From contig CAXXGO010000006.1 in assembly GCA_963666835.2 (NCBI GenBank), positions 768,001 through 832,000 on the forward strand: a DNA stretch of 64,000 nucleotides, written 5' to 3'. Within the stretch, counting starts at the first letter, position 1; each line of letters begins with the position of its first letter. The position numbers were made by a program, and so were the translations under genes. This DNA comes from Phycisphaerae bacterium. Its GTDB lineage: Bacteria; Planctomycetota; Phycisphaerae; UBA1845. The notes beneath the pieces were generated by a model. It did not search any database. It saw only the letters and a program-made list of their open reading frames with translations, and was not told where the DNA came from. Below, in pieces: positions 1 through 64,000 of the stretch.

Positions 1-588
1 CAATCGTATGGCCTCCTCGAGGAAATCATTAAGGTCAAGAGTTCCTTCGTCGTGCGTTTGCGTAAGAACGTGCATACCAATTCCGTAAGGGTCAAACCGC
101 TCAGCGATGAGGATGTGGCCGCAGGTGTTGCGATCGACACCGAGGTTACCTTGGGCGTTGATCCCGAGGCGCACGACTTACCGCGTTTACGTGAGGTAGT
201 GGTCGAGTTCACCGACCGCGAAGGTAAACAGAAGCGGATGCGTTTGCTTACGGACTTGTTGGACATCCCGGCCTGGATGATCGCGCTGATCTACCAGCAC
301 CGGTGGCAAGTAGAGCTGTTCTTCCGATGGCTGAAGAGTTCTGCGAGTTTCCAGCATTTCTTCTCGGAAGGCGAATCCGGGATGACCGTGCAGGTCTACG
401 TGATGATGGTGGCGTTGCTGCTGATCGCGGTCGAGACTGGCTCGCGGCCATCGAAATACGACTTTGTGATTGTCTCAGCCGTAGTTTCCGGGTTAATGCC
501 GCGGCAAGGATCGTTCGAGATTGCTGAGCGACGGCGTCGTGAACGCCGCCGCGCCGCCGAACGGCAACGCGAAAAAAACAGGAAGTAG
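1..588 (+). CDS. IS4-family DDE transposase, C-terminal part (5' end outside window)
   Basis: Frame open from the window start. The segment RLLTDLLDIPAWMIALIYQHRWQVELFFRWLK matches the IS4 Y-(2)-R-(3)-E-(6)-K signature. Confidence 0.9.
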   Translation, partial: QSYGLLEEIIKVKSSFVVRLRKNVHTNSVRVKPLSDEDVAAGVAIDTEVTLGVDPEAHDLPRLREVVVEFTDREGKQKRMRLLTDLLDIPAWMIALIYQHRWQVELFFRWLKSSASFQHFFSEGESGMTVQVYVMMVALLLIAVETGSRPSKYDFVIVSAVVSGLMPRQGSFEIAERRRRERRRAAERQREKNRK

Positions 589-759
589 CGTTCCGCGCCG
601 GTCCGCAGCCCGACCAGCGCGGCTATCGGTATGCGCCGAGTAAGGCAGCTTGCGCCCGTCGCTCCACGGGGCCTGCGCCGCCCGCGCACCGCCTCAGCTC
701 GCGGCTCACGCCAGCGAGCCCGGATCCGCCGTGAAATCAACGGGTTCCGGACATTATTG
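1..759 (+). mobile_element. Right part of an IS4-family insertion sequence; right end probably at ...GGACATTATTG (759)
   Basis: Transposase followed by ~170 nt ending in ATTG, typical of IS4-family termini (CAAT...ATTG). The left end is not visible, so the end is inferred. Confidence 0.6.
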
Positions 760-835
760 GCATCTTGCCTGCATTTCGCGCAATGCACCGAACGACATCC
801 TTGCCCCGACATGGCTTCGGACAACGCGCGCCGTT

Positions 836-905
836 GCGGCAGGTCTCGTTCCTCGACCATGGCCTACAGCCGTTGCGGCAGGTCTCGTTCCTCGACCTGC
901 CCTAC
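836..905 (-). repeat. Two tandem copies of GTAG-type REP family A (GTAGGGCA(C)GGTCGAGG-ACGAGACCTGCCGC)
   Basis: Copies at 836-867 and 875-905. GTAG tetranucleotide followed by the imperfect palindrome GGCA-GGTC...GACC-TGCC. Confidence 0.85.
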
Positions 906-972
906 AGGGGGGCTGCGTGGGTGGCATGGGGCAGCCAGAGCATGGGCCAGCCAGGCCATGCCGCCCGGACGG

Positions 973-3615
973 CTATGGGGCTGGCGGTTTTCGCTTCAGG
1001 ATCGGTATCAAGGGGCAGGGTACGGGGTCGCGGCCGGGGGCGAAAAAGACTATGTCCGTGCCGGCTTCGCCCCGTCTGCCGGCAAGGCCGCCGTTGTCGA
1101 CGCCGTCTTCATTAACGGAATACAGAACAGGCTCGCCGTCGATCAAACGATAGCCGAACGGGACCCCCATGAACGGATCCATCTCGTTCACCGGGTCATC
1201 AGGTGAAAGGGCGCCCGTCAGCTCCACCGGCCAGGAGCCCTCCCGATTGCGGTATTCGCACAAGAGTGCCGCAACCATCGTCGCCGAGCGCTGAGTCCGT
1301 AGCCACCCCCTGCACCGATAGCGACCCAGTCCAATGGGGCTCCATGGACTGACCAACACCCACGCCGGTCGTTTCTCCAGCGATTCTACGAGATTATCGA
1401 GCCGCCGGCCAAGGGCGTCGAAGGTAACCGAATGCCATTGGTCCAGCTCATAGTCCAGAAAGTCGTATACGGCAACGACCTCCTCCATCGAAATCGTGCG
1501 GGCCAGTGCGCGACCCTCGTCGTGCATCAGTCCGGCAAAGCCGTACATGTTGCCGCCGTGCTTGTTGAGCAGGTCGAGATCAAAGTACGCGGCATCATCC
1601 TCACCGGTGCCCACCAGCCCCTGCTCGAGGATCTGAAGATCACGAATCCGGTGCCGAATCTTGGACAGATCCCATCTGGGCGGCACAGGGTCGCGCAATG
1701 TCCAAGGCAAATAGTCACCGGGCGCTGCTCCCGCCTCTCCAATATTCTCTAGAATCGCCAAAGTGGTCGCGTATAAGTTGATCCTGACGAGCACCGCCCT
1801 CGAAACGTGGCGGGGGCCGCGCCCATCCGACAGGTTTACGGCGATCGAGCGGGCAGCGTCCAGCCCGGCGATGGCCTGCTCTCGTTCGCCGGAAAGGTGA
1901 GCGACCCACGCCCGGGCAATCAGCGCTTCAGCCCCTTTCCAACCCGCCAGCGCGGCGGGCTGTTGTGTTCGAGAGACCCAATCTTTGGTGTATGAGGCCG
2001 TTTCGACCCCAAACTGAAAGCGATGGGTACGACAGGCGTCGACCAGGTCGGCCAGCTCCGACTCGTGCGCCGCCAACATCGCCCGGACCTCGGCCTGGGC
2101 AGCGGCATCGCCGACCCGCACGGTTTCGGCGACGTGCAGCGGGATCTCGTCCAAGAAAGAAGCCACCCGACTTTCGAAGTCGTCATCCGGAATTCGGTTC
2201 AACGCTCGCACTTCCGGCAGGTTCGGATAGATTGCGGCAATCTCCGCCAACCGGTTCTTCGCCCAGTAAGCCTCGTCCAGTTGGTCCATCATGAACCGCT
2301 GGTTCCGGCGAACCGCCCTGGCGCGAACCTGATCCGTGGCTCGGGCGACCACGGCCTGACGATATAGCACGAAGGTGGTAACAGCGAAGGCGACCAGCGC
2401 CACCAGGACCGTAAGCACCGCGGCCACGCGCCAGCGATAACGCCGCAGAGTCTTACGCAGCACGTACAAGGTGCTGTCCCGCTTGGCCTCGATCGCATCG
2501 CCGGCAAGATAACGCCGCAGGTCATCGGCCATAGCCGCCGCCGACTGATACCGGCGGCTCGGCTCTTTATCCAAAGCGCGCAGGACGATGGTATCGACGT
2601 CGTCATCGAGTCCCCGGCGAATGCCGGACGGTTTGCGGGGCGGCGTATCGAGGATGTGCCGGGCGATAACCTCGCGCGGCTCGTTCATTACCGGATACGG
2701 AAGCGCATCGGTGAACATTTCGAAGAGAATCACGCCGAGGGCGTAGACGTCGCTGCGCACGTCGACTCGACTGCGGTCACGCCGGGCTTGTTCGGGCGAA
2801 GCGTAATACCAAGTGCCCGCCAGCACCCCCGGCTCGGTTATTCCAAGCGAGACCACCGCCGACGAACCCAGGGGAATCGGTTTAGCCAACCCGAAGTCGA
2901 CAATCCGAGCCGCCCCGGACGAGTCGACCAGCACGTTTGCGGGCTTAAGGTCCCGGTGAAGGACTCCGCGCTGATGAGCGTAAGCCACGGCATCGCAGAT
3001 TTGCAGAAACAGCTCGATCGTCTCGCGCGGGTTAAACTCGGTCTTAGCGAGATACTCGCCGAGCAGGTCGCCGTCGACGTACTCCATGGCGAAAAAGTCG
3101 TGACCGTCTTCCCGCCCGCATTCGTAGATTGAAACTATATTGGGATGGTCCAGGCGGGAGGCGAGTTCGACTTCGGCCTCAAACCGGCGGTGCTCGGCCC
3201 GAGAGGCGAACGTCCCTTCGCGGATCGCTTTGAGGGCGACGGTCCGCCCGGTTCCCAGTTGCTCGGCCCGGTAGACGATCCCCTGACTGCCCGCACCGAT
3301 CTCCTCCAACAGGCGGAACCGCCGGATCTTGGGAAGCTGCGCGGAGCCGCCGTCTTCACCCCAGGCCAGCAGAGAACTGGACTCGGGCGGAGCAATTACC
3401 CGCCCGGCCGTGATACCCATCGAACCCGCCCGATCACCCGCCAGTTCCGCGTCGACGGTCTGCATATCGTCAAGAAACTCGCGCAGCTCGACGGCGCAGG
3501 TGGGAAACCGATCGATGAACTCTTCAGGGTCGGGCGGCTCACCCCGATCGACTCCGGCTAAGTACTCGGCAATAGCCCGTTCGAGATCCGGACCACTTCC
3601 ACCCGGCGAGTTCAT
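973..3615 (-). CDS. Membrane-anchored Hanks-type Ser/Thr protein kinase with large extracytoplasmic domain
   Basis: IGAGSQGIVY (Gly loop), VALK, HRDLKPAN, DFG and GTWYYASPE motifs. TM segment VAAVLTVLVALVAFAVTTFVLY. Start overlaps the upstream sigma factor stop (ATGA). Confidence 0.95.
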   Translation of the reverse strand: MNSPGGSGPDLERAIAEYLAGVDRGEPPDPEEFIDRFPTCAVELREFLDDMQTVDAELAGDRAGSMGITAGRVIAPPESSSLLAWGEDGGSAQLPKIRRFRLLEEIGAGSQGIVYRAEQLGTGRTVALKAIREGTFASRAEHRRFEAEVELASRLDHPNIVSIYECGREDGHDFFAMEYVDGDLLGEYLAKTEFNPRETIELFLQICDAVAYAHQRGVLHRDLKPANVLVDSSGAARIVDFGLAKPIPLGSSAVVSLGITEPGVLAGTWYYASPEQARRDRSRVDVRSDVYALGVILFEMFTDALPYPVMNEPREVIARHILDTPPRKPSGIRRGLDDDVDTIVLRALDKEPSRRYQSAAAMADDLRRYLAGDAIEAKRDSTLYVLRKTLRRYRWRVAAVLTVLVALVAFAVTTFVLYRQAVVARATDQVRARAVRRNQRFMMDQLDEAYWAKNRLAEIAAIYPNLPEVRALNRIPDDDFESRVASFLDEIPLHVAETVRVGDAAAQAEVRAMLAAHESELADLVDACRTHRFQFGVETASYTKDWVSRTQQPAALAGWKGAEALIARAWVAHLSGEREQAIAGLDAARSIAVNLSDGRGPRHVSRAVLVRINLYATTLAILENIGEAGAAPGDYLPWTLRDPVPPRWDLSKIRHRIRDLQILEQGLVGTGEDDAAYFDLDLLNKHGGNMYGFAGLMHDEGRALARTISMEEVVAVYDFLDYELDQWHSVTFDALGRRLDNLVESLEKRPAWVLVSPWSPIGLGRYRCRGWLRTQRSATMVAALLCEYRNREGSWPVELTGALSPDDPVNEMDPFMGVPFGYRLIDGEPVLYSVNEDGVDNGGLAGRRGEAGTDIVFFAPGRDPVPCPLIPILKRKPPAP

Positions 3616-4226
3616 GGCGTCCTCAGCTTCTTACTAAGCAACCGATTCGCTCGGCGGATCAACTGAACGGTCGCCCCGGTGGTTCGGCCGATGCGCTCAG
3701 CTACCTCGGCCAGGGTGTGCCCCTCGAGGCGGTAGAGCACCAACACGTTTCGGTAATGCTCCGGCAGTTCGAGCATTGCCTGCTTCAACCGGTTCTGGTG
3801 TTCGTTCCGGGCAACAACACTCGACGGCGTCCTGTTCTTCGAAAGCAGATGTCGTTCGGGCACGCCGATACCGGTGGATGACTGACGCCTGATCGGCACC
3901 TCGGCCGGGCAGCGTTTGCTCTGGTAGATCGACTCTGCGATGGTACGGCGAGCGATGGTGCGGATCCACGCGCGAAACGGCTTCTCTCCGCGGAACACGA
4001 ACTTCGGAGCACTGGCCAGAGCCTGGGCGAGAGTCTCCTGGCAGATGTCATCGACGGAAGTGCGCGCCAGAATGTCGGCCCCGGCCCGCCTTCTGATGAA
4101 CCTACGGATGGCATCACGTTCTTCGCAGAAGTGTTGTTCTATAAGCTGGACATTCGCCGCATTCGGAATCAACAAACTGCTCCCTTCGCCGTCCCAACGT
4201 CCGCCCATACTTGCAGTCAAGACCAT
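3612..4226 (-). CDS. ECF-type RNA polymerase sigma factor, kinase-associated planctomycete type (start uncertain)
   Basis: Region 2 (SVDDICQETL...FRAWIRTIARR), TPS linker and region 4 HTH (LPEHYRNVLVL...TLAEVAERIGRT). Translationally coupled to the kinase. Confidence 0.9.
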   Translation of the reverse strand: MVLTASMGGRWDGEGSSLLIPNAANVQLIEQHFCEERDAIRRFIRRRAGADILARTSVDDICQETLAQALASAPKFVFRGEKPFRAWIRTIARRTIAESIYQSKRCPAEVPIRRQSSTGIGVPERHLLSKNRTPSSVVARNEHQNRLKQAMLELPEHYRNVLVLYRLEGHTLAEVAERIGRTTGATVQLIRRANRLLSKKLRTP

Positions 4227-4576
4227 TGTACCGCCGCCCGCCGGCAGATCACAGGGTTTGCACCGTAGACGTCCCGGCGCTTCGTTAGCGTCCACCCGGT
4301 ACCCCCGCGCGGGCGTCTCGTCCATTCCGGCGTCTGCCCGCCAGGAACAGCCGTGCCGACTCCCCGCCGGAATGGATGGGAGACGGGCGCTAAAAACACG
4401 AGATTTTCCTGCTAATGCGCGTAAAGTCCCGGCCGTCTTCCCCATTAGAAGGCTATGGGAACGTGGCGTTTGCGAAGACCGGCCTCTAGGGGTGAATTAT
4501 TTAGACTAAGGGGAGACCTGTGTCCTTATTATGCAACTCTTCAGAGCGTTCGGCCGGCTTCTTGGCGGAGCGATAT

Positions 4577-5722
4577 ATGACTCACGGTACCCGAGAGGAG
4601 GCGACCGCGGGTCGATCAACGCCTGCCTGGAAGCTGCGGTTTGTCGGAGCGCGCGATGTCGGGTTGGCGGACTCGGTGTATCTGCCGGCCGCGGTCTCGC
4701 ACGGTCTGACAATCGTAGTGACGGAACGTCTGGGCGGTGGAGGCATGGCGGTCGGTGAAAACCAGGCGGACGGGCCGTACGCGGCCGAGGTTGCGGAGTG
4801 TCTTCGGCGGTATCCGTTGGCTTTGGTTTCGCCGGCGTTCGCCACTTCGGCGAGGTTCGATCGGGTGCTCCGCGGGGTGTCGATTCGGCAGATCATCGTG
4901 GACGTGGCCACGGTTGCCGGGGCGGGTCGGGGCCGGTCGGACGATCAACTCCTGCGAGAGATTGCCACGTGCTTCCCGACCAGCCGGGTAATAGCACGGC
5001 GGGCTCTTTCGTCCGGTGGAGAACGGGCTCTAAGCGTTATTCAAGCGGGTCATCGGGATACCATAGTTGTGGTAAGTGACCTCACTCGCCACAACGTGAG
5101 CCTCGCGGTGGAGCCCCGGTCTGAAGCAGCGATCGCTCAGATCTTGTCCTTTGTCCAGGTTCGCGCCGGACGCCCGGGCGTGGTGTATACCGCGGACCGG
5201 GCCGCCGCCGACCGTCTTTCGGACAAGCTTACGAGCAACGGCATCCGCATCGTACACTACTGCAATGGGGAGGAGGCTCATCCACCGCGGGCGAAGGCCG
5301 AGGAATTCAACTCTGGTCGGTCGAACGTAATCATCGCTCGGGTCGGCCGAGGCTTGGGCATCGACCGGTCCGACGTCGAGTACGTACTGCACACTTCAAT
5401 GCCACGGTCCCTGGCCATGTATCTTCAGGATCTTCGCGTAGCCACCCGGGGACGTAGGTGTTCCGAGTGTCTGATTCTCTATTCGCGCAATGACGTACGG
5501 AGGTGGGCGGTGAATCTGCGTGTGGTCCGACCGGATGCCGCCTGTAAGATGCGGATCGACCAACTGCACGCAATGGATGCGTACTGCCGGTCAACGTACT
5601 GCCGGCACGCCCAGCTTCTCGAGTACCTTCACCCGGAACTCGACCTGTCGTCCTCCGATGACATCTCTTGCTGTCGTTGCGATGTGTGCATGAACGGTAT
5701 CGACGCGCGTCGTCGCGGTTGA
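4577..5722 (+). CDS. RecQ-like protein with degenerate ATPase motifs and retained RecQ Zn-binding domain
   Basis: RecQ-like segments LPA..GLTIVV, R.NVSLAV, GVVY, GLGIDRSDVEYVLH.SMPRS and CRH..LLEY...CCRCDVC. Walker A, DEAH and QExGRAGR are not conserved. Confidence 0.8.
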   Translation: MTHGTREEATAGRSTPAWKLRFVGARDVGLADSVYLPAAVSHGLTIVVTERLGGGGMAVGENQADGPYAAEVAECLRRYPLALVSPAFATSARFDRVLRGVSIRQIIVDVATVAGAGRGRSDDQLLREIATCFPTSRVIARRALSSGGERALSVIQAGHRDTIVVVSDLTRHNVSLAVEPRSEAAIAQILSFVQVRAGRPGVVYTADRAAADRLSDKLTSNGIRIVHYCNGEEAHPPRAKAEEFNSGRSNVIIARVGRGLGIDRSDVEYVLHTSMPRSLAMYLQDLRVATRGRRCSECLILYSRNDVRRWAVNLRVVRPDAACKMRIDQLHAMDAYCRSTYCRHAQLLEYLHPELDLSSSDDISCCRCDVCMNGIDARRRG

Positions 5723-5982
5723 CCGGCGATCCGGTTCTGGCACGGGCGAGAAACAAAACCTGCCGCAACCTTTGCGTTTGTAGCGGCGTCTCCGCCGGGT
5801 GCGCGGCGAAACCACGTTCGGGGTTTTCCACCTTTTCGGACACCAAGTGTCGCCGGAGAATCGGTGCAGACGGAACACATTCGACCCCATGCAGGGGCAG
5901 GGCGAGACTCGCCGGGGCATGCGTACCAGTCAGCCCCGGCCGGAATCGCCGCGGAGAAACGGCAAACCAAAGGGAGACGATT

Positions 5983-7494
5983 ATGGTTCATGTCAATACC
6001 GTCCGACGGATAGCTTGTACATGCACGGGGCTGATCTTGGTGATGTTGTTGGGTGGTTGCCCGTCACCCGCGACACCGGGGAATTTCGCGAACGCGGGCG
6101 ACTTCGGGGCTACTCAAGGCGGCGTGCAGGATATGGGGGCCGCCCGTGAACTAATCGCCAGTGGCCGGGTGCCGCCGCCTGAAGCGTTCGTCGTCGAGGG
6201 AATGTTCACTGAACACGACTTAGGGCTGGAGGGGGAGGCTTGCGATCGAGTTCTCTGCCTGCGATCGGCTATCGGTATTGCACCCTCGATCGACGGGGAA
6301 TCCAGCGGTTGGTTGCAGGTAGGGCTGTCTTCGACGATCGACCCGGATACGTTCGAACGCCCGAGTCTTAGTCTGATCGCCACGGTGGATGTCTCGGGCT
6401 CTATGGGATGGGAGTACACTACCCCCAACACCGAGTACCCGACCCCCGGCGAGGTATCACGAAACCTGCTTTCGGCGATTGCCGCCGAACTTGGGCCGCA
6501 AGATCAGATTGCGATTGTCACATACGGAACGGAATCGCAGACCGTATTGCCGCTGACCAACGGAGAGGATCAGGTCACGATTCAGGCGGCTATTGATGCC
6601 CTTAGCACGGGCGGCGTGACGGCTATGGAAGCGGGGCTCCAAGACGCTTACGCGCTTGCCGAGGAAGCCGGCGGCGTTACCGAACAAGTGCGGGTGATGC
6701 TGTTTACCGATCTGCAGCCCAATGTGGGGGCAACCGAGCCGAGCGAGTTCGAGGAGATCGTCGCGAACGGGGCGAACGGTGGGGTAGGTCTGACCGTTAT
6801 GGGGGTCGGGGTCGGGCTGGGCCAGGAGCTTCTGAACGCGATCAGTCACTTGCGCGGGGGCAACGCGTTCAGCCTGTTCGACAATGAAGACGTCACGGAC
6901 CTGCTGACGGACGACTGGCCCTTCCTGGTAAGCCCGATCGCATACAACCTGACGATGGAAGTGACCCTGAGCGTAGGCTTTGAAGTCGCCGATGCGTACG
7001 GGTTCCCATCGGGTGATGACGAGGTAGCTACCGGCTACGACGTCGCCACGGTGTTCCTGAGTCGCCGCAAAGGGGCTTTGCTGTTACGTCTTGCCGCTGC
7101 GGAGGCTGAGGAGTTCACGGGAATGAGCGTTTCCGGTGATCTATCTTACGATACTCCCGATGGTCAAGCAGTAACCGAGAGCATCGAATCGACCTATGCG
7201 GGGGAACCGCTCGACGAACGCGGGCAGTTCTTTGAGCAGGATTCGGTCGGCGCAACGGTGGCGCTGGCCGTGCTGGTTTCGGCAATGAACCAGGCGGCTA
7301 CGGAATACGCCGAAGATCAAGAGCTGGCCATCGGAACGATGCAGGTGGCGTTGGCTCGCTTCTCCGGTGATGTGGAATCTCTGAATAACGACGCCCTGAC
7401 CGCCGAAGTCGAGCTGGCCGGCGATCTGCTGGAACTCATGAAGCAAGGCGCCGAGCAGGGCGATCTCTACGGCTACGGCATCGACGGCTGGTAA
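5983..7494 (+). CDS. VWA-domain lipoprotein (YfbK-like)
   Basis: Lipobox LLGGC after a hydrophobic stretch. MIDAS DVSGSM, GGVTAMEAGL and MLFTD motifs. Acidic composition. Confidence 0.85.
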   Translation: MVHVNTVRRIACTCTGLILVMLLGGCPSPATPGNFANAGDFGATQGGVQDMGAARELIASGRVPPPEAFVVEGMFTEHDLGLEGEACDRVLCLRSAIGIAPSIDGESSGWLQVGLSSTIDPDTFERPSLSLIATVDVSGSMGWEYTTPNTEYPTPGEVSRNLLSAIAAELGPQDQIAIVTYGTESQTVLPLTNGEDQVTIQAAIDALSTGGVTAMEAGLQDAYALAEEAGGVTEQVRVMLFTDLQPNVGATEPSEFEEIVANGANGGVGLTVMGVGVGLGQELLNAISHLRGGNAFSLFDNEDVTDLLTDDWPFLVSPIAYNLTMEVTLSVGFEVADAYGFPSGDDEVATGYDVATVFLSRRKGALLLRLAAAEAEEFTGMSVSGDLSYDTPDGQAVTESIESTYAGEPLDERGQFFEQDSVGATVALAVLVSAMNQAATEYAEDQELAIGTMQVALARFSGDVESLNNDALTAEVELAGDLLELMKQGAEQGDLYGYGIDGW

Positions 7495-7505
7495 ACGTCC
7501 GGGTC

Positions 7506-8333
7506 TGGTGCCCTATCTATGCCGGCGTTTAGGCGGGTGCCCCATGCCGGCGCGGATGCCCTATCCATGCCGGCGTTCAGCGTGCTTAAACAGCCGCATT
7601 GCCCCGCCGCCGGCATGGGTGGGGGACGGATCGCGTAGGGCACGGTCGAGGCACGAGACCTGCCGAGAGGGCGTGCGTCACGCGGGCGTGCGGTAAGCCG
7701 TCCCGTTAGGAACGCAGGCAAGTAGCCACGGGTGGAGCGCAGCGGAACCCGTGGGGGGATTCGCTCTCCACATCCTCTCGTCCCGAAGGGCCGGCGGAAG
7801 GCCTCGCAAGCCGCGCGAGGCCGTCGGTCACCCGTATGCCACGGTCGGGGTGCGAGACGTGTCGTACCCTTTTCATGGCACGCGCCATTGCGGCAGGTCT
7901 CGTACCTCGACCATGCCCTACAAGTCTTTGCGCGACGTGCGTTTTCCGAACTTACGCCGAAGGCGTTTCACAACAAAGACCAGGGTAAACGACGCGGCGC
8001 AGCCGCGTCAGTGCCACCCTGCGTCACATCGCCCCCTTTCCACACCAACCCCGAAGTGGGTTGAACAACGGCGCAACCCCGTCGGGGTTGATCTTCGATG
8101 TGATCATGATCCCAGGGTATCCGCTGCGCGGCAACCCTGGGCTGTAGGGCGTAACGCCTTCGGCGTACTTCGGTACGCCGGAGTATTCTCGCGCCGTGGC
8201 GAGTACCCATCCATGCCGGCGCGGATGCCCTATCCATGCCGGCGTTCAGCGTGCTTAAACAGCCGCATCGCCCCGCCGCCGGCATGGGTGGGGGACGGAT
8301 CGCGTAGGGCACGGTCGAGGCACGAGACCTGCC
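7506..8333. repeat. Intergenic mosaic of REP/MITE-like elements (families A, B and others)
   Basis: Family B copies at 7554-7626 and 8223-8295, each followed by family A (7635-7664, 8304-8333). Inverted A copy at 7890-7921. The 7698-7800 element is related to 62098-62196. Confidence 0.85.
7953..8167. mobile_element. MITE/REPIN-like element with 15-bp terminal inverted repeats
   Basis: TACGCCGAAGGCGTT (7953-7967) and AACGCCTTCGGCGTA (8153-8167). Internal hairpins AACCCC..GGGTT and CCCAGGGT..ACCCTGGG. No credible ORF. Confidence 0.7.
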
Positions 8334-8493
8334 ATGATGGGTGGCACTCCGCTGACTCACGCAGTGGAGCGCCATCCGCTATTCGATCTCGCGTTAGGGT
8401 CACCGGCCGGCTTAGCTTGCCCGTGGTAGATAGTGACGGATTACCGACACTATATGGTGTTGCCACTGGTGTGGCAGTTCGAGTCCCGGGCGG

Positions 8494-10476
8494 TCAACCG
8501 CGGATCCGAAAGACCAGATAGGGGGCGTCGCGGGATCCCGTGTAAGAGTTCGACGGATAGACCAGCTCTGCGAATTCTCTTGCATTGGCCAACTTCCGCG
8601 CCAGGTTCTTGTGATCCTGATCCGTAATCACATAACGTGCGCCGAAGTAGTCGCGAATGTCCGTAAGCGCGATGTGCAAAGACTCGGTAAACGTACTTCC
8701 GGCCTCATCGATGATCTCGACGGATTCATCGGCGGGGACCTGCCCGCGCGATATCTTCACGTAGCGCTTCCACAGGTCCGGCCGGCGGGCGTGCGTGAAC
8801 TTCGGATCCAACCCGACAATGTAGTGATTGTACGAGTTGTAGTAGAAGAACACCGGGAAGATGTCCCAATCGTCGGTGAAGATTACCTCAGCCGGCGCGG
8901 AGTCGCCCTTGACGAACTCCATCGCCGCGCGAATGGCCGGCAAGTCGTAACCGCACCGGACGCCACGTTGGATCTGAGACCAAGGATACGCGGCTGAGCC
9001 GATCACAACCGCCAGGACTATTGCCGCTACCGTAACCGTGCGAGCCACGTCAACCAACACAGCGCCGCCATCCCGCCGCCTGGTAACGCAGGCATCCTGT
9101 CTGCCCGCCTCCCCGATCCTAACCGGCGGAGCATCGGCATCGCAGCGCCGCCGAATCCCGCAAAGCGATACGAGCGCATACAGGCCGACCAGAATCAACC
9201 ACACGGGCCATTCGTCTGCGAAACTGGCCAGATCGGGCAACCGGCGAACGCGCTGAATCAACGCCGCTACGCCCCCGACGACCAAGAGCGCCACAACCAC
9301 CTCGAACCACGCCCGCCGGGGCGTGCGGTCCGCAACATACTCACGGTGCCACCACGACGATACGGCATCGGCCACCGGTACGAACAGATAAGCAGCGCTT
9401 AGCAGACAGAAGACCGGCCAATACTCGATGAAACGCCGGGCCTTGCAGGTCAACACCAGAAAGGCGAAGTTCAACAGAAGCAGGGTCAAATCAGTGGCAC
9501 TAAGCGGCTTACCCAACCGCAACCGCGCGGTAACCGCAATAACCCAGGTGACGAGCACCACTCCGGCCGACTGCACAAACCACCAGACGCCCTCGTAAGG
9601 CTTCCACTCCCTTCCGACCGGAATATCGGGGGACAGCCCGGTTCCGAAGACCTGCAACCTGAGGAACTCGGCCATACCCCCCACGTAGGGGTGGACCACA
9701 ACCCCGATCGCCCACCCGGTGGTCGCCGCCAGAATCAGCCGCCACGGAACCTCCCGCGCGCCCGGCGAAACCAGCACCGACGATAGCACAAACAGCCCGA
9801 CCAAAACCGGGGCATACAACACTCCGCCAAGGTAAAGATGCGTGAACAGCGCCACGGCCAGCCCCGTCAGGAGAAAACGCCGCCGGAACATCAAAACCAG
9901 AACCAGCAACATGAACGTCAACGAAGGACTGATGGCGCGAATGTAAGCGTGCCGGGTGAAGAACTGGGCGGGCATGAGGATGAACAGAATCAACCACAGC
10001 CAGCGCCAACGCACTTGCCCGTGAATGAGCAGCAAATTGAACAACATCAACGTGAGCCCGAACGTCACGGTGACCGCCCAGCGCCCGCCGGCTAAGTAGT
10101 CCCCGGTCAGCCAATGAGACAACTGCACGAACGGGGTAAGGAACACGTGGAAACCGTAGTGATGACTGACGAAGTCATGCCCCTCGTCCGTGAAGTACAC
10201 GAACTTCAACCAGGGAAGCTCGTCGAGCAGACCGTGCTCCGGAATGAGCGCGGCCATCTTGACGTGATAGAACGAGTCGTGTCCGGGTAGTCCCCGAGCT
10301 TCCGCAGGGCGGTCGCTGCCGGCGGCGTGGATGTAGCTCATCAACACCACCCCGATGACCAGCACGATCAGCGATTCAAGAACGGTCGACGAGGGCCGCC
10401 CGCCCGCGGCAGGCGCTGCGGACCCCCGCGAAGGTGCCGGATCGTACGGATTGTCTTGAAGAGTGGTCTGATTCAC
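8494..10476 (-). CDS. Polytopic membrane protein, probable GT-C-fold glycosyltransferase (start uncertain)
   Basis: More than 10 TM segments. GHDSFYHVKMA in the first loop, EWKP, RRFIEYW and a soluble C-terminal domain with IFTDDWD...GLDP. Confidence 0.65.
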   Translation of the reverse strand: MNQTTLQDNPYDPAPSRGSAAPAAGGRPSSTVLESLIVLVIGVVLMSYIHAAGSDRPAEARGLPGHDSFYHVKMAALIPEHGLLDELPWLKFVYFTDEGHDFVSHHYGFHVFLTPFVQLSHWLTGDYLAGGRWAVTVTFGLTLMLFNLLLIHGQVRWRWLWLILFILMPAQFFTRHAYIRAISPSLTFMLLVLVLMFRRRFLLTGLAVALFTHLYLGGVLYAPVLVGLFVLSSVLVSPGAREVPWRLILAATTGWAIGVVVHPYVGGMAEFLRLQVFGTGLSPDIPVGREWKPYEGVWWFVQSAGVVLVTWVIAVTARLRLGKPLSATDLTLLLLNFAFLVLTCKARRFIEYWPVFCLLSAAYLFVPVADAVSSWWHREYVADRTPRRAWFEVVVALLVVGGVAALIQRVRRLPDLASFADEWPVWLILVGLYALVSLCGIRRRCDADAPPVRIGEAGRQDACVTRRRDGGAVLVDVARTVTVAAIVLAVVIGSAAYPWSQIQRGVRCGYDLPAIRAAMEFVKGDSAPAEVIFTDDWDIFPVFFYYNSYNHYIVGLDPKFTHARRPDLWKRYVKISRGQVPADESVEIIDEAGSTFTESLHIALTDIRDYFGARYVITDQDHKNLARKLANAREFAELVYPSNSYTGSRDAPYLVFRIRG

Positions 10477-10714
10477 GGGGCGAAGTTGCTCCAATCCGCC
10501 GGGCAACCCTCGACCGGCGCGGTGAGTAGCGTATTCGGAGCCGTCCGGTTTGACCAGTGAACGGATCCGGTCCGCTGGCCCAAGACCGGTAATCTGCCGA
10601 AGAACTAAGGGAGGGGCGCGCGCCGTCCGCAAATGCTCGTGTTGACGGGTCTGAAGCGGCGAATTACCGTGCGGGCGCGGGAGTTCGAGGTTAGTTGGAG
10701 TCTCCCACTGCTGA

Positions 10715-10862
10715 AGCGATGAGGGTCCCCCACCGCTAAAGCGATGGGCCACCCGTCCGGGGCCCCCACCGCTAAGGCGATGGGGCATCCGTCCGTTGAA
10801 GCGATGAGGGTCCCCCACCGCCAAAGCGATGGGCCCCCACCTCTAGTGAGGTGGGCCACCCA
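10715..10862. repeat. Cluster of short palindromic repeats CCCACCGCTAAAGCGATGGG
   Basis: Three near-identical units (about 10728, 10764, 10813) between divergent genes. Confidence 0.75.
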
Positions 10863-10977
10863 TTCCGGGGAGGTACCTCTCCGTCCGTACGGACTGCCGG
10901 GGAGAGACGGCGTTCCGAGTGCTCTACTTTGTGAAACGCGTTTGACAATCGCAAGAGGAGTTGATCCATTGCTCGCC

Positions 10978-13320
10978 ATGACTACGGAAGATCAGGAACT
11001 GCTGCGACAGGCGGAAGACGGTATTAGAGATTATCTCGACGCTGAGCGCGACCAGGGTCGCATCGCCGGAAGTTACTACGACGACGCGGTGGCCAAGACC
11101 GGACCTAACCTGCGCAAGTGGCTGCAGGCCGAGGAGCTCGACCGGATCTCGCCGAACCTGCGCGACGGTCTGCGCAACGCCATCCGGAACCGGCAGTGGG
11201 TAGCACTGGCCAACGCCTACTCGCGCGACGTGGCGTTCGGAACCGGCGGAATCCGCGAGAAGATGGGCGCCGAGCGCGATGTGGTCCTCAAACTGAAAGA
11301 AGAGGGAATCCACGCGCCGATCATCAAAGGGCCCAACACGATCAACGATGTAATCTACCTGCTGACCTCGGCCGGGGCAGCCAAGTTCGGCATCGAACGC
11401 AAACCGCCGCTTAGCAAGGTCGTCATCGGGTTCGACAGCCGGGTCCGCGGTTCGGATTTCGCCCGGATGATCGCCAGCCTGTTCCTGGCCTATGACTACA
11501 CGGTGTACTTGTTCGACGAGGCCTGCCTCTATCCGAGCGTTACCTACGCCGTGCCGACCCTCAAGGCCGACGTCGGCGTATTCATCTCGGCCAGCCATAA
11601 CGACTTCCGTTATAATGGCTACAAACTGTCCTGCCAGAACGGCTCGCAGTTCGACCCGGCCGAGCGCGACCGGTTGTACAAAGACTATATCGCCAAGATG
11701 AAGTTCACCGACATCAAGACTGTCCCGCTCACCGAGGCTCCGGCGGACAAGCTCTGGTTCCTCGGTGGGGTCAAGAGCGAAAGCGGAAAGGTCGTTCAAA
11801 GCGGGGACCATTCCGGACTGCCGCTAGCCGATCCGCTGCCCCATGCAACCAAGGATCTCTACGCCGGCCGGGAAGACCGGATCATCGATCTGCACACGAT
11901 GCACATCAACCACGTCAAGACCTTCCTGCTGCGCGATCGCATGATTATCGAAGCGAAGAAACCGCTCTCCCTCGGATACTCCGCGTTTAACGGCTCCGGG
12001 CGCGATGCCGTGCCGCGTCTGCTTAACGAGGTCGGCTTCAAAGACGTCAAGCGGATCATGAAACTTGACGCGCTCGATGGCATGTTCCCCGCGTTCTGCA
12101 GCGATCCCGGCAAAGAACAACAACCCGACCCCGGCGACTGGCGGGCGGCCGATATTGCCGTCGCGGCCTTCAAGGAAGAACACGGCGCCGCCTGGGACGA
12201 CGTCGACTTGATCATCGGCACGGACCCCGACGCCGATCGCTGCGGGGTGATCGTCAAAGTCCCCGAACACCAACGCATAGCCTACCCGCATCCGGGTTCA
12301 GGCGAGCTGCGCGATTACGCCCTGATCTCCGCTGACGAGGCCTGGTCGCTGATCCTGTGGTATCGACTCAACTACGAAGTCGAACAGCACGGTAAGGTGC
12401 TCGACGCCGAACAGAGGTTCATCGCCCTGTCGCACACCACTACCGACCTGCTGCCTTGCGTCGCTCGCAAGTTCGGGCTGGGCGTACTCAAGACCTGGGT
12501 CGGCTTCGCTCAACTCGCGGCCGGGACCCGCGCGGTCTGGGATCTCCACGCCGGTAAGGACACGGCCGGTCTGACCGAAGGCGGCCGCCTCCCGAAATAC
12601 GACGAAGGACGCCGCAACCCCGAAGATACCGTCTGCAACCGGAGCATTCATTCGTGGGAGGATATGGGCGACCCGCGCCGGTGTATCAACGTCGGAGCTC
12701 TCGAACAGAGTAATGGATTCTCCATCCTCGGCGGACCGCCGCCGGACGACCGTTCGCTCGGGCGGGAGGGGCACGTGCGCGATAAGGACGGCACGTTCGC
12801 GGCCGTGCTGGTCGCGGAGCTGGCCGCATACGCCAAAGAACACGGTAAGAACCTGCTCGACCTAGTGGATGAGAAGCTCTATCTCGATCCGGACATCGGC
12901 CTGTACGTAACGCACTACGAGCCGGACCCGCTGGACGGTGAATACGAAGGGCTGGCCGGCTATACGAAGAAGCGCGGCATTCTCGACAAGGCGGAGGACC
13001 TGTTCGCCAACTGCTCCGCCCGCCCGTTTGAGCTGGGCGGGATGCCGGTCAAAAGTGCCACCGTTTATCGCACCGGCAAGTACGACGCAGTGAACTGGGC
13101 CGGCTTCCCCGACGAGGGGTACCGCTTCTACTTCGACGACGAGCGTCGATCCCATCTGACGATCCGCCCGTCGGGTACGTCCAACGCGCTGCGCTTCCAC
13201 GTTCAGCTTTTCGGCGGCCATCCGACCCGCGAAACGCTGATTGCCGAGAAGGCCAAGCTGCGAGCGACCACCGTCCAGATGGTCAAAGACATCCGCGGGC
13301 TGATCGGGGCGAACGTTTGA
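10978..13320 (+). CDS. Phosphoglucomutase/phosphomannomutase-family enzyme (long form with insertions)
   Basis: FGTGGIR, catalytic SASHN, metal loop DPDADR, EQS, DKDG and RPSGT motifs. Confidence 0.93.
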   Translation: MTTEDQELLRQAEDGIRDYLDAERDQGRIAGSYYDDAVAKTGPNLRKWLQAEELDRISPNLRDGLRNAIRNRQWVALANAYSRDVAFGTGGIREKMGAERDVVLKLKEEGIHAPIIKGPNTINDVIYLLTSAGAAKFGIERKPPLSKVVIGFDSRVRGSDFARMIASLFLAYDYTVYLFDEACLYPSVTYAVPTLKADVGVFISASHNDFRYNGYKLSCQNGSQFDPAERDRLYKDYIAKMKFTDIKTVPLTEAPADKLWFLGGVKSESGKVVQSGDHSGLPLADPLPHATKDLYAGREDRIIDLHTMHINHVKTFLLRDRMIIEAKKPLSLGYSAFNGSGRDAVPRLLNEVGFKDVKRIMKLDALDGMFPAFCSDPGKEQQPDPGDWRAADIAVAAFKEEHGAAWDDVDLIIGTDPDADRCGVIVKVPEHQRIAYPHPGSGELRDYALISADEAWSLILWYRLNYEVEQHGKVLDAEQRFIALSHTTTDLLPCVARKFGLGVLKTWVGFAQLAAGTRAVWDLHAGKDTAGLTEGGRLPKYDEGRRNPEDTVCNRSIHSWEDMGDPRRCINVGALEQSNGFSILGGPPPDDRSLGREGHVRDKDGTFAAVLVAELAAYAKEHGKNLLDLVDEKLYLDPDIGLYVTHYEPDPLDGEYEGLAGYTKKRGILDKAEDLFANCSARPFELGGMPVKSATVYRTGKYDAVNWAGFPDEGYRFYFDDERRSHLTIRPSGTSNALRFHVQLFGGHPTRETLIAEKAKLRATTVQMVKDIRGLIGANV

Positions 13321-13327
13321 GAAAGCT

Positions 13328-14677
13328 ATGAACGTCACCCCCGGCACCGGGTCCGCGCTGACTGATGTTGTCGTCGCCTTCGACCTCGACAACACGCTCG
13401 TGGACCCGGACGGCGAAACCTATCGCCGCACCACGGCCAACTTCCTCGGGTTCATCGATATCGGTTTGAACTCGAGCGAAGTGCTCCGGGCCTACGAAGG
13501 GCTGCGGATGCGCGGCGACGCTCTCGAACGACTGGGGCTGGGTAGCCCGCTGCACGAGCGCAATAATCCGGAGGCTATGGCTGCCCTGTGCCTATCCCGC
13601 GCTACTCACCGCGGCCTCTTGCGCGATCTGAGCATCAACCCGGTCGACCAGCCGGATTGGCGTAAGCTGATCGTTGAACTGGCCGGCTTGCATGACAAGA
13701 CTAGGCGCGGTTCGTTCGACTCCCGTCTGGCCGCGGAGATTGAGTTTCAGCGTCTCCGGGCGACCGATCCGCGCTTGCCGCGCTTCTGCGCCGAGGTGCG
13801 ACGGGTGGCCGCGATGCCCCGGATCACCGTTTGGGCCCAGCATTATGAGAAACTCGCCCGCGCCGAGGTGATGGCCTACGTGCGGCCGTTGCTGGACGCC
13901 CTGGTTCGCCGCGAGGCGGTGCTATTGGTGATCTCTGAGGGGCGTTTCCGCGTACAGACGGCAAAGCTCGATCGGCTTCAGGTCGCAGAGTTCTTTCAAG
14001 ATCGCGTGTTGATTACCGAGCAGGTCGCCGCGGTGACCGGGCTTGAGGAGCTTGATGAAGCCATCGCGGGGCTCATCGGCGAACGAATGACAACCGGCGC
14101 GGATACGGAATCGCCCGAACTGCCGCTTCTATGGCACTATCGCTGTCTGATCCGGGAGTGGGAGAGCAAGACCCCGTGGTTCTTCGGCCGGTGTCTGCAC
14201 GCCGTGCAGAATGCCCCGCACCGGCCCGAGCTGTCCCTCGGCCATCCGGTTTTCGTGCCGGCTGCAGAGTGGGAGCAAAGGCCGCTTCGGTTCGTAATGG
14301 TGGGCGACCGCTACGATAAGGATCTTGCGCCGCTGATCGATCTGCTGGGCTTGGAGGTGGGAACGACCGTGCGGTTGCGGGCGGGCAAATACGGCGCGCG
14401 CGATCCGGAGGACGCAACGCCGCCTCAACGTCGCCCGGACCGGACGTTCAATGACTGGGATTCCCTCGCCACCTTTCTGTCAAACGACCTGACCGCCGAT
14501 CAGATCCCCCCGATCACGACCGCCCCGGCCATCGTCGATCCGTCAATGGTCACCCGGGACCTCATTGATAGTGGCCTGCACAGCGAATACGAGGCCATCC
14601 GGGGCGTTGCGCAAGCCCTTGCCGAAATGACGGACGGCGCTGCCTGCGGCGAGAACCGGGATCGGATCACAGAATGA
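13328..14677 (+). CDS. HAD-superfamily hydrolase with large cap/insertions
   Basis: Motif I FDLDNTL, motif II VISEG and motif IV MVGDRYDKD. Starts 7 nt after the phosphomutase. Confidence 0.85.
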   Translation: MNVTPGTGSALTDVVVAFDLDNTLVDPDGETYRRTTANFLGFIDIGLNSSEVLRAYEGLRMRGDALERLGLGSPLHERNNPEAMAALCLSRATHRGLLRDLSINPVDQPDWRKLIVELAGLHDKTRRGSFDSRLAAEIEFQRLRATDPRLPRFCAEVRRVAAMPRITVWAQHYEKLARAEVMAYVRPLLDALVRREAVLLVISEGRFRVQTAKLDRLQVAEFFQDRVLITEQVAAVTGLEELDEAIAGLIGERMTTGADTESPELPLLWHYRCLIREWESKTPWFFGRCLHAVQNAPHRPELSLGHPVFVPAAEWEQRPLRFVMVGDRYDKDLAPLIDLLGLEVGTTVRLRAGKYGARDPEDATPPQRRPDRTFNDWDSLATFLSNDLTADQIPPITTAPAIVDPSMVTRDLIDSGLHSEYEAIRGVAQALAEMTDGAACGENRDRITE

Positions 14678-14690
14678 TTTCAAGGACCTT

Positions 14691-14823
14691 GTAGGGCACG
14701 GTCGAGGCACGAGACCTGCCACAACAACGCGTGTCGCGCGAAGACCTGCGGGTGCCCCGTACCATGCCGGCGTTTGGCGGGCTGGAATGGCCGCATCGCC
14801 CCACTGCCGGCATGGGTGGGGGA
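14691..14823 (+). repeat. REP family A (14691-14720) plus family B (14750-14823) between convergent genes
   Basis: Direct sequence match to the other copies. Confidence 0.85.
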
Positions 14824-14858
14824 CGGACTGGGATCGCAAAGAGACCACCATCCCAGGG

Positions 14859-15524
14859 TCAATCGCCGGAACCGGTTGCCCGGCACTTCTCCAGCAGCCA
14901 ATCCACAACTTGTTGCACCGAAGATTCGTCCCCCGAACTCACCGAGATGATCATCTGGTCCCGGTTCAACGCCAGGATGTCGGACGAAGCCCGCTCCAGG
15001 GAAAAATCGGTTGAGCCCAGCAGATCCACCTTGGTCACCACCACCAGATTCGCCGCCCGGAACAGGAAGGGGTATTTGGCGGGTTTATCGTCGCCCTCGG
15101 TAACGCTCAGCACCGCGATGCGGGCGTGCTCGCCGAGGTCGAAGTTCACGGGGCAGATCGGGTTGCCGACGTTCTCGATCAGCAGACAGTCAATCTCCGC
15201 CAGAGGCAACCGCTGAAGCCCCTGCTGAACGAGGGTGGCCGTGAGGTGACAGCCACCTTCAGTAAGCAACTGAATGACGGGCACCCCGAGGGCCTCGATG
15301 CGCGCCGCGTCCTTGGTCGTGGCCAAGTCGCCCTCCAGCACGGCCACGCGCAAGGTCCGCCGCAGCCCGGGAATCACTCGCTCCAGGAGGGTCGTCTTAC
15401 CGCACCCCGCTCCGCCCATGATATTGACGACGGTAACGCCGTGCTTGCTCAGCAGACTGCGATTCTCTTCGGCCGCGCGGTCGTTTTTCTCAAACAGGCT
15501 TCTCCTGAGCACCTCAATCGCCAT
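14859..15524 (-). CDS. hypB: Hydrogenase/urease nickel-incorporation GTPase HypB
   Basis: GGAGCGKTT P-loop, EGD, GGCH, ENVGN.ICP, EGDDKP.KYP and TKVDL motifs. Confidence 0.95.
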   Translation of the reverse strand: MAIEVLRRSLFEKNDRAAEENRSLLSKHGVTVVNIMGGAGCGKTTLLERVIPGLRRTLRVAVLEGDLATTKDAARIEALGVPVIQLLTEGGCHLTATLVQQGLQRLPLAEIDCLLIENVGNPICPVNFDLGEHARIAVLSVTEGDDKPAKYPFLFRAANLVVVTKVDLLGSTDFSLERASSDILALNRDQMIISVSSGDESSVQQVVDWLLEKCRATGSGD

Positions 15525-15870
15525 CGTCAATCTCCAGCTCAATGGACGTCAGTTCAATCTCGTCGCCACCTTCCAGGTGAATCTCGGTCGCACCGCAACT
15601 GGGGCACTCGAACTGCCAGGCGTCCAACTCCGTGTGGGTCCCACAAGCGGAGCACTCCAGGCGCATTCCGACTGTGGTCACCTCCAGTTTGGCGCGCGCC
15701 GCCAGAGTGCCGCTCTTGGCCAAGTCGAACGCCTCGCTCAACATTGTGGTGTCGGCCTGGCGCAGACACCCGATACGGCAATGGATCCGGGTGATCCGGT
15801 GAGCTCCGGCTCGCCGAGCTTCGCCTTCGGCGAGTTCCAGCATCGACATTGCAATAGAGAGCTCGTGCAT
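15514..15870 (-). CDS. hypA: Nickel metallochaperone HypA
   Basis: N-terminal MHELSIA, two CxxC motifs (CSAC, CPSC) and GDEIELTSIE. Confidence 0.95.
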   Translation of the reverse strand: MHELSIAMSMLELAEGEARRAGAHRITRIHCRIGCLRQADTTMLSEAFDLAKSGTLAARAKLEVTTVGMRLECSACGTHTELDAWQFECPSCGATEIHLEGGDEIELTSIELEIDDGD

Positions 15871-15992
15871 CGCTTACCCGGGTTTCCTCAGAAGAACGCG
15901 GGGCGAGCTCCGCTGAACGGAACTCGCCCCGGCGACGGTTGTTCAGGAGTCATTCCGTCGACCATTCGGCCAACGGACGGTTGTCCTCAACA

Positions 15993-17726
15993 TCAGACCA
16001 CGTATTCAGGGTAATCCGGATACCACATAGACTCGGCCACCATATCTTCGATGGCGTCGTCCGGGATCCTCCGCCCGATGTCGAGCCGGCGAGCCTCGCG
16101 GATTATCGCGCAGGCGATCGCACAGCTTACATCCCGCAATTCGCTTTGATCGGGGTACAGCGCCCCGGCATCCAGCCGTTCCTGAGTTATCCGACCTGCC
16201 AGGGTCCGAGCAGCGACCAGGAACATCGAGTTGGTGACCTCGTGAGCTTCTGCGAGGATGCAACCCAGCCCGACCCCGGGAAAGATGTACACGTTATTCC
16301 CCTGTCCGGGGATATGTGTCTTGCCTTTGTACTCAACCGGATCGAAGGGGCTGCCGGTTGCCACCAGGGCACGGCCGTCGGTCCACGTGATCGCCTCTTC
16401 CGGGGTACACTCCGCCTTGGAAGTCGGGTTGCTGAATGGGAACACGAGCGGCCGCTCAACGTGCTTGGCCATTTCACGAACGACTTCCTCGGTGAACGTG
16501 CCCGGTTTGGTAGTAGCCCCAAGCAAGATGGTAGGTTTCACCTTCTGGACGACCTCGAGCAAACCGGCCGGCTCGTCGGTGCTGAAGCCGTATCGCTTCA
16601 TCGCTTCAGCATTCAGGGCATACTCTTTCTTGTGCTCGTCCTTGATTGCCCGCCCCTGATAGAGCAGTCCTTGGCTATCGATGAACACCTGGGCCTCGTG
16701 GATCTTCTGGCGATCCATTCCCTCTTCGGCCATCGCGTCCGCCACGAGCCGCCCGATCCCGACTCCGGCTGCCCCGGCACCCATGTATACGATCCGCTGA
16801 TCGGACAACTTCTGCCCGGTCACCCGCAGAGAAGCGAGCATTCCGGCCAGGGCCACCGCTGATGTTCCCTGGATGTCGTCGTTGAAGCTGGGGGTCCGTT
16901 TACGGTACCGATCCAGCAACGTGAACGCGATGTCTTTGTAGAAGTCCTCCCACTGGATGAGCGCCCGGGGGAACACCTCTCGAACGGCCCCGACGAAGGC
17001 CTCGATGAACTGGTCATACTCCTCACCGCGGAGTCGCCGATGGCGATATCCGATGTAGTTTGGATCGTTGAGCAGGTCTGCGTTGTTAGTCCCGACATCA
17101 AGGCTGATAGGCAGCGTATTGGTTGGGTGGATTCCCGCTCCGGCGCAATACAGAGCCATTTTGCCGATCGGAATGCCGATTCCGCCGGCACCCTGATCGC
17201 CGAGCCCCAGAATCCGCTCGTTGTCCGTAACCACGATAAGGCGGACGTCCTGGTGGGGGGCACTACGCAGCAGCTCGGGAATCCGATCGATGTCATCGGG
17301 CGTGATCCACATTCCCCGGGGTCTCCGGAAAATGTGGCTATACCGCTGGCAGGCCTTTCCAACCGTCGGGGTGTAGACGATCGGCATGAGCTCGGCCATG
17401 TTCTTAACCAGCACGCGGTAGAAAAGGGTCTCGTTGCGGTCCTGAAGAGCGGCCAGCCCGATGAACTTCTCAAGATCGTCCGGCTTCTCGCGAAGGTGCT
17501 CCATCTCCAGCTCGGCTTGCTCTTCAATGGTGAAGTGCTTCGGGGGCAGCAGCCCCTCCAAATGGAGATCCCGCCGCTCCGCCGCCGAGAATGCCGCCCC
17601 TTTGTTGAGAACGGGGTCCTGAAGAAGACCCGCCCCAGTACAGGGTGCCTTTACTTTTCCCCTCGGATACTTGAGCGTGGATTCCGAGAGCTTCGCCTTG
17701 CTGTTGGCTACCGTTGAGTTTCCCAT
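15993..17726 (-). CDS. maeA: NAD-dependent malic enzyme (large, SfcA/MaeA type)
   Basis: [58 protein letters not shown] and [11 protein letters not shown] motifs. Confidence 0.95.
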
Positions 17727-18109
17727 GGTCTTTCGCCTCGATCCAAAACACCTGAAATGTGCATGCGTACGCCTCCCGGCCCCTACGCCGGCTGAATCGT
17801 AAACCGTACTAGCAAGACCGGTGCCGTACAAGGCCAAGAGAGGGATCCGCCGTGTTGGATTCGGACCGGCATGCCCTGAGAAGCCCCTACGGGTTTTGCC
17901 CGAACAGGCCCCGTGTCAAGCCGGCGAGCCCCCGAGCACTTGAAGTCAAGCCGAGAATAGATCATAAGACCGTTATCCCAGGTGCCGGGCGGCGTAGATA
18001 GCAGCTCCCTTGCGGCCTTGTAACCATCAGTCTCATGGAGGAGCCGCGGTCGGCCGAATACGTTGGTGAACAGGCTCCTCGGAGGATCTCCATTACCGGA
18101 GGAAACGAA

Positions 18110-18562
18110 ATGACAAGTCACAGAATCGCAGAATGGGTGCGGGAAGAACATGCGACGGTGGCCAAGCTGACCGACGCGCTGCGCGCGCAAGTGGCCGCCA
18201 TTCCCCGGGCAAGTATCGAGAGGTGGATCTCCGAAATCTGCAAGAGCTTCGACCACTACCGGGCTCATTTAACCAGACACATGAGCCTGGAGGAAAGCGA
18301 GGGATATCTGACCGCGGTGATCGAGCAGCGCCCGACGCTGACCGCGGAAGTAGAACGGCTCAAGCACGAGCACGCGGAGCTGGGAGTTATTATGGACTCG
18401 ATCCACAACGCTCTGTACGCGCTAAAGCCGGATGACCGATTGCTCGTCCGCGATGTCTGCCGGCGTATCGACCGGGTCCTGTCCTATGTGGACCATCATG
18501 AAGACGACGAGAACCTGCTCGTAACCTTCGTGTTCTGCACTGACATCGGCACGAAGGACTGA
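18110..18562 (+). CDS. Hemerythrin-like (HHE) domain protein
   Basis: EH...HxxxEE (HMSLEE)...LKHEH...HHEDDE pattern in an all-helical protein. Confidence 0.8.
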   Translation: MTSHRIAEWVREEHATVAKLTDALRAQVAAIPRASIERWISEICKSFDHYRAHLTRHMSLEESEGYLTAVIEQRPTLTAEVERLKHEHAELGVIMDSIHNALYALKPDDRLLVRDVCRRIDRVLSYVDHHEDDENLLVTFVFCTDIGTKD

Positions 18563-18594
18563 CGCCCTCGCTACGATGCGGTCCTCGGCGACGG

Positions 18595-19533
18595 CTACTT
18601 GCTCAGGCGGGATAGAAGTGCTGTCGCCACGAACCCGGCCACGGCCAGCCCGGCTCCCAATCCATAGTCGCCAAGCCCACTGGCAGCGTCGAACGGCCAG
18701 ATTCCCACCACGGAACCCAGGAGGATTCCCAACAAGAGCCCCAGCGTTGCATCTCGGTGTCGCTGCAGCATCCACTTGAGCGCGTTGCTGAGGAAGATAA
18801 TGCTCAACAGGGCTCCGATGGCCGTGGGGATAATCACCCGAAGGAACACCATCGGGTCACCCTCCTGCCCCATGGACATCGCATAGGATTTTGCCGCCGA
18901 AACCGCGGCGAGGATTGTCTCATAGCGCCCGAGGATCAACAGCATATAGGCTCCCGAGATGCCCGGCAGCACCATGGCCGACATACCCAAAACCCCGGCA
19001 GCGAAATCGCGCCCGTAGTCCGGTTCCAGAACCACCTCTCCGCGAGCTACCGCCGCACGCATGGCCTCCTTGTCCGGCGGCTCCTTTTGGTATAGCCCCA
19101 CGAAGGTCATGGCGACCAGACCGACGACAAGCCCGATCACCGCCCGCTCATTCACCTTGGCGAGCATGCCCCAGAGAAGGGGGACACCTCCGAGGGTCAT
19201 CCCAATAAAGAGCGAGAACATCGGGGCGGGATGAAGCACAACTGCCCGGCTGAGAATTCCGGCGAATCCTGCTATCGCCACGAACGCCGCCCCTCCGACG
19301 ATCGCCAGGAAAGCAATGTTGCGGCGCGAAAACCGCAGACGGGTCACGTCGGCAATGCTGGTGATGAACTCGTCATAGAGCCCGGTTACCACGATCATCG
19401 TTCCGCCCGAGACCCCGGGCACGAGGTTTGCAAGGCCCATCAAGAAGCCGCCTGCAACAGATCGGACTACGGGCAGACCCGCGCCGTTGGGCGTGGTGCT
19501 CGCCTCTGAATGGTCAGCTTCGATCGCCGACAT
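18595..19533 (-). CDS. DUF368 family membrane protein (putative undecaprenyl-phosphate translocase)
   Basis: Two PGxSG re-entrant motifs: MGLANLVPGVSGGT and SAMVLPGISGAYMLLILG.Y. Confidence 0.9.
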   Translation of the reverse strand: MSAIEADHSEASTTPNGAGLPVVRSVAGGFLMGLANLVPGVSGGTMIVVTGLYDEFITSIADVTRLRFSRRNIAFLAIVGGAAFVAIAGFAGILSRAVVLHPAPMFSLFIGMTLGGVPLLWGMLAKVNERAVIGLVVGLVAMTFVGLYQKEPPDKEAMRAAVARGEVVLEPDYGRDFAAGVLGMSAMVLPGISGAYMLLILGRYETILAAVSAAKSYAMSMGQEGDPMVFLRVIIPTAIGALLSIIFLSNALKWMLQRHRDATLGLLLGILLGSVVGIWPFDAASGLGDYGLGAGLAVAGFVATALLSRLSK

Positions 19534-19570
19534 ACTTACCGGTTCCTTTCGCTCTGCCCTTGGGGCGCCC

Positions 19571-19622
19571 GTAACGCAGTCTTCCAGCCTGCCCCGTGTA
19601 ACGCAGGCTTCCAGCCTGCCCG
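19571..19622 (+). repeat. Two tandem GTAAC/GTAGC-type REPs (family E, GTAACGCAGGCTTCCAGCCTGC)
   Basis: Copies at 19571 and 19598. Related copies at 9083, 32401, 55414(-) and 55443(-). Confidence 0.75.
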
Positions 19623-19783
19623 ACGCCCCCTTGCAGAAGGGGGAAGAACCCAGTGCATTGCCACTCGTGGAAGGCATGGGTCCAATCCGCACCGCGTCCC
19701 CTCCCGGCCCTGCTCAACAGCAGTGGCACACTCCGAAACCGCGGTGTGACGTAGCACCAGAAACAACCTCTGTGAAATCGGTA

Positions 19784-22700
19784 CTAGGGTGCGGCAGTCT
19801 GCATCTTCTTCGGTTTCTTCTTTTGGAACAAGCGGGCGAACTCTTCGGTAAGACGCCGGAGCGGTACCGGTCGGACGGTGGGCTGCGAGAGCGGACCGGT
19901 GACGTGCAACTCGACGAGTTCGCGAGACGCATTCTCCACCAGATCCGCCAGACCGGAGCCGCGGACCCAATCGTGCGGACTGGCGCTGACGAGATGGAGG
20001 TCCAGCCCCTGGTCGGGAAGCGACATTGTTCCGTAACCCGCCAAGGCCAAGGCGTTTCCTTCCAGCACAACACGTTTGAGGTCCAATTGGTTGCCCGTCA
20101 AGAAGAAGCCGGCCTCCACGGTATGGAAGGCGTCCTCGTTGGGGACCGCGAGGTTAATGACCTGGAGAATAGCCAGAATAATCGGCAGGCGGTACATCTG
20201 GCCTTCGACAATCTCCATTTGCCCACCGCCGCGCCGTGATTTCGAATCTCCCGCCACGCCCGACAAGTGCAGCCGAAGATCCGCAACGCCCTTGGCCTCG
20301 ATAGGCTCAGTCTCTGCGGAAGCAGGCGATCCGGAATCGTTGAGGAACGGCTTGACATCCACGTTGTGGAGAACGGTTTTGAGTTGATAATCGGTTTGGT
20401 GTTCGTCGAAAGACACGTCCACGCGGGCCGTCAACGCCCCGCCGTAGATGTCGCCCCTAATGTCGCTCAGAGTGAGTCGCCCGAGCCCGTCTGCGCGGCG
20501 AGCATACGCCCACGGTCCGGCAACCGCGGTGACCTTTCGCCCCAGGACCCTCAGCGTGTCCAGTTCAAAAGTACCCGCCAACGTCGTGCCGGCCAGGCGA
20601 TCAATCAGTTGCCCTTCGCCGTTGATCGTCCCATCAATCTCCCGTATTCCGGCCACCCCCGTCAGAGCCACTGAGGCCAGGTCTGCGTGCCCTGCGAATG
20701 ACCACACCGGCGAAGCCTCCGGATGAGCTCGTTCGAAGTGGACTCGAGCGAAGCCGACATTCGCCTTGCCGGCAACTCCGAGCCGATCCCAAGTCACCCG
20801 CGAACCGGTCGGCAGAACCGTTCGGACCGAATCATCCAAGGGCAGATCTCTGACCGTCAACGTGATGTCACCAGACTCACCAGCGCCCGCAAAGGTCGCC
20901 TCGAAGTCGGCCTCGAGTTCGGCCTCTCCGAATCGTCCGGCGACTCCCGACCCTCGCATGCCGTGCTCATCGACAACGATTTCAGCGGTAACTCCCGTCA
21001 ACGGTAGCGGTAACCGGTTGTGCCGTACCGTGGCACCATGCAACCGCGCTATCGTGCGCACCGCCAATGTCGCATCTATGTCACCGGGGGTACTTTGCAC
21101 TGATATATCAGCATCAATCGGCCCCTCTACCTGCCACGCCGTCAGAGCCTGCCGGGCTCTTTCGGGAACGACCGAGACCAACCGATCGTCAATGGTCACG
21201 CCCCGCGCCTCGATGGCCACCGCGGTATCAAGCGGCGGTTGCGTGCGGTCGAGCGTCCCGGTAGCGCTCAACGCCGCCTCGCCGTAGCGCCCGGAGAGTT
21301 CGTTCAACAGGATCCGGTTTGAATCGAACCTCAAGCGCCCCTCGACCCCCTCTATGCGCAGTGGAAACGCCTCCGGTTCGATCGTTACGCCCAGCAGGGT
21401 GACATCTGACGTTTGGGTGACAGTACGGCGGGAAGGGTCCAATCCCAGCACAGTTACCGTATCAAACCGACCCGTTGGGCGAAATCGCCCTACTTGTTCC
21501 TGCATCGTCGCCGGCAGGCATTCCACGAACTGATCGTCGAGCGAAACTCCCCGGGCGCGGACCGTAAGGTCCAAGGCGACCGGTACGCCCGCATCGAGTG
21601 CCACTGAGCCGTCGATCTCCACTCCGGCACCCCCCGCCGCACCCTTCACGTCAGACACGCGCACCTGCGGGCCGTCGAGGGTTACCGTACCACTCATGTC
21701 TTTCAGAGGATAAGGAAACCCGGAGTAACACGCGGAAAGATCCTCAAATGACAAAGTAGTGACAGTTTTCCACGGAGCGGCCTGCTCTGCGGTACCGGCC
21801 AGCCTGGTCAGGTCCACCGAAATACCCAGTGCGCCCTTGGGATCAAACCGGTCATGAAAGTCGCGAAACCGAGCCGGAGCCGTCTGTATGAGAGCGTCAT
21901 CGATGACAATCTCGGTGCCGGTGATGTTCAATTCAGCCGCGGCCTGTTGACCATACCCGGTTACGCTGCCGTCCACGGTTACGACCCCGCCGTCGTGCTC
22001 GCCGCTTATGTTCCGGATGGTCGCGCCGTCGGGCGTGAACTCGACAGACCCGGACATGTCCACCACTCGATACGGCAGCTTGTGATAAGAGGCGTCGCAG
22101 CCACGCGCGGTAACCAGGACTCGGCGCGCTACGACCGCCTCATCCGGACCGGCACGTTTTTCCGCCTCAATCTCGACATCCACGCGCCCGTGAGGGTCGT
22201 ACCTTCGGAAGAACTTGGCCAGTGCCGGCCAGCGCTCGATGAACCGGGCGTGCTCCGGCAGCGCGGCGGAGTCGTTGCGCGGTAGCTCGAGGTCCTCGAC
22301 CGAAAAACGAACGCTGAAATCGATATCATCGAGAGTGGGAAACTGTTCATCCCCTCCGGAGATGGTGGCGGATACGTTGCACAGGCTCCCATGGAATCGC
22401 CCGGTGAAACGGGCATCGATCCCCGAGGCAGTGAGGGTGGCCGTCCCGAATACTCGTTCGAAGCGCAAATAGCGATGATCGGGGGGGAGTTGGTGCTCCT
22501 GCTCGTTGATCGGAATGGACAGGCCGGCGTTGTCCAGCTCGATCGTGGCGGATCGCGGACCGCCCGAATCTCCCCCCAAGTTGTAGTCGCGTGCTCGAAC
22601 GACTCCGTCCAGACCCAGCAGGTCCGACCAAGTTCCCGCCGTGTCGAAACCGGCGTTAATGGCGATCATAACCGCCTCTATCGACATCCACGGAAGCCCA

Positions 22701-23437
22701 CCCCGAATGTTGCGGACGCAGCCGGCTACGGTGTCTACCTCGGAGTGCCCCTCCGCGTTGCGCCGCCCGCCGCCGTTCCACACCACATCGTACACCCCGC
22801 GATCGCGGCGCGACGGTCGAGCGCGAACAGTTAGCGTGAGATCATCCACCACCCGGTCGATTTCAGACTCTCTTTGGATTACCTTCACGCGGGCATCGAT
22901 CAACTCGATGGTCGGCAGAGGATATCGCAACTCCGTGTCGAATGACTCAGTGCGGCGGAACAGCCCGTGCAGATTCGTTCCACCATCCGCAGAATCCCGG
23001 ACGATCACACAGGTCGGGCTCTCGGCCGCGATGGACTTGATCTGAAGACGGCCGGACTCCGCCCAGGCCAAATCGTGAGTAAGATCGACCCGGCGACAGG
23101 AGAACACCGGCTCGGACCGGCTATCATCGTGGAGCCCCGCCTGGGCGGCGGTGTCGTCCAGCGGTTCCAGGACCGTGACATCGCGAAGGTGAATCCCACC
23201 GGACCAGGAATAGTCGGCCGAACCCACCGAAACACGCCCTAAGGTCAATTGCTGCAGGTAAGACTCTGCGATGCTCCGGACGCGTTCCGGATCGGTGTAC
23301 CGTGCGTACGTTACCCACGTAGCCACCGAGGCGATGCCGACAATCGCGAGGGGCAGCCCCAGCCACAGCCACTTCGACCGAAGTTTCGATGTGCGTTCGG
23401 CGGTCTGAGGATCGTCAGGCAACGGCAGATCCTCCAA
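19784..23437 (-). CDS. AsmA-like / YhdP-like large periplasmic beta-rich protein
   Basis: Single N-terminal TM, repeated FPYPL..SG.V beta units and AsmA_2-like C-terminus (ELHVTGPLSQPTV). Confidence 0.8.
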   Translation of the reverse strand: MEDLPLPDDPQTAERTSKLRSKWLWLGLPLAIVGIASVATWVTYARYTDPERVRSIAESYLQQLTLGRVSVGSADYSWSGGIHLRDVTVLEPLDDTAAQAGLHDDSRSEPVFSCRRVDLTHDLAWAESGRLQIKSIAAESPTCVIVRDSADGGTNLHGLFRRTESFDTELRYPLPTIELIDARVKVIQRESEIDRVVDDLTLTVRARPSRRDRGVYDVVWNGGGRRNAEGHSEVDTVAGCVRNIRGGLPWMSIEAVMIAINAGFDTAGTWSDLLGLDGVVRARDYNLGGDSGGPRSATIELDNAGLSIPINEQEHQLPPDHRYLRFERVFGTATLTASGIDARFTGRFHGSLCNVSATISGGDEQFPTLDDIDFSVRFSVEDLELPRNDSAALPEHARFIERWPALAKFFRRYDPHGRVDVEIEAEKRAGPDEAVVARRVLVTARGCDASYHKLPYRVVDMSGSVEFTPDGATIRNISGEHDGGVVTVDGSVTGYGQQAAAELNITGTEIVIDDALIQTAPARFRDFHDRFDPKGALGISVDLTRLAGTAEQAAPWKTVTTLSFEDLSACYSGFPYPLKDMSGTVTLDGPQVRVSDVKGAAGGAGVEIDGSVALDAGVPVALDLTVRARGVSLDDQFVECLPATMQEQVGRFRPTGRFDTVTVLGLDPSRRTVTQTSDVTLLGVTIEPEAFPLRIEGVEGRLRFDSNRILLNELSGRYGEAALSATGTLDRTQPPLDTAVAIEARGVTIDDRLVSVVPERARQALTAWQVEGPIDADISVQSTPGDIDATLAVRTIARLHGATVRHNRLPLPLTGVTAEIVVDEHGMRGSGVAGRFGEAELEADFEATFAGAGESGDITLTVRDLPLDDSVRTVLPTGSRVTWDRLGVAGKANVGFARVHFERAHPEASPVWSFAGHADLASVALTGVAGIREIDGTINGEGQLIDRLAGTTLAGTFELDTLRVLGRKVTAVAGPWAYARRADGLGRLTLSDIRGDIYGGALTARVDVSFDEHQTDYQLKTVLHNVDVKPFLNDSGSPASAETEPIEAKGVADLRLHLSGVAGDSKSRRGGGQMEIVEGQMYRLPIILAILQVINLAVPNEDAFHTVEAGFFLTGNQLDLKRVVLEGNALALAGYGTMSLPDQGLDLHLVSASPHDWVRGSGLADLVENASRELVELHVTGPLSQPTVRPVPLRRLTEEFARLFQKKKPKKMQTAAP

Positions 23438-24719
23438 TTGAGCTGCGCCCGCGCACGCGCCGGCATAACTGAACCAAAGCCACTGCGGCCAGAATCTCCA
23501 GCATCGGCATCGCCACCAGGCGATACCGTACGCTTCCGACGAACAGACTGTGCAGCATGGTCAAACAGACGGCCGGAAGCAATAGGAAGAGGGCGGCTTG
23601 CGCCTCACCCGCGCCGTGCCGCTTCAACAACAGAAAGACCCCGCATGCGCCGAGCGCATAGACCGGCAAAACCCAGCCGGCAGATACCAGCCGTACCGAT
23701 GATGATTGATGGGTCTCGACATTGGGGAACGGGTTCCACATTCGTCGCAGCTTGACCCCGGCCAGCCCGACTACCCGCCCGGGATCCTCGCGGATCAACC
23801 GGAGCGACTCGCGGAAGAAGTAGCGGTTCCACTCGCCCTCCTTCAGGCCGGCGACGGCCGGCATCTGTTTAATGTCCCCCAGGTCGCTGCTCCCGTCGGC
23901 CCCGGGATGCACGCCGTCGTAGAGAGAGATACCTCCCCGGTTGGTCAGCCAGCACCATTCACCAGTTACTTTGTGGTTACGCACGGCCCATGGAACCAGC
24001 GATGCCGTCACGATTCCACCGACGGCAACTGCTCCGAGGATCGTACGCCCATGCCACCGGCGCGCGGACCCCACGAAGACAACCAACGCTACAACCAGAC
24101 CGAGGTTAGACGGGCGAACGTAGACCGCGGCTGCGGCCAGGACGCCGACACCCAACCAGCGAGACCACGCATGACGACCGGTCGGCGGCTCGTTCAGCAG
24201 CGGCACCGCAGCCCACCACAGCGCCAACAATGCCGCGGCGCAGAAAGTCTCGGTCAGAAGCAGTGATGAGGTGAAGATCAAGAACGGGTCTATCGCCACT
24301 GCCAGGGCGGCCCACATACCGATGGTCCGATCGAACAGCGCCGCCGCCAGAGCAAAGGTCAAAACCGCAACCGTCGCTCCGACCAGCCAGTGCAGCACTT
24401 TCGCAAGCACTACTCCGTGGGCAACCCGCGTAAACGGGGCCAACACCGCCGGATAAAGCGGCATCCGCGTGGCTTGAAAACCCAACTCGTCGCGAAGTCC
24501 GTCCCCGCCGGCCAGGGAAGAGGCCACCAGCCAATACTGCTCTTCGTCCGGCAGCGAAAGCTGCGTAGGGTCATCGGCTCGCATTAGAGCAAAGGTCCCC
24601 CAGCCGGCCCGCATGACCAGGGCGACGAGGAACAAGCCGAGATACATGCGGCACCCCGCGAGCGTTCCGGTCCGCCGACGAAGTGACGCGGTACCGTCAT
24701 CTACCGATGTTCGGTTCAC
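23415..24719 (-). CDS. ArnT/PMT-like (GT39/GT83) membrane glycosyltransferase
   Basis: PDEEQY, RMPLYP, LLTET, PWAVRN and RYRL motifs with multiple TMs. GTGA overlap with the tilS stop. Confidence 0.85.
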   Translation of the reverse strand: MNRTSVDDGTASLRRRTGTLAGCRMYLGLFLVALVMRAGWGTFALMRADDPTQLSLPDEEQYWLVASSLAGGDGLRDELGFQATRMPLYPAVLAPFTRVAHGVVLAKVLHWLVGATVAVLTFALAAALFDRTIGMWAALAVAIDPFLIFTSSLLLTETFCAAALLALWWAAVPLLNEPPTGRHAWSRWLGVGVLAAAAVYVRPSNLGLVVALVVFVGSARRWHGRTILGAVAVGGIVTASLVPWAVRNHKVTGEWCWLTNRGGISLYDGVHPGADGSSDLGDIKQMPAVAGLKEGEWNRYFFRESLRLIREDPGRVVGLAGVKLRRMWNPFPNVETHQSSSVRLVSAGWVLPVYALGACGVFLLLKRHGAGEAQAALFLLLPAVCLTMLHSLFVGSVRYRLVAMPMLEILAAVALVQLCRRVRGRSSIGGSAVA

Positions 24720-26152
24720 CGCTCCAATGACCTTGCACGAAGATGGATAACCTGCCGGGTCAGCTCCGTCAACTTGACCCGATCGTCTATGCGATGGCCG
24801 ATGACCCAAATCGGCCCGAGCTGGTCGCACAGCACCGCGACACGCCGGCGCTCCTCGGGGCTTACCTTTGAATCGGTCAGGAAATCCGAGAGCTTCTTCG
24901 ATCCCGGCGCCCCCAACGGACAGAAACGATCACCCGAACGGCGAGCCCGCACGATCAACGGCGGGTGTACGGCCTCGGCGTTTATGTACTCTTCCATCCG
25001 CTCGGCATTACGGCGCATACTGGGAATATCCTGGGCCGCAACGTCTTTGATCAGGCACTCGATGGCCAGCCGGCGAACCGGCAACACCGTCTCCCCCGGC
25101 AGGTGTACCGCGATCTCCGCGGCGATATCCTCGCGCGGCTCATCAGATGGGAGCGAGAAGACCAACTGGTGATAACGCTTCTCTACGGTCATTCCTCCGG
25201 GCAGTTGCACACGCCTGCCACTGCCGGTATCGCTCAGAAGATCCAGCGCCGACACCAGATGAGCGAAAGCCAGATCCTGCTCGCCCAGTCCGAAGGACCG
25301 GTAGGCCAGGCGGACGATCTCGGTCTGGACAATGCGGCTCTTCCTCAAAAGTGCCTCGGCGTTCAAGGTCAGAACCTGGTCGGTGTGCGAGATGATCAGA
25401 GTCTCGAACGTGCGCTGCACCGTTTCGGCAAGGTATTCTTCGACCCAGTTCGCCTGCTCCGCCAGCCGCGCCAGCGCGTCGCGAACCTGCGGGTTCACCT
25501 CAGCTTCGAGCGTGGGAATGATCACGTTGCGGATCCGGTTCCGCATCGGCTCGTTGGATGAATTGGTTCGATCCTCTCTGAATGCGATTCCAGCGTCCGC
25601 AAGGTACTCCAATAACCACCGGCAACTCCGGCGTAGCAGCGGGCGGACTACCCGTACGTCACTCCCCGGAGCCAACGGCCGGCTTCGCGGAATACCACTC
25701 AGCCCTCGCAAGCCCGTTCCGCGAAGAATCCGCTGGAGGATCGTCTCGACGTTGTCGTCGCGATGGTGCCCGACGGCCACGATCCGCGAGCCGACCTTCA
25801 GGCAGACCCGCTCGAAGAAGGCATAGCGCTCGCGCCGGCCGATTTCCTCGACTCCCGCCGATTCCTCCCGCGCCATAGCGGCCACGTCGCGCTTGCCGAT
25901 CGTACAGGGCAGGTGAAGGCTGTCCGAAGCCGCCTGAACGAAGGCGGCGTCCTTTTCCGCTTCGTCGCCGCGCAACTGGTGGTTCAGGTGGGCCACGTGC
26001 AGCCGCAGGCTCCAGTCAGCCTTCTCGTTCAAGGCCAGAAGAAGATGCAGCAGCGCCATCGAATCCGGACCGCCGGAGACCCCGACCACGATACTGTCGT
26101 CAGGCTTGATGAGCCGTTCGGCCAGCAACTCCTGGGCAAGTAACTTAATCAT
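24716..26152 (-). CDS. tilS: tRNA(Ile)-lysidine synthase
   Basis: VSGGPDSMALL PP-loop, H.DD.VET, RPLL, D.TN...RNRIR and TilS C-terminal domain (RRSGDRF..KKLSD). Confidence 0.97.
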   Translation of the reverse strand: MIKLLAQELLAERLIKPDDSIVVGVSGGPDSMALLHLLLALNEKADWSLRLHVAHLNHQLRGDEAEKDAAFVQAASDSLHLPCTIGKRDVAAMAREESAGVEEIGRRERYAFFERVCLKVGSRIVAVGHHRDDNVETILQRILRGTGLRGLSGIPRSRPLAPGSDVRVVRPLLRRSCRWLLEYLADAGIAFREDRTNSSNEPMRNRIRNVIIPTLEAEVNPQVRDALARLAEQANWVEEYLAETVQRTFETLIISHTDQVLTLNAEALLRKSRIVQTEIVRLAYRSFGLGEQDLAFAHLVSALDLLSDTGSGRRVQLPGGMTVEKRYHQLVFSLPSDEPREDIAAEIAVHLPGETVLPVRRLAIECLIKDVAAQDIPSMRRNAERMEEYINAEAVHPPLIVRARRSGDRFCPLGAPGSKKLSDFLTDSKVSPEERRRVAVLCDQLGPIWVIGHRIDDRVKLTELTRQVIHLRARSLER

Positions 26153-26380
26153 AACCCGTCCGCCGCTTGAAGTGTCGTTCCATCTGGCCCAATACCGCCG
26201 ATCGCGGATTCCCCCGCTTTGGCGCCGTCCGTCCCGTTCTCCCCCGCTCCACGCCGGACGCGACGACAACCTTGCTTCGCGTATCTTACCGCACTTGCCC
26301 CACGATGCCAGCAAGGGCGCGCAGCGCGAGCCGAGTAGGGTGTGGCCCGGCCGCACCCTCGACGTCCAAGCCGAGCGCAT

Positions 26381-26956
26381 AGGGTCCGCTGTGCCGGGTG
26401 CCATGGTCCACGCTTGCGTGGCCATGAACGTCTTTTGGGTCGGCTGTACGCGAGCGTATCAACCTCGCCAGGCAACCACGCGGAAAACCGTCCCGAAGGG
26501 CCAGCGGACGGTCAAACGGATCGCGCGAAGACCGCGGCAGGTCTCGTACCTCGACCATGCCCTACGAGACCGGCAGGGTCCGCTGGGTGCCGGGTGCCAT
26601 GGTCCACGCTTGCGTGGCCATGAACGTCTTTTGGGTCGGCTGTACGCGAGCGTATCAACCTCGTCAGGCAACCACGCGGAAAACCGTCCCGAAGGGCCGG
26701 CGGACGGTCAAACGGATCGTGCGAAGACCGCGGCAGGTCTCGTACCTCGACCATGCCCTACGAGACCGGCAGGGTCCGCCGGGTGCCGGGTGCCATGGTC
26801 CACGCTTGCGTGGCCATGAACGTCTTTTGGGTCGGCTGTACGCGAGCGTATCAACCTCGTCAGGCAACCACGCGGAAAACCGTCCCGAAGGGCCGGCGGA
26901 TGGTCAAAGGGATCGCCCGAAGACCACGGCAGGTCTCGTATCTCGATTTGGTCTAC
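26381..26956 (+). repeat. Tandem array of three ~195-bp composite REP units (BIME-like)
   Basis: Units start at 26381, 26575 and 26771 and are nearly identical. Each ends with an inverted family A REP (26534-26565, 26730-26761, degenerate about 26926-26956). Confidence 0.9.
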
Positions 26957-26997
26957 AAGGGATGCTAGGTGTATGTCATACGACAATCACGATTCTG

Positions 26998-27019
26998 CAC
27001 TGCTCAAGAGCAGTGGCAC
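26998..27019. repeat. REP-like family C palindrome CACTGCTCAAGAGCAGTGGCAC
   Basis: Also at 19710-19729, 32359-32380 (inverted) and 57894-57915. Confidence 0.8.
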
Positions 27020-27408
27020 GCTCGCCGGCGTCAAGCCCCTTGGGGCGACAGATCTTGTAGCCCCAGGCGTGAGCCTGGGGAAATGTACGCCCGTTCTGTA
27101 TTGAGCCCCTTGTGGGCGGCAGATCGCATCGGTGTTTGAGCGCGTGCCCGGTAATTCGACATCAGACAGGGAGACGTTGGCCCCAGCCGGCGCACAAGCC
27201 TGTGCCGAAGTGCCGCCCTGTCGGGCTCAAGACGTCTGAGGTGCCCGTTCCCAGGGCTGACGCCCTGGGCTGGAATCGGTGCCGCCCTTGCGGGCTGGTT
27301 CGGCGACCCACACGCGTGGTGGGGCCCGCTATGCGGACCACATGGCTCGGATTCGGGCTTCTGGAGCTTTTTGCTTTGTCGTTTGGCGCCAGTAAACTCG
27401 CCAGGACC

Positions 27409-28401
27409 ATGGATGTCATGCTTCCTTCAACTCGACGGATGACGCCCGATGAAGTCATGGACCTCCTGCGCCACGAGCACGCCAGGCTCGCGCAATACGA
27501 CTTGGCGGAGGAGATCGACCTCACCGTCGATACCAAAGTCGACGATTGGCTCTGCTGGGCGGATGACATGTCGCGACTGTGGGTCGGCAACGCCCGCCGG
27601 CTAAACGCGCTCTTCGGAATCGCGGTACCGCTTAGAGAGTGGAACCAAGTTCTGAACCCAACTCAGTCGAAGACCCTCCGAGGCGTGGCCGCGTTTGTGG
27701 CTGCGCACGCGATAGTACCCGAGATACCGACCGTGACGATCCTAGGCCGGTCGTGCCGCACGGCCGGGGCGTTTCTCACAATCCGCGCGCTTATGGAAAG
27801 CCAAGGCGTGGATACGTCGCAACTGCGGCCCAGCGCGCCGCTGAGCCGGTTTGCCGGCACTGGGCTGCCGGAAGTCTATACAACACTCGTACGATTGGCG
27901 CCCTCTCTTGTCTCTCGATTCGACCCCGTTTTCCGGAGTGACCTGGCACATACTCTCTCCGCAGCGGTGCTCTTGTTGACGACCATTGTCGGTGGCGTTG
28001 TGGCTGGACAATCCCCGTTGATCGGCCTTCCGATTGCGGTTGCCGCTTTCGTGAGCTTCGTCTTTGTCTGGCGGTTATCCGAGAAGCGGATTGCCGCGCC
28101 GCGTTGGTCAACGAGTATCTGGCGATCGGGAGTTGGAAGGTGCGAGACAATGCTGAATGCTTGTATGATTGACAAGTGCAACGACGTAGTCATCATCAGA
28201 AACGTCGGCCGAGAGGATAGGGCTCTGCTGAGGGGCAACCCGAGCGCTCGGTTCGACGCCGGGACAGGTGCGGGAGCCTACCCTCACGGCGGCTCCTGCT
28301 CCCCCAACCTGTTCTGGCCAGAAAGCGATAAACCTCGGGGGTTTGGGGGCAGCGCCCCCAAGGCAAACCCTGGCGCGGTGGGACAATTGTCAAGAAGGTA
28401 G
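27409..28401 (+). CDS. Hypothetical membrane protein; native C-terminus probably replaced by an insertion at about 28105
   Basis: Protein-like composition up to two TM helices (...WRLSEKRIAAPRW). The frame then reads through a promoter-like, hairpin-rich segment. Confidence 0.55.
   Translation: MDVMLPSTRRMTPDEVMDLLRHEHARLAQYDLAEEIDLTVDTKVDDWLCWADDMSRLWVGNARRLNALFGIAVPLREWNQVLNPTQSKTLRGVAAFVAAHAIVPEIPTVTILGRSCRTAGAFLTIRALMESQGVDTSQLRPSAPLSRFAGTGLPEVYTTLVRLAPSLVSRFDPVFRSDLAHTLSAAVLLLTTIVGGVVAGQSPLIGLPIAVAAFVSFVFVWRLSEKRIAAPRWSTSIWRSGVGRCETMLNACMIDKCNDVVIIRNVGREDRALLRGNPSARFDAGTGAGAYPHGGSCSPNLFWPESDKPRGFGGSAPKANPGAVGQLSRR
28169..28196 (+). promoter_or_regulatory. Putative sigma70 promoter TTGACA-N16-CATCAT
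   Basis: Perfect -35 hexamer at 28169-28174 and 4/6 -10 match at 28191-28196, directly before a structured element. Confidence 0.4.
28203..28361 (+). ncRNA. Putative structured RNA of unknown family
   Basis: Stems CGTCGGCCGAG/CTCGGTTCGACG (with GGG-GCAA-CCC inside), CCGGGACAGGT/ACCTGTTCTGG, GCGGGAGCC/GGCTCCTGC and TTGGGGGC-AGC-GCCCCCAA. Several G-U pairs form only on the + strand. Confidence 0.45.
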
Positions 28402-28514
28402 GGGCTGGGTACGAAACGGTCGCACGATTCCCCAGGCTCACGCCGTGGGGCTAGACGGATCTGTCGCCCTAACGGGCTGCGCGCCGTAGGGCAGGTCGAG
28501 GAACGAGACCTGCC
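28382..28514. repeat. Repeat family F (CCCCAGGCTCACGCCGTGGGGCTA core) plus REP A at 28486-28514
   Basis: 28382-28478 is the reverse complement of about 61920-62014. Related copies at 27033-27123 and about 27250. Confidence 0.75.
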
Positions 28515-28584
28515 GTGGTCAGCGATGCCGCACGATGAACGGGCAACCACTACGATGGTGGTCCTTTGAGGGGGTTTACGGTTC

Positions 28585-29142
28585 ATGAACAAGGCCGAAG
28601 ACGAATACGGTCCGAACTGGGAGCTGGTCGACGGGTACCTGAAGGAGATCCACAAGGGCTTCCTATTCGAGAATCTCGGGAAAACCGATCGGGCGGACGC
28701 AACCGTGCAACGTATCTGGGACTGGGGCGTCTTCCAGGAGGCCATGGACTACAGCCTCGAGGACGCTTCACCAGACAATTGCCGCTATTTGGCGTTCCTG
28801 TCACAGTGTGACGACGCGCACTTCCGGAATAAGGCGCTCGCTGCAGAACACGGCCGCACGGAACACCTCAAGAATGCTGCCGGGGAAGCATCGGAGGGTT
28901 ACGCATGTGAGGTTGGAGGGAATGAAGCCCCGGGTTATTACAGACTCGCTCGTACAGTTGAGCCGGACTACTACTGGGAGGCTTCGGTCCACCATCATTG
29001 TATCTATATTGCCTGTGAGATGGTCGTGGCCGATTTGACGGATGTCCATCTGCTGCGCGACATGTGGTACTGGTATCGCGCCGGCCACTGGCCTTGCGGA
29101 TGGGAGGGCGAATGGCCCGACGGCCGACTTATCGTGTACTAG
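28585..29142 (+). CDS. Hypothetical protein, immunity-protein-like
   Basis: Acidic, aromatic-rich 185-aa ORF ending WYRAGHWPCGWEGEWPDGRLIVY, a C-terminal motif I associate with putative polymorphic-toxin immunity proteins. Confidence 0.6.
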   Translation: MNKAEDEYGPNWELVDGYLKEIHKGFLFENLGKTDRADATVQRIWDWGVFQEAMDYSLEDASPDNCRYLAFLSQCDDAHFRNKALAAEHGRTEHLKNAAGEASEGYACEVGGNEAPGYYRLARTVEPDYYWEASVHHHCIYIACEMVVADLTDVHLLRDMWYWYRAGHWPCGWEGEWPDGRLIVY

Positions 29143-29431
29143 ACGATCGGCGGCATCTGGGCGCTGACAGAGAACCGCGGCAGGTCTCGTGCCTCGACCT
29201 GCCCTACGAGACTGCTTACCTTCTTCTCTGCTTGAGGGGTCCTTCAAACCGTCGCCGGCTTGTTATTATCGGCACCTGGCGCAGCGACTGCGCGGTTTGC
29301 TAAGGTGGACTACGCCCGAATACAGGACCTTGCGAATCAGGATTGAACTCCGGTATGATGGATCCTTCGTAGGTGGTTGGGGCTCCCTCGTCGACAGGGG
29401 GACGAAGCTGCGCAAGGAGCAGGAGGGGATT

Positions 29432-32167
29432 ATGGTACTCTCACGTTTTACCGGTTCGCTCGCAATAATACTGTGTTTGGTTGTCTGTGTTGTTGTGCCG
29501 ACCGCTATGGTGCGCGGCGACGGATTCTCAGACGGGCTTGGCGATTTCAATGACGACGGCTACGTCGATTTGACCGACATGGCGAGCCTGGCTGATTGTC
29601 TGCTGGGCCCGGCGGGCGGGGAATCGCCGGAGTGTGCCCCGGGTGACGCCGATTCCGATGGCGACGTGGACATGTACGATGTGGCCGCGGTGCTCAATGT
29701 GTTTGGGGCGAGCCCCGCAGACTGCAACCTCAACGGGGTGCCGGACGAACAGGACATTTACGAGGGCACCAGCGACGACTGCAACACAAACACCATTCCG
29801 GACGAATGTGAGATTGCCGACGGTAGTTGCTTCGACTGCAACTGGAATGGCATTCTCGACGTGTGCGACGTTGCTCCGGGCGGTCCGATCCACCCCGACC
29901 TTGTCCATCGTTACAGCTTCTCAACCGGACCGGAAGATTCCATCGGCGTGGCACACGGTGTAATGCACGGTGGGGCGCTTATCGAAAGCGGTGCGGTCGT
30001 TTTCGACGGGGTCGATGACTATGTGGAACTGCCGATCGGGGCGACCATTGGCACGCTTACGGATGCCACGATCGAAGCCTGGGTGGATTGGAGCCATAGC
30101 GGAGGCACTTGGCAACGCATCTTCGATATCGGAACGGATACCAGCGCCTACATGTTCCTGACGCCGAATGTCGCCGGTCATCCACGTTTCGCCATCCGGT
30201 CCCCGACCCAGAACGAGCAAATCATCGAGACGCTCGATGCGTTTCCAACGGGGCTGACCCATGTGGCTGTCGTCATAGATGACGCTGCCGGGCAGGGCTA
30301 TCTGTACATCGACGGCCAGCCGGTTGCCGAGAACCCGACCGTGACCCTGAGTCCATCCGACTTGGGCGAGTCTGCTATCGGCTACCTGGGCAAGTCGTTC
30401 TGGCCTGACCCGTTTTTCAACGGTCGGATCAGCGAGTTTAGGATTTATGCCGGAGCCTTAGAGTCCGCCGAGGTATCCGCCAGCTTCACGGCCGGACCGG
30501 ATGCGGTTGCCCCTCCGGCGAGCCCGGATTGCAACGGCAACGATGTGCCGGACGAATGCGACATCGTCCCCGGGGATTTGCCGGATTCCATTCGGCACCG
30601 CTGGAGCTTCACAACCAGTGCAGCGGACCGCATCGGCGACGCCGACGGAACCCTGCACAACGGGGCGAGTCTGACCGATCAGGGCGTGTATCTTGACGGG
30701 GAGGACGACTTCGTGGCGCTTCCTATCGGATCGACCATGGAGACCACGACGAGCTTCACCTTGGAGGCGTGGCTGACTCTGCACGGCGGCGTCAACGATC
30801 CGCGTTTGTTCGAGTGTGGGCGAGACAGTGCCAATTACTTGTTCTTGACTCCGAAGAGGGGCGGCTGGCCCGTACCGCCGCGGTACCGGATCACCCGGAA
30901 TGGGATCTCGCAGGATTCTGTGGTGGCGACGGATTCCCTGCTGCAAAGCTCGCCGGCGCACCTGGCCGTGACGTACGACGCGACGACGCAGTTGGGGCAG
31001 ATGTATATCGACGGGTTGCCCAACGGACCGAGTGTCTCGGTGTTGGCATCACCGGCCAACCTCGGAACGGGAATTCAGGCGTTTCTCGGAAAGTCGATTC
31101 TCGATGCTAACTTCTTGTATGCTACGGTTGCCGAGTTCAGAGTCTACGATGAGGCGCTGACGGCGCAGGATCTGGCGGACAACTACTCGGTCGGCCCGGA
31201 TGCGGAGAACCCGGGCGGATCATCCGACAACAACGAAAACGGCATTCCCGACGAATGCGAGGCCCAGGACTGCAATGACAACGGTGTCGCCGACTCCGAG
31301 GACATCGCGGCCGGCACCAGCTTCGACTGCAACGGGAACGCCGTTCCGGACGAATGCGATCTGGACGAAGGCACCAGTGACGACTGCAACTTCGACAACG
31401 TGCCCGATGAATGCTGGTTCGGCCCGCCGGAGGGATACGGGCTTCTGTTCGACGGGCAGACGGCGTACGTGAATTTGGGAACGCCTTCATCCTTGACGGA
31501 ACTTGCGGTGGGTGATTTCACGATAGAGACGTGGATTCGCACTGTTGATACCTCGCGGAGTATCTTGATCGGCAACTATAACGAAAACCCGGCCTGGAGC
31601 TTCGAGCTGCACTCCAACGAGCCGGGCTCGGGACATTTGCGGGTCTACCTCGCGGGCGAGGACCATCATGATGACGTCACGGTGGCAGACGGAGTCTGGC
31701 ATCACGTGGCGGTCGTGCGCAAGCTTCCTCCTGATGGATATGTCCGGATGTTCGTCGATGGTGAAGAAGCATACGCGAGCGAATCGACTATTGGCGGATA
31801 CTCCATCGGTCACGATACCATGCTGGCACGTGATCCGCGACCGCAGACGTATTACTACAACGGGGCCATGGATGAAGTTCGGGTGTGGAACCTGGTTCGC
31901 ACCGAGGATCAGATTGCCGCGGAGATGTTCAATCCGTTGACGGGGACCGAGACCGGGTTGGTCGGTTACTGGCGGCTGGATACCGGGAGCGGGTCCGTTG
32001 CGTTCGACTCGGCGGGCACCGCCGACGGCGTTCTCGAGCAAGGTCCGCCCTGGCTTGTAGTCTCGCCCGATTGCAATAACAATCTGGTGCTTGACGAGTG
32101 CGATATCGCCGAGGGCACGTCACTCGACTTTGATCATGACGGCGTCCCGGACGAGTGCCAGTACTAG
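29432..32167 (+). CDS. Secreted protein: N-terminal dockerin-like EF-hand pair, three LamG/ConA-like domains, DCNxNxxPDEC repeats
   Basis: Signal peptide, GDFNDDGYVDL.D and GDADSDGDVD.YD. Three T(I/L)E(A/T)W...H(V/L)AV...(Y/F)(I/V)DG...E.R.(Y/W) units. About ten DCNxN repeats. Confidence 0.88.
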   Translation: MVLSRFTGSLAIILCLVVCVVVPTAMVRGDGFSDGLGDFNDDGYVDLTDMASLADCLLGPAGGESPECAPGDADSDGDVDMYDVAAVLNVFGASPADCNLNGVPDEQDIYEGTSDDCNTNTIPDECEIADGSCFDCNWNGILDVCDVAPGGPIHPDLVHRYSFSTGPEDSIGVAHGVMHGGALIESGAVVFDGVDDYVELPIGATIGTLTDATIEAWVDWSHSGGTWQRIFDIGTDTSAYMFLTPNVAGHPRFAIRSPTQNEQIIETLDAFPTGLTHVAVVIDDAAGQGYLYIDGQPVAENPTVTLSPSDLGESAIGYLGKSFWPDPFFNGRISEFRIYAGALESAEVSASFTAGPDAVAPPASPDCNGNDVPDECDIVPGDLPDSIRHRWSFTTSAADRIGDADGTLHNGASLTDQGVYLDGEDDFVALPIGSTMETTTSFTLEAWLTLHGGVNDPRLFECGRDSANYLFLTPKRGGWPVPPRYRITRNGISQDSVVATDSLLQSSPAHLAVTYDATTQLGQMYIDGLPNGPSVSVLASPANLGTGIQAFLGKSILDANFLYATVAEFRVYDEALTAQDLADNYSVGPDAENPGGSSDNNENGIPDECEAQDCNDNGVADSEDIAAGTSFDCNGNAVPDECDLDEGTSDDCNFDNVPDECWFGPPEGYGLLFDGQTAYVNLGTPSSLTELAVGDFTIETWIRTVDTSRSILIGNYNENPAWSFELHSNEPGSGHLRVYLAGEDHHDDVTVADGVWHHVAVVRKLPPDGYVRMFVDGEEAYASESTIGGYSIGHDTMLARDPRPQTYYYNGAMDEVRVWNLVRTEDQIAAEMFNPLTGTETGLVGYWRLDTGSGSVAFDSAGTADGVLEQGPPWLVVSPDCNNNLVLDECDIAEGTSLDFDHDGVPDECQY

Positions 32168-32531
32168 AGTGGGTGGCCCACGTCCTTTTGTATTTGGCGT
32201 ATGCGGCGAACCGCGGCGGGTCAATCAGCACCGTCCCGGCTGGACGTGGGGGAGCCAATGATCAGCGGGAGCACATGTGGTCCGCACAGCAGACCCTGCC
32301 TACTCGACGTTGCTTCACAGGGTTCAGAGACTATCATCGGAGGTTCGCGGTAGCGGGTGTGCCACTGCTCTTGAGCAGTGCAGGAACGGAAGCCGTTCGC
32401 GTAGCGCGGCATCTTGCCTGCAGAATGCGCACAACGCCAGGAATCGCGGCAGGTCTCGTTCCTCGACCGTGCCCTACGAGAATATAGGATTGAGAGACTA
32501 TCCCCGACGCGGGTGCCCCATACATCCCGGC

Positions 32532-34509
32532 GTGCGTTGGGCTGGATTAGTCGCGCCGACTACCCGCCGGGATGGGTGGGGGGAAAGCGCCGGTAAGCCG
32601 GTGAGGAGTAGTGGATGAGAGAGCCATACGGTGAAGGAATAGCGAACCACACCGACCCCGAGTCATACTGTGGTGTCCGCAAGGGCATGGCGGGAGCGTT
32701 GACAGGGGCACGTGCGGGCCGGCCATTGAGCCGTGAAAGCCTTTTACTCCGGAGTGCCGACGCCGTCCCCCAAGGCGGAAGGCAACACCGGAGGGCGTCG
32801 TTAACGCGAGACGCCTTTCGGACTCCGCGCGGTCTTAGAACCCGAGCACGCACGGAAACTCCTCACGCGGAACCCGGGAGATCCCGCGTTCGGCCTCGAA
32901 CATGGCATCGAGGTCCGCAGTGTGAATCCATAGGAGCACGACACTGATGCACGGGCGCGGGAAGTCGGACAGGCCCATAGTACCGAAGAAGACTGCGAAC
33001 AACGGTGATCCCCCGGCGGGGAGGTCGTCCGCGGAGCAGTTGGAGGAAAGGGGCCTGGCCAAGGGCAACTCGATTCGACACGACAGGCACCGTACGCAGA
33101 GCCGGGATCGTCTGCAAAGCGGGTTGGATCGGGTACGACAGGCAGCGGTAAAGGATAAGGATTTACAGTTCACCACGCTTTGGCACCACGTCTATGATGT
33201 CGCTCGCCTCCGGGAGGCGTACTTGAGCCTCAAGCATGCTTCGGCACCGGGGATGGACGGCATGACATGGGAGGCGTACGGCAGGGACCTAGAAGAACAC
33301 CTCTTGGATCTGTCGGCACGTCTACAGCGCGGAGCGTACCGAGCGAGGCCGGTCAAGCGGGTCTACATTCCGAAACCCGATGGACGGCAGAGACCAATAG
33401 GGATTCCCGTGTTGGAAGACAAGATCGTCCAACGGGCGATGACCGATGTGCTCTCGGCTGTCTACGAGGCAGACTTCCTCGGGTTCTCCTACGGATTTCG
33501 ACCAGGACGGGACGCCCATCAGGCGTTAAGTGCCCTGACTGTCGGCATCGAGAGGAAGAAGGTGAATTGGGTGCTGGATGCAGACATTCGTGGATTCTTC
33601 GATGCCATAGACCACGATTGGCTGATCAAGTTCGTCGAGCACCGGATCGCAGACCAGCGTGTCGTGCGTCACGTGAAGAAGTGGCTGAACGCCGGCGTGC
33701 TGGAGGACGGGTGTCGAAGGGACACGGAGACGGGGACGCCGCAGGGGGGCAGTATCAGCCCGCTATTGGCGAACATCTATCTCCATTACGCCTTCGACTT
33801 GTGGGCCCGCCAATGGCGACGGACGCAAGCTCACGGAGATGTGATTATCGTGAGATATGCGGACGACTTCGTGGTGGGATTTCAACAGCGAGAGGATGCC
33901 GAGCGGTTTCGGGATGAGCTGACGGATCGCCTCCGGAAGTTCAAGCTGGAGCTACATGCGGACAAGACTCGTCTGATTGAGTTCGGCCGTTTTGCGTCGA
34001 CCAATCGCAAGCGAGAAGGCCGCGGCAAACCGGCGACCTTCGAGTTTCTGGGTTTTCGCCACATCTGTGGCAAGACCCGGCGTGGGAGGTTCACGGTACT
34101 ACGGCAGACTGTCGCGAAACGACGGCGTGCGAAGCTCAAAGCGATTAAGCAAGAGCTTCGGCGACGTATGCATGCCCCCGTCCGAGAGGTGGGCGCGTAT
34201 TTGCGGGCGGTGGTTCGCGGGTACTATCAGTATTATGCGGTACCGCGGAACTACCCGGCCTTAACGGCATTTCGGGATGAGGTTGTCCGTCTTTGGCGCT
34301 GGACGCTCCGGCGTCGCAGCGAGAAGACTCGGATTACCTGGGCCCGCATGAACCGTTTGGCCAAGCAGTGGATACCTGCTCCCAAAATCCTACATCCTTA
34401 CCCCGACCGACACCTGGCCGTTATGACCCAAGGCAGGAGCCCAGTGCGGTAGTCCCGCACGCTGGGATCTGTGGAGGGGGTCCCGGGTAACCGGGATTCC
34501 TACTCCGAC
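32532..34509 (+). mobile_element. Group II intron (IIB-like, probably bacterial class E/F type; 5' boundary either GTGCG 32532 or GTGCC 32513)
   Basis: Domain I-like motifs (GAAGG..TAGCGA, CCCCGAGTCAT...GCGTTGACAGGGG). Domain V GAGCCCAGTGCGGTAGTCCCGCACGCTGGGATC (34437-34469). Domain VI with bulged A ending CCGAC at 34509. Confidence 0.9.
32947..34452 (+). CDS. ltrA: Group II intron reverse transcriptase/maturase without endonuclease domain
   Basis: APGMDG, RVYIPK.DG.QRPIGIP, SYGFRPGR, LDADI.GFFD, GTPQGG, RYADD and FEFLGF motifs, then domain X (GYYQYYAVP). No HNH domain. Confidence 0.96.
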   Translation: MHGRGKSDRPIVPKKTANNGDPPAGRSSAEQLEERGLAKGNSIRHDRHRTQSRDRLQSGLDRVRQAAVKDKDLQFTTLWHHVYDVARLREAYLSLKHASAPGMDGMTWEAYGRDLEEHLLDLSARLQRGAYRARPVKRVYIPKPDGRQRPIGIPVLEDKIVQRAMTDVLSAVYEADFLGFSYGFRPGRDAHQALSALTVGIERKKVNWVLDADIRGFFDAIDHDWLIKFVEHRIADQRVVRHVKKWLNAGVLEDGCRRDTETGTPQGGSISPLLANIYLHYAFDLWARQWRRTQAHGDVIIVRYADDFVVGFQQREDAERFRDELTDRLRKFKLELHADKTRLIEFGRFASTNRKREGRGKPATFEFLGFRHICGKTRRGRFTVLRQTVAKRRRAKLKAIKQELRRRMHAPVREVGAYLRAVVRGYYQYYAVPRNYPALTAFRDEVVRLWRWTLRRRSEKTRITWARMNRLAKQWIPAPKILHPYPDRHLAVMTQGRSPVR

Positions 34510-34625
34510 ACGGATGAGTATCCGAGTCGAGTTTACATAGCGCAATCGATTCCCCACCCTTCGCCCGGTGCATAATGCGGATGCCGTGCTTTTGTCCCGG
34601 TACAATGCTCTTCGTCTACTGCGGT

Positions 34626-36221
34626 CTAATCCAAGGCGAAGGACGGGGCACCCTCCGCGGGGGTTGCAGGCGCCGGCTCCTCGACCATTGCCATGATCGA
34701 CCCGTCGTCAAGGCAGTCAAGCGCGACCTCCGTTACATCCGGATCGAACTGCCGGCCGGCACTGTTGTGCAGCTCCGATCGAACGCGCGCGGTGTCGTAG
34801 GCCGGTTTGTAGCTTCGGGACGAGAACATCGCGTCGATCGCATCGGCCAGAGCCAACACCCGCGCTCCGATGGGGATTCGATCGCCGCCGAGCCCGTACG
34901 GGTATCCGTTGCCGTCGTAACGCTCGTGATGGTGCAGGATCAAAGGCCGCTCGTCGGCTAAGAACGACACGTGGCCGAGGATATCAAGAGCCGTTTCCGG
35001 ATGCCGCTTGATCACGTCGAACTCTTCGTCGGTCAATCGGCTCGGTTTGGTGAGGATGGCGTCGGGCACCCCGATCTTACCGATGTCGTGCAGGAGGGCG
35101 GCCGCGCGGATCGAGCCGATTACGTGGTTACGCAGTTTCATTCGCCGGCTGATGGTCTCGGCGTAGCCGGCTACCGTCATACAGTGGGTGCGGGTGAACG
35201 GGTCCTTAGCTTCGACGGCGGCCGCCAAAGCCCGCGTGGACTCCAGATATGTGGAGCGCAGTTGCTGCCGCACTCGCTGTCTCCATTGGGTGACATCGCG
35301 AACGGATACGCGAGTGAGATCGCGGTGCAGGGCGTGTTCCCCGACTATCTCGTGCCAGGACACGATCCGATTACCTCCTTGGTGCTTGGCGTGATCGAGA
35401 GCGATGCGGGCATGGCGGATGAGCTGCTGTTCCGACTCAATGAACCCGCTGGTACTCTCGGCTACGCCGATACTGACCGTGATTTCGTGGCTCTCCCCGT
35501 CGTACACCACCGGATTGCGGCGCATCTGTCCGCGGCACCGGCGGGCCAAACGCAACGCCTGCTCCGCCGGTGAGCCGGGTAGGGCGACGATGAAACGATC
35601 CGAGCCGTACGGTGCCACAATGTCGGAGCGGCGGCACACGTTCCCCAGGGTCATCGCAAACCACTCCAGGACCCGGTTACCGAAGGTCGGACAGTAGCGG
35701 TCGTTGCAATCGCGAAACCGATCAAGGTCCAACATCATTACCGTGAGCGGCTCGCCCTGCCGGCGACAACGTCCGCGAAACGCCGCCAGGCTCTCGAGAA
35801 AAGTCCCGTGCCGCAAATCGGGGGCGGCGGCCGCGCCCGTCCGGAACAGCGGCGTACGCCGGGCGTCATCGATTACCCGGAGAAACTCGTCCGCGCCGAA
35901 CGATTCTTCGAGGCAATCCCAAGCCCCGGCCCGGAACGCCGCGCGCGTCGAGGCGGCGTCGCCGCTGGGAACCAGGGCAATCACTCTAATGTCGGAAGCT
36001 CCCCGCCGCAGGGTGGATAACGTACGGTCGATGGACGAGTCCTTGCCCGCCTCGATCGGGATCACCGCCGCCGCAACCGTATCGCCTTCGACGCGGCCTT
36101 CGAGGCTTTCGAAGTCGGACACCGCGACCCCGCGCACGCCATGCCGGGCCAGCAGATTCGCCAGGCGACACCGCGTATCGGCGTTGTGATGCAGGATCAG
36201 AATCGTGTTGTTCTTTTCCAC
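34626..36221 (-). CDS. Pseudo-REC + degenerate GGDEF + HD-GYP c-di-GMP phosphodiesterase
   Basis: REC-like N-terminus lacking the acidic residues. MLDLDRFR...RRSDIVAPYGSDRF. HDIGK and HHHERYDGNGYP motifs. Confidence 0.9.
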   Translation of the reverse strand: MEKNNTILILHHNADTRCRLANLLARHGVRGVAVSDFESLEGRVEGDTVAAAVIPIEAGKDSSIDRTLSTLRRGASDIRVIALVPSGDAASTRAAFRAGAWDCLEESFGADEFLRVIDDARRTPLFRTGAAAAPDLRHGTFLESLAAFRGRCRRQGEPLTVMMLDLDRFRDCNDRYCPTFGNRVLEWFAMTLGNVCRRSDIVAPYGSDRFIVALPGSPAEQALRLARRCRGQMRRNPVVYDGESHEITVSIGVAESTSGFIESEQQLIRHARIALDHAKHQGGNRIVSWHEIVGEHALHRDLTRVSVRDVTQWRQRVRQQLRSTYLESTRALAAAVEAKDPFTRTHCMTVAGYAETISRRMKLRNHVIGSIRAAALLHDIGKIGVPDAILTKPSRLTDEEFDVIKRHPETALDILGHVSFLADERPLILHHHERYDGNGYPYGLGGDRIPIGARVLALADAIDAMFSSRSYKPAYDTARVRSELHNSAGRQFDPDVTEVALDCLDDGSIMAMVEEPAPATPAEGAPSFALD

Positions 36222-36520
36222 TGCGTTGTCCCGACCCAAGCCTTGGGATTGATCACGTCACTGGCCATATCGTCATGAGGTGAGCCGTGGGTTAGCTTCG
36301 CCGCGTCAGCCCCTTATCGGCTCGGGTAAGGTGCGAAAACTCGCCCGGGCAGAAGTGGAATCGACGTCCTGCTTACCCCGTCCGTTTCAGGAAACCGCTT
36401 TATCCAGCCGAAAAAAGCGTGCCCCCGGGGATAATCCACGAGTGCCACATGGTGTCACTTAGGGGTTATTAGCCGCGCAATCGACGGGCGGAATAACGAG
36501 GGACGAACCGGTAATCCGGA

Positions 36521-36791
36521 GGGTCCGCTGTGCGGACCATTTGGCTCGCTCCGCACGGTGGTCCGCACAGCGGACCCTACCCGCTTATCGCCCCGGACAA
36601 GCGACCGACAACCCATAAGAGCCGCGCGCACCCCGTACGAGCCCCCGCCCTTATCGGCGCACGAAGTTTGTAGTTTGGGTCCGCTGTACGACCGTCTGGC
36701 TCCGCCGAACGACAGCGTCGGAACACCGCGCCGGCTTCGGCATGACCACAGGGTCCGAGAACCGAGATCGTAGGGGGCCGCTTTGCGGACC
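36521..36791. repeat. REP family D cluster (GTAGGGTCCGCTGTGCGGACC)
   Basis: Inverted pair at 36521-36538 / 36560-36580. Variants at about 36670 and 36770, plus 32279-32299. Confidence 0.8.
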
Positions 36792-36853
36792 GTTTGCTTC
36801 CCACCGCACAGTGGCCCGCAGAGCGGCCCCTATCCCGCTTTCTGAAAACGGTG

Positions 36854-37348
36854 CTAAAGCGCTTTCTTCTTGCCCAAAGCCGCCCGGCATGCGGTAAGCT
36901 GGCCGATGTGCCAGAACTGGTGGGTGCCCGTCAGGCTCCACAGTGCGCCTAGCGTGGGAAAGACATCCTGGGGGACGTCGTTCGGAGTGGGTTCGTCCCA
37001 CCTTCTGGGGTCGAACCGCTCAAGAGCGTCGATGGTCCGCGCCCGCTGATCCAGAAACAGCCGGTCGATTTCACTGCGGGGAGGATACTCGTCGGCGTTC
37101 GATCGGCATTCGCTACCGCGGGCACATAGCCCGCGAACGGACTCGGAAATCGCCGAAGGCGCGCCGGTTGCCACCTGAACCGCCCAATCCTCACCGACAG
37201 CCGTGTGCCCCAAAAGCCACGCGACGTGGTTAGTGCCCGCCGCAGGGATTGTGAAGTAATCTTCGTCGGTCAGGTCGGCCGTGAACTTCTCGATCAGGGT
37301 ACGACCGAAAGCGAGTTGCCCGATGATGACGTCATTCGGCCGAACCAT
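36854..37348 (-). CDS. DinB-like family protein
   Basis: NHVAWLLGH...HQFWHIGQL His triad of the DinB/YfiT fold. Confidence 0.85.
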   Translation of the reverse strand: MVRPNDVIIGQLAFGRTLIEKFTADLTDEDYFTIPAAGTNHVAWLLGHTAVGEDWAVQVATGAPSAISESVRGLCARGSECRSNADEYPPRSEIDRLFLDQRARTIDALERFDPRRWDEPTPNDVPQDVFPTLGALWSLTGTHQFWHIGQLTACRAALGKKKAL

Positions 37349-37639
37349 GATGGCCTCCCTTCGGCGAGCTGCTCCTGAAATCAGGAACGTGTATCGAACC
37401 CATCCACACCACAGGCGGTGAATATACGCCGGCGTACCGCGGCCTTCAAGATTCGGCGAAGGGCGGACCATGACGCCGATCCCTCGTGACGGACGGATAC
37501 GTGGCTCCCTTGCGTTGCCTGCGATACAATTTCTGCGGGTGACCTCTCGTTCGTGCCGGTGGCGCGTCGAGATCGCGAACACGACCCTCTGTAGGCCGCA
37601 TGACCATTCGCCGCGGACTTAACCGACGGGCGCGAACTG

Positions 37640-40231
37640 ATGGCTGACGAGAAAGCGAACAACCAAACCGCAAGCGCCGGCCGAGGGCGAGTATGGCTGA
37701 TTGTCGGACTGATTGCGGGCAGCGCCCTGGTCACCGGATGGCCGACCTTGCAGGGGACGTTCGTCGGAGGCGATGACCATCGTCTGGTGCTTAATCACGT
37801 CCTGGTCAACCATCCCTCCTTCGAGCACGCCGTGCAGTTGTTCACCATGGTCCACCGTGACCTGTACCAGCCGCTGCCGATGCTGAGCTTCTCGATGGAG
37901 TTTGCGGTGGCGGGGGCGTTCGGCCTCTTCGACGAGAGTCTCTCCGGCGGCGCCTGGCTGTTCCATTTGACGAACATCGTTTTGCACGCGGTTAACGCGG
38001 TTATGGTGTGGATAGTCGTAAGGGGGCTTCATCGCGGCGAAAACCGCCGCACAGCCGATATGGTGGGTGCGATAGCGGCGATCCTGTTCGCGATCCACCC
38101 TTTGCAGGTCGAAGTCATAGCGTGGGTCAACGGCCGCATGATGCTGCTCTCCACTCTGTTCGGGCTGGCGGCGCTGGCGACGTTAATGAGGTGGCTGAGC
38201 CGGGGCGGGTATCGCTGGGCGGTTCTTACTGTGGTCTTCGTGGCGTTCTGCGCAATGAGTAAGATCCGCGTGGGGCTTCCGGTGTTGATGCTGCTCGTTC
38301 CGCCGGCCATGCGACTGCGAATGACTCGCGGGTTCGGGTTGCTCTGGGTAATCAGTGCTGCGGTGACCGGGGTGTTCGTTCTGGTGAACCTCCACGCCAC
38401 CGCCGAGGCGGGGATGTTCTCGGGGGCGGCGGAGACTCTGCACGGTCCGCGGCCGGTTCGCGCACTGCTGGCGCTGGCGTGGTACTTTCAGCACTTCGCG
38501 TGGCCGGCAGGGTTGGCGAGTTGGTACCCGGCGGCCCCGTTGGTGCGCTGGTCCGACCCCGCGACCTTTCGGGCGATGGCAATTGTGGGCTCGGTACTGG
38601 CTCTTGCCGCTTGCTCGGCGTGGCGTTCACGGGCGGCGGGTCTGGGCTTTGTGTGGTTCTTTGCGACGATCGCCACGGCGATTCAACTGGTACCGGCGAG
38701 GAACACTCTGGCGGCGGATCGCTATATGTACTTGCCGATCATCGGTTTGTTATGGTTTGTCGCCAATGCGCTGAGCACCGGCTGGTATGCTGCCGCTCGT
38801 CGAGCGGTATCGGGGCCGATTCGGGCCGGAGTCGCGCTGATCGCCGTAGCTGTTGCGATCGCCCTTATCTCGCAGAGTAGGACCATAGCCCGTTTCTACG
38901 AGACTCCCGTCAAGAAGAGCCAACGGATTGCAGACATCTTCCCGGACACGCCTCACGTGTGGGAGCGCGCCGCCTGGACCTATTACAACGCCGGCAGATA
39001 CGAGGAGGCCCTCGCCCGGGCCGAAGAAGGACTTCGCCGGAACGAAGACCCGGTTAGTGAAATATACCAGGTGATCGGGGCTTCGCAGTTCCGCCTTGGT
39101 GACCGCGAGGCGGCATTCGCCTCACTCAAGCGTGCCCTGGAGATCGACCCGGAGGACTCGAAAGCCAAGTATCAGTTGGCCAAGATGTTCGAGGAAGTGG
39201 GCCGATTGCAGGATGCGGTGCGTTTCTATGAGGAGTCAATCGCCGACGCTCCGCTGGCGAACCCCCGAATCCTCCGGCTGGCCTCGTTGTACCGCAGATT
39301 AGGTCACCCCGCCGACGCCCGCCGGTTGTACGAGCAGGTTCTGCAGAACAACGAATTCGATCCAATGGCTACGATGGCTCTGGCGGAGCTGGACATCGAG
39401 GTCGCAACGAGCGCATCATACCGCGCCGCAGAAGAACGTCTGGAGAAGCTGCTGGGGTGGATGTCGGAAAACGCTGATGCGTGGGTGAACCTGGGAGTCG
39501 TTCGCAACGCCCTCGGTCGATCTGCAGAGGCCGCGGAGGCGTATGACAGAGCGTTGGCACTTGTGCCGGGGCACCCGACCGCAGCTTTGAACTTGGCCGT
39601 GTTGCACCTGGCTCGCGGGGATGAATCGCGGGCAATCCCGCTATTCGAGCTGGCGATGTCCCAAGGGTTCGATTCGGTCCTGCAAACCGTAACGGTTCAC
39701 GATTTCCTGATCGTCCGGCAAGCTCCCGAGCGAGCGGTGACGCTCTGGAGCGACTTTAGCCGGCGTTATCCCGACGTAACGGAATCGCGGGCGTTTCTGG
39801 CTTGGTCGCGGGCCCTCGCCGGCGATCAAAGCACGGCGAGTAGAGAAGCCGTCGCCCTTATGGATGCCGGCTCCTCGCTTCCGTTGCTCACAGCTACGCT
39901 GGTCCACATCGCCCTGGCCGAGGGCGAGTTCGCTGAGGCCCGGGCCCAGGTGCAGAGGCTTGCCCAAACGGGTGAAGGCGGAGCCGATGCCCGCCGCCGC
40001 CTGTTGCGGGCACTGGGGGGATTCGTTCAGCGACAGCCCGATGTCCCGTGGACGTATTGCCTGGCAGCACGGATCTGGATCGCCGAGGGAGAGATACCGG
40101 CAGCGCAGACTTTTGCGGACCTTTGCGAACAGAACTGCGCCGACCCGGAATGCACTGGTTATGTCACTGAACTCCGATCGCAGATCGCCGGTGCGTTATC
40201 CGCCGAGCCTGCGGCTCCGGCGGTACCGTAG
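37640..40231 (+). CDS. TMTC-like membrane glycosyltransferase with C-terminal TPR repeats
   Basis: DD motif after TM1 (FVGGDD), YQPL, FHLTNIVLH, HPLQVEVIAW..GR and ADRYMYLP, followed by multiple TPRs. Confidence 0.88.
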   Translation: MADEKANNQTASAGRGRVWLIVGLIAGSALVTGWPTLQGTFVGGDDHRLVLNHVLVNHPSFEHAVQLFTMVHRDLYQPLPMLSFSMEFAVAGAFGLFDESLSGGAWLFHLTNIVLHAVNAVMVWIVVRGLHRGENRRTADMVGAIAAILFAIHPLQVEVIAWVNGRMMLLSTLFGLAALATLMRWLSRGGYRWAVLTVVFVAFCAMSKIRVGLPVLMLLVPPAMRLRMTRGFGLLWVISAAVTGVFVLVNLHATAEAGMFSGAAETLHGPRPVRALLALAWYFQHFAWPAGLASWYPAAPLVRWSDPATFRAMAIVGSVLALAACSAWRSRAAGLGFVWFFATIATAIQLVPARNTLAADRYMYLPIIGLLWFVANALSTGWYAAARRAVSGPIRAGVALIAVAVAIALISQSRTIARFYETPVKKSQRIADIFPDTPHVWERAAWTYYNAGRYEEALARAEEGLRRNEDPVSEIYQVIGASQFRLGDREAAFASLKRALEIDPEDSKAKYQLAKMFEEVGRLQDAVRFYEESIADAPLANPRILRLASLYRRLGHPADARRLYEQVLQNNEFDPMATMALAELDIEVATSASYRAAEERLEKLLGWMSENADAWVNLGVVRNALGRSAEAAEAYDRALALVPGHPTAALNLAVLHLARGDESRAIPLFELAMSQGFDSVLQTVTVHDFLIVRQAPERAVTLWSDFSRRYPDVTESRAFLAWSRALAGDQSTASREAVALMDAGSSLPLLTATLVHIALAEGEFAEARAQVQRLAQTGEGGADARRRLLRALGGFVQRQPDVPWTYCLAARIWIAEGEIPAAQTFADLCEQNCADPECTGYVTELRSQIAGALSAEPAAPAVP

Positions 40232-40336
40232 ACGGGTGACCAAAAAAAGTGGGTCGCACGAAGGTGGTCTTACGGACCCCTCGTGCGACCCGGGCAAGGT
40301 CACCATGGAGAAGGAGAACCTGGTTTCACGGCGGGC

Positions 40337-41332
40337 TCAAGCAGCCAGATAGTGCTCCTCGAGTGCGCCACGGATTTTCTTCAACGCCTTATTCTGAATC
40401 TGCCGGACGCGTTCTTTGGTTACTCCAATAATGTGCCCGACCTGTTCCAGTGTCTTGGGAGCGTCGGCCCCGTTGAACGCCGGCTTCCCGATAGCGAAAC
40501 GCTCGATAATCACCGTGTGTTCTACGTCGCTCAGCTCGGCCATGTTCGCCATGAGGATCTGCTTGAGTTCGTCCACGCAATCCTCTTCAACGTGATCCCG
40601 TTTCCGGTCCAGGAAGTCGCTGCGCTCCATGCTCGGATCAAACTCGGTGGGGAACTTACCCCGATACCGGCTGGCCCGCATGGCCACGCGCGAGAAGCTC
40701 TTCAAAATCGCCCGGCAAGAATACGTACTGAACTTGAACCCGCGGGAGCAGTCGAATTTCTCCACGCTGCGCAGCAAGGCCATATTGCCCTCGCTGATCA
40801 TCTCGTTGAAGTCGATGTTGCTCAGTCGGGTTCGTTTCGCCATGGCAATGACGAGCGGCAGGTTTATGCGGACGATTGCACCGCGGGCGACACGCACGCG
40901 ATGCCCCCACGCCAGCAACTGCCGGGTGGCTACGCCGGTTAGCGGCTTCCCCGTACTCTCGTTGAGGATCTTCGCAGTTTGACTGCGCGCGTAGTTGAAC
41001 CGCATGAACAGAAGCTGTTCCTGCTCGTGGTTTAGCGTCGGAACCCGGCCACCGGAAGCAACCGCATCGAGCACCTGGTCATCGGTCTCGATGAAGCGCG
41101 TGCCGTTACGCTTGACGAACTTGGCCACGCCGCCGAACAGTTTCCGCTCTATACCGGCCTTGGCGAAGTCCGGATGATCCATGAAGAACGCCGGCTCAGT
41201 CAGCAGTATCTCCAAGAGAGCTTGGTCCTCGTCGGATAACGACTCGACCGTCATATTGCTGGGCGGCTTCCTGATCAGCAATGGGTCATGCGCGGCTTGT
41301 CTCTTAACGGCTTCAAGCGTGTTCGTGGCCAT
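40337..41332 (-). CDS. Sigma-70 family RNA polymerase sigma factor (RpoD-like regions 2 and 4, reduced region 3)
   Basis: NLPLVIAMAK, EGNMALLRSVEKFD.SRGFKFSTY and TLEQVG...VTKERVRQIQNKAL motifs. Confidence 0.92.
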   Translation of the reverse strand: MATNTLEAVKRQAAHDPLLIRKPPSNMTVESLSDEDQALLEILLTEPAFFMDHPDFAKAGIERKLFGGVAKFVKRNGTRFIETDDQVLDAVASGGRVPTLNHEQEQLLFMRFNYARSQTAKILNESTGKPLTGVATRQLLAWGHRVRVARGAIVRINLPLVIAMAKRTRLSNIDFNEMISEGNMALLRSVEKFDCSRGFKFSTYSCRAILKSFSRVAMRASRYRGKFPTEFDPSMERSDFLDRKRDHVEEDCVDELKQILMANMAELSDVEHTVIIERFAIGKPAFNGADAPKTLEQVGHIIGVTKERVRQIQNKALKKIRGALEEHYLAA

Positions 41333-41681
41333 GACTGAACTCCTCTCGCCAATCGCCCATGCGCCGCCGGCCGGTCGGCTCACACGGCACGGGCGAACCC
41401 CTACTTCTACTACGTCAACCACACCTGGTCGGGGCGCACCGTCCGCAAAAAAAGACAATCCGTTACCCCGGTCGGCGTTGGACGCAAAACGTCCGAAGCG
41501 TGGCGCGGTTACAATTATCAACTAGGGGAGACGAACACTGGTAGGGGGGTACCAACTGCACCTTCAGTATACAACACGGGACGGGCTGAGACAAGTTTTC
41601 GTCTTATAAAGCCCGGAAAACGTGAGAAAAACCACACCTGTGCAGCCAGATTGCACACTCTGGAGCGAAGTGTCCAACCGG

Positions 41682-42968
41682 CTATTCGTGGCGCAGTGCT
41701 TCGATCGGATCCAGTCGGGCAGCGGACATGGCCGGGTACATCCCGAAGAAGATGCCGACCAGCACTGACAGGCTGCAACTCACGACCACCGACCAGACGC
41801 TGACAATCGTTTTCCAATCGGCGACTGTAGAGATGACGTAAGCGCTCAGTACCCCGAGCAAGACGCCTATGAACCCGCCGCTCGTCGAGAGAACTACCGT
41901 CTCGACCAGGAACTGCACTGTGATGTGCCGACGGCGCGCCCCCAACGCCCGCCGAATCCCAATCTCGCGGGTCCGCTGCGTCACCGAAGCCAGCATGATA
42001 TTCATGATCCCGATACCGCCGACCAGCAGCGAAATCCCGGCGATAAGACCGAGAATAATCTGCTGGTTCCGCTTCTTACGCTTCGCCAGTTCGAGCTGCG
42101 CCAAGGGCACTCTGATCTTATAGTCCTGGGCCTCGTGCCCGTGCTCGAAGACCCGTTGGACATTCTTCGAGATCGGGATCACATTCTCGACTTCATCGGC
42201 CGCGATGTAGAGGCCGGAGTACTGCATCTTGATGAACTCGCGAGAGCCGGCGCCGAGGCGGGCGGTGGTCTCCCCGAACTGCGTGGCGGCCGTCGAGAAC
42301 GGAATGAGAATCTCCCGGTTGAGGTCACGTTTGTCCGTTCCCTCGGCCGGAGCCCCGGCCGTCAGCACCGTCTCCAGAATCCCGACGACCGTGAACGGGA
42401 CGGCGCTGGGGTGACGTTTGACCAGAATAGTCTCGCCGAGCGCATCCATCGACGGGAAGAGCTCGTTGGCGACGTCTTTACCGATCACGCAGACGTTGCT
42501 TCCGTTGGCGTCGTCCTCCGGCGCAAACGCCCGCCCGCGCGCCACGCTTATGTTGACGATATCGAAAAACTCCGAGGTCGTCCCTACGGTCTTGAACGGG
42601 GCTTGGTGCTCACCTTGCCGGGCGCTGAAGCCCACGGTCTTAAGTGGGACGATGCATGCGATGTTGGGGACCGTCTGCTCGATGATGGACACGTCGTCAC
42701 GGGTAATCCCGTACTCGACGAGATTACTGTTCCCCTGTGCCACCTGACGGCTTTGCGAAGGTTTCTCCGAGCTGACGATGATATTCTGTGTGCCGAGGAG
42801 CCGAATCAAACGCATTTCGTCGGCGGAGGCTCCCTCGCTGATCGACAGCATGCAAATCACAGCCGCCACGCCGAAGATGATCCCCAACGACGTCAGAAAC
42901 GACCTGAGCTTGTGCAGCCGAATGTTGGAGAGACCCAGGCGGAAGGACTCTACGCTCAGGAATTTCAC
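41682..42968 (-). CDS. MacB/FtsX-family ABC transporter permease
   Basis: RSFLTSLGIIFGVAAVI, ISLLVGGIGIMNIML.SV..RTREIGIRRALGA and LDPIEALRHE motifs. Confidence 0.95.
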   Translation of the reverse strand: MKFLSVESFRLGLSNIRLHKLRSFLTSLGIIFGVAAVICMLSISEGASADEMRLIRLLGTQNIIVSSEKPSQSRQVAQGNSNLVEYGITRDDVSIIEQTVPNIACIVPLKTVGFSARQGEHQAPFKTVGTTSEFFDIVNISVARGRAFAPEDDANGSNVCVIGKDVANELFPSMDALGETILVKRHPSAVPFTVVGILETVLTAGAPAEGTDKRDLNREILIPFSTAATQFGETTARLGAGSREFIKMQYSGLYIAADEVENVIPISKNVQRVFEHGHEAQDYKIRVPLAQLELAKRKKRNQQIILGLIAGISLLVGGIGIMNIMLASVTQRTREIGIRRALGARRRHITVQFLVETVVLSTSGGFIGVLLGVLSAYVISTVADWKTIVSVWSVVVSCSLSVLVGIFFGMYPAMSAARLDPIEALRHE

Positions 42969-43234
42969 GGAGCACCCTCCCTACGAGTGGGTTCGTTACG
43001 CGCCGGCGGGGCGATTGTAGGACGATGTTCTCGGGGACTTGTTATGGTGGGTCGGAAACGTCTTGGGAATCGGCTGGACTGACTCCGGCCGATGGTGATA
43101 CCTGGTTCGGCGAACACGACTCGGCAGGGGCCATCCACGGACGGATGGTCGATCGCACGGAAGCATGTCTCGAGTATTCGGAGAATTATCGCACCCTTCC
43201 GTCCGTGGGCTGGCCCGCCGAAGTCAGCCGGCTA

Positions 43235-44755
43235 CTACCCGAACTTGATGCCCTGAGCCAAGGGCAGCTCGGTGGAGTAGTTAATCGTATTAGTCTGTCG
43301 ACGCATATAAGCCTTCCAGGCGTCGGAGCCGGACTCGCGTCCGCCGCCGGTCTCCTTCTCACCGCCGAATGCACCGCCGATCTCGGCGCCGCTGGTGCCG
43401 ATGTTGACGTTCGCAATACCGCAGTCGCTGCCGCGGCACGACAGGAACTGCTCCGCTTCCAACAGATTCTGCGTGAACATCGCCGAACTCAACCCCTGCG
43501 GCACGGCGTTGTGGATGGCAATCGCCTCGTCAAGTGTCTTATACGTTATGATGTAGAGGATCGGGGCAAAAGTCTCATCCTGTACTATCTTGTAGTCGTT
43601 CTTGGCCGAAGCGATACACGGAGTGACATAACAACCGCCGGCGTACTTGGCGCCTTCGAGCTTCTTGCCACCGTAGAGGATCTCGCCGCCGGACTTCTTG
43701 ATTGCCTCAATCGCGGCCATCATCGTGTCCACGGCGTCCGTATCGATCAGCGGTCCCATCAGAGTGCCGGTGTCCAGCGGATCGCCGATCGGAACCTGCT
43801 CGTACGCGGCAATCAGCCGCTTCACCAGGTCGTCCCGGACCGATTCGTGAACGATGATTCGACGGGTCGAAGTACACCGCTGCCCGGCCGTGCCTACCGA
43901 TCCGAACACGATCCCGGGAATGGCCAGCTTCAGGTTGGCGTTCGGGGTAACGATAATGGCGTTGTTTCCGCCCAGCTCGAGAATGGTCCGGCCGAGACGC
44001 TCGCCGACCACCGCACCGACGCGGTAACCCATCGCGCAACTGCCGGTAGCCGAAACCAGCGGAAGACGACGGTCGCCGATGAGCTTCTCGCCGACCGTGC
44101 TGCCGCGTCCGACAACCAGACTGAAGATGGCCGGATCGACCCCGTTGGCAAGACAGACGCGCTCGGCGATCTTCGTGCAAGCGATGGCGGTAAGCGGTGT
44201 TGCCGAGGACGGCTTCCACAACACCGAGTCACCGCAAGCCGCGGCCAGCGCGGAGTTCCACGCCCACACAGCTACGGGGAAGTTGAACGCCGAGATGACC
44301 CCGACCACGCCGAGCGGATGGTATTGCTCGTACATGCGGTGTCCCGGCCGCTCGGAGTGCATGGTAAGCCCGTGCAATTGCCGGGAGAGACCGACCGCGA
44401 AGTCGCAGATATCGATCATCTCCTGGACCTCGCCCTCGCCCTCGGCGCGGATCTTACCCATCTCGAGCGTCACTAACGCCCCGAGTTCCGCTTTCAACTC
44501 CCGAAGGGCGTTACCCAATTGCCGAACGGTCTCGCCGCGCACCGGCGCCGGGACCATCCGCCATTTCAGGAACGCCTCCTGGGCGCGGGCGGCAATCTGC
44601 TCGTATTCCGCTTCGGTTACCTGAGTAACGGAAGCAATGCTCTTTCCGTCAATCGGGGACAAAGAGTCGAGTTTCTCGCCACTACCGAGCCACTCGCCAC
44701 AAAATCCGCCGAGGTTGGCGGACTCGATTCCAAGTTTCTGGAGAAAATCATGCAT
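43235..44755 (-). CDS. Aldehyde dehydrogenase, ALDH7/antiquitin type (piperideine-6-carboxylate dehydrogenase-like)
   Basis: EGEGEVQEMIDICD, SAFNFP, LELGGNNA, GQRCTS, GAEIGGAFGGEK and LPLAQGIKF motifs. Confidence 0.93.
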   Translation of the reverse strand: MHDFLQKLGIESANLGGFCGEWLGSGEKLDSLSPIDGKSIASVTQVTEAEYEQIAARAQEAFLKWRMVPAPVRGETVRQLGNALRELKAELGALVTLEMGKIRAEGEGEVQEMIDICDFAVGLSRQLHGLTMHSERPGHRMYEQYHPLGVVGVISAFNFPVAVWAWNSALAAACGDSVLWKPSSATPLTAIACTKIAERVCLANGVDPAIFSLVVGRGSTVGEKLIGDRRLPLVSATGSCAMGYRVGAVVGERLGRTILELGGNNAIIVTPNANLKLAIPGIVFGSVGTAGQRCTSTRRIIVHESVRDDLVKRLIAAYEQVPIGDPLDTGTLMGPLIDTDAVDTMMAAIEAIKKSGGEILYGGKKLEGAKYAGGCYVTPCIASAKNDYKIVQDETFAPILYIITYKTLDEAIAIHNAVPQGLSSAMFTQNLLEAEQFLSCRGSDCGIANVNIGTSGAEIGGAFGGEKETGGGRESGSDAWKAYMRRQTNTINYSTELPLAQGIKFG

Positions 44756-45578
44756 GGTCGCACCTCTACGAACGAAACAGGAGACTATCGACGCGCCGCC
44801 TACGATAACTACATCATGATGCCCGTCAACGTGCCGAAACGAGCGTCGTTTGGCCGTTTTCAGCGGGAAAGCGGACATCTGCACAGCCGAGTTTCGACGT
44901 GTGATGAGAAGCACTGTTGAGCAGCGAACCTTATGGGCAACACGCTTCGGAGACGCCGGCGCCGGCGTGATTCGTCCCTCGCCGCGCATCCGCGTTGCCA
45001 CGCGATCCCCATCTTTGGACCAAACTCGCGGACATTACCGGAACCAGTCTGACCCTGACAGGGTCAAATGCTTCCAGCTAATGTGTTTTGCGAGGCCGCC
45101 ACGCCTTTCGACGCATTCTGCAACAGCCCGGGTAGCCGAAACAGAAGCGCGGTTCATCGACGCCGTCTCTTTCACCCTTCAGGGTGATTGGGGTTGTTGG
45201 GCTCCCACCCGGGGGCGGCGGCCGCTGGGCGGCCTTGCCCCCGGCTACTATCTTACAGGCTTTCAGCCTGAAAAAGGAGCCGGCCTGTAGCTTGCCAGGG
45301 CGGGGGATGCGTTGCCGCGGAGTCGGACGGCTACGCTCGGCTTGCCCGGCAAAGATGTGTAGAACAACGATGGATGCCGCCCGAGGGCTTCCGGGGCGGT
45401 CGCTTGACCGGCTGATAGCGCTGCGGGATACTCGCGCCCCAGCAGTCCGTTGAGAAACGCGGGCTCCGCCGCAAAGACGCAGCCTTGTTGGGGCGGCGCT
45501 AAAGGGGCTTCTCGCCGCTCACGAGGGGTGGCCGCACTTTTCCAACGTCTTGCTGGCTTCGCTGCGGCGGTGAACGGT

Positions 45579-46085
45579 ATGAACACGGATTCCATCGAAC
45601 TACTTATTCTCGACGTCGACGGCGTTCTCACGGATGGCCGGGTCATGCCGTCGTACGATGGCGGGGGACCAAAGACCTTCTCTTCTCAGGATGGGTTCGC
45701 CATCAAGCTGTGGCAGCGCGCAGGCCGGCAGACCGCCATCCTGTCCGGTAGAGGCGGGGAGATAGTCACTCGGCGGGCTGAGGAACTGGGTATCAAAATC
45801 GTCCACAACAACGTGCGGGATAAGCTAGCTGTCTTCCAGGAGATTCTCGATTCTGCCGGGTGCGACGATGCCGCTGCTGCCTACGTTGGTGATGATCTGC
45901 CGGATCTGGGGCCCATGGCCCGTGTGCGGTTGCCCATCGCCGTGGCAAACGCCAGGCCTGCTGTCAAACAGGCCGCCATGTATGTAACGCGGCGCGAAGG
46001 GGGGCGCGGGGCGGTGGCTGAAGTTGTAGAGTTCCTGCTGCGAAAACAGGGCCGCTGGAACCGAGCCCTGATCACCGAGGTATAA
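45579..46085 (+). CDS. kdsC: KDO-8-phosphate phosphatase
   Basis: LDVDGVLTDG, DG..IK, ILSGR, YVGDDLPD and GGRGAVAE motifs. Confidence 0.9.
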   Translation: MNTDSIELLILDVDGVLTDGRVMPSYDGGGPKTFSSQDGFAIKLWQRAGRQTAILSGRGGEIVTRRAEELGIKIVHNNVRDKLAVFQEILDSAGCDDAAAAYVGDDLPDLGPMARVRLPIAVANARPAVKQAAMYVTRREGGRGAVAEVVEFLLRKQGRWNRALITEV

Positions 46086-46091
46086 GAACAA

Positions 46092-49000
46092 GTGCAGGTC
46101 ATGGACGGTCCTAGATTAGACGGCAGCCGGAGAGAGGCCAGTGGGCTGGTCCGAACTCTCGTCGTGGCTTCGGCTACTCTGGCGATTCTGCTGGTCTGCT
46201 TCTCGATATACCAATACAGCCAGCTCGAACCGGAGCCGGCCAAACGTATCGAGCCTCGTCTTCCCAGCCCGCCCGAGGCACCTGGTCGGGATCCTGATAT
46301 CGACGTGGCGGACGGACCCGGGGTCCAGGTGGGCGATGCCAAGATAGGTCGCGGACGCGACATCACGCTGACTATCTACATGCGCGAGGGTACTCGGGCT
46401 CGTTTGAAGATAGCCGTGCGAGACTACACCCCGGTCCAAGGGTCTTCGAATGAGTTCCGATTGGTCGACCCGGAAATCCGCATGCGGACCAGTGACGGCC
46501 GGGCGGTACATGTGATCGCGAGCGAGGGCTTTCTGGAGGCACAGCGCAAAAGTGGCGGCGGTCTGGAACCGCGGCGCGGGCGGCTCACCGGTGGGGTGGT
46601 CATCGACATCGATCGCCTGACGGAACAGGAACGGGCCGAACTGGCCCAGCCCGGGAGTGATCCGGACGCGGTCGACCCGGCCCAATTCGTTCGAGTTGAG
46701 GTCGAGACAATCGAGTTCGATCTCGACTACGCCAAGATCCTGGTCCCCCGCGGTCCGTTGCACTTATCGGCCAGCGACATCGATTTTAAGGCCGAAGATC
46801 TGGAAGTTCGTTTCAATGAAGACGAAGGCCGGGTCGAGTATCTGCGAATCAACCGGGGCGGTCGCATCGAACTGCGCGACCTGGGTGGGCAGTTGGGGTT
46901 GTCCATCCCCAGCACCGAGGCCCAATCGGAGACCCGGGCCACGCTGGTCAATTGGCTGCGCAGTACTCTCCAGGCGACTTTGGAGGCGCAGGCGACTCCC
47001 GAGCCGCCGAAACCCGAGCCCGCGGCGGTGGCCACCGTAACCGAAGACGGAATCCCCGTGTTCCAGCCGGATACCGGCGATGAGGAGGACCTGCCGAAAC
47101 CGGCGGTGCGATACTTCGCGCACATTGAAGGTAATGTCGACGCCAGGCAGTTGAACGGCGAAGTCGTGCAGGCTCGCCTGCAATCCGACATATTGGAGAT
47201 ACTCCGAGCGTTCACCGAGGATGACAAGGAGCAGGTCCGCTCGAAATCATCGACCCCACCGCCGGGCGACGCCGTCCAGCCGGCTTTGCCGCGGGAGACC
47301 CTTGTCCTGCAATGGGGCGGTCGGCTCGTGCTCGAAGCCGTCTCTCCGGATCACGCCCGCTGGACGGAAGATGAGTCCACCAAGATCACCGCGTCCGGCT
47401 CGCCGGCAACTGTTTCCAGCCCGAAATGGAATGCCACCTGCGTGACTCTGGAGTTCAGTCCCGACGAATCCCACGTCTGGCTTAACGGAACGGAGGAAAC
47501 GCCAGTAGTGGTGCAATCGGCGGACCAGGGCTCTCTGAGCGGGGTGCAGGTTTACACCGAGCGATCCGAGGACGAGCTGTTCGTGCGCGTCACCGGCCCG
47601 GGAACAATGGACCGGTCGGCAAGCGATGAGCCGGGCGGGATACTCTCGGAGGATCCCGCAGCGCAAGTCGCACCCGCAATCGAGTTCGCCGATCGGCTCG
47701 AAGTGCGCGGGCGGTTCGTGACCCGCTCGTGGCCCACTTTCTCCGGGGGGATCGCCTCACGCGAGTTCCGCGTCTTCGATACGGCGACCTTTTTCGGAGG
47801 CGTCAAACTCCGCGCCGCCGATACCGATCTCGCCGCAGATAAGGTGACGGCCCACTTCGGCGAGCCGCCGAGTCGCCGCAGTGACCAGCAATCCATCGAG
47901 CGGCTGGAGGGTCGCGGAAACGTGGTGATGAGCCAAGGGCGCGACAACGTCTCGTGCCAAGAGATAGACATTGCCCTCAGCACGGATCGAACCGGCAAGG
48001 TCACGCCCCTGACTGCGACCGCCCGGGGAAATGTCGAGGCCGCCCAAGGCGAGCGGGTGATCGAAGCCGGCGAGACCCTGACGGTTGATTTCGAGATGGT
48101 CAGCCGGTCTCCTGCGCGGTTCGACCCGGCCAAAGCCTATGCCGCAGCCAAGGCCGCAGGACTTGATCCCACGAAGATCGATTGGGAAGCCCGCCGCCGC
48201 GCTTACGAGGCTACGCTACGCACCGAAGTCGCCGTTAAGCGCCTCCGGGCCGCCGGGGCGGTTAGTATAGTCGATCCTCGGCAGGGCATGGACGTCAAGG
48301 CCGAGAAGGTCGACTGTTCCATCGTCGATGGGCGAGAGATCGAAACCGCTCTCGTCTCCGGACACGAAGGGCATCCGGCATCGGTGCGGTTGAATGACTT
48401 CTCGGTAACCGGCAACGAGATCAGGCTTGACGTGCCGGATGAGTGGGCCCAGGTCCCCGGAGCCGGGCGAATGACCCTACGAACCCACCGCGACCTGGAC
48501 GGACATCAAACCGACCACCCTACGAATATCTCTATCACCTGGGACGAGCGGATGAAGTACCAGGGACGCGAGAACCGGGCCGTGTTCTCGGGCAACGTCC
48601 ACGCCGTCTCGGCATCGACAACAACCTTCGACAGCAGCGAGCTGCTCATCGAGTTCGACGACAAGGCTCAGAATGACCCCAAGGACGGGTCGAAAGAGGA
48701 TTGGTGGATCTTCCAGGATCTTGCCGACCGCCTCAAGCACGGCGGGGATTCCAACGGCAGCGCCGGCGTTCCCCGCACCCGATTCTCGAAAGAACCGGCA
48801 TACATCCTGGCTACCGGGCAGGTCACCGTCGAAACCGCCGAACTCGATGAGACTACCGGAAAGCCCCGGAGTCGCGCCCACTTGTCCGGCCCGCGGCTGT
48901 CGGTCAACCTCAGGCCGGAAGTCTCGAAGATGCTGATCGAAGGTGCCGGCCGGTTGTTCCTCCAAGATCTCCGCCCTGCTTCTGACGCGTCCGAGTCAGC

Positions 49001-49568
49001 GAAGCCCGATGCGGAGGGACTATTCTCGATCGATGGCAAGGCCGGGCCCTCAGCGACGGTGATTAAGTGGGACGAGTCGATGTGGTACGACTTCTCGATC
49101 AACCAGACCCGGTTCGAGGGCGACGTCGACTTGAAGCACTTCAGCGGCGCCGCGTTGTCCCGGGCTTTGGGACAGAGTGTTGTCAGCGAGGACGCCGCCG
49201 CCGGACGGTCGACGTTCTTGAAATGTGGGCTCCTTACGGTTGATTTCCTCGGTCGATCGTCCGGTGCCCGACCGGCAAAGCGCCAACGAATGGGCGGATT
49301 GAGTTCCGATCAACTACGGCAGTTTCAGGCCTCCAGATCGGTGACACTGCAAGACCAGACTGCTTATCTTCCGGAGGTCACCGCCGACCGGATAGTCTAC
49401 GAACGAGACCGCAACATCCTCTCCATATTCGGCGCTCCGGGTCGCGAGGCCAGGATCGTCCGGCAGAAGCCCGGCGAAGCGCCCAGCATCAGCAAGGTCC
49501 AACGCGCGTTTTACGACCTGGAGAACAACCGTCTCGAAGCCCAGGGAGGCTCGCACCAGGGCAGATGA
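46092..49568 (+). CDS. Large single-TM protein with repeated LptC/LptA (OstA)-like beta-jellyroll segments
   Basis: N-terminal TM and recurring A.GNV, F.GNV, F.G.V and ADRIVY motifs. Lies directly after kdsC, where lptC-lptA usually sit. Confidence 0.65.
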   Translation: MQVMDGPRLDGSRREASGLVRTLVVASATLAILLVCFSIYQYSQLEPEPAKRIEPRLPSPPEAPGRDPDIDVADGPGVQVGDAKIGRGRDITLTIYMREGTRARLKIAVRDYTPVQGSSNEFRLVDPEIRMRTSDGRAVHVIASEGFLEAQRKSGGGLEPRRGRLTGGVVIDIDRLTEQERAELAQPGSDPDAVDPAQFVRVEVETIEFDLDYAKILVPRGPLHLSASDIDFKAEDLEVRFNEDEGRVEYLRINRGGRIELRDLGGQLGLSIPSTEAQSETRATLVNWLRSTLQATLEAQATPEPPKPEPAAVATVTEDGIPVFQPDTGDEEDLPKPAVRYFAHIEGNVDARQLNGEVVQARLQSDILEILRAFTEDDKEQVRSKSSTPPPGDAVQPALPRETLVLQWGGRLVLEAVSPDHARWTEDESTKITASGSPATVSSPKWNATCVTLEFSPDESHVWLNGTEETPVVVQSADQGSLSGVQVYTERSEDELFVRVTGPGTMDRSASDEPGGILSEDPAAQVAPAIEFADRLEVRGRFVTRSWPTFSGGIASREFRVFDTATFFGGVKLRAADTDLAADKVTAHFGEPPSRRSDQQSIERLEGRGNVVMSQGRDNVSCQEIDIALSTDRTGKVTPLTATARGNVEAAQGERVIEAGETLTVDFEMVSRSPARFDPAKAYAAAKAAGLDPTKIDWEARRRAYEATLRTEVAVKRLRAAGAVSIVDPRQGMDVKAEKVDCSIVDGREIETALVSGHEGHPASVRLNDFSVTGNEIRLDVPDEWAQVPGAGRMTLRTHRDLDGHQTDHPTNISITWDERMKYQGRENRAVFSGNVHAVSASTTTFDSSELLIEFDDKAQNDPKDGSKEDWWIFQDLADRLKHGGDSNGSAGVPRTRFSKEPAYILATGQVTVETAELDETTGKPRSRAHLSGPRLSVNLRPEVSKMLIEGAGRLFLQDLRPASDASESAKPDAEGLFSIDGKAGPSATVIKWDESMWYDFSINQTRFEGDVDLKHFSGAALSRALGQSVVSEDAAAGRSTFLKCGLLTVDFLGRSSGARPAKRQRMGGLSSDQLRQFQASRSVTLQDQTAYLPEVTADRIVYERDRNILSIFGAPGREARIVRQKPGEAPSISKVQRAFYDLENNRLEAQGGSHQGR

Positions 49569-49607
49569 TACCTCTGCAAAGCGCCCCGGCGGACCCGCCG
49601 CCGGCGC

Positions 49608-50222
49608 TCAAATGACCCGAACCTCGCCCCCTGCGAGATGGACCCGTCCATCCGCAATCATCCGAATGGCCTCCGGATACGCGAGGCACTCCTGCTCGAA
49701 CACACGAGCCGCAAGGGTGTCGGCCGTGTCCCCCGGCTCGACCGGAACGCTTCTTTGCAGCAGGATCGGGCCGTGGTCATACTCGTTGTCGCAGAAGTGA
49801 ATGGTGCATCCGCTCACCGCTCGCCCGGCGGCCAGGACCGCCTCGTGAACGTGATGACCGTACATGCCCTTGCCCCCGAAATCCGGCAGCAAGGCCGGGT
49901 GGATGTTGATTACCCGACCGGCCAACCGTTCGGGAATCCGCCACAGCGATAGAAACCCCGCCATGCACACCAGGTCGGCGTCACCGACGGCTTCGTCAAT
50001 ACGCCGGTGGAATTCCTCGGGGTTCAGCGTGCGCGGGTCAACCACCTTTACGTTCATCCCCACCTTCCGAGCCCGCTCCACCCCGGTGCTCTTCTCGCGC
50101 GAGCTGATGACAGTCTGAATCTTTGCGTCCAGGGAACCATCGTTAATCCGCTCATGCAAGTTGAGCAGGGTCCGCCCTCCCCCGGACATCAACACGGCCA
50201 GTTTCAGAGTGTTCTTTGGCAT
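49608..50222 (-). CDS. purN: Phosphoribosylglycinamide formyltransferase
   Basis: SGGGRTL, NIHPALLP.FGG, SGCTIHF and DHGPI motifs. Confidence 0.95.
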   Translation of the reverse strand: MPKNTLKLAVLMSGGGRTLLNLHERINDGSLDAKIQTVISSREKSTGVERARKVGMNVKVVDPRTLNPEEFHRRIDEAVGDADLVCMAGFLSLWRIPERLAGRVINIHPALLPDFGGKGMYGHHVHEAVLAAGRAVSGCTIHFCDNEYDHGPILLQRSVPVEPGDTADTLAARVFEQECLAYPEAIRMIADGRVHLAGGEVRVI

Positions 50223-50302
50223 GGCTCACCTCGGTTCTTCATTTCGGTTCTTCATTGCGACGGATGTTCCCTTACGTACGATCCGCCGGCATCATCCCAC
50301 CG

Positions 50303-51559
50303 TTACGCGCCTCCAGCGGTTGCCTCGATAGCCTCACATGTAAGGCGGACTCCGCGGTCGGGTTCGATTTCTCCGGCGAGTTCTCGCGTACGGGAAGCCA
50401 CCCGATCCGATGAGAGCAGCTTATCCAGCACATGGGCAACACGGCGAGCGCGGAACTTGCGCCGCGGAATAGCAGCACCTATTCCCAAACGCTCGAGCCG
50501 GGCACCGTTGTCAAACTGATCGAACCCCATCGGTCGCACCACCTGCGGGATGCCTGCCGAGACCCCTTGAGCCACAGTCCCGATGCCGCCGTGATGAACG
50601 ATAGCCGCGGCGCGGGGCAGGTATTCTCCGAATGGCACGTACGGAAGCTGCGTGACACCTTCCGGCAACCGATCCGGCACCTGATCCGCATAAGGTGTAA
50701 CAAGCGCCCCACGTAGCCCGAGAATCCGACACGCCTCGGCCGCGGCGACGAAAAAGTCGCGCCCGTGCCGCATCGCCGTACCCGGTGTGAACACAATCGG
50801 AGGGTCGCCGGCGGAGAAGAAATCCTCGGCCGCGGACGCCTGCTCCGAGGAGCTGCCCGTATCGTGGTAGACGAAATCGGCCAGCCGGACGCACTGCGGC
50901 CAGTCGGCTTGAGGCGGGGCGTACCAGGCAGGCCATATCCCAACAGTACATTGCGGCGAGATCCACCAGGTGTTCAACAGACGCCGCACCGGTGGCAGAT
51001 CGAACGAACGGCGATAATCGTTGGTCGGCCGGCCGACAATCCGATCAATGAGGAAATCGCCGAAGCGGTAGAGAGCCCGCGTACCCCATCGGCCGAAGAC
51101 CCGCATCGGCGCCCGCAGCGGTAGTACGGGCGGAGCGTCCAAGCTCCGCACGCACAGCGGTTGTAGAAAGACCGTTACCAGTGGTACATCGAGCGTCTCA
51201 TGGGCTATCCGAGCGCCGAACGTCAGGCCGCTGGCCACAACGACTGTCTCTCCGGGTACATGCCGTTCCTTGATGGCCTCATAGACCGGTGGTATCCCGC
51301 GAACGATGACTTCCCGACTCAGGATCAACATCCCCCGCACCGGGTGCCACAGATCGGGATCCTGCGTCACTCTGGCATAGTCCTCAACGGTGTGTACCGG
51401 GGCGAAATCCAACCCGGCGCGGCGGGCGGCCGGCTCGAAGTGTGGATTCGTTACCAGGGTCGCGCGATGCCCGCGGGCGAGCAGTCCCTTTCCGATGGCG
51501 ATGAAGGGGTTGACGTCTCCCGAGCTGCCTAGCGTGGCCAAGATGACGTTCAGACCCAT
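50303..51559 (-). CDS. GT1/GT28-type glycosyltransferase (RhlB rhamnosyltransferase-like)
   Basis: GSSGDVNPF, VFTPGT, HHGGIGT and DQFDNG motifs. Confidence 0.88.
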   Translation of the reverse strand: MGLNVILATLGSSGDVNPFIAIGKGLLARGHRATLVTNPHFEPAARRAGLDFAPVHTVEDYARVTQDPDLWHPVRGMLILSREVIVRGIPPVYEAIKERHVPGETVVVASGLTFGARIAHETLDVPLVTVFLQPLCVRSLDAPPVLPLRAPMRVFGRWGTRALYRFGDFLIDRIVGRPTNDYRRSFDLPPVRRLLNTWWISPQCTVGIWPAWYAPPQADWPQCVRLADFVYHDTGSSSEQASAAEDFFSAGDPPIVFTPGTAMRHGRDFFVAAAEACRILGLRGALVTPYADQVPDRLPEGVTQLPYVPFGEYLPRAAAIVHHGGIGTVAQGVSAGIPQVVRPMGFDQFDNGARLERLGIGAAIPRRKFRARRVAHVLDKLLSSDRVASRTRELAGEIEPDRGVRLTCEAIEATAGGA

Positions 51560-51601
51560 CTGTTCTTCCTATTCGCGGGAACGCAGCCGAGCCACGACAG
51601 A

Positions 51602-52603
51602 TCAGGCTTTGTTTGGGGGCTTCCAGTCGTAGATGAGCGCGGGGTTGTCGATGTAGTGCTTGATGCGCTCACAACAGGGGAAGACTTCGCCGCCGTCAAA
51701 GGCCCGGTGATCGCAGGTTGCGCATATCGTCACCATGGGGCGGGCTTCCACTTTCCCGTCCACGACCGCAGGGGCCAGATGTACATCCCCGATGCCGAAC
51801 ATGGTGACCTCCGGCGGGATTATCACGGTCACGGTCTGATGCCCCGACATCATCATGCCGATGTTCGCCAGGGTGCAGGTAGCGCCCAGGATGTCGGAAA
51901 CCTGGAGCTTGCGGTCCTCCGGGATGTCCTTGAATTCGGGGTTCGGGCGGTACGGACGCAGGCTGGAGCGCAACCAGATCCAGAGCCCCGGCAGTCCGCT
52001 CAGGTCGAGCTGCCGCAGCGCCGTTCCCATGTACGCCCGGGCAGCCCTGCGGTACAGATCTTCCGGGTCCGTTTGCCGCGCTCGCCGGGCCAGCGTTCGC
52101 ATTTCGCTCGCCACCGTATTGAGGTCCTTCAGGTGCGGATTCCGCACGATGGGTTTGACCACGCCGTATTTGGTGTGGACCGTGAAACTCAGGTTAATGT
52201 CCTCGGCCAGGTAGAGAGTCCCGCCCGTCCGCCAGGGTGCGTAGTCGAGGAACGCATTCATCTTCGGAACGTCAAGCAGGCAGTGGGCGATGGTCTTGAG
52301 GAAGAACGCGGAGTAATTCCGGCGGAGGGCTCGAGCCAACCGCTCTTCACTCGAACGCGAACCTCCGTTCTGCTTATCCGAGTCTGTGGCCGTGCGGTTG
52401 TACTCGACCAGGTTGGTCAAGTCGAAGTGGGATATCGCCGCGGCGTGGGGAACCTTGCGCGCCGAGCGAGAGAGAACGTATCCTACGCTCCTGCGCAGAA
52501 AGCTGAGTCGCCGGGCCTCTTTCACCTTCACATGCCGGCGAAGGTACGCGACTTGGTAGTCTTGAAACACTCGGGCTCCTGTGCTCCGAAATGACCGGGC
52601 CAC
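51602..52603 (-). CDS. Stand-alone 2-oxoacid dehydrogenase E2-like acyltransferase catalytic domain
   Basis: P.MNA, GATCTLANIG, IIPPE and catalytic DHRAFDG motifs. No lipoyl or E3-binding domain. Confidence 0.85.
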   Translation of the reverse strand: MARSFRSTGARVFQDYQVAYLRRHVKVKEARRLSFLRRSVGYVLSRSARKVPHAAAISHFDLTNLVEYNRTATDSDKQNGGSRSSEERLARALRRNYSAFFLKTIAHCLLDVPKMNAFLDYAPWRTGGTLYLAEDINLSFTVHTKYGVVKPIVRNPHLKDLNTVASEMRTLARRARQTDPEDLYRRAARAYMGTALRQLDLSGLPGLWIWLRSSLRPYRPNPEFKDIPEDRKLQVSDILGATCTLANIGMMMSGHQTVTVIIPPEVTMFGIGDVHLAPAVVDGKVEARPMVTICATCDHRAFDGGEVFPCCERIKHYIDNPALIYDWKPPNKA

Positions 52604-53004
52604 GGCGTATCGGCCGTGGTTGCGCCCGAACCCGCCTAAAGGTCACTGCGCGCCACTATGGGGCGCACCGTGCATCCCCAACCGACTTTGGACCCATGTG
52701 CCCTTGGCAGACCGTCCCGTCAACGAGGAACCAGCCGCCTATGCCCCCGGCCGGAGCGAACAAACAGCCCGTACGGACAGTCCAGCCGCCCATTCTCCAG
52801 CATCCTAATCGTCTCTACCAGCCGTGCGATGTCAATGGGCGGTGCGTTCGCAGTTCAGGGTGGCAGGTGCCTCGGAAACGGCTGGCGAGACTGGGCAGGG
52901 CAATATGCCTCGCGTTCTTGAGCCGTTGTCCGGCCAGTTGTGGGGACATAGAATTGACTGTTCGTCGCCAAGGCTGGGCGGGGCGGCGGCAGGAGGCCTC
53001 TACC

Positions 53005-53799
53005 GTGGACGAATCCGAGATTCCCGCAAGCGTAGATCAACCTACTCCACCGCCGGCAGGCGAGTTGCCGCCCGGAGATCACCCGTTGGAGATCGCGGCC
53101 CGGGCGGGGTTCGGACCACTCAGCTCTCAGGCCAAAGACGTGTGGCACGGAGAGGGGACGCCCTGTGTATCGTGCGGGCAGCTCGTAAAACGAGACCACG
53201 AGGAATGCGCCCATTGCGGGCAGGACCTTAGCCACAACATGCTCGAGAAGATGCGAGCCATGGCCGGGCCGTGGTACGTACTCGAACACCTGCACCCGTT
53301 TCCCGGGGTCAACCTCGACCGGGTCATTCGCCAGATAAGGCGGGGGTTGCTGACCGAGACTTCCATCGTTCGCGGGCCCGGCACGGATTACCAGTGGCGC
53401 TTCGCCGTGGAAACACCGGGGCTGTGCCGGTACTTTGGGCGTTGCTGGCGCTGCCACGCCAAGGTTCCGCCGACGGCCACCTCTTGCGAAGCCTGCCATG
53501 CGTATCTCTCGCTGGAGAAGCCCACGCCGAAGACTACTGTCAAGTCCGCCGCGCCGCTGGATCACCTGAGCGAGCTGTCCGCAGCAGTCGATCGCGCAGA
53601 CCTCGGTGCCATCGAGCCGAACTGGGACGATCCGCCGCGAGTTGGGCGAATCTCCGTCACGTGGGTTGCGGCCGCGTTGATCGTTGCAGTAATCGCCCTG
53701 CTGATGTGGGTTGTGCATATTCGCGAACAGGCCGCGACGTCCAAGTCCACGCCAATACCCCGGGCGGTTGCGCCGATTTCGGCCGGCAGCCAACAGTAG
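53005..53799 (+). CDS. Membrane protein with two double-zinc-ribbon motifs flanking a GYF-like segment
   Basis: CVSC..CAHC and CWRC..CEAC. Central PWYV..PFPG...RGP...W segment. C-terminal TM. RBS AGGAGG before the GTG. Confidence 0.7.
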   Translation: MDESEIPASVDQPTPPPAGELPPGDHPLEIAARAGFGPLSSQAKDVWHGEGTPCVSCGQLVKRDHEECAHCGQDLSHNMLEKMRAMAGPWYVLEHLHPFPGVNLDRVIRQIRRGLLTETSIVRGPGTDYQWRFAVETPGLCRYFGRCWRCHAKVPPTATSCEACHAYLSLEKPTPKTTVKSAAPLDHLSELSAAVDRADLGAIEPNWDDPPRVGRISVTWVAAALIVAVIALLMWVVHIREQAATSKSTPIPRAVAPISAGSQQ

Positions 53800-53851
53800 C
53801 ACTCACCCGGCCCGCTCATGTTGGCGACCGTAGAATCCGCGTCCGGCGGCA

Positions 53852-55252
53852 TCAGTGCAGTGGTTTACCCCGCGTTCCCGGCGGAGTCGGTACGCCGAGC
53901 TGCTTCAGGATGGTCGGAGTCACATCATAGATGGACGCATCGTCGACCCGACCGCGGGCGGGCAGGGACGGATGGCTGTACAGGTAAGCGCCCTGCTGAG
54001 CGTGGTTGGCGTCATCCGGGCCGGTATCGTTCTCGAACGTGTGGATACTGTCGCTGCCGACCGTACCCACGCTGCGCCACCGCAGGTCACCGAAGATTAC
54101 GACAAGATCCGGAGCGATGTTGTTCACCGTGTCGTAGATGTCCTCGGGCTTGTATGCCCGGTTGCCCATCACGTTTCCTTCGTGGTCTCGAATCGCCTCG
54201 ATCTTGGCGACCAGCTCGTTGCGGAACGTGCCGTAGTCGGCCTGCTTGACCTGTCCGTTCGGCTCGCGTCCTTCCACATTGATGAACAGCCGGCCATAGT
54301 ATCCGCCCTCGCCCCAGGCCGTGGTCTTGGACCAATCGACGTCGGCTACGTTGAACCGCTGGTTAGGCTTGACCGGCTCCTTGAAACGAAGATAGCCCTC
54401 GTTAATCAGCCACTGGTTGAACATGCACCCGCCGACCATAGTTTTGGCTCCGTGGTCGCTGACGATCCACACGGCCGTGGTGTCCAGATCCATGCACTCG
54501 AGAGTCTTACCGATTTCCTCGTCGGTGTACTTGTAGTAATCGAGGATCGCGTTTTCGAACTCATTGCCCGGCTCGTAGCGGTGGTGGTTCTTGTCCATGA
54601 AGCTCCAGAAGCCGTGGTGAATTCGGTCGGTACCCATCTCGACCATCCAGAACATATCCCACGGCTTGTTCTTCAGTAGATGCCTCGCGACTTTGAACCG
54701 TCGCTCCGTCATGACGTAGATTTGCTCGAGCAGCCATTTCTTGTCGTCGGTCCGGAAGCCCTTCACGTCGACCATGTATTCCCCGACCAGCTCGGTGATT
54801 TCGTCACGCAGCGCCGGCGGATAGGTCCACTGGACCTTGGGATCGTTCGTATCCGGCGTGAGAAAGCTCGTGACCATGTGCCCCGTTACTTTCTTGTTGA
54901 TCGGATACGTCCCGGGGAATCCGAGGACGATCGACTGCTTGCCGTACATCCCGAGCGTGTCCCAGATGCGCGGCTGCTTCACTGCCAAGGACGTGGCGAT
55001 AGCCAGCTTGTCGTAGGAGTGATCCGCCCGATTACGAAAGCCGTAGATCCCCAGAGTGCCGGGGTCTTTGCTGGAGGCCATGCAGCTCCACGCCGGCACG
55101 GTGATGGGGGGGATCGTGCTCGTAAGGTTGCCGTAGGCTCCCGCCTGGGTCAGCCGTTTCGTGTGCGGAAGCTGGTCGATCCAGTCCTCGAACATCAGCG
55201 AAGGCTCGGCACAGTCCAATCCAAACACCGCGACCTTGTTAATCTCGCTCAC
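53852..55252 (-). CDS. AlkP-superfamily protein (type I phosphodiesterase/nucleotide pyrophosphatase-like)
   Basis: GLDCA, STIPPITVPAW, DRIHH, VSDHG, NH...G and DVTPTIL motifs. Confidence 0.9.
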   Translation of the reverse strand: MSEINKVAVFGLDCAEPSLMFEDWIDQLPHTKRLTQAGAYGNLTSTIPPITVPAWSCMASSKDPGTLGIYGFRNRADHSYDKLAIATSLAVKQPRIWDTLGMYGKQSIVLGFPGTYPINKKVTGHMVTSFLTPDTNDPKVQWTYPPALRDEITELVGEYMVDVKGFRTDDKKWLLEQIYVMTERRFKVARHLLKNKPWDMFWMVEMGTDRIHHGFWSFMDKNHHRYEPGNEFENAILDYYKYTDEEIGKTLECMDLDTTAVWIVSDHGAKTMVGGCMFNQWLINEGYLRFKEPVKPNQRFNVADVDWSKTTAWGEGGYYGRLFINVEGREPNGQVKQADYGTFRNELVAKIEAIRDHEGNVMGNRAYKPEDIYDTVNNIAPDLVVIFGDLRWRSVGTVGSDSIHTFENDTGPDDANHAQQGAYLYSHPSLPARGRVDDASIYDVTPTILKQLGVPTPPGTRGKPLH

Positions 55253-55460
55253 CGCCAGTCCTTTCTTTCGCCTGTGTCACGTTGCCGCACTCTAATGGAA
55301 AAACACCGCTTCAAAGAGGGCGTCCTTCTGACGAAGGCCTCATTCCGCAAGACCCTGCGGAACGCAGCGTCAGGTGCGATTCTCGCCGCCTTAACAAGGG
55401 ATTCATCCAGGAGGCAGGCTGGGAGCCTACGCTACGACTTCTGCAGGCTAAAAACCTGCG

Positions 55461-56474
55461 TTACGACTCCAGGTACTCCATGGCCTTGGGAACCACCTGC
55501 TCCATCGCCTCTTGAAGCCCACAATCGAGGACGGCACCCGCCGCTTGGGCATGTCCGCCGCCGCCGAACCGGATAGCCAACTCGACTACAGTTAAGTTGC
55601 CGGACCCGCGGAAGTTGATCCGCGTCTTGCCCCGCTTGCCTTCCGTAAACAGTATCGCCAATCGAACCCCGTCCAGCGATCGCGGGATGTTTATCTGGTC
55701 GTCAATATCCGCGGCCGAGCACCCGGTATCGTGAATCTCATCGTAGCTTGCAGAGCTATATGCCAGATCGCCGCCAGCCGCGATTCTGGTGTTCGCGTAA
55801 ACGATGCGCAGCAGATCGAACTCACTCTTGCGCTGGCTCCGGCAGAGTCGCTCGCCCAGCTCGCCGACTTTCGCCCCGGCTTCGGTCAGCGCGGCGCAGG
55901 CCCGCAACGCCGAAGCCGTGGTGGTCGGCAGAGAGAAACCCAGAGTATCCGTCAGCATCCCGGCGTATAGTAGTGACGCGGTCACGGCATCTATCGCCCG
56001 CCCGTCCGCGCAAAGCAGGTAGTAGACCAGCTCGCAGGTGCTCCCGACTGTCTCCTCTGCCCAGTTAACGTCGCCGAACTGCGTATTGGTGCCGTGATGA
56101 TCGATGTTCACCACGGGCCGACCGGCCGACCAGTCCGTCTGGGCAAGTTCGGCCCCCACGTTGGCCCGGCTCTTTTTGGCAGTATCGCAGACGACAAACC
56201 CGTCCGCGGCCGTGAAAGCGTCCCGATTCGCCAAAGGCACTTCGGCCCACTCCGGCATGAACTCGAGCCGCTTCGAAAGCGATCCCGGCGGTAGCGCCAC
56301 GGTTGGCCGGCACGACTCATCGGCAAACGCCCGGGCCGTCGCCAGCATCGCCCCGAGGGCATCGGCGTCCGGCACGACGTGCCCGATCACGACCGGGGCG
56401 CGCAGACGCTTCAGTGCCTCAAGCACGTCACCAGGAACACTCTCCGTCGATACGGGGCTGACTGTCGTGGTCAC
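55461..56474 (-). CDS. nrnA: DHH/DHHA1 phosphoesterase (NrnA-like oligoribonuclease/pAp phosphatase; start uncertain)
   Basis: H..PDADALG, NIDHH.TN, G..TDT and GGGH..AAG motifs. Confidence 0.88.
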   Translation of the reverse strand: MTTTVSPVSTESVPGDVLEALKRLRAPVVIGHVVPDADALGAMLATARAFADESCRPTVALPPGSLSKRLEFMPEWAEVPLANRDAFTAADGFVVCDTAKKSRANVGAELAQTDWSAGRPVVNIDHHGTNTQFGDVNWAEETVGSTCELVYYLLCADGRAIDAVTASLLYAGMLTDTLGFSLPTTTASALRACAALTEAGAKVGELGERLCRSQRKSEFDLLRIVYANTRIAAGGDLAYSSASYDEIHDTGCSAADIDDQINIPRSLDGVRLAILFTEGKRGKTRINFRGSGNLTVVELAIRFGGGGHAQAAGAVLDCGLQEAMEQVVPKAMEYLES

Positions 56475-56500
56475 AACAATCCCAGGCCGAGGGCCACTCG

Positions 56501-57649
56501 TTACGCATTTTTCATCGAGTCGATCAGAATATCCGCGATCTCCGGCCGGGTGAACTCGGCCGGCGGTCTCTCGCCCTTGAGCAGCAGCTCGCGGACCTTC
56601 GTACCGGACAGGAAGATCTGGTCCCCCTCGAACTTGGGGAAAGTCTTCCCGCTGACCATGCCGCCGGCCTTCTTCGACCACGCGGCGTGCTCGAACTTCA
56701 GCGGGGTGATCTTCAACCCGCTGCCCGGCAGGTTCTCAAAGATCTCCTGCGCGTCGTACGTACCGTAGTAATTACCTACCCCGGCGTGATCTCGCCCGAT
56801 GATAATATGGCTGCAGCCGTAGTTCTGCCGGAGAATCGCGTGCAGGATCGCCTCGCGCGGTCCGGCGTAACGCATCGCGGCCGGCATGACCGACAGCATT
56901 GTGTGGTCCGGGTGATAGTAGTTTTCGATCAAGACCTCATAGCACTTCATCCGGACCTCGCCCGGGATGTCCCCATCCTTCGTCGCGCCCATTAGAGGGT
57001 GGATCAACAACCCGTCGCAGATCTCCTGAGCGCATTTTGTGATGTACTCGTGCGCCCGATGGATCGGGTTGCGCGTTTGAAAAGCGACGACCGTATGCCA
57101 CCCGCGCTTGCGAAAGGCCTCGCGCGTCTGCGCCGGCGTCAGACGATGTTCGGTAAACATCGGATTGTGCCGCGGGGTGACGACGTCTATCGCCCCGGCC
57201 AAACACGTGTCGCCCTCATCCATCAACACCTTGACCCCGGGATGGGCCGGGTCGTCGGTGCCGAAGGCCTTAAGAGCCTGCTTCGTCTTGTCCTGCTTGT
57301 ACTTCTCGTCAACGGTCAGATAGCCCAACAGCCGTCCGGCATCGTCGGCCAGGGCGACCCGCTGCCGGATGCCGACTTTGTCCGCTGTTGCGTTGTCGAC
57401 GGCACAGGTAATCGGCATCGGCCAGACGGTGCCGTCCGGAAGCGTCATGTGGTCGCAGACGCTGTGGTAGGCCGCCTCACCCATGAAACCTTCCAGCGGA
57501 CTCATGGCCCCGATGGCGATCATCTCCAGATCGCACTGCTGGCGCTCGGTCAGTTGTACGGTTAACTCGGGCGAAGTTGCGCTTTCCGTCGCTTCCGTCC
57601 TATTGACCAGGAAACCCCCGTGGGGCGGGGTTAATTCAGTTTGCGGCAT
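56501..57649 (-). CDS. sat: Sulfate adenylyltransferase (ATP sulfurylase)
   Basis: PHGG, SPLEGFM, DDPAHPGV, FQTRNPIHRAHE, MRYAGPREA, GRDHAGVG and LSGTKVR motifs. Confidence 0.97.
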   Translation of the reverse strand: MPQTELTPPHGGFLVNRTEATESATSPELTVQLTERQQCDLEMIAIGAMSPLEGFMGEAAYHSVCDHMTLPDGTVWPMPITCAVDNATADKVGIRQRVALADDAGRLLGYLTVDEKYKQDKTKQALKAFGTDDPAHPGVKVLMDEGDTCLAGAIDVVTPRHNPMFTEHRLTPAQTREAFRKRGWHTVVAFQTRNPIHRAHEYITKCAQEICDGLLIHPLMGATKDGDIPGEVRMKCYEVLIENYYHPDHTMLSVMPAAMRYAGPREAILHAILRQNYGCSHIIIGRDHAGVGNYYGTYDAQEIFENLPGSGLKITPLKFEHAAWSKKAGGMVSGKTFPKFEGDQIFLSGTKVRELLLKGERPPAEFTRPEIADILIDSMKNA

Positions 57650-58065
57650 TCGGAGCCCCTTTCCAGTATTAATTCACCAAGGCGGCAATGGCTTGATTCC
57701 GTCGGATCTTCCACCGGACAGCCTAGGGCGAACCGCCGTGAATCGCAACACCGCCGCCGGGCGGCGGTGCACCGCAACACCGTCCCTTGGTTGTCCGGCA
57801 AAAGCCGTACCGTAAGCGACGCGTGATAGCGAGAGACTGGTCTGACAGGCGGCTTGTCACACGTGGAGTTTCGCGTCAAGTCCACACCGCGTGCACTGCT
57901 CAAGAGCAGTGGCACACCCGAGAACCTAGTTGTGACGTGGCGTTGATCGGCTTCATTGCCCCGACGCAGCGGACCGGTGACGTTGGCGACGGGGTCAGGT
58001 CGGGCTCCGGCATTCCTTGGAGCAGCATTTCTGATGGACGCGCAGTGAGGATTCCCGGATCCGAA

Positions 58066-60501
58066 TCAACCTCCGTCGACTTTCTTCTCTTCCGTGGTAC
58101 CCGGGAATGTCGCAGACGCCGCATTGCGCCCGACCATGCTGTTCGTTTCCTTGGGTTTGGGTCTGCAAACGTCGTTTTGTGTTGGGGCAGGACACAGGGT
58201 ATCGCAATCGGAGAATTGCCCGTTGCAGGACTGGTGCAAAACACACTGAGGGTGATTATCGAAATAACAGTTGAAGCCAACGAGCTTCTCCTGGCACACG
58301 GCGCAAGCGCTATCGCGGCAGCCATTCCACGTGTTATCGCCAATCCCGTCACAGACACACCGGTCGGCCTCCGTCGGCGGAGGGCAGGCGGCATCGCAGT
58401 CTTCGTACGGCCCGATACAGGCTCTATTAAGGACGCAAGCCGTGTGATTCTCGAAATAGCAGTCGTAGCCCACGAGCTTCATCTCGCACACGGCGCATCC
58501 GCTTCCGCCGCACCCATCCCACGTGCCATCCCCGATCCCGTCGCACACGCAACGGTCCGCCTCTGTGGGCGGAGGACAATAGACGTTGCAGTCGTTGTAG
58601 ATTCCGGCGCAGGTGGTGTTCAATGCGCAGGCGGGGTTATTATCAAAGTAACAATCGTAGCCCACGAGCTTCTCGCTGCATATTGTGCAGCAATCTTCGC
58701 CGCACCCGTCCCAGACACCTTCACCGATACCGCTGCAAACGCACTCATCGGCTTCCGTCGGTGCGGGACAGGCGTAATCACAATCGGAGAACTGCCCCGC
58801 ACACGTTGTGCTCAGAACACATGACGCGTGATTGTCGAAGTAGCAGGGATAGTCGACCAGCTTCTCCTCGCACACGGCGCACCCGTCCGCGCCGCACCCG
58901 TCCCAGGTGCTGTCACCGATTCCATCGCAGACGCACCGGTCTGCCTCGGTCGGCGGGGGACAGGCGGAATCACAATCATAGAAGACCCCCATACACGTAG
59001 TGTTTAGAACACAATCTGCGTGGTTCTCGAAGTAGCAGTCGTAGCCAATCAGCTTCTCCTGGCACACCGCGCAACCGTTTCCACGGCACCCGTTCCACGT
59101 ATTGTCCCCGATTCCGTCACAAGCACAGCGGTCCGCCGCCGTTGGAGCAGGACAAGCGGCGTCGCAATCGAAGAACTCTCCATCGCACGTTGTGCTCAGA
59201 ACGCACGCAGGATGATGCTCAAAATAGCAGTTATATTCAGTGAGGTTCTCCGCGCACACGGCGCACGCGTCTGCGTCGCACCCATCCCAGGTGTTATCCC
59301 CGACGCCGTCGCACGGCGGCTGTCCCGTACCGTCGGCGTCGGAGACATAGAGGTTGACGTTGCTTACGCCTGCACTGATGAACTCTCCCGGAGTGGCCAG
59401 CTCTGCAGTATCGGCGAAGAACTCCTGGCTGCCGGAAGAGCCATGCGTACTGCTCGACAGGACATTACCGTCGGCATCCAGTCGGACCACCCATGCGTCC
59501 CGATTGGAATTCTCAGTTCCGGGGTCGGATGAATACGACTGAGTCAGACCGGTCAGCATACAGCCGCCATCGGCGGTGAGCGTGCCCCCGAGGAAAAAGT
59601 CGTTGTAGTCGCCGCCCAAGACTTGCTGCCAGAGAAGCTGCCCGGTCGGGGAGAGCTTCAATACCCACCCGTCAGTCCCGTAGAGTGCTTCTCCGCAACG
59701 CCCGGCCACGATGAAACCACCGTCAGCGGTTTGAGCTATCCACCGGGCGGTGTTCCATACGCTCGGATCTCCAAACGTCGCGGACCACATCTCATTGCCG
59801 TCTGCATCAGTCCGGACCACATACAGCAGACTCTCCAGATTCGCTCCGTCGTAGCCGTAGTAGCCTGCGAGCACGAAGCCCCCGTCCGAGGTCAGGGCTA
59901 AATCCCGGGCCACTTCCGTGGTCTCCGCCGGGCCATAGTTACGCGCCCAAATCAGATTCCCCAGGCTGTCCATCTTGACCAAGCCGGCATCATGGGCCTC
60001 GCCGTCGCGGATTGTGACCGTTCCGCAACCGATAAGGTCTCCACTACTGAGTTCTCGAATACCCCAGAGTCTGTCGAAGCCGTTCTCGCTTTGGGTCGAG
60101 CCTTCCAGATCGATGATTTTGTGCCAGAGCTCCTGGCCGTCGGCGTCCGTTCTGATGACCAGTATGTCGTCCGAGTGCCCGCCGGCCACCGGCTGCGCCT
60201 TCCCGCCAATGATGAACCCACCATCGGAGGCCGCGGCCACACCCCACCCGGCATCATAAAGCGTGTATTGATCATACAGCACCGACCAGAGCAACGCCCC
60301 ATTGGCATCCACCCGCGCAAGGAAGGGCCGCACCCCCGTTGCACTCATATACCGCCCCGTGGCAACGAATCCGTCACCAGCGATGGTGGCGACTCCGTCT
60401 CGCGTATCGATTTGGACGCCCAGATCGTGCACGTGCTCCCAAGCCACTGCCGTTGTCGTCGTCAAGCAGAGCAAACAAGCTATCACCACAGTAAACCGCA
60501 T
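58066..60501 (-). CDS. Secreted protein: beta-propeller (DxxGxxxW repeats) plus six 64-aa Cys-rich repeats
   Basis: Signal peptide. Repeats R.DA.G..LW / DGGF.(L/V)AG. C-terminal CDGIGD.TW.GC...CAVC...CYF.NH..C....C......C...CP.PT.AD.C occurs six times. Confidence 0.85.
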   Translation of the reverse strand: MRFTVVIACLLCLTTTTAVAWEHVHDLGVQIDTRDGVATIAGDGFVATGRYMSATGVRPFLARVDANGALLWSVLYDQYTLYDAGWGVAAASDGGFIIGGKAQPVAGGHSDDILVIRTDADGQELWHKIIDLEGSTQSENGFDRLWGIRELSSGDLIGCGTVTIRDGEAHDAGLVKMDSLGNLIWARNYGPAETTEVARDLALTSDGGFVLAGYYGYDGANLESLLYVVRTDADGNEMWSATFGDPSVWNTARWIAQTADGGFIVAGRCGEALYGTDGWVLKLSPTGQLLWQQVLGGDYNDFFLGGTLTADGGCMLTGLTQSYSSDPGTENSNRDAWVVRLDADGNVLSSSTHGSSGSQEFFADTAELATPGEFISAGVSNVNLYVSDADGTGQPPCDGVGDNTWDGCDADACAVCAENLTEYNCYFEHHPACVLSTTCDGEFFDCDAACPAPTAADRCACDGIGDNTWNGCRGNGCAVCQEKLIGYDCYFENHADCVLNTTCMGVFYDCDSACPPPTEADRCVCDGIGDSTWDGCGADGCAVCEEKLVDYPCYFDNHASCVLSTTCAGQFSDCDYACPAPTEADECVCSGIGEGVWDGCGEDCCTICSEKLVGYDCYFDNNPACALNTTCAGIYNDCNVYCPPPTEADRCVCDGIGDGTWDGCGGSGCAVCEMKLVGYDCYFENHTACVLNRACIGPYEDCDAACPPPTEADRCVCDGIGDNTWNGCRDSACAVCQEKLVGFNCYFDNHPQCVLHQSCNGQFSDCDTLCPAPTQNDVCRPKPKETNSMVGRNAASATFPGTTEEKKVDGG
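58165..59313 (-). repeat. Six tandem 192-bp coding repeats
   Basis: The 64-codon periodicity is visible in both DNA and protein. Confidence 0.9.
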
Positions 60502-60841
60502 GACAGATCCTCCGAACGAGCTTCCTTAGGCAGACTGAGCGGACAAACATGACGTGCTGCGACTTCTCCTGACTGGCCCGCGCGGCGATAGTACTCCTGC
60601 GTACGGGCGGCGGCGAATCGAAAGACACGTCTTCTTTTAATCTAGCGAAAACCGCGTCAGAATGCGACAGAAAAACCTGCGAATGCGGGTGAAACGTTTG
60701 ATTATACGCCGATCGATCTGACCCGCGCGAGTGGCGGCAATTCCAGACGGAGCTTCGGACCCCTGTAAATCGCCTTACGGCGACGGTACAATGTCCATCC
60801 GGAGGGGCATCCACGGGCCGACCTACTTGGGGGAGGGGAAC

Positions 60842-61684
60842 ATGCGCATGGTGACGAATCGAATCGGCTTGGCGGTGTTAATGGGGTTTATGGCGACGCG
60901 GGCGTGCGCCCAATCAACGGCGTCGCTGGTGACCGACGCAGGCTCCGAGGCGGGCGTGACGGTGGCGTTCACGGCCAGTACCACCGCCTTCGGCAACTTG
61001 AACGGCACCGACTCGACTACCGCGGCGACTACCGGGACGGCGGAGATGACGCTTCTGCCGACGTATCCGCAGTTCTCTCACGCTATCCTCCACTCGGTCC
61101 ACTTCGAGATGGACACCGTGGTGTTTGGTTACAGCTTCCTCGCCGGCTTCGTTACGGCGCAGGTGACGTTCACCGACCTGACTCTCGATTCGACCGGGCC
61201 GGCATATGGGGGCATCGCGCCGACCGGCGATACGGCGTTTCCTGACGTGCCGTTTCATGTAGCCGGGTCCGCGCACATCGTCTGCAATGCTCTGGGCGTC
61301 AACGAGACTAGGGTGATCGACGACGTCAGCTTGGCACAACTTGATGCGAGTATTAGGGAAGCTGCCGGCGCGTTGACCCTCGATAGCATCGCGGTTCCGG
61401 CCTTCGAGGTTGATATTCCGGCCGGCGAGCTGCCCGCGGGTGTGAACTCCGTGGTAGTGAACGTGACCGTAGATGCCACCGATGTCGTTCTGCGCGGTCC
61501 GTGGGTTCCGGCCCTGCCGGGCGACTGGGACGGCGACGGTGATCTCGATCTGGCCGACTTTGCCGCGATGTCCGAATGCCTGAACGGGCCCGATGTTCCC
61601 GCAACCGGTTTCTGCATGCTCTTCGACCTGGACGACGACGGTGATGTAGACCTGGCCGATTTCGCCGTGTTTCAGAGTCAATAG
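60842..61684 (+). CDS. Secreted beta-rich protein with C-terminal dockerin-like tail
   Basis: Signal peptide (..ACA-Q). Tail GDWDGDGDLDLADF...CLNGP...C..FDLDDDGDVDLADFAVFQ. Confidence 0.82.
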   Translation: MRMVTNRIGLAVLMGFMATRACAQSTASLVTDAGSEAGVTVAFTASTTAFGNLNGTDSTTAATTGTAEMTLLPTYPQFSHAILHSVHFEMDTVVFGYSFLAGFVTAQVTFTDLTLDSTGPAYGGIAPTGDTAFPDVPFHVAGSAHIVCNALGVNETRVIDDVSLAQLDASIREAAGALTLDSIAVPAFEVDIPAGELPAGVNSVVVNVTVDATDVVLRGPWVPALPGDWDGDGDLDLADFAAMSECLNGPDVPATGFCMLFDLDDDGDVDLADFAVFQSQ

Positions 61685-62248
61685 CCCGAAGAACGGCAGG
61701 GTGGCCCGGGTCCTCTTGAGTCTTCCGCGCATTGCGGATTATGATAAGTCGTTGGAGCAGGACGCATCGGACCCGGGGGACCCGGGGGAGCCGATGATTA
61801 TATCCGCTCGTAGTCAAAGGTGGGTTGCGGGCTTCCACTATGCGGCCGGGTGGCCCGTGGCTTTGGTCGTGGGGGATGCCCGTACGCAACTTCGCCTATG
61901 TCGTACGAAACCGGTGTTAAGCCCCTTGGGCGGCAGGTTCTGTAGCCCCACGGCGTAAGCCTGGGGAACCGTTCGAACGTTTCGGATCCAGCCCCTACCT
62001 TTTTGACAATTGTCACCCCTCTGCGCGACGCGCTCTCGTGTTACGTCTCGTTTCTCGACCGTTCCGTACGATGTCTTCGCGTCACCCCGTCGATTCTCCG
62101 CCGGCCCTTCGGGACGGGAGCATCGGGGGGCGAAGCGGCCCACGGGTCCCGCTTCGTTCCACCTGTGGCTACGTGGCCACAGTCCCTACGGGACGGTTCA
62201 TCGCATGGTCGCGTGACGCGGTTAGGGATTCGCGCGACACGCGCCTTC

Positions 62249-62420
62249 GCGGCAGGTCTCGTACCTCGACCGTGCCCTACGAAACCTCCACGCATTGCGT
62301 GCCTTCGTGGCAGGACCGTGCCCACATAACTTCAGAATGCGAATCCGTCCCCCACCCATGCCGGCGGCGGGGCGATGCGGCTATTCCAGCACGCCAAACG
62401 CCGGCATGGATGGGGCACCC
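62249..62420 (-). repeat. REP A (62249-62280) and family B (62348-62420); duplicated at 62990-63021 and 63030-63102
   Basis: Direct sequence match to the other copies. Confidence 0.85.
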
Positions 62421-62438
62421 GGCCGGGCCATATTCTTG

Positions 62439-62939
62439 TCACTCCTCCGGGCACGGGCCGATTACCAACGGCTCGGTCAGTTGGATTACGACGACATCCG
62501 AGGAATGGTCCTCGGAAAGCATGTCGCCCGTCACCTCTATTTCGAAGACATGTTCGCAGCCGGCGTGCGTAACCACCAAGTGAACTTCATCCGGCACTGG
62601 ATACTCAGGGATTTCAACCTCCGAAGAGAACGGGTTAGGGCATCTTCCGAATTCATTGCCCCAGATGATACCCTCAAAGGTACCGTCTTCCCAAATGAAG
62701 CTGGCACTCAAAGGTGAGTTGGTTGCCCCCCCGGTGCCCGTGTTCTCACCGGCCGTCCAAGTATACGCACTGATTTCGAGACTACCCAACGTCATTGTGC
62801 CGTCTGTCTCGACTCTGCCCCGAACCAGCATTTGTGCTTTGATCAACGGACACGCGGAACAGGCTAAACCAGATGCGAGACCGACGGCCCCCACCAGTGC
62901 CAGCATTACCGCGACTTTGACTCGATTCATTGTCCTCAT
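62439..62939 (-). CDS. Exported/lipoprotein-like hypothetical protein, tandem paralog 2
   Basis: Signal peptide ending GLASGLAC. Shares PFSSEVE.PEYPVPDE.HLVVTH.GCE and LTEPLVIG.CPEE with its neighbour. Confidence 0.8.
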   Translation of the reverse strand: MRTMNRVKVAVMLALVGAVGLASGLACSACPLIKAQMLVRGRVETDGTMTLGSLEISAYTWTAGENTGTGGATNSPLSASFIWEDGTFEGIIWGNEFGRCPNPFSSEVEIPEYPVPDEVHLVVTHAGCEHVFEIEVTGDMLSEDHSSDVVVIQLTEPLVIGPCPEE

Positions 62940-63120
62940 TGCCAGATCCTCAGAATGCATGCTTAATCCTCTGCGTGACGCGCGCTTTCGCGGCAGGTCT
63001 CGTACCTCGACCGTGCCCTACGCAATCCGTCCCCCACCCATGCCGGCGGCCGGGCGATACGACGATTCCAGCGCACCAAACGCCGGCATGAATGGGGCAC
63101 CCCGCCGGGACATATTCTTG

Positions 63121-63624
63121 TCACTCCTCCGGGCATGCGCCGATTACCAACGGCTCCGTCAGTTGGAGAATGTCGTACTCCGGATAGTCATAATCCGTCA
63201 CCATCTCCGCGGCTATGGTTATCTCGAAGGTCTGCTCGCAGCCGTTGTGCGTAACCACCAAGTGAATCTCGTCCGGCACTGGATACTCGGGAACCTCAAC
63301 CTCCGAAGAGAACGGGCCGGTGCAAAGAGCTACGCTGTCAGTTGCCCGGAGGAGAATCTGAAACGTACCGTCCTGCCAAGTAAACACGTTGTCAATAAAG
63401 CCCGCCTCACTCGTCCCCGTCCCCGTATGCTCGCCGGCAGTCGACGTATAGCCCGCGACGTCAAAATCCCCCAATGCGACCGTGCCATCCGTATCGACTT
63501 GCCCACGCACTAGCATGCCGGTAAACGAAAGCGGACAGGGGAAACACGCCAATCCGGACGCTAGACCGATGGTGCCCATGACCAAACATAAGGCAGCAGC
63601 CTTGATGCGCTTTGTCTTCTTCAT
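63121..63624 (-). CDS. Exported/lipoprotein-like hypothetical protein, tandem paralog 1
   Basis: Same architecture as 62439-62939. RBS-like GAGG upstream. Confidence 0.8.
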   Translation of the reverse strand: MKKTKRIKAAALCLVMGTIGLASGLACFPCPLSFTGMLVRGQVDTDGTVALGDFDVAGYTSTAGEHTGTGTSEAGFIDNVFTWQDGTFQILLRATDSVALCTGPFSSEVEVPEYPVPDEIHLVVTHNGCEQTFEITIAAEMVTDYDYPEYDILQLTEPLVIGACPEE

Positions 63625-63699
63625 TTTCGGTTCCTCGCCATATGCGCTCCCGCTTCTCTCCAAACGGGGCCGTCTACACCGTCGCGCGCGTTGCCCTAC

Positions 63700-63999
63700 T
63701 CAGTCCACCGGGATGCAGGGAATGCTCGGGTTCGCCACGTGAAACTCGTCCTCAAAGAAGTTGCCGATACGATGCGAATCGCCCGTTTGGTCCAATGCGC
63801 CGCACGAATGCGCAATCTCGTGAAAGACGGTATTCGCACAATCGCATTGAGTGCCGACGGTACAGAACCACATCGGCGATCCTCCGAGGCTACATCCCCC
63901 GGCGGGATGAAGAGCCCCGCAAGGTCCGCAGGTATGCGGGTCGGCGCAATCGATTCGCGTCCGTCTGAAGTGGGAGCCGCCGCAACCTAGGCGGCCCTT
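63700..63999 (-). CDS. C-terminal end of a Cys-rich protein with an HExxH zinc-metallopeptidase motif (5' part outside window; not in ORF track)
   Basis: Manual translation: KGRLGCGGSHFRRTRIDCADPHTCGPCGALHPAGGCSLGGSPMWFCTVGTQCDCANTVFHEIAHSCGALDQTGDSHRIGNFFEDEFHVANPSIPCIPVD*. Frame is open to the window edge. Confidence 0.7.
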   Translation of the reverse strand, partial: KGRLGCGGSHFRRTRIDCADPHTCGPCGALHPAGGCSLGGSPMWFCTVGTQCDCANTVFHEIAHSCGALDQTGDSHRIGNFFEDEFHVANPSIPCIPVD

Positions 64000-64000
64000 C

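Follow-up and report, generated by a model that had tools for sequence, protein, structure and literature searches.

The 64,000-nt stretch of DNA analysed here (the window) carries a class E-like group II intron that is intact, has been active recently and, as far as its sequence allows one to judge, very probably retrohomes into a pre-existing family of RAYT-type REP elements (family B). The sequence itself shows the intron boundaries, the fixed insertion point, the complementarity of EBS1 and IBS1, 12 near-identical copies in the genome and a strand bias; for splicing and retrohoming, the near-identical copies are indirect evidence. The repeat preceding the intron is regarded as its landing site and not as a part of it, because insertion takes place at a fixed position, GGGTGGGGG|A, and the intron remains invariant while the repeats vary.

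Features of the intron

32583..34509, + strand: full-length group II intron, class E-like, 1927 nt; 5' end GAAAGCG, 3' end CTCCGAC
32618..32842, + strand: domain I core (Rfam RF02005, 169.4 bits, cut-off 49)
32767..32772, + strand: EBS1 CCCCCA, in the loop 32765-32773; covaries with the exon in homologues
32577..32582, + strand: IBS1 TGGGGG, the complement of EBS1 and, in 12/12 copies, the six bases that end the exon
32947..34452, + strand: RT/maturase ORF of 501 aa, counted from its first ATG (TIGR04416, 370.6 bits, cut-off 300)
34435..34509, + strand: domains V-VI, with a 5-nt DV loop and a bulged A at 34502 (RF00029 and fold)
34510..34515, + strand: start of the 3' exon, ACGGAT, the tail of the interrupted repeat

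The element displays the features by which group II introns are recognized, namely domain I, domains V and VI with the bulged A, a 3'-terminal AY (...GAC), an RT/maturase ORF within domain IV and an EBS1-IBS1 pairing. The RF00029 match to domains V-VI (36.9 bits, E 4.6e-5) lies below the gathering score of 40. The YADD motif of the RT/maturase is intact, and the true start of the ORF may be later than the first ATG. A Pfam search of the intron ORF matched RVT_1 alone and found no endonuclease (En) domain; a promoter scan upstream of the intron found nothing. The intron-encoded protein (IEP) is 58% identical to the frameshifted RT on pRmeGR4b, which we take for S.me.I4, the disrupted class E intron mentioned in PMC5894124; its identity to RmInt1-type class D, F/g3, g1 and g2 references is 33-37%. 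This class assignment is based on a single class E reference (references drawn from PMC5894124 and from Table S2 of PMC3552965). The intron thus resembles class E in having its IEP nearest to that class, in lacking an En domain and in its 5-nt DV loop, a loop shared by classes E and F (PMC3753933). A class C (IIC) assignment was ruled out by the 6-nt EBS1, the IEP closest to class E and the lack of a terminator-like call at the junction.

The 5' end departs from the GUGYG consensus: the intron starts with GAAAGCG and has AAGCG in the GUGYG position. The initial annotation had named a GTGCG inside the repeat as candidate 5' splice site, which proved untenable, as GTGYG occurs within the upstream 75 nt in only 2/12 copies, at differing offsets. 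Nor does CACGCGGA near 32865 pair with the repeat to close domain I, as had been proposed; its partner is CCGGTGAGGAG, which belongs to the intron: when 32583-33060 is folded (z -4.3), this sequence and the CACGCGG-containing segment close domain I.

A dispersed palindromic repeat family

32511..32582, + strand: REP-like hairpin, family B long form, serving as 5' exon and homing target; IBS1 lies in its right stem arm
32532..32536, + strand: GTGCG in the variable repeat loop, a chance match
34552..34653, - strand: partner inverted hairpin, read from the sequence; same layout at other intron copies and in locus L196 (see below)
4311..4385, + strand: degenerate empty family B copy, absent from the initial annotation
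7554..7625, + strand: empty family B copy
8223..8294, + strand: empty family B copy
14751..14822, + strand: empty family B copy
62349..62420, - strand: empty family B copy
63031..63102, - strand: empty family B copy

The reported ungapped identity of 54/70 between 32511-32580 and the reverse complement of 62351-62420 was reproduced, and the similarity is real: shuffled controls reached at most 35/70 in 10,000 shuffles (the best window-wide match of 200 shuffled queries was 39). The copies listed previously are present as well (7554, 8223 and 14751 on the + strand, 63033 on the - strand), and one more was found at about 4311. An HMM built from 15 copies yielded 77 matches in the 6.0-Mb genome, 70 of them near full length, and the intron directly follows 10 of these 70.

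Family B members have a stem of about 17 bp and a loop of about 30 nt, with DNA fold z-scores of -2.3 to -3.9. The compensatory stem change noted previously is real and general across the family: 47 of the 55 scored copies are complementary at the two variable positions (TT/AA 24, TG/CA 10, TC/GA 9, CT/AG 2, CC/GG 2), the remaining 8 being non-complementary. Family B is therefore a multicopy palindrome with a maintained stem, as expected of REP/REPIN elements. Its identification with families 1-4 of the CGTC-tagged REPs was ruled out, since these are described as having an 8-9 bp stem and a 4-5 nt loop, with no transposase found (PMC3733652).

Read together with the partner hairpin, the sequence indicates that the intron at this locus splits a REPIN-like doublet. 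All 12 filled sites in the genome fall between ORFs, as crudely called and for filled sites only. Another repeat, the GTAG-type family A, lies just upstream (32446-32477); it is very abundant, with hundreds of blast matches genome-wide.

Junctions and genomic copies

The 12 full copies of the intron measure 1927-1928 nt and are 99.8-100% identical, differing from the window copy by 0-3 substitutions and, in one case, by 1 nt in length. Their common sequence begins at GAAAGCGCCGG; upstream of it, each copy is preceded by a different family member ending in GGGTGGGGG, of the long form at 10 copies and of the CCTTCGCC/GGCGAAGG form at 2. At the other end, each full copy terminates in CTCCGAC, followed by the A and the repeat tail, so that in 12/12 cases the order is GGGTGGGGG, intron, base A of the repeat. 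The bases after this A are CGGA in 9 copies, CTGA in 2 and TGGA in 1; the same order is found in empty repeats, which read GGGTGGGGG and then ACGGA. The repeat loop differs among filled copies and the intron is invariant from 32583 onwards. Moreover, empty tandem paralogues of two filled sites are 104/110 and 105/110 identical across the junction. From the common and variable boundaries, the empty repeats and the empty paralogues, the intron is delimited to 32583-34509, the repeat being exon. The repeat was said to run straight into domain I; it does so only as a result of the insertion of the intron at 32582/32583. A 5'-truncated intron next to an ordinary REP, which would have refuted the initial annotation, is not what is seen either, as the element is full length, has a start matched by homologues and occupies the same repeat base in 12/12 copies.

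In contigs from 4/22 sequencing runs, 32582 was nowhere joined to 34510, so that an empty allele of precisely this locus was not seen; one joint between 32582 and 34460, interrupted by undefined letters, was ambiguous and was left out of the evidence. The intron contig in X1 starts exactly at 32583, with a depth of 62.8 versus 5-6.5 on the flanks, which is consistent with many copies and gives no copy number.

Several other intron-derived sequences were observed. The copy at C1:23317-25244 is the one that deviates by 1 nt in length; since the alignment of its RT is split into two parts, it is probably frameshifted. An older, 5'-truncated copy (C7:69129-69536) is 95% identical and adjoins no family B repeat. 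At C7:94469-94516, an empty family B doublet ends in a fused 48-nt piece of intron domains V/VI, the joint showing short microhomology; either template switching by the RT to repeat RNA or an ordinary deletion could have given rise to this fusion. More distant group II intron/RT remnants lie at C6:259364, C6:1065660, C6:1809121 and C1:352856.

Target recognition

The EBS1 sequence CCCCCA is the complement of the last six exon bases, TGGGGG. Homologous introns begin at the equivalent place with GTGCG, GAGCG, GCGCG or GAAAGCG. When EBS1 was scored against the exon in 46 rows (12/58 having been dropped beforehand as duplicates or unalignable), a unique best match at the canonical five-base start was obtained in 16, and the other GAAAGCG introns scored (6/6) gave a unique 6/6 match two bases further upstream; the two-base 5' extension therefore belongs to the intron. 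In this scoring, the window intron itself ties at offsets 2 and 4 owing to its G run, and the offset of 4 for locus L030 is a register error. The EBS2-IBS2 pairing looks weak (about 4/6 by eye).

EBS1 alone does not account for the choice of sites. The genome holds 900 sites of the TGGGGG|A type. Of those that combine the nine-base core with a strong hairpin, 11/48 are filled, versus 1/852 of the others, and this lone site also belongs to family B, having scored slightly below the threshold. A match of six or seven bases is too short to account for 12 repeat sites out of 900, so selection beyond EBS1 is needed. The extra specificity could come from flanking repeat sequence read by the protein together with a weak EBS2, or from the hairpin; we regard sequence as the somewhat more probable source. 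Among the stem types, GCATGGG was filled in 0/11 cases versus 11/55 for the others, a difference that is not significant (p 0.19).

A refinement of the target reading would have the intron recognize the hairpin structure itself, as class C introns do with terminators or attC, and insert at the mismatch at the stem foot. This would agree with the 12 copies here and the 6 in genome G438 (see below), all located at the stem foot despite very different loops and two arm types, and with the position of the cut, at the G left unpaired at the foot of the predicted stem; EBS2 is, in addition, dispensable for class E/F intron splicing in vitro (PMC3753933). However, sequence and structure are inseparable here, as almost every site that has the extended sequence also forms a hairpin. 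The homologues closest in RT are not associated with such a repeat, and two distinct metagenome introns (3/30 matches) have the TGGGGG|GAAAGCG junction with no family B hairpin. On balance, recognition of structure is possible but unlikely. Somewhat more doubtful still is the fuller version, in which a class E lineage would recognize a hairpin in DNA, gain access to IBS1 by opening the stem and insert at its foot, with the 5' site moved two bases upstream and both the branch A and mobility kept. Whether sequence or structure is read, IBS1 is predicted to be paired within the long stem, and such burial should hinder both splicing and reverse splicing, a difficulty common to the two versions.

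Strand bias

On contig C6, filled sites number 10 on the + strand and 0 on the - strand, against 13 and 18 for empty ones (Fisher p 0.002; p 0.0006 under a looser definition). Fork-coupled retrohoming has been described for RmInt1 (PMC1802570), and by analogy the bias fits such a process and might reflect use of the lagging strand; however, replication polarity is flat over C6 0-1 Mb by GC skew, fourfold-site skew and hexamer polarity, where 8/10 of the C6 copies lie. Two dnaA-like genes were seen, at C6:228812 and C3:138441.

Repeats and introns in related genomes

A 14-base core of the repeat occurs in 22/301 genomes of the class, with 45, 63 and 26 exact matches in G015, G239 and G287, respectively. 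In G015, G124 and G287 there was no match to TIGR04416, and in G239 there were only fragments under the cut-off, these being draft genomes in which absence is unproven. Judged by this distribution and by the HMM search of introns (see below), the repeat is independent of the intron. As in REP/REPIN-RAYT systems, family B consists of dispersed hairpin doublets with CGTC at the stem foot (reverse strand) and flanks a RAYT in G239, where short-form doublets lie on both sides of the gene (locus L196; NF047646, 91.7 bits, cut-off 80). This was the case at 1/30 Y1 loci in five relatives, and for the short form only; in the genome under study, no RAYT flanked by family B was found (0/9 Y1 loci, 0/4 homologue loci). 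A third palindromic repeat, upstream of the intron at about 32357-32383 of the window, also flanks a Y1 transposase gene at C6:345.7 kb (L089/L219), the product of which is 43% identical to the G239 RAYT.

The association between intron and hairpin recurs in G438, which belongs to another genus of the same family. Its sister intron is 90-97% identical at the ends, with 6/6 5' junctions at the same base of long-form hairpins and 3/3 3' junctions starting with A. Introns with nearer RTs, 60-70% identical, have other targets, and REP homing is thus a local trait of this branch. An order-wide junction scan, allowing one mismatch, matched 32/279 genomes; among 9 matched regions examined, the 6 from G438 were intron junctions and 3 (G017, G466, G467) were not. 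In a metagenome scan, 27/30 matches were not introns, and the window intron itself was found in none.

GAAAGCG introns fall in several places on the RT tree (a quick tree of 44 rows, from which L140 was left out for want of an RT). Class E-like introns with extended 5' ends were seen at L104, L094, L031, L109, L099, L027, L047, L061 and L013. The extended ends comprise GAAAGCG, also GAACAGC and possibly GTAGCG, are backed by EBS1 covariation and are scattered on the RT tree. One Bryobacterales chromosome (OZ242276.1) carries seven related intron RT loci (L062-L069), each matching residues 4-275 only.

Origin of the association

Two readings other than homing have to be weighed. According to the initial annotation, family B would be a ribozyme-derived MITE amplified from an exon-intron junction, or else a REP co-opted as the 5' end and target of the intron. 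The adjacency itself speaks for a shared origin, as does the domain V/VI piece of 48 nt joined to a repeat doublet on C7. Yet the repeat contains no intron sequence and abounds in relatives with no full group II RT match, which leaves amplification from a junction unsupported; it flanks a RAYT in G239, domain I closes within the intron, and the loops vary among filled copies. Searched with the family B HMM, neither the body of the intron (best E 0.23) nor any of 80 loci of homologous introns gave a match. We thus consider both the MITE origin and the role as a 5' end extremely improbable; of the co-option proposal, the part concerning the target holds and the part concerning the 5' end does not. 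Alternatively, repeat and intron could have moved together as a composite unit, by DNA transposition or recombination, and a repeat is indeed found upstream of every copy. However, the repeats around the 12 copies are mutually diverged, in contrast to introns that are 99.8-100% identical, and empty tandem paralogues exist. This divergence contrast refutes joint movement, to which we attach almost no probability. Retrohoming into a pre-existing repeat is hence the reading retained below.

Comparison with known systems

A 2015 review gives homing sites, terminators and attC as the targets of bacterial group II introns (PMC4424553). RmInt1, of class D, homes into the multicopy ISRm2011-2 (PMC1802570, PMC5894124) and resembles the present intron in being En-minus, in using one fixed site in a multicopy element, in its approximately 10 copies per genome and in strand-biased insertion; here, however, the target is a 70-nt non-coding palindrome instead of an IS, the IEP is 37% identical and the 5' end is not GUGYG. 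Class C introns insert after terminators or in attC (PMC4424553), and the present intron similarly inserts at the 3' foot of dispersed intergenic hairpins; unlike them, it has a class E-like IEP and RNA, a 6-nt EBS1, no U tract and an IBS1 inside the stem. Class E introns include S.me.I4, Cl.be.I2 and others (PMC3753933). The present intron shares with this class the IEP similarity to the pRmeGR4b intron, the DV loop and the missing En domain, and differs in starting with GAAAGCG and in targeting a REP; upstream hairpins have been speculated on for class E fragments (PMC7923331).

A 5' splice site upstream of GUGYG is known from fungal IIB1 rRNA introns and C.te.I1 (PMC4424553), with which the present intron shares a recurrent upstream shift of the site. 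In the shifted fungal IIB1 introns, described as mostly LAGLIDADG-encoding, EBS2 and the branch motif are lost (PMC4424553), whereas the present intron, which spread recently, has retained both an intact RT and the bulged A (34502). We found no paper on the GAAAGCG 5' end, which may already be catalogued, most subscription papers being outside the coverage of the search.

REP targeting is known for the IS elements IS1397, ISKpn1, IS621, ISPa11 and ISPpu9/10 (PMC1525189), which, unlike this intron, use DNA transposases; here it is done by a group II intron. The sole group II intron row in the table of PMC1525189 gives 2/9 in P. putida. In the literature searched, coverage of which excluded most subscription papers, we found no publication in which a group II intron homes into REPs.

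Proposed mechanism and implications

In the most likely course of events, in which we have high confidence, the intron would be spliced from read-through transcripts and form an RNP, which would reverse splice into TGGGGG|A on exposed single-stranded DNA, cDNA synthesis then being primed by a host primer. This raises the questions of how the intron reads an IBS1 hidden in a stem, and of how mobility is compatible with a 5' end extended by two bases. Given the empty paralogues within the genome and the recurrence in another genus, the intron constitutes a clean case of REP targeting by a group II intron. The repeat family would offer it some 70-90 putatively intergenic landing sites, and the case illustrates how a dozen copies of an intron can accumulate with genes left intact.
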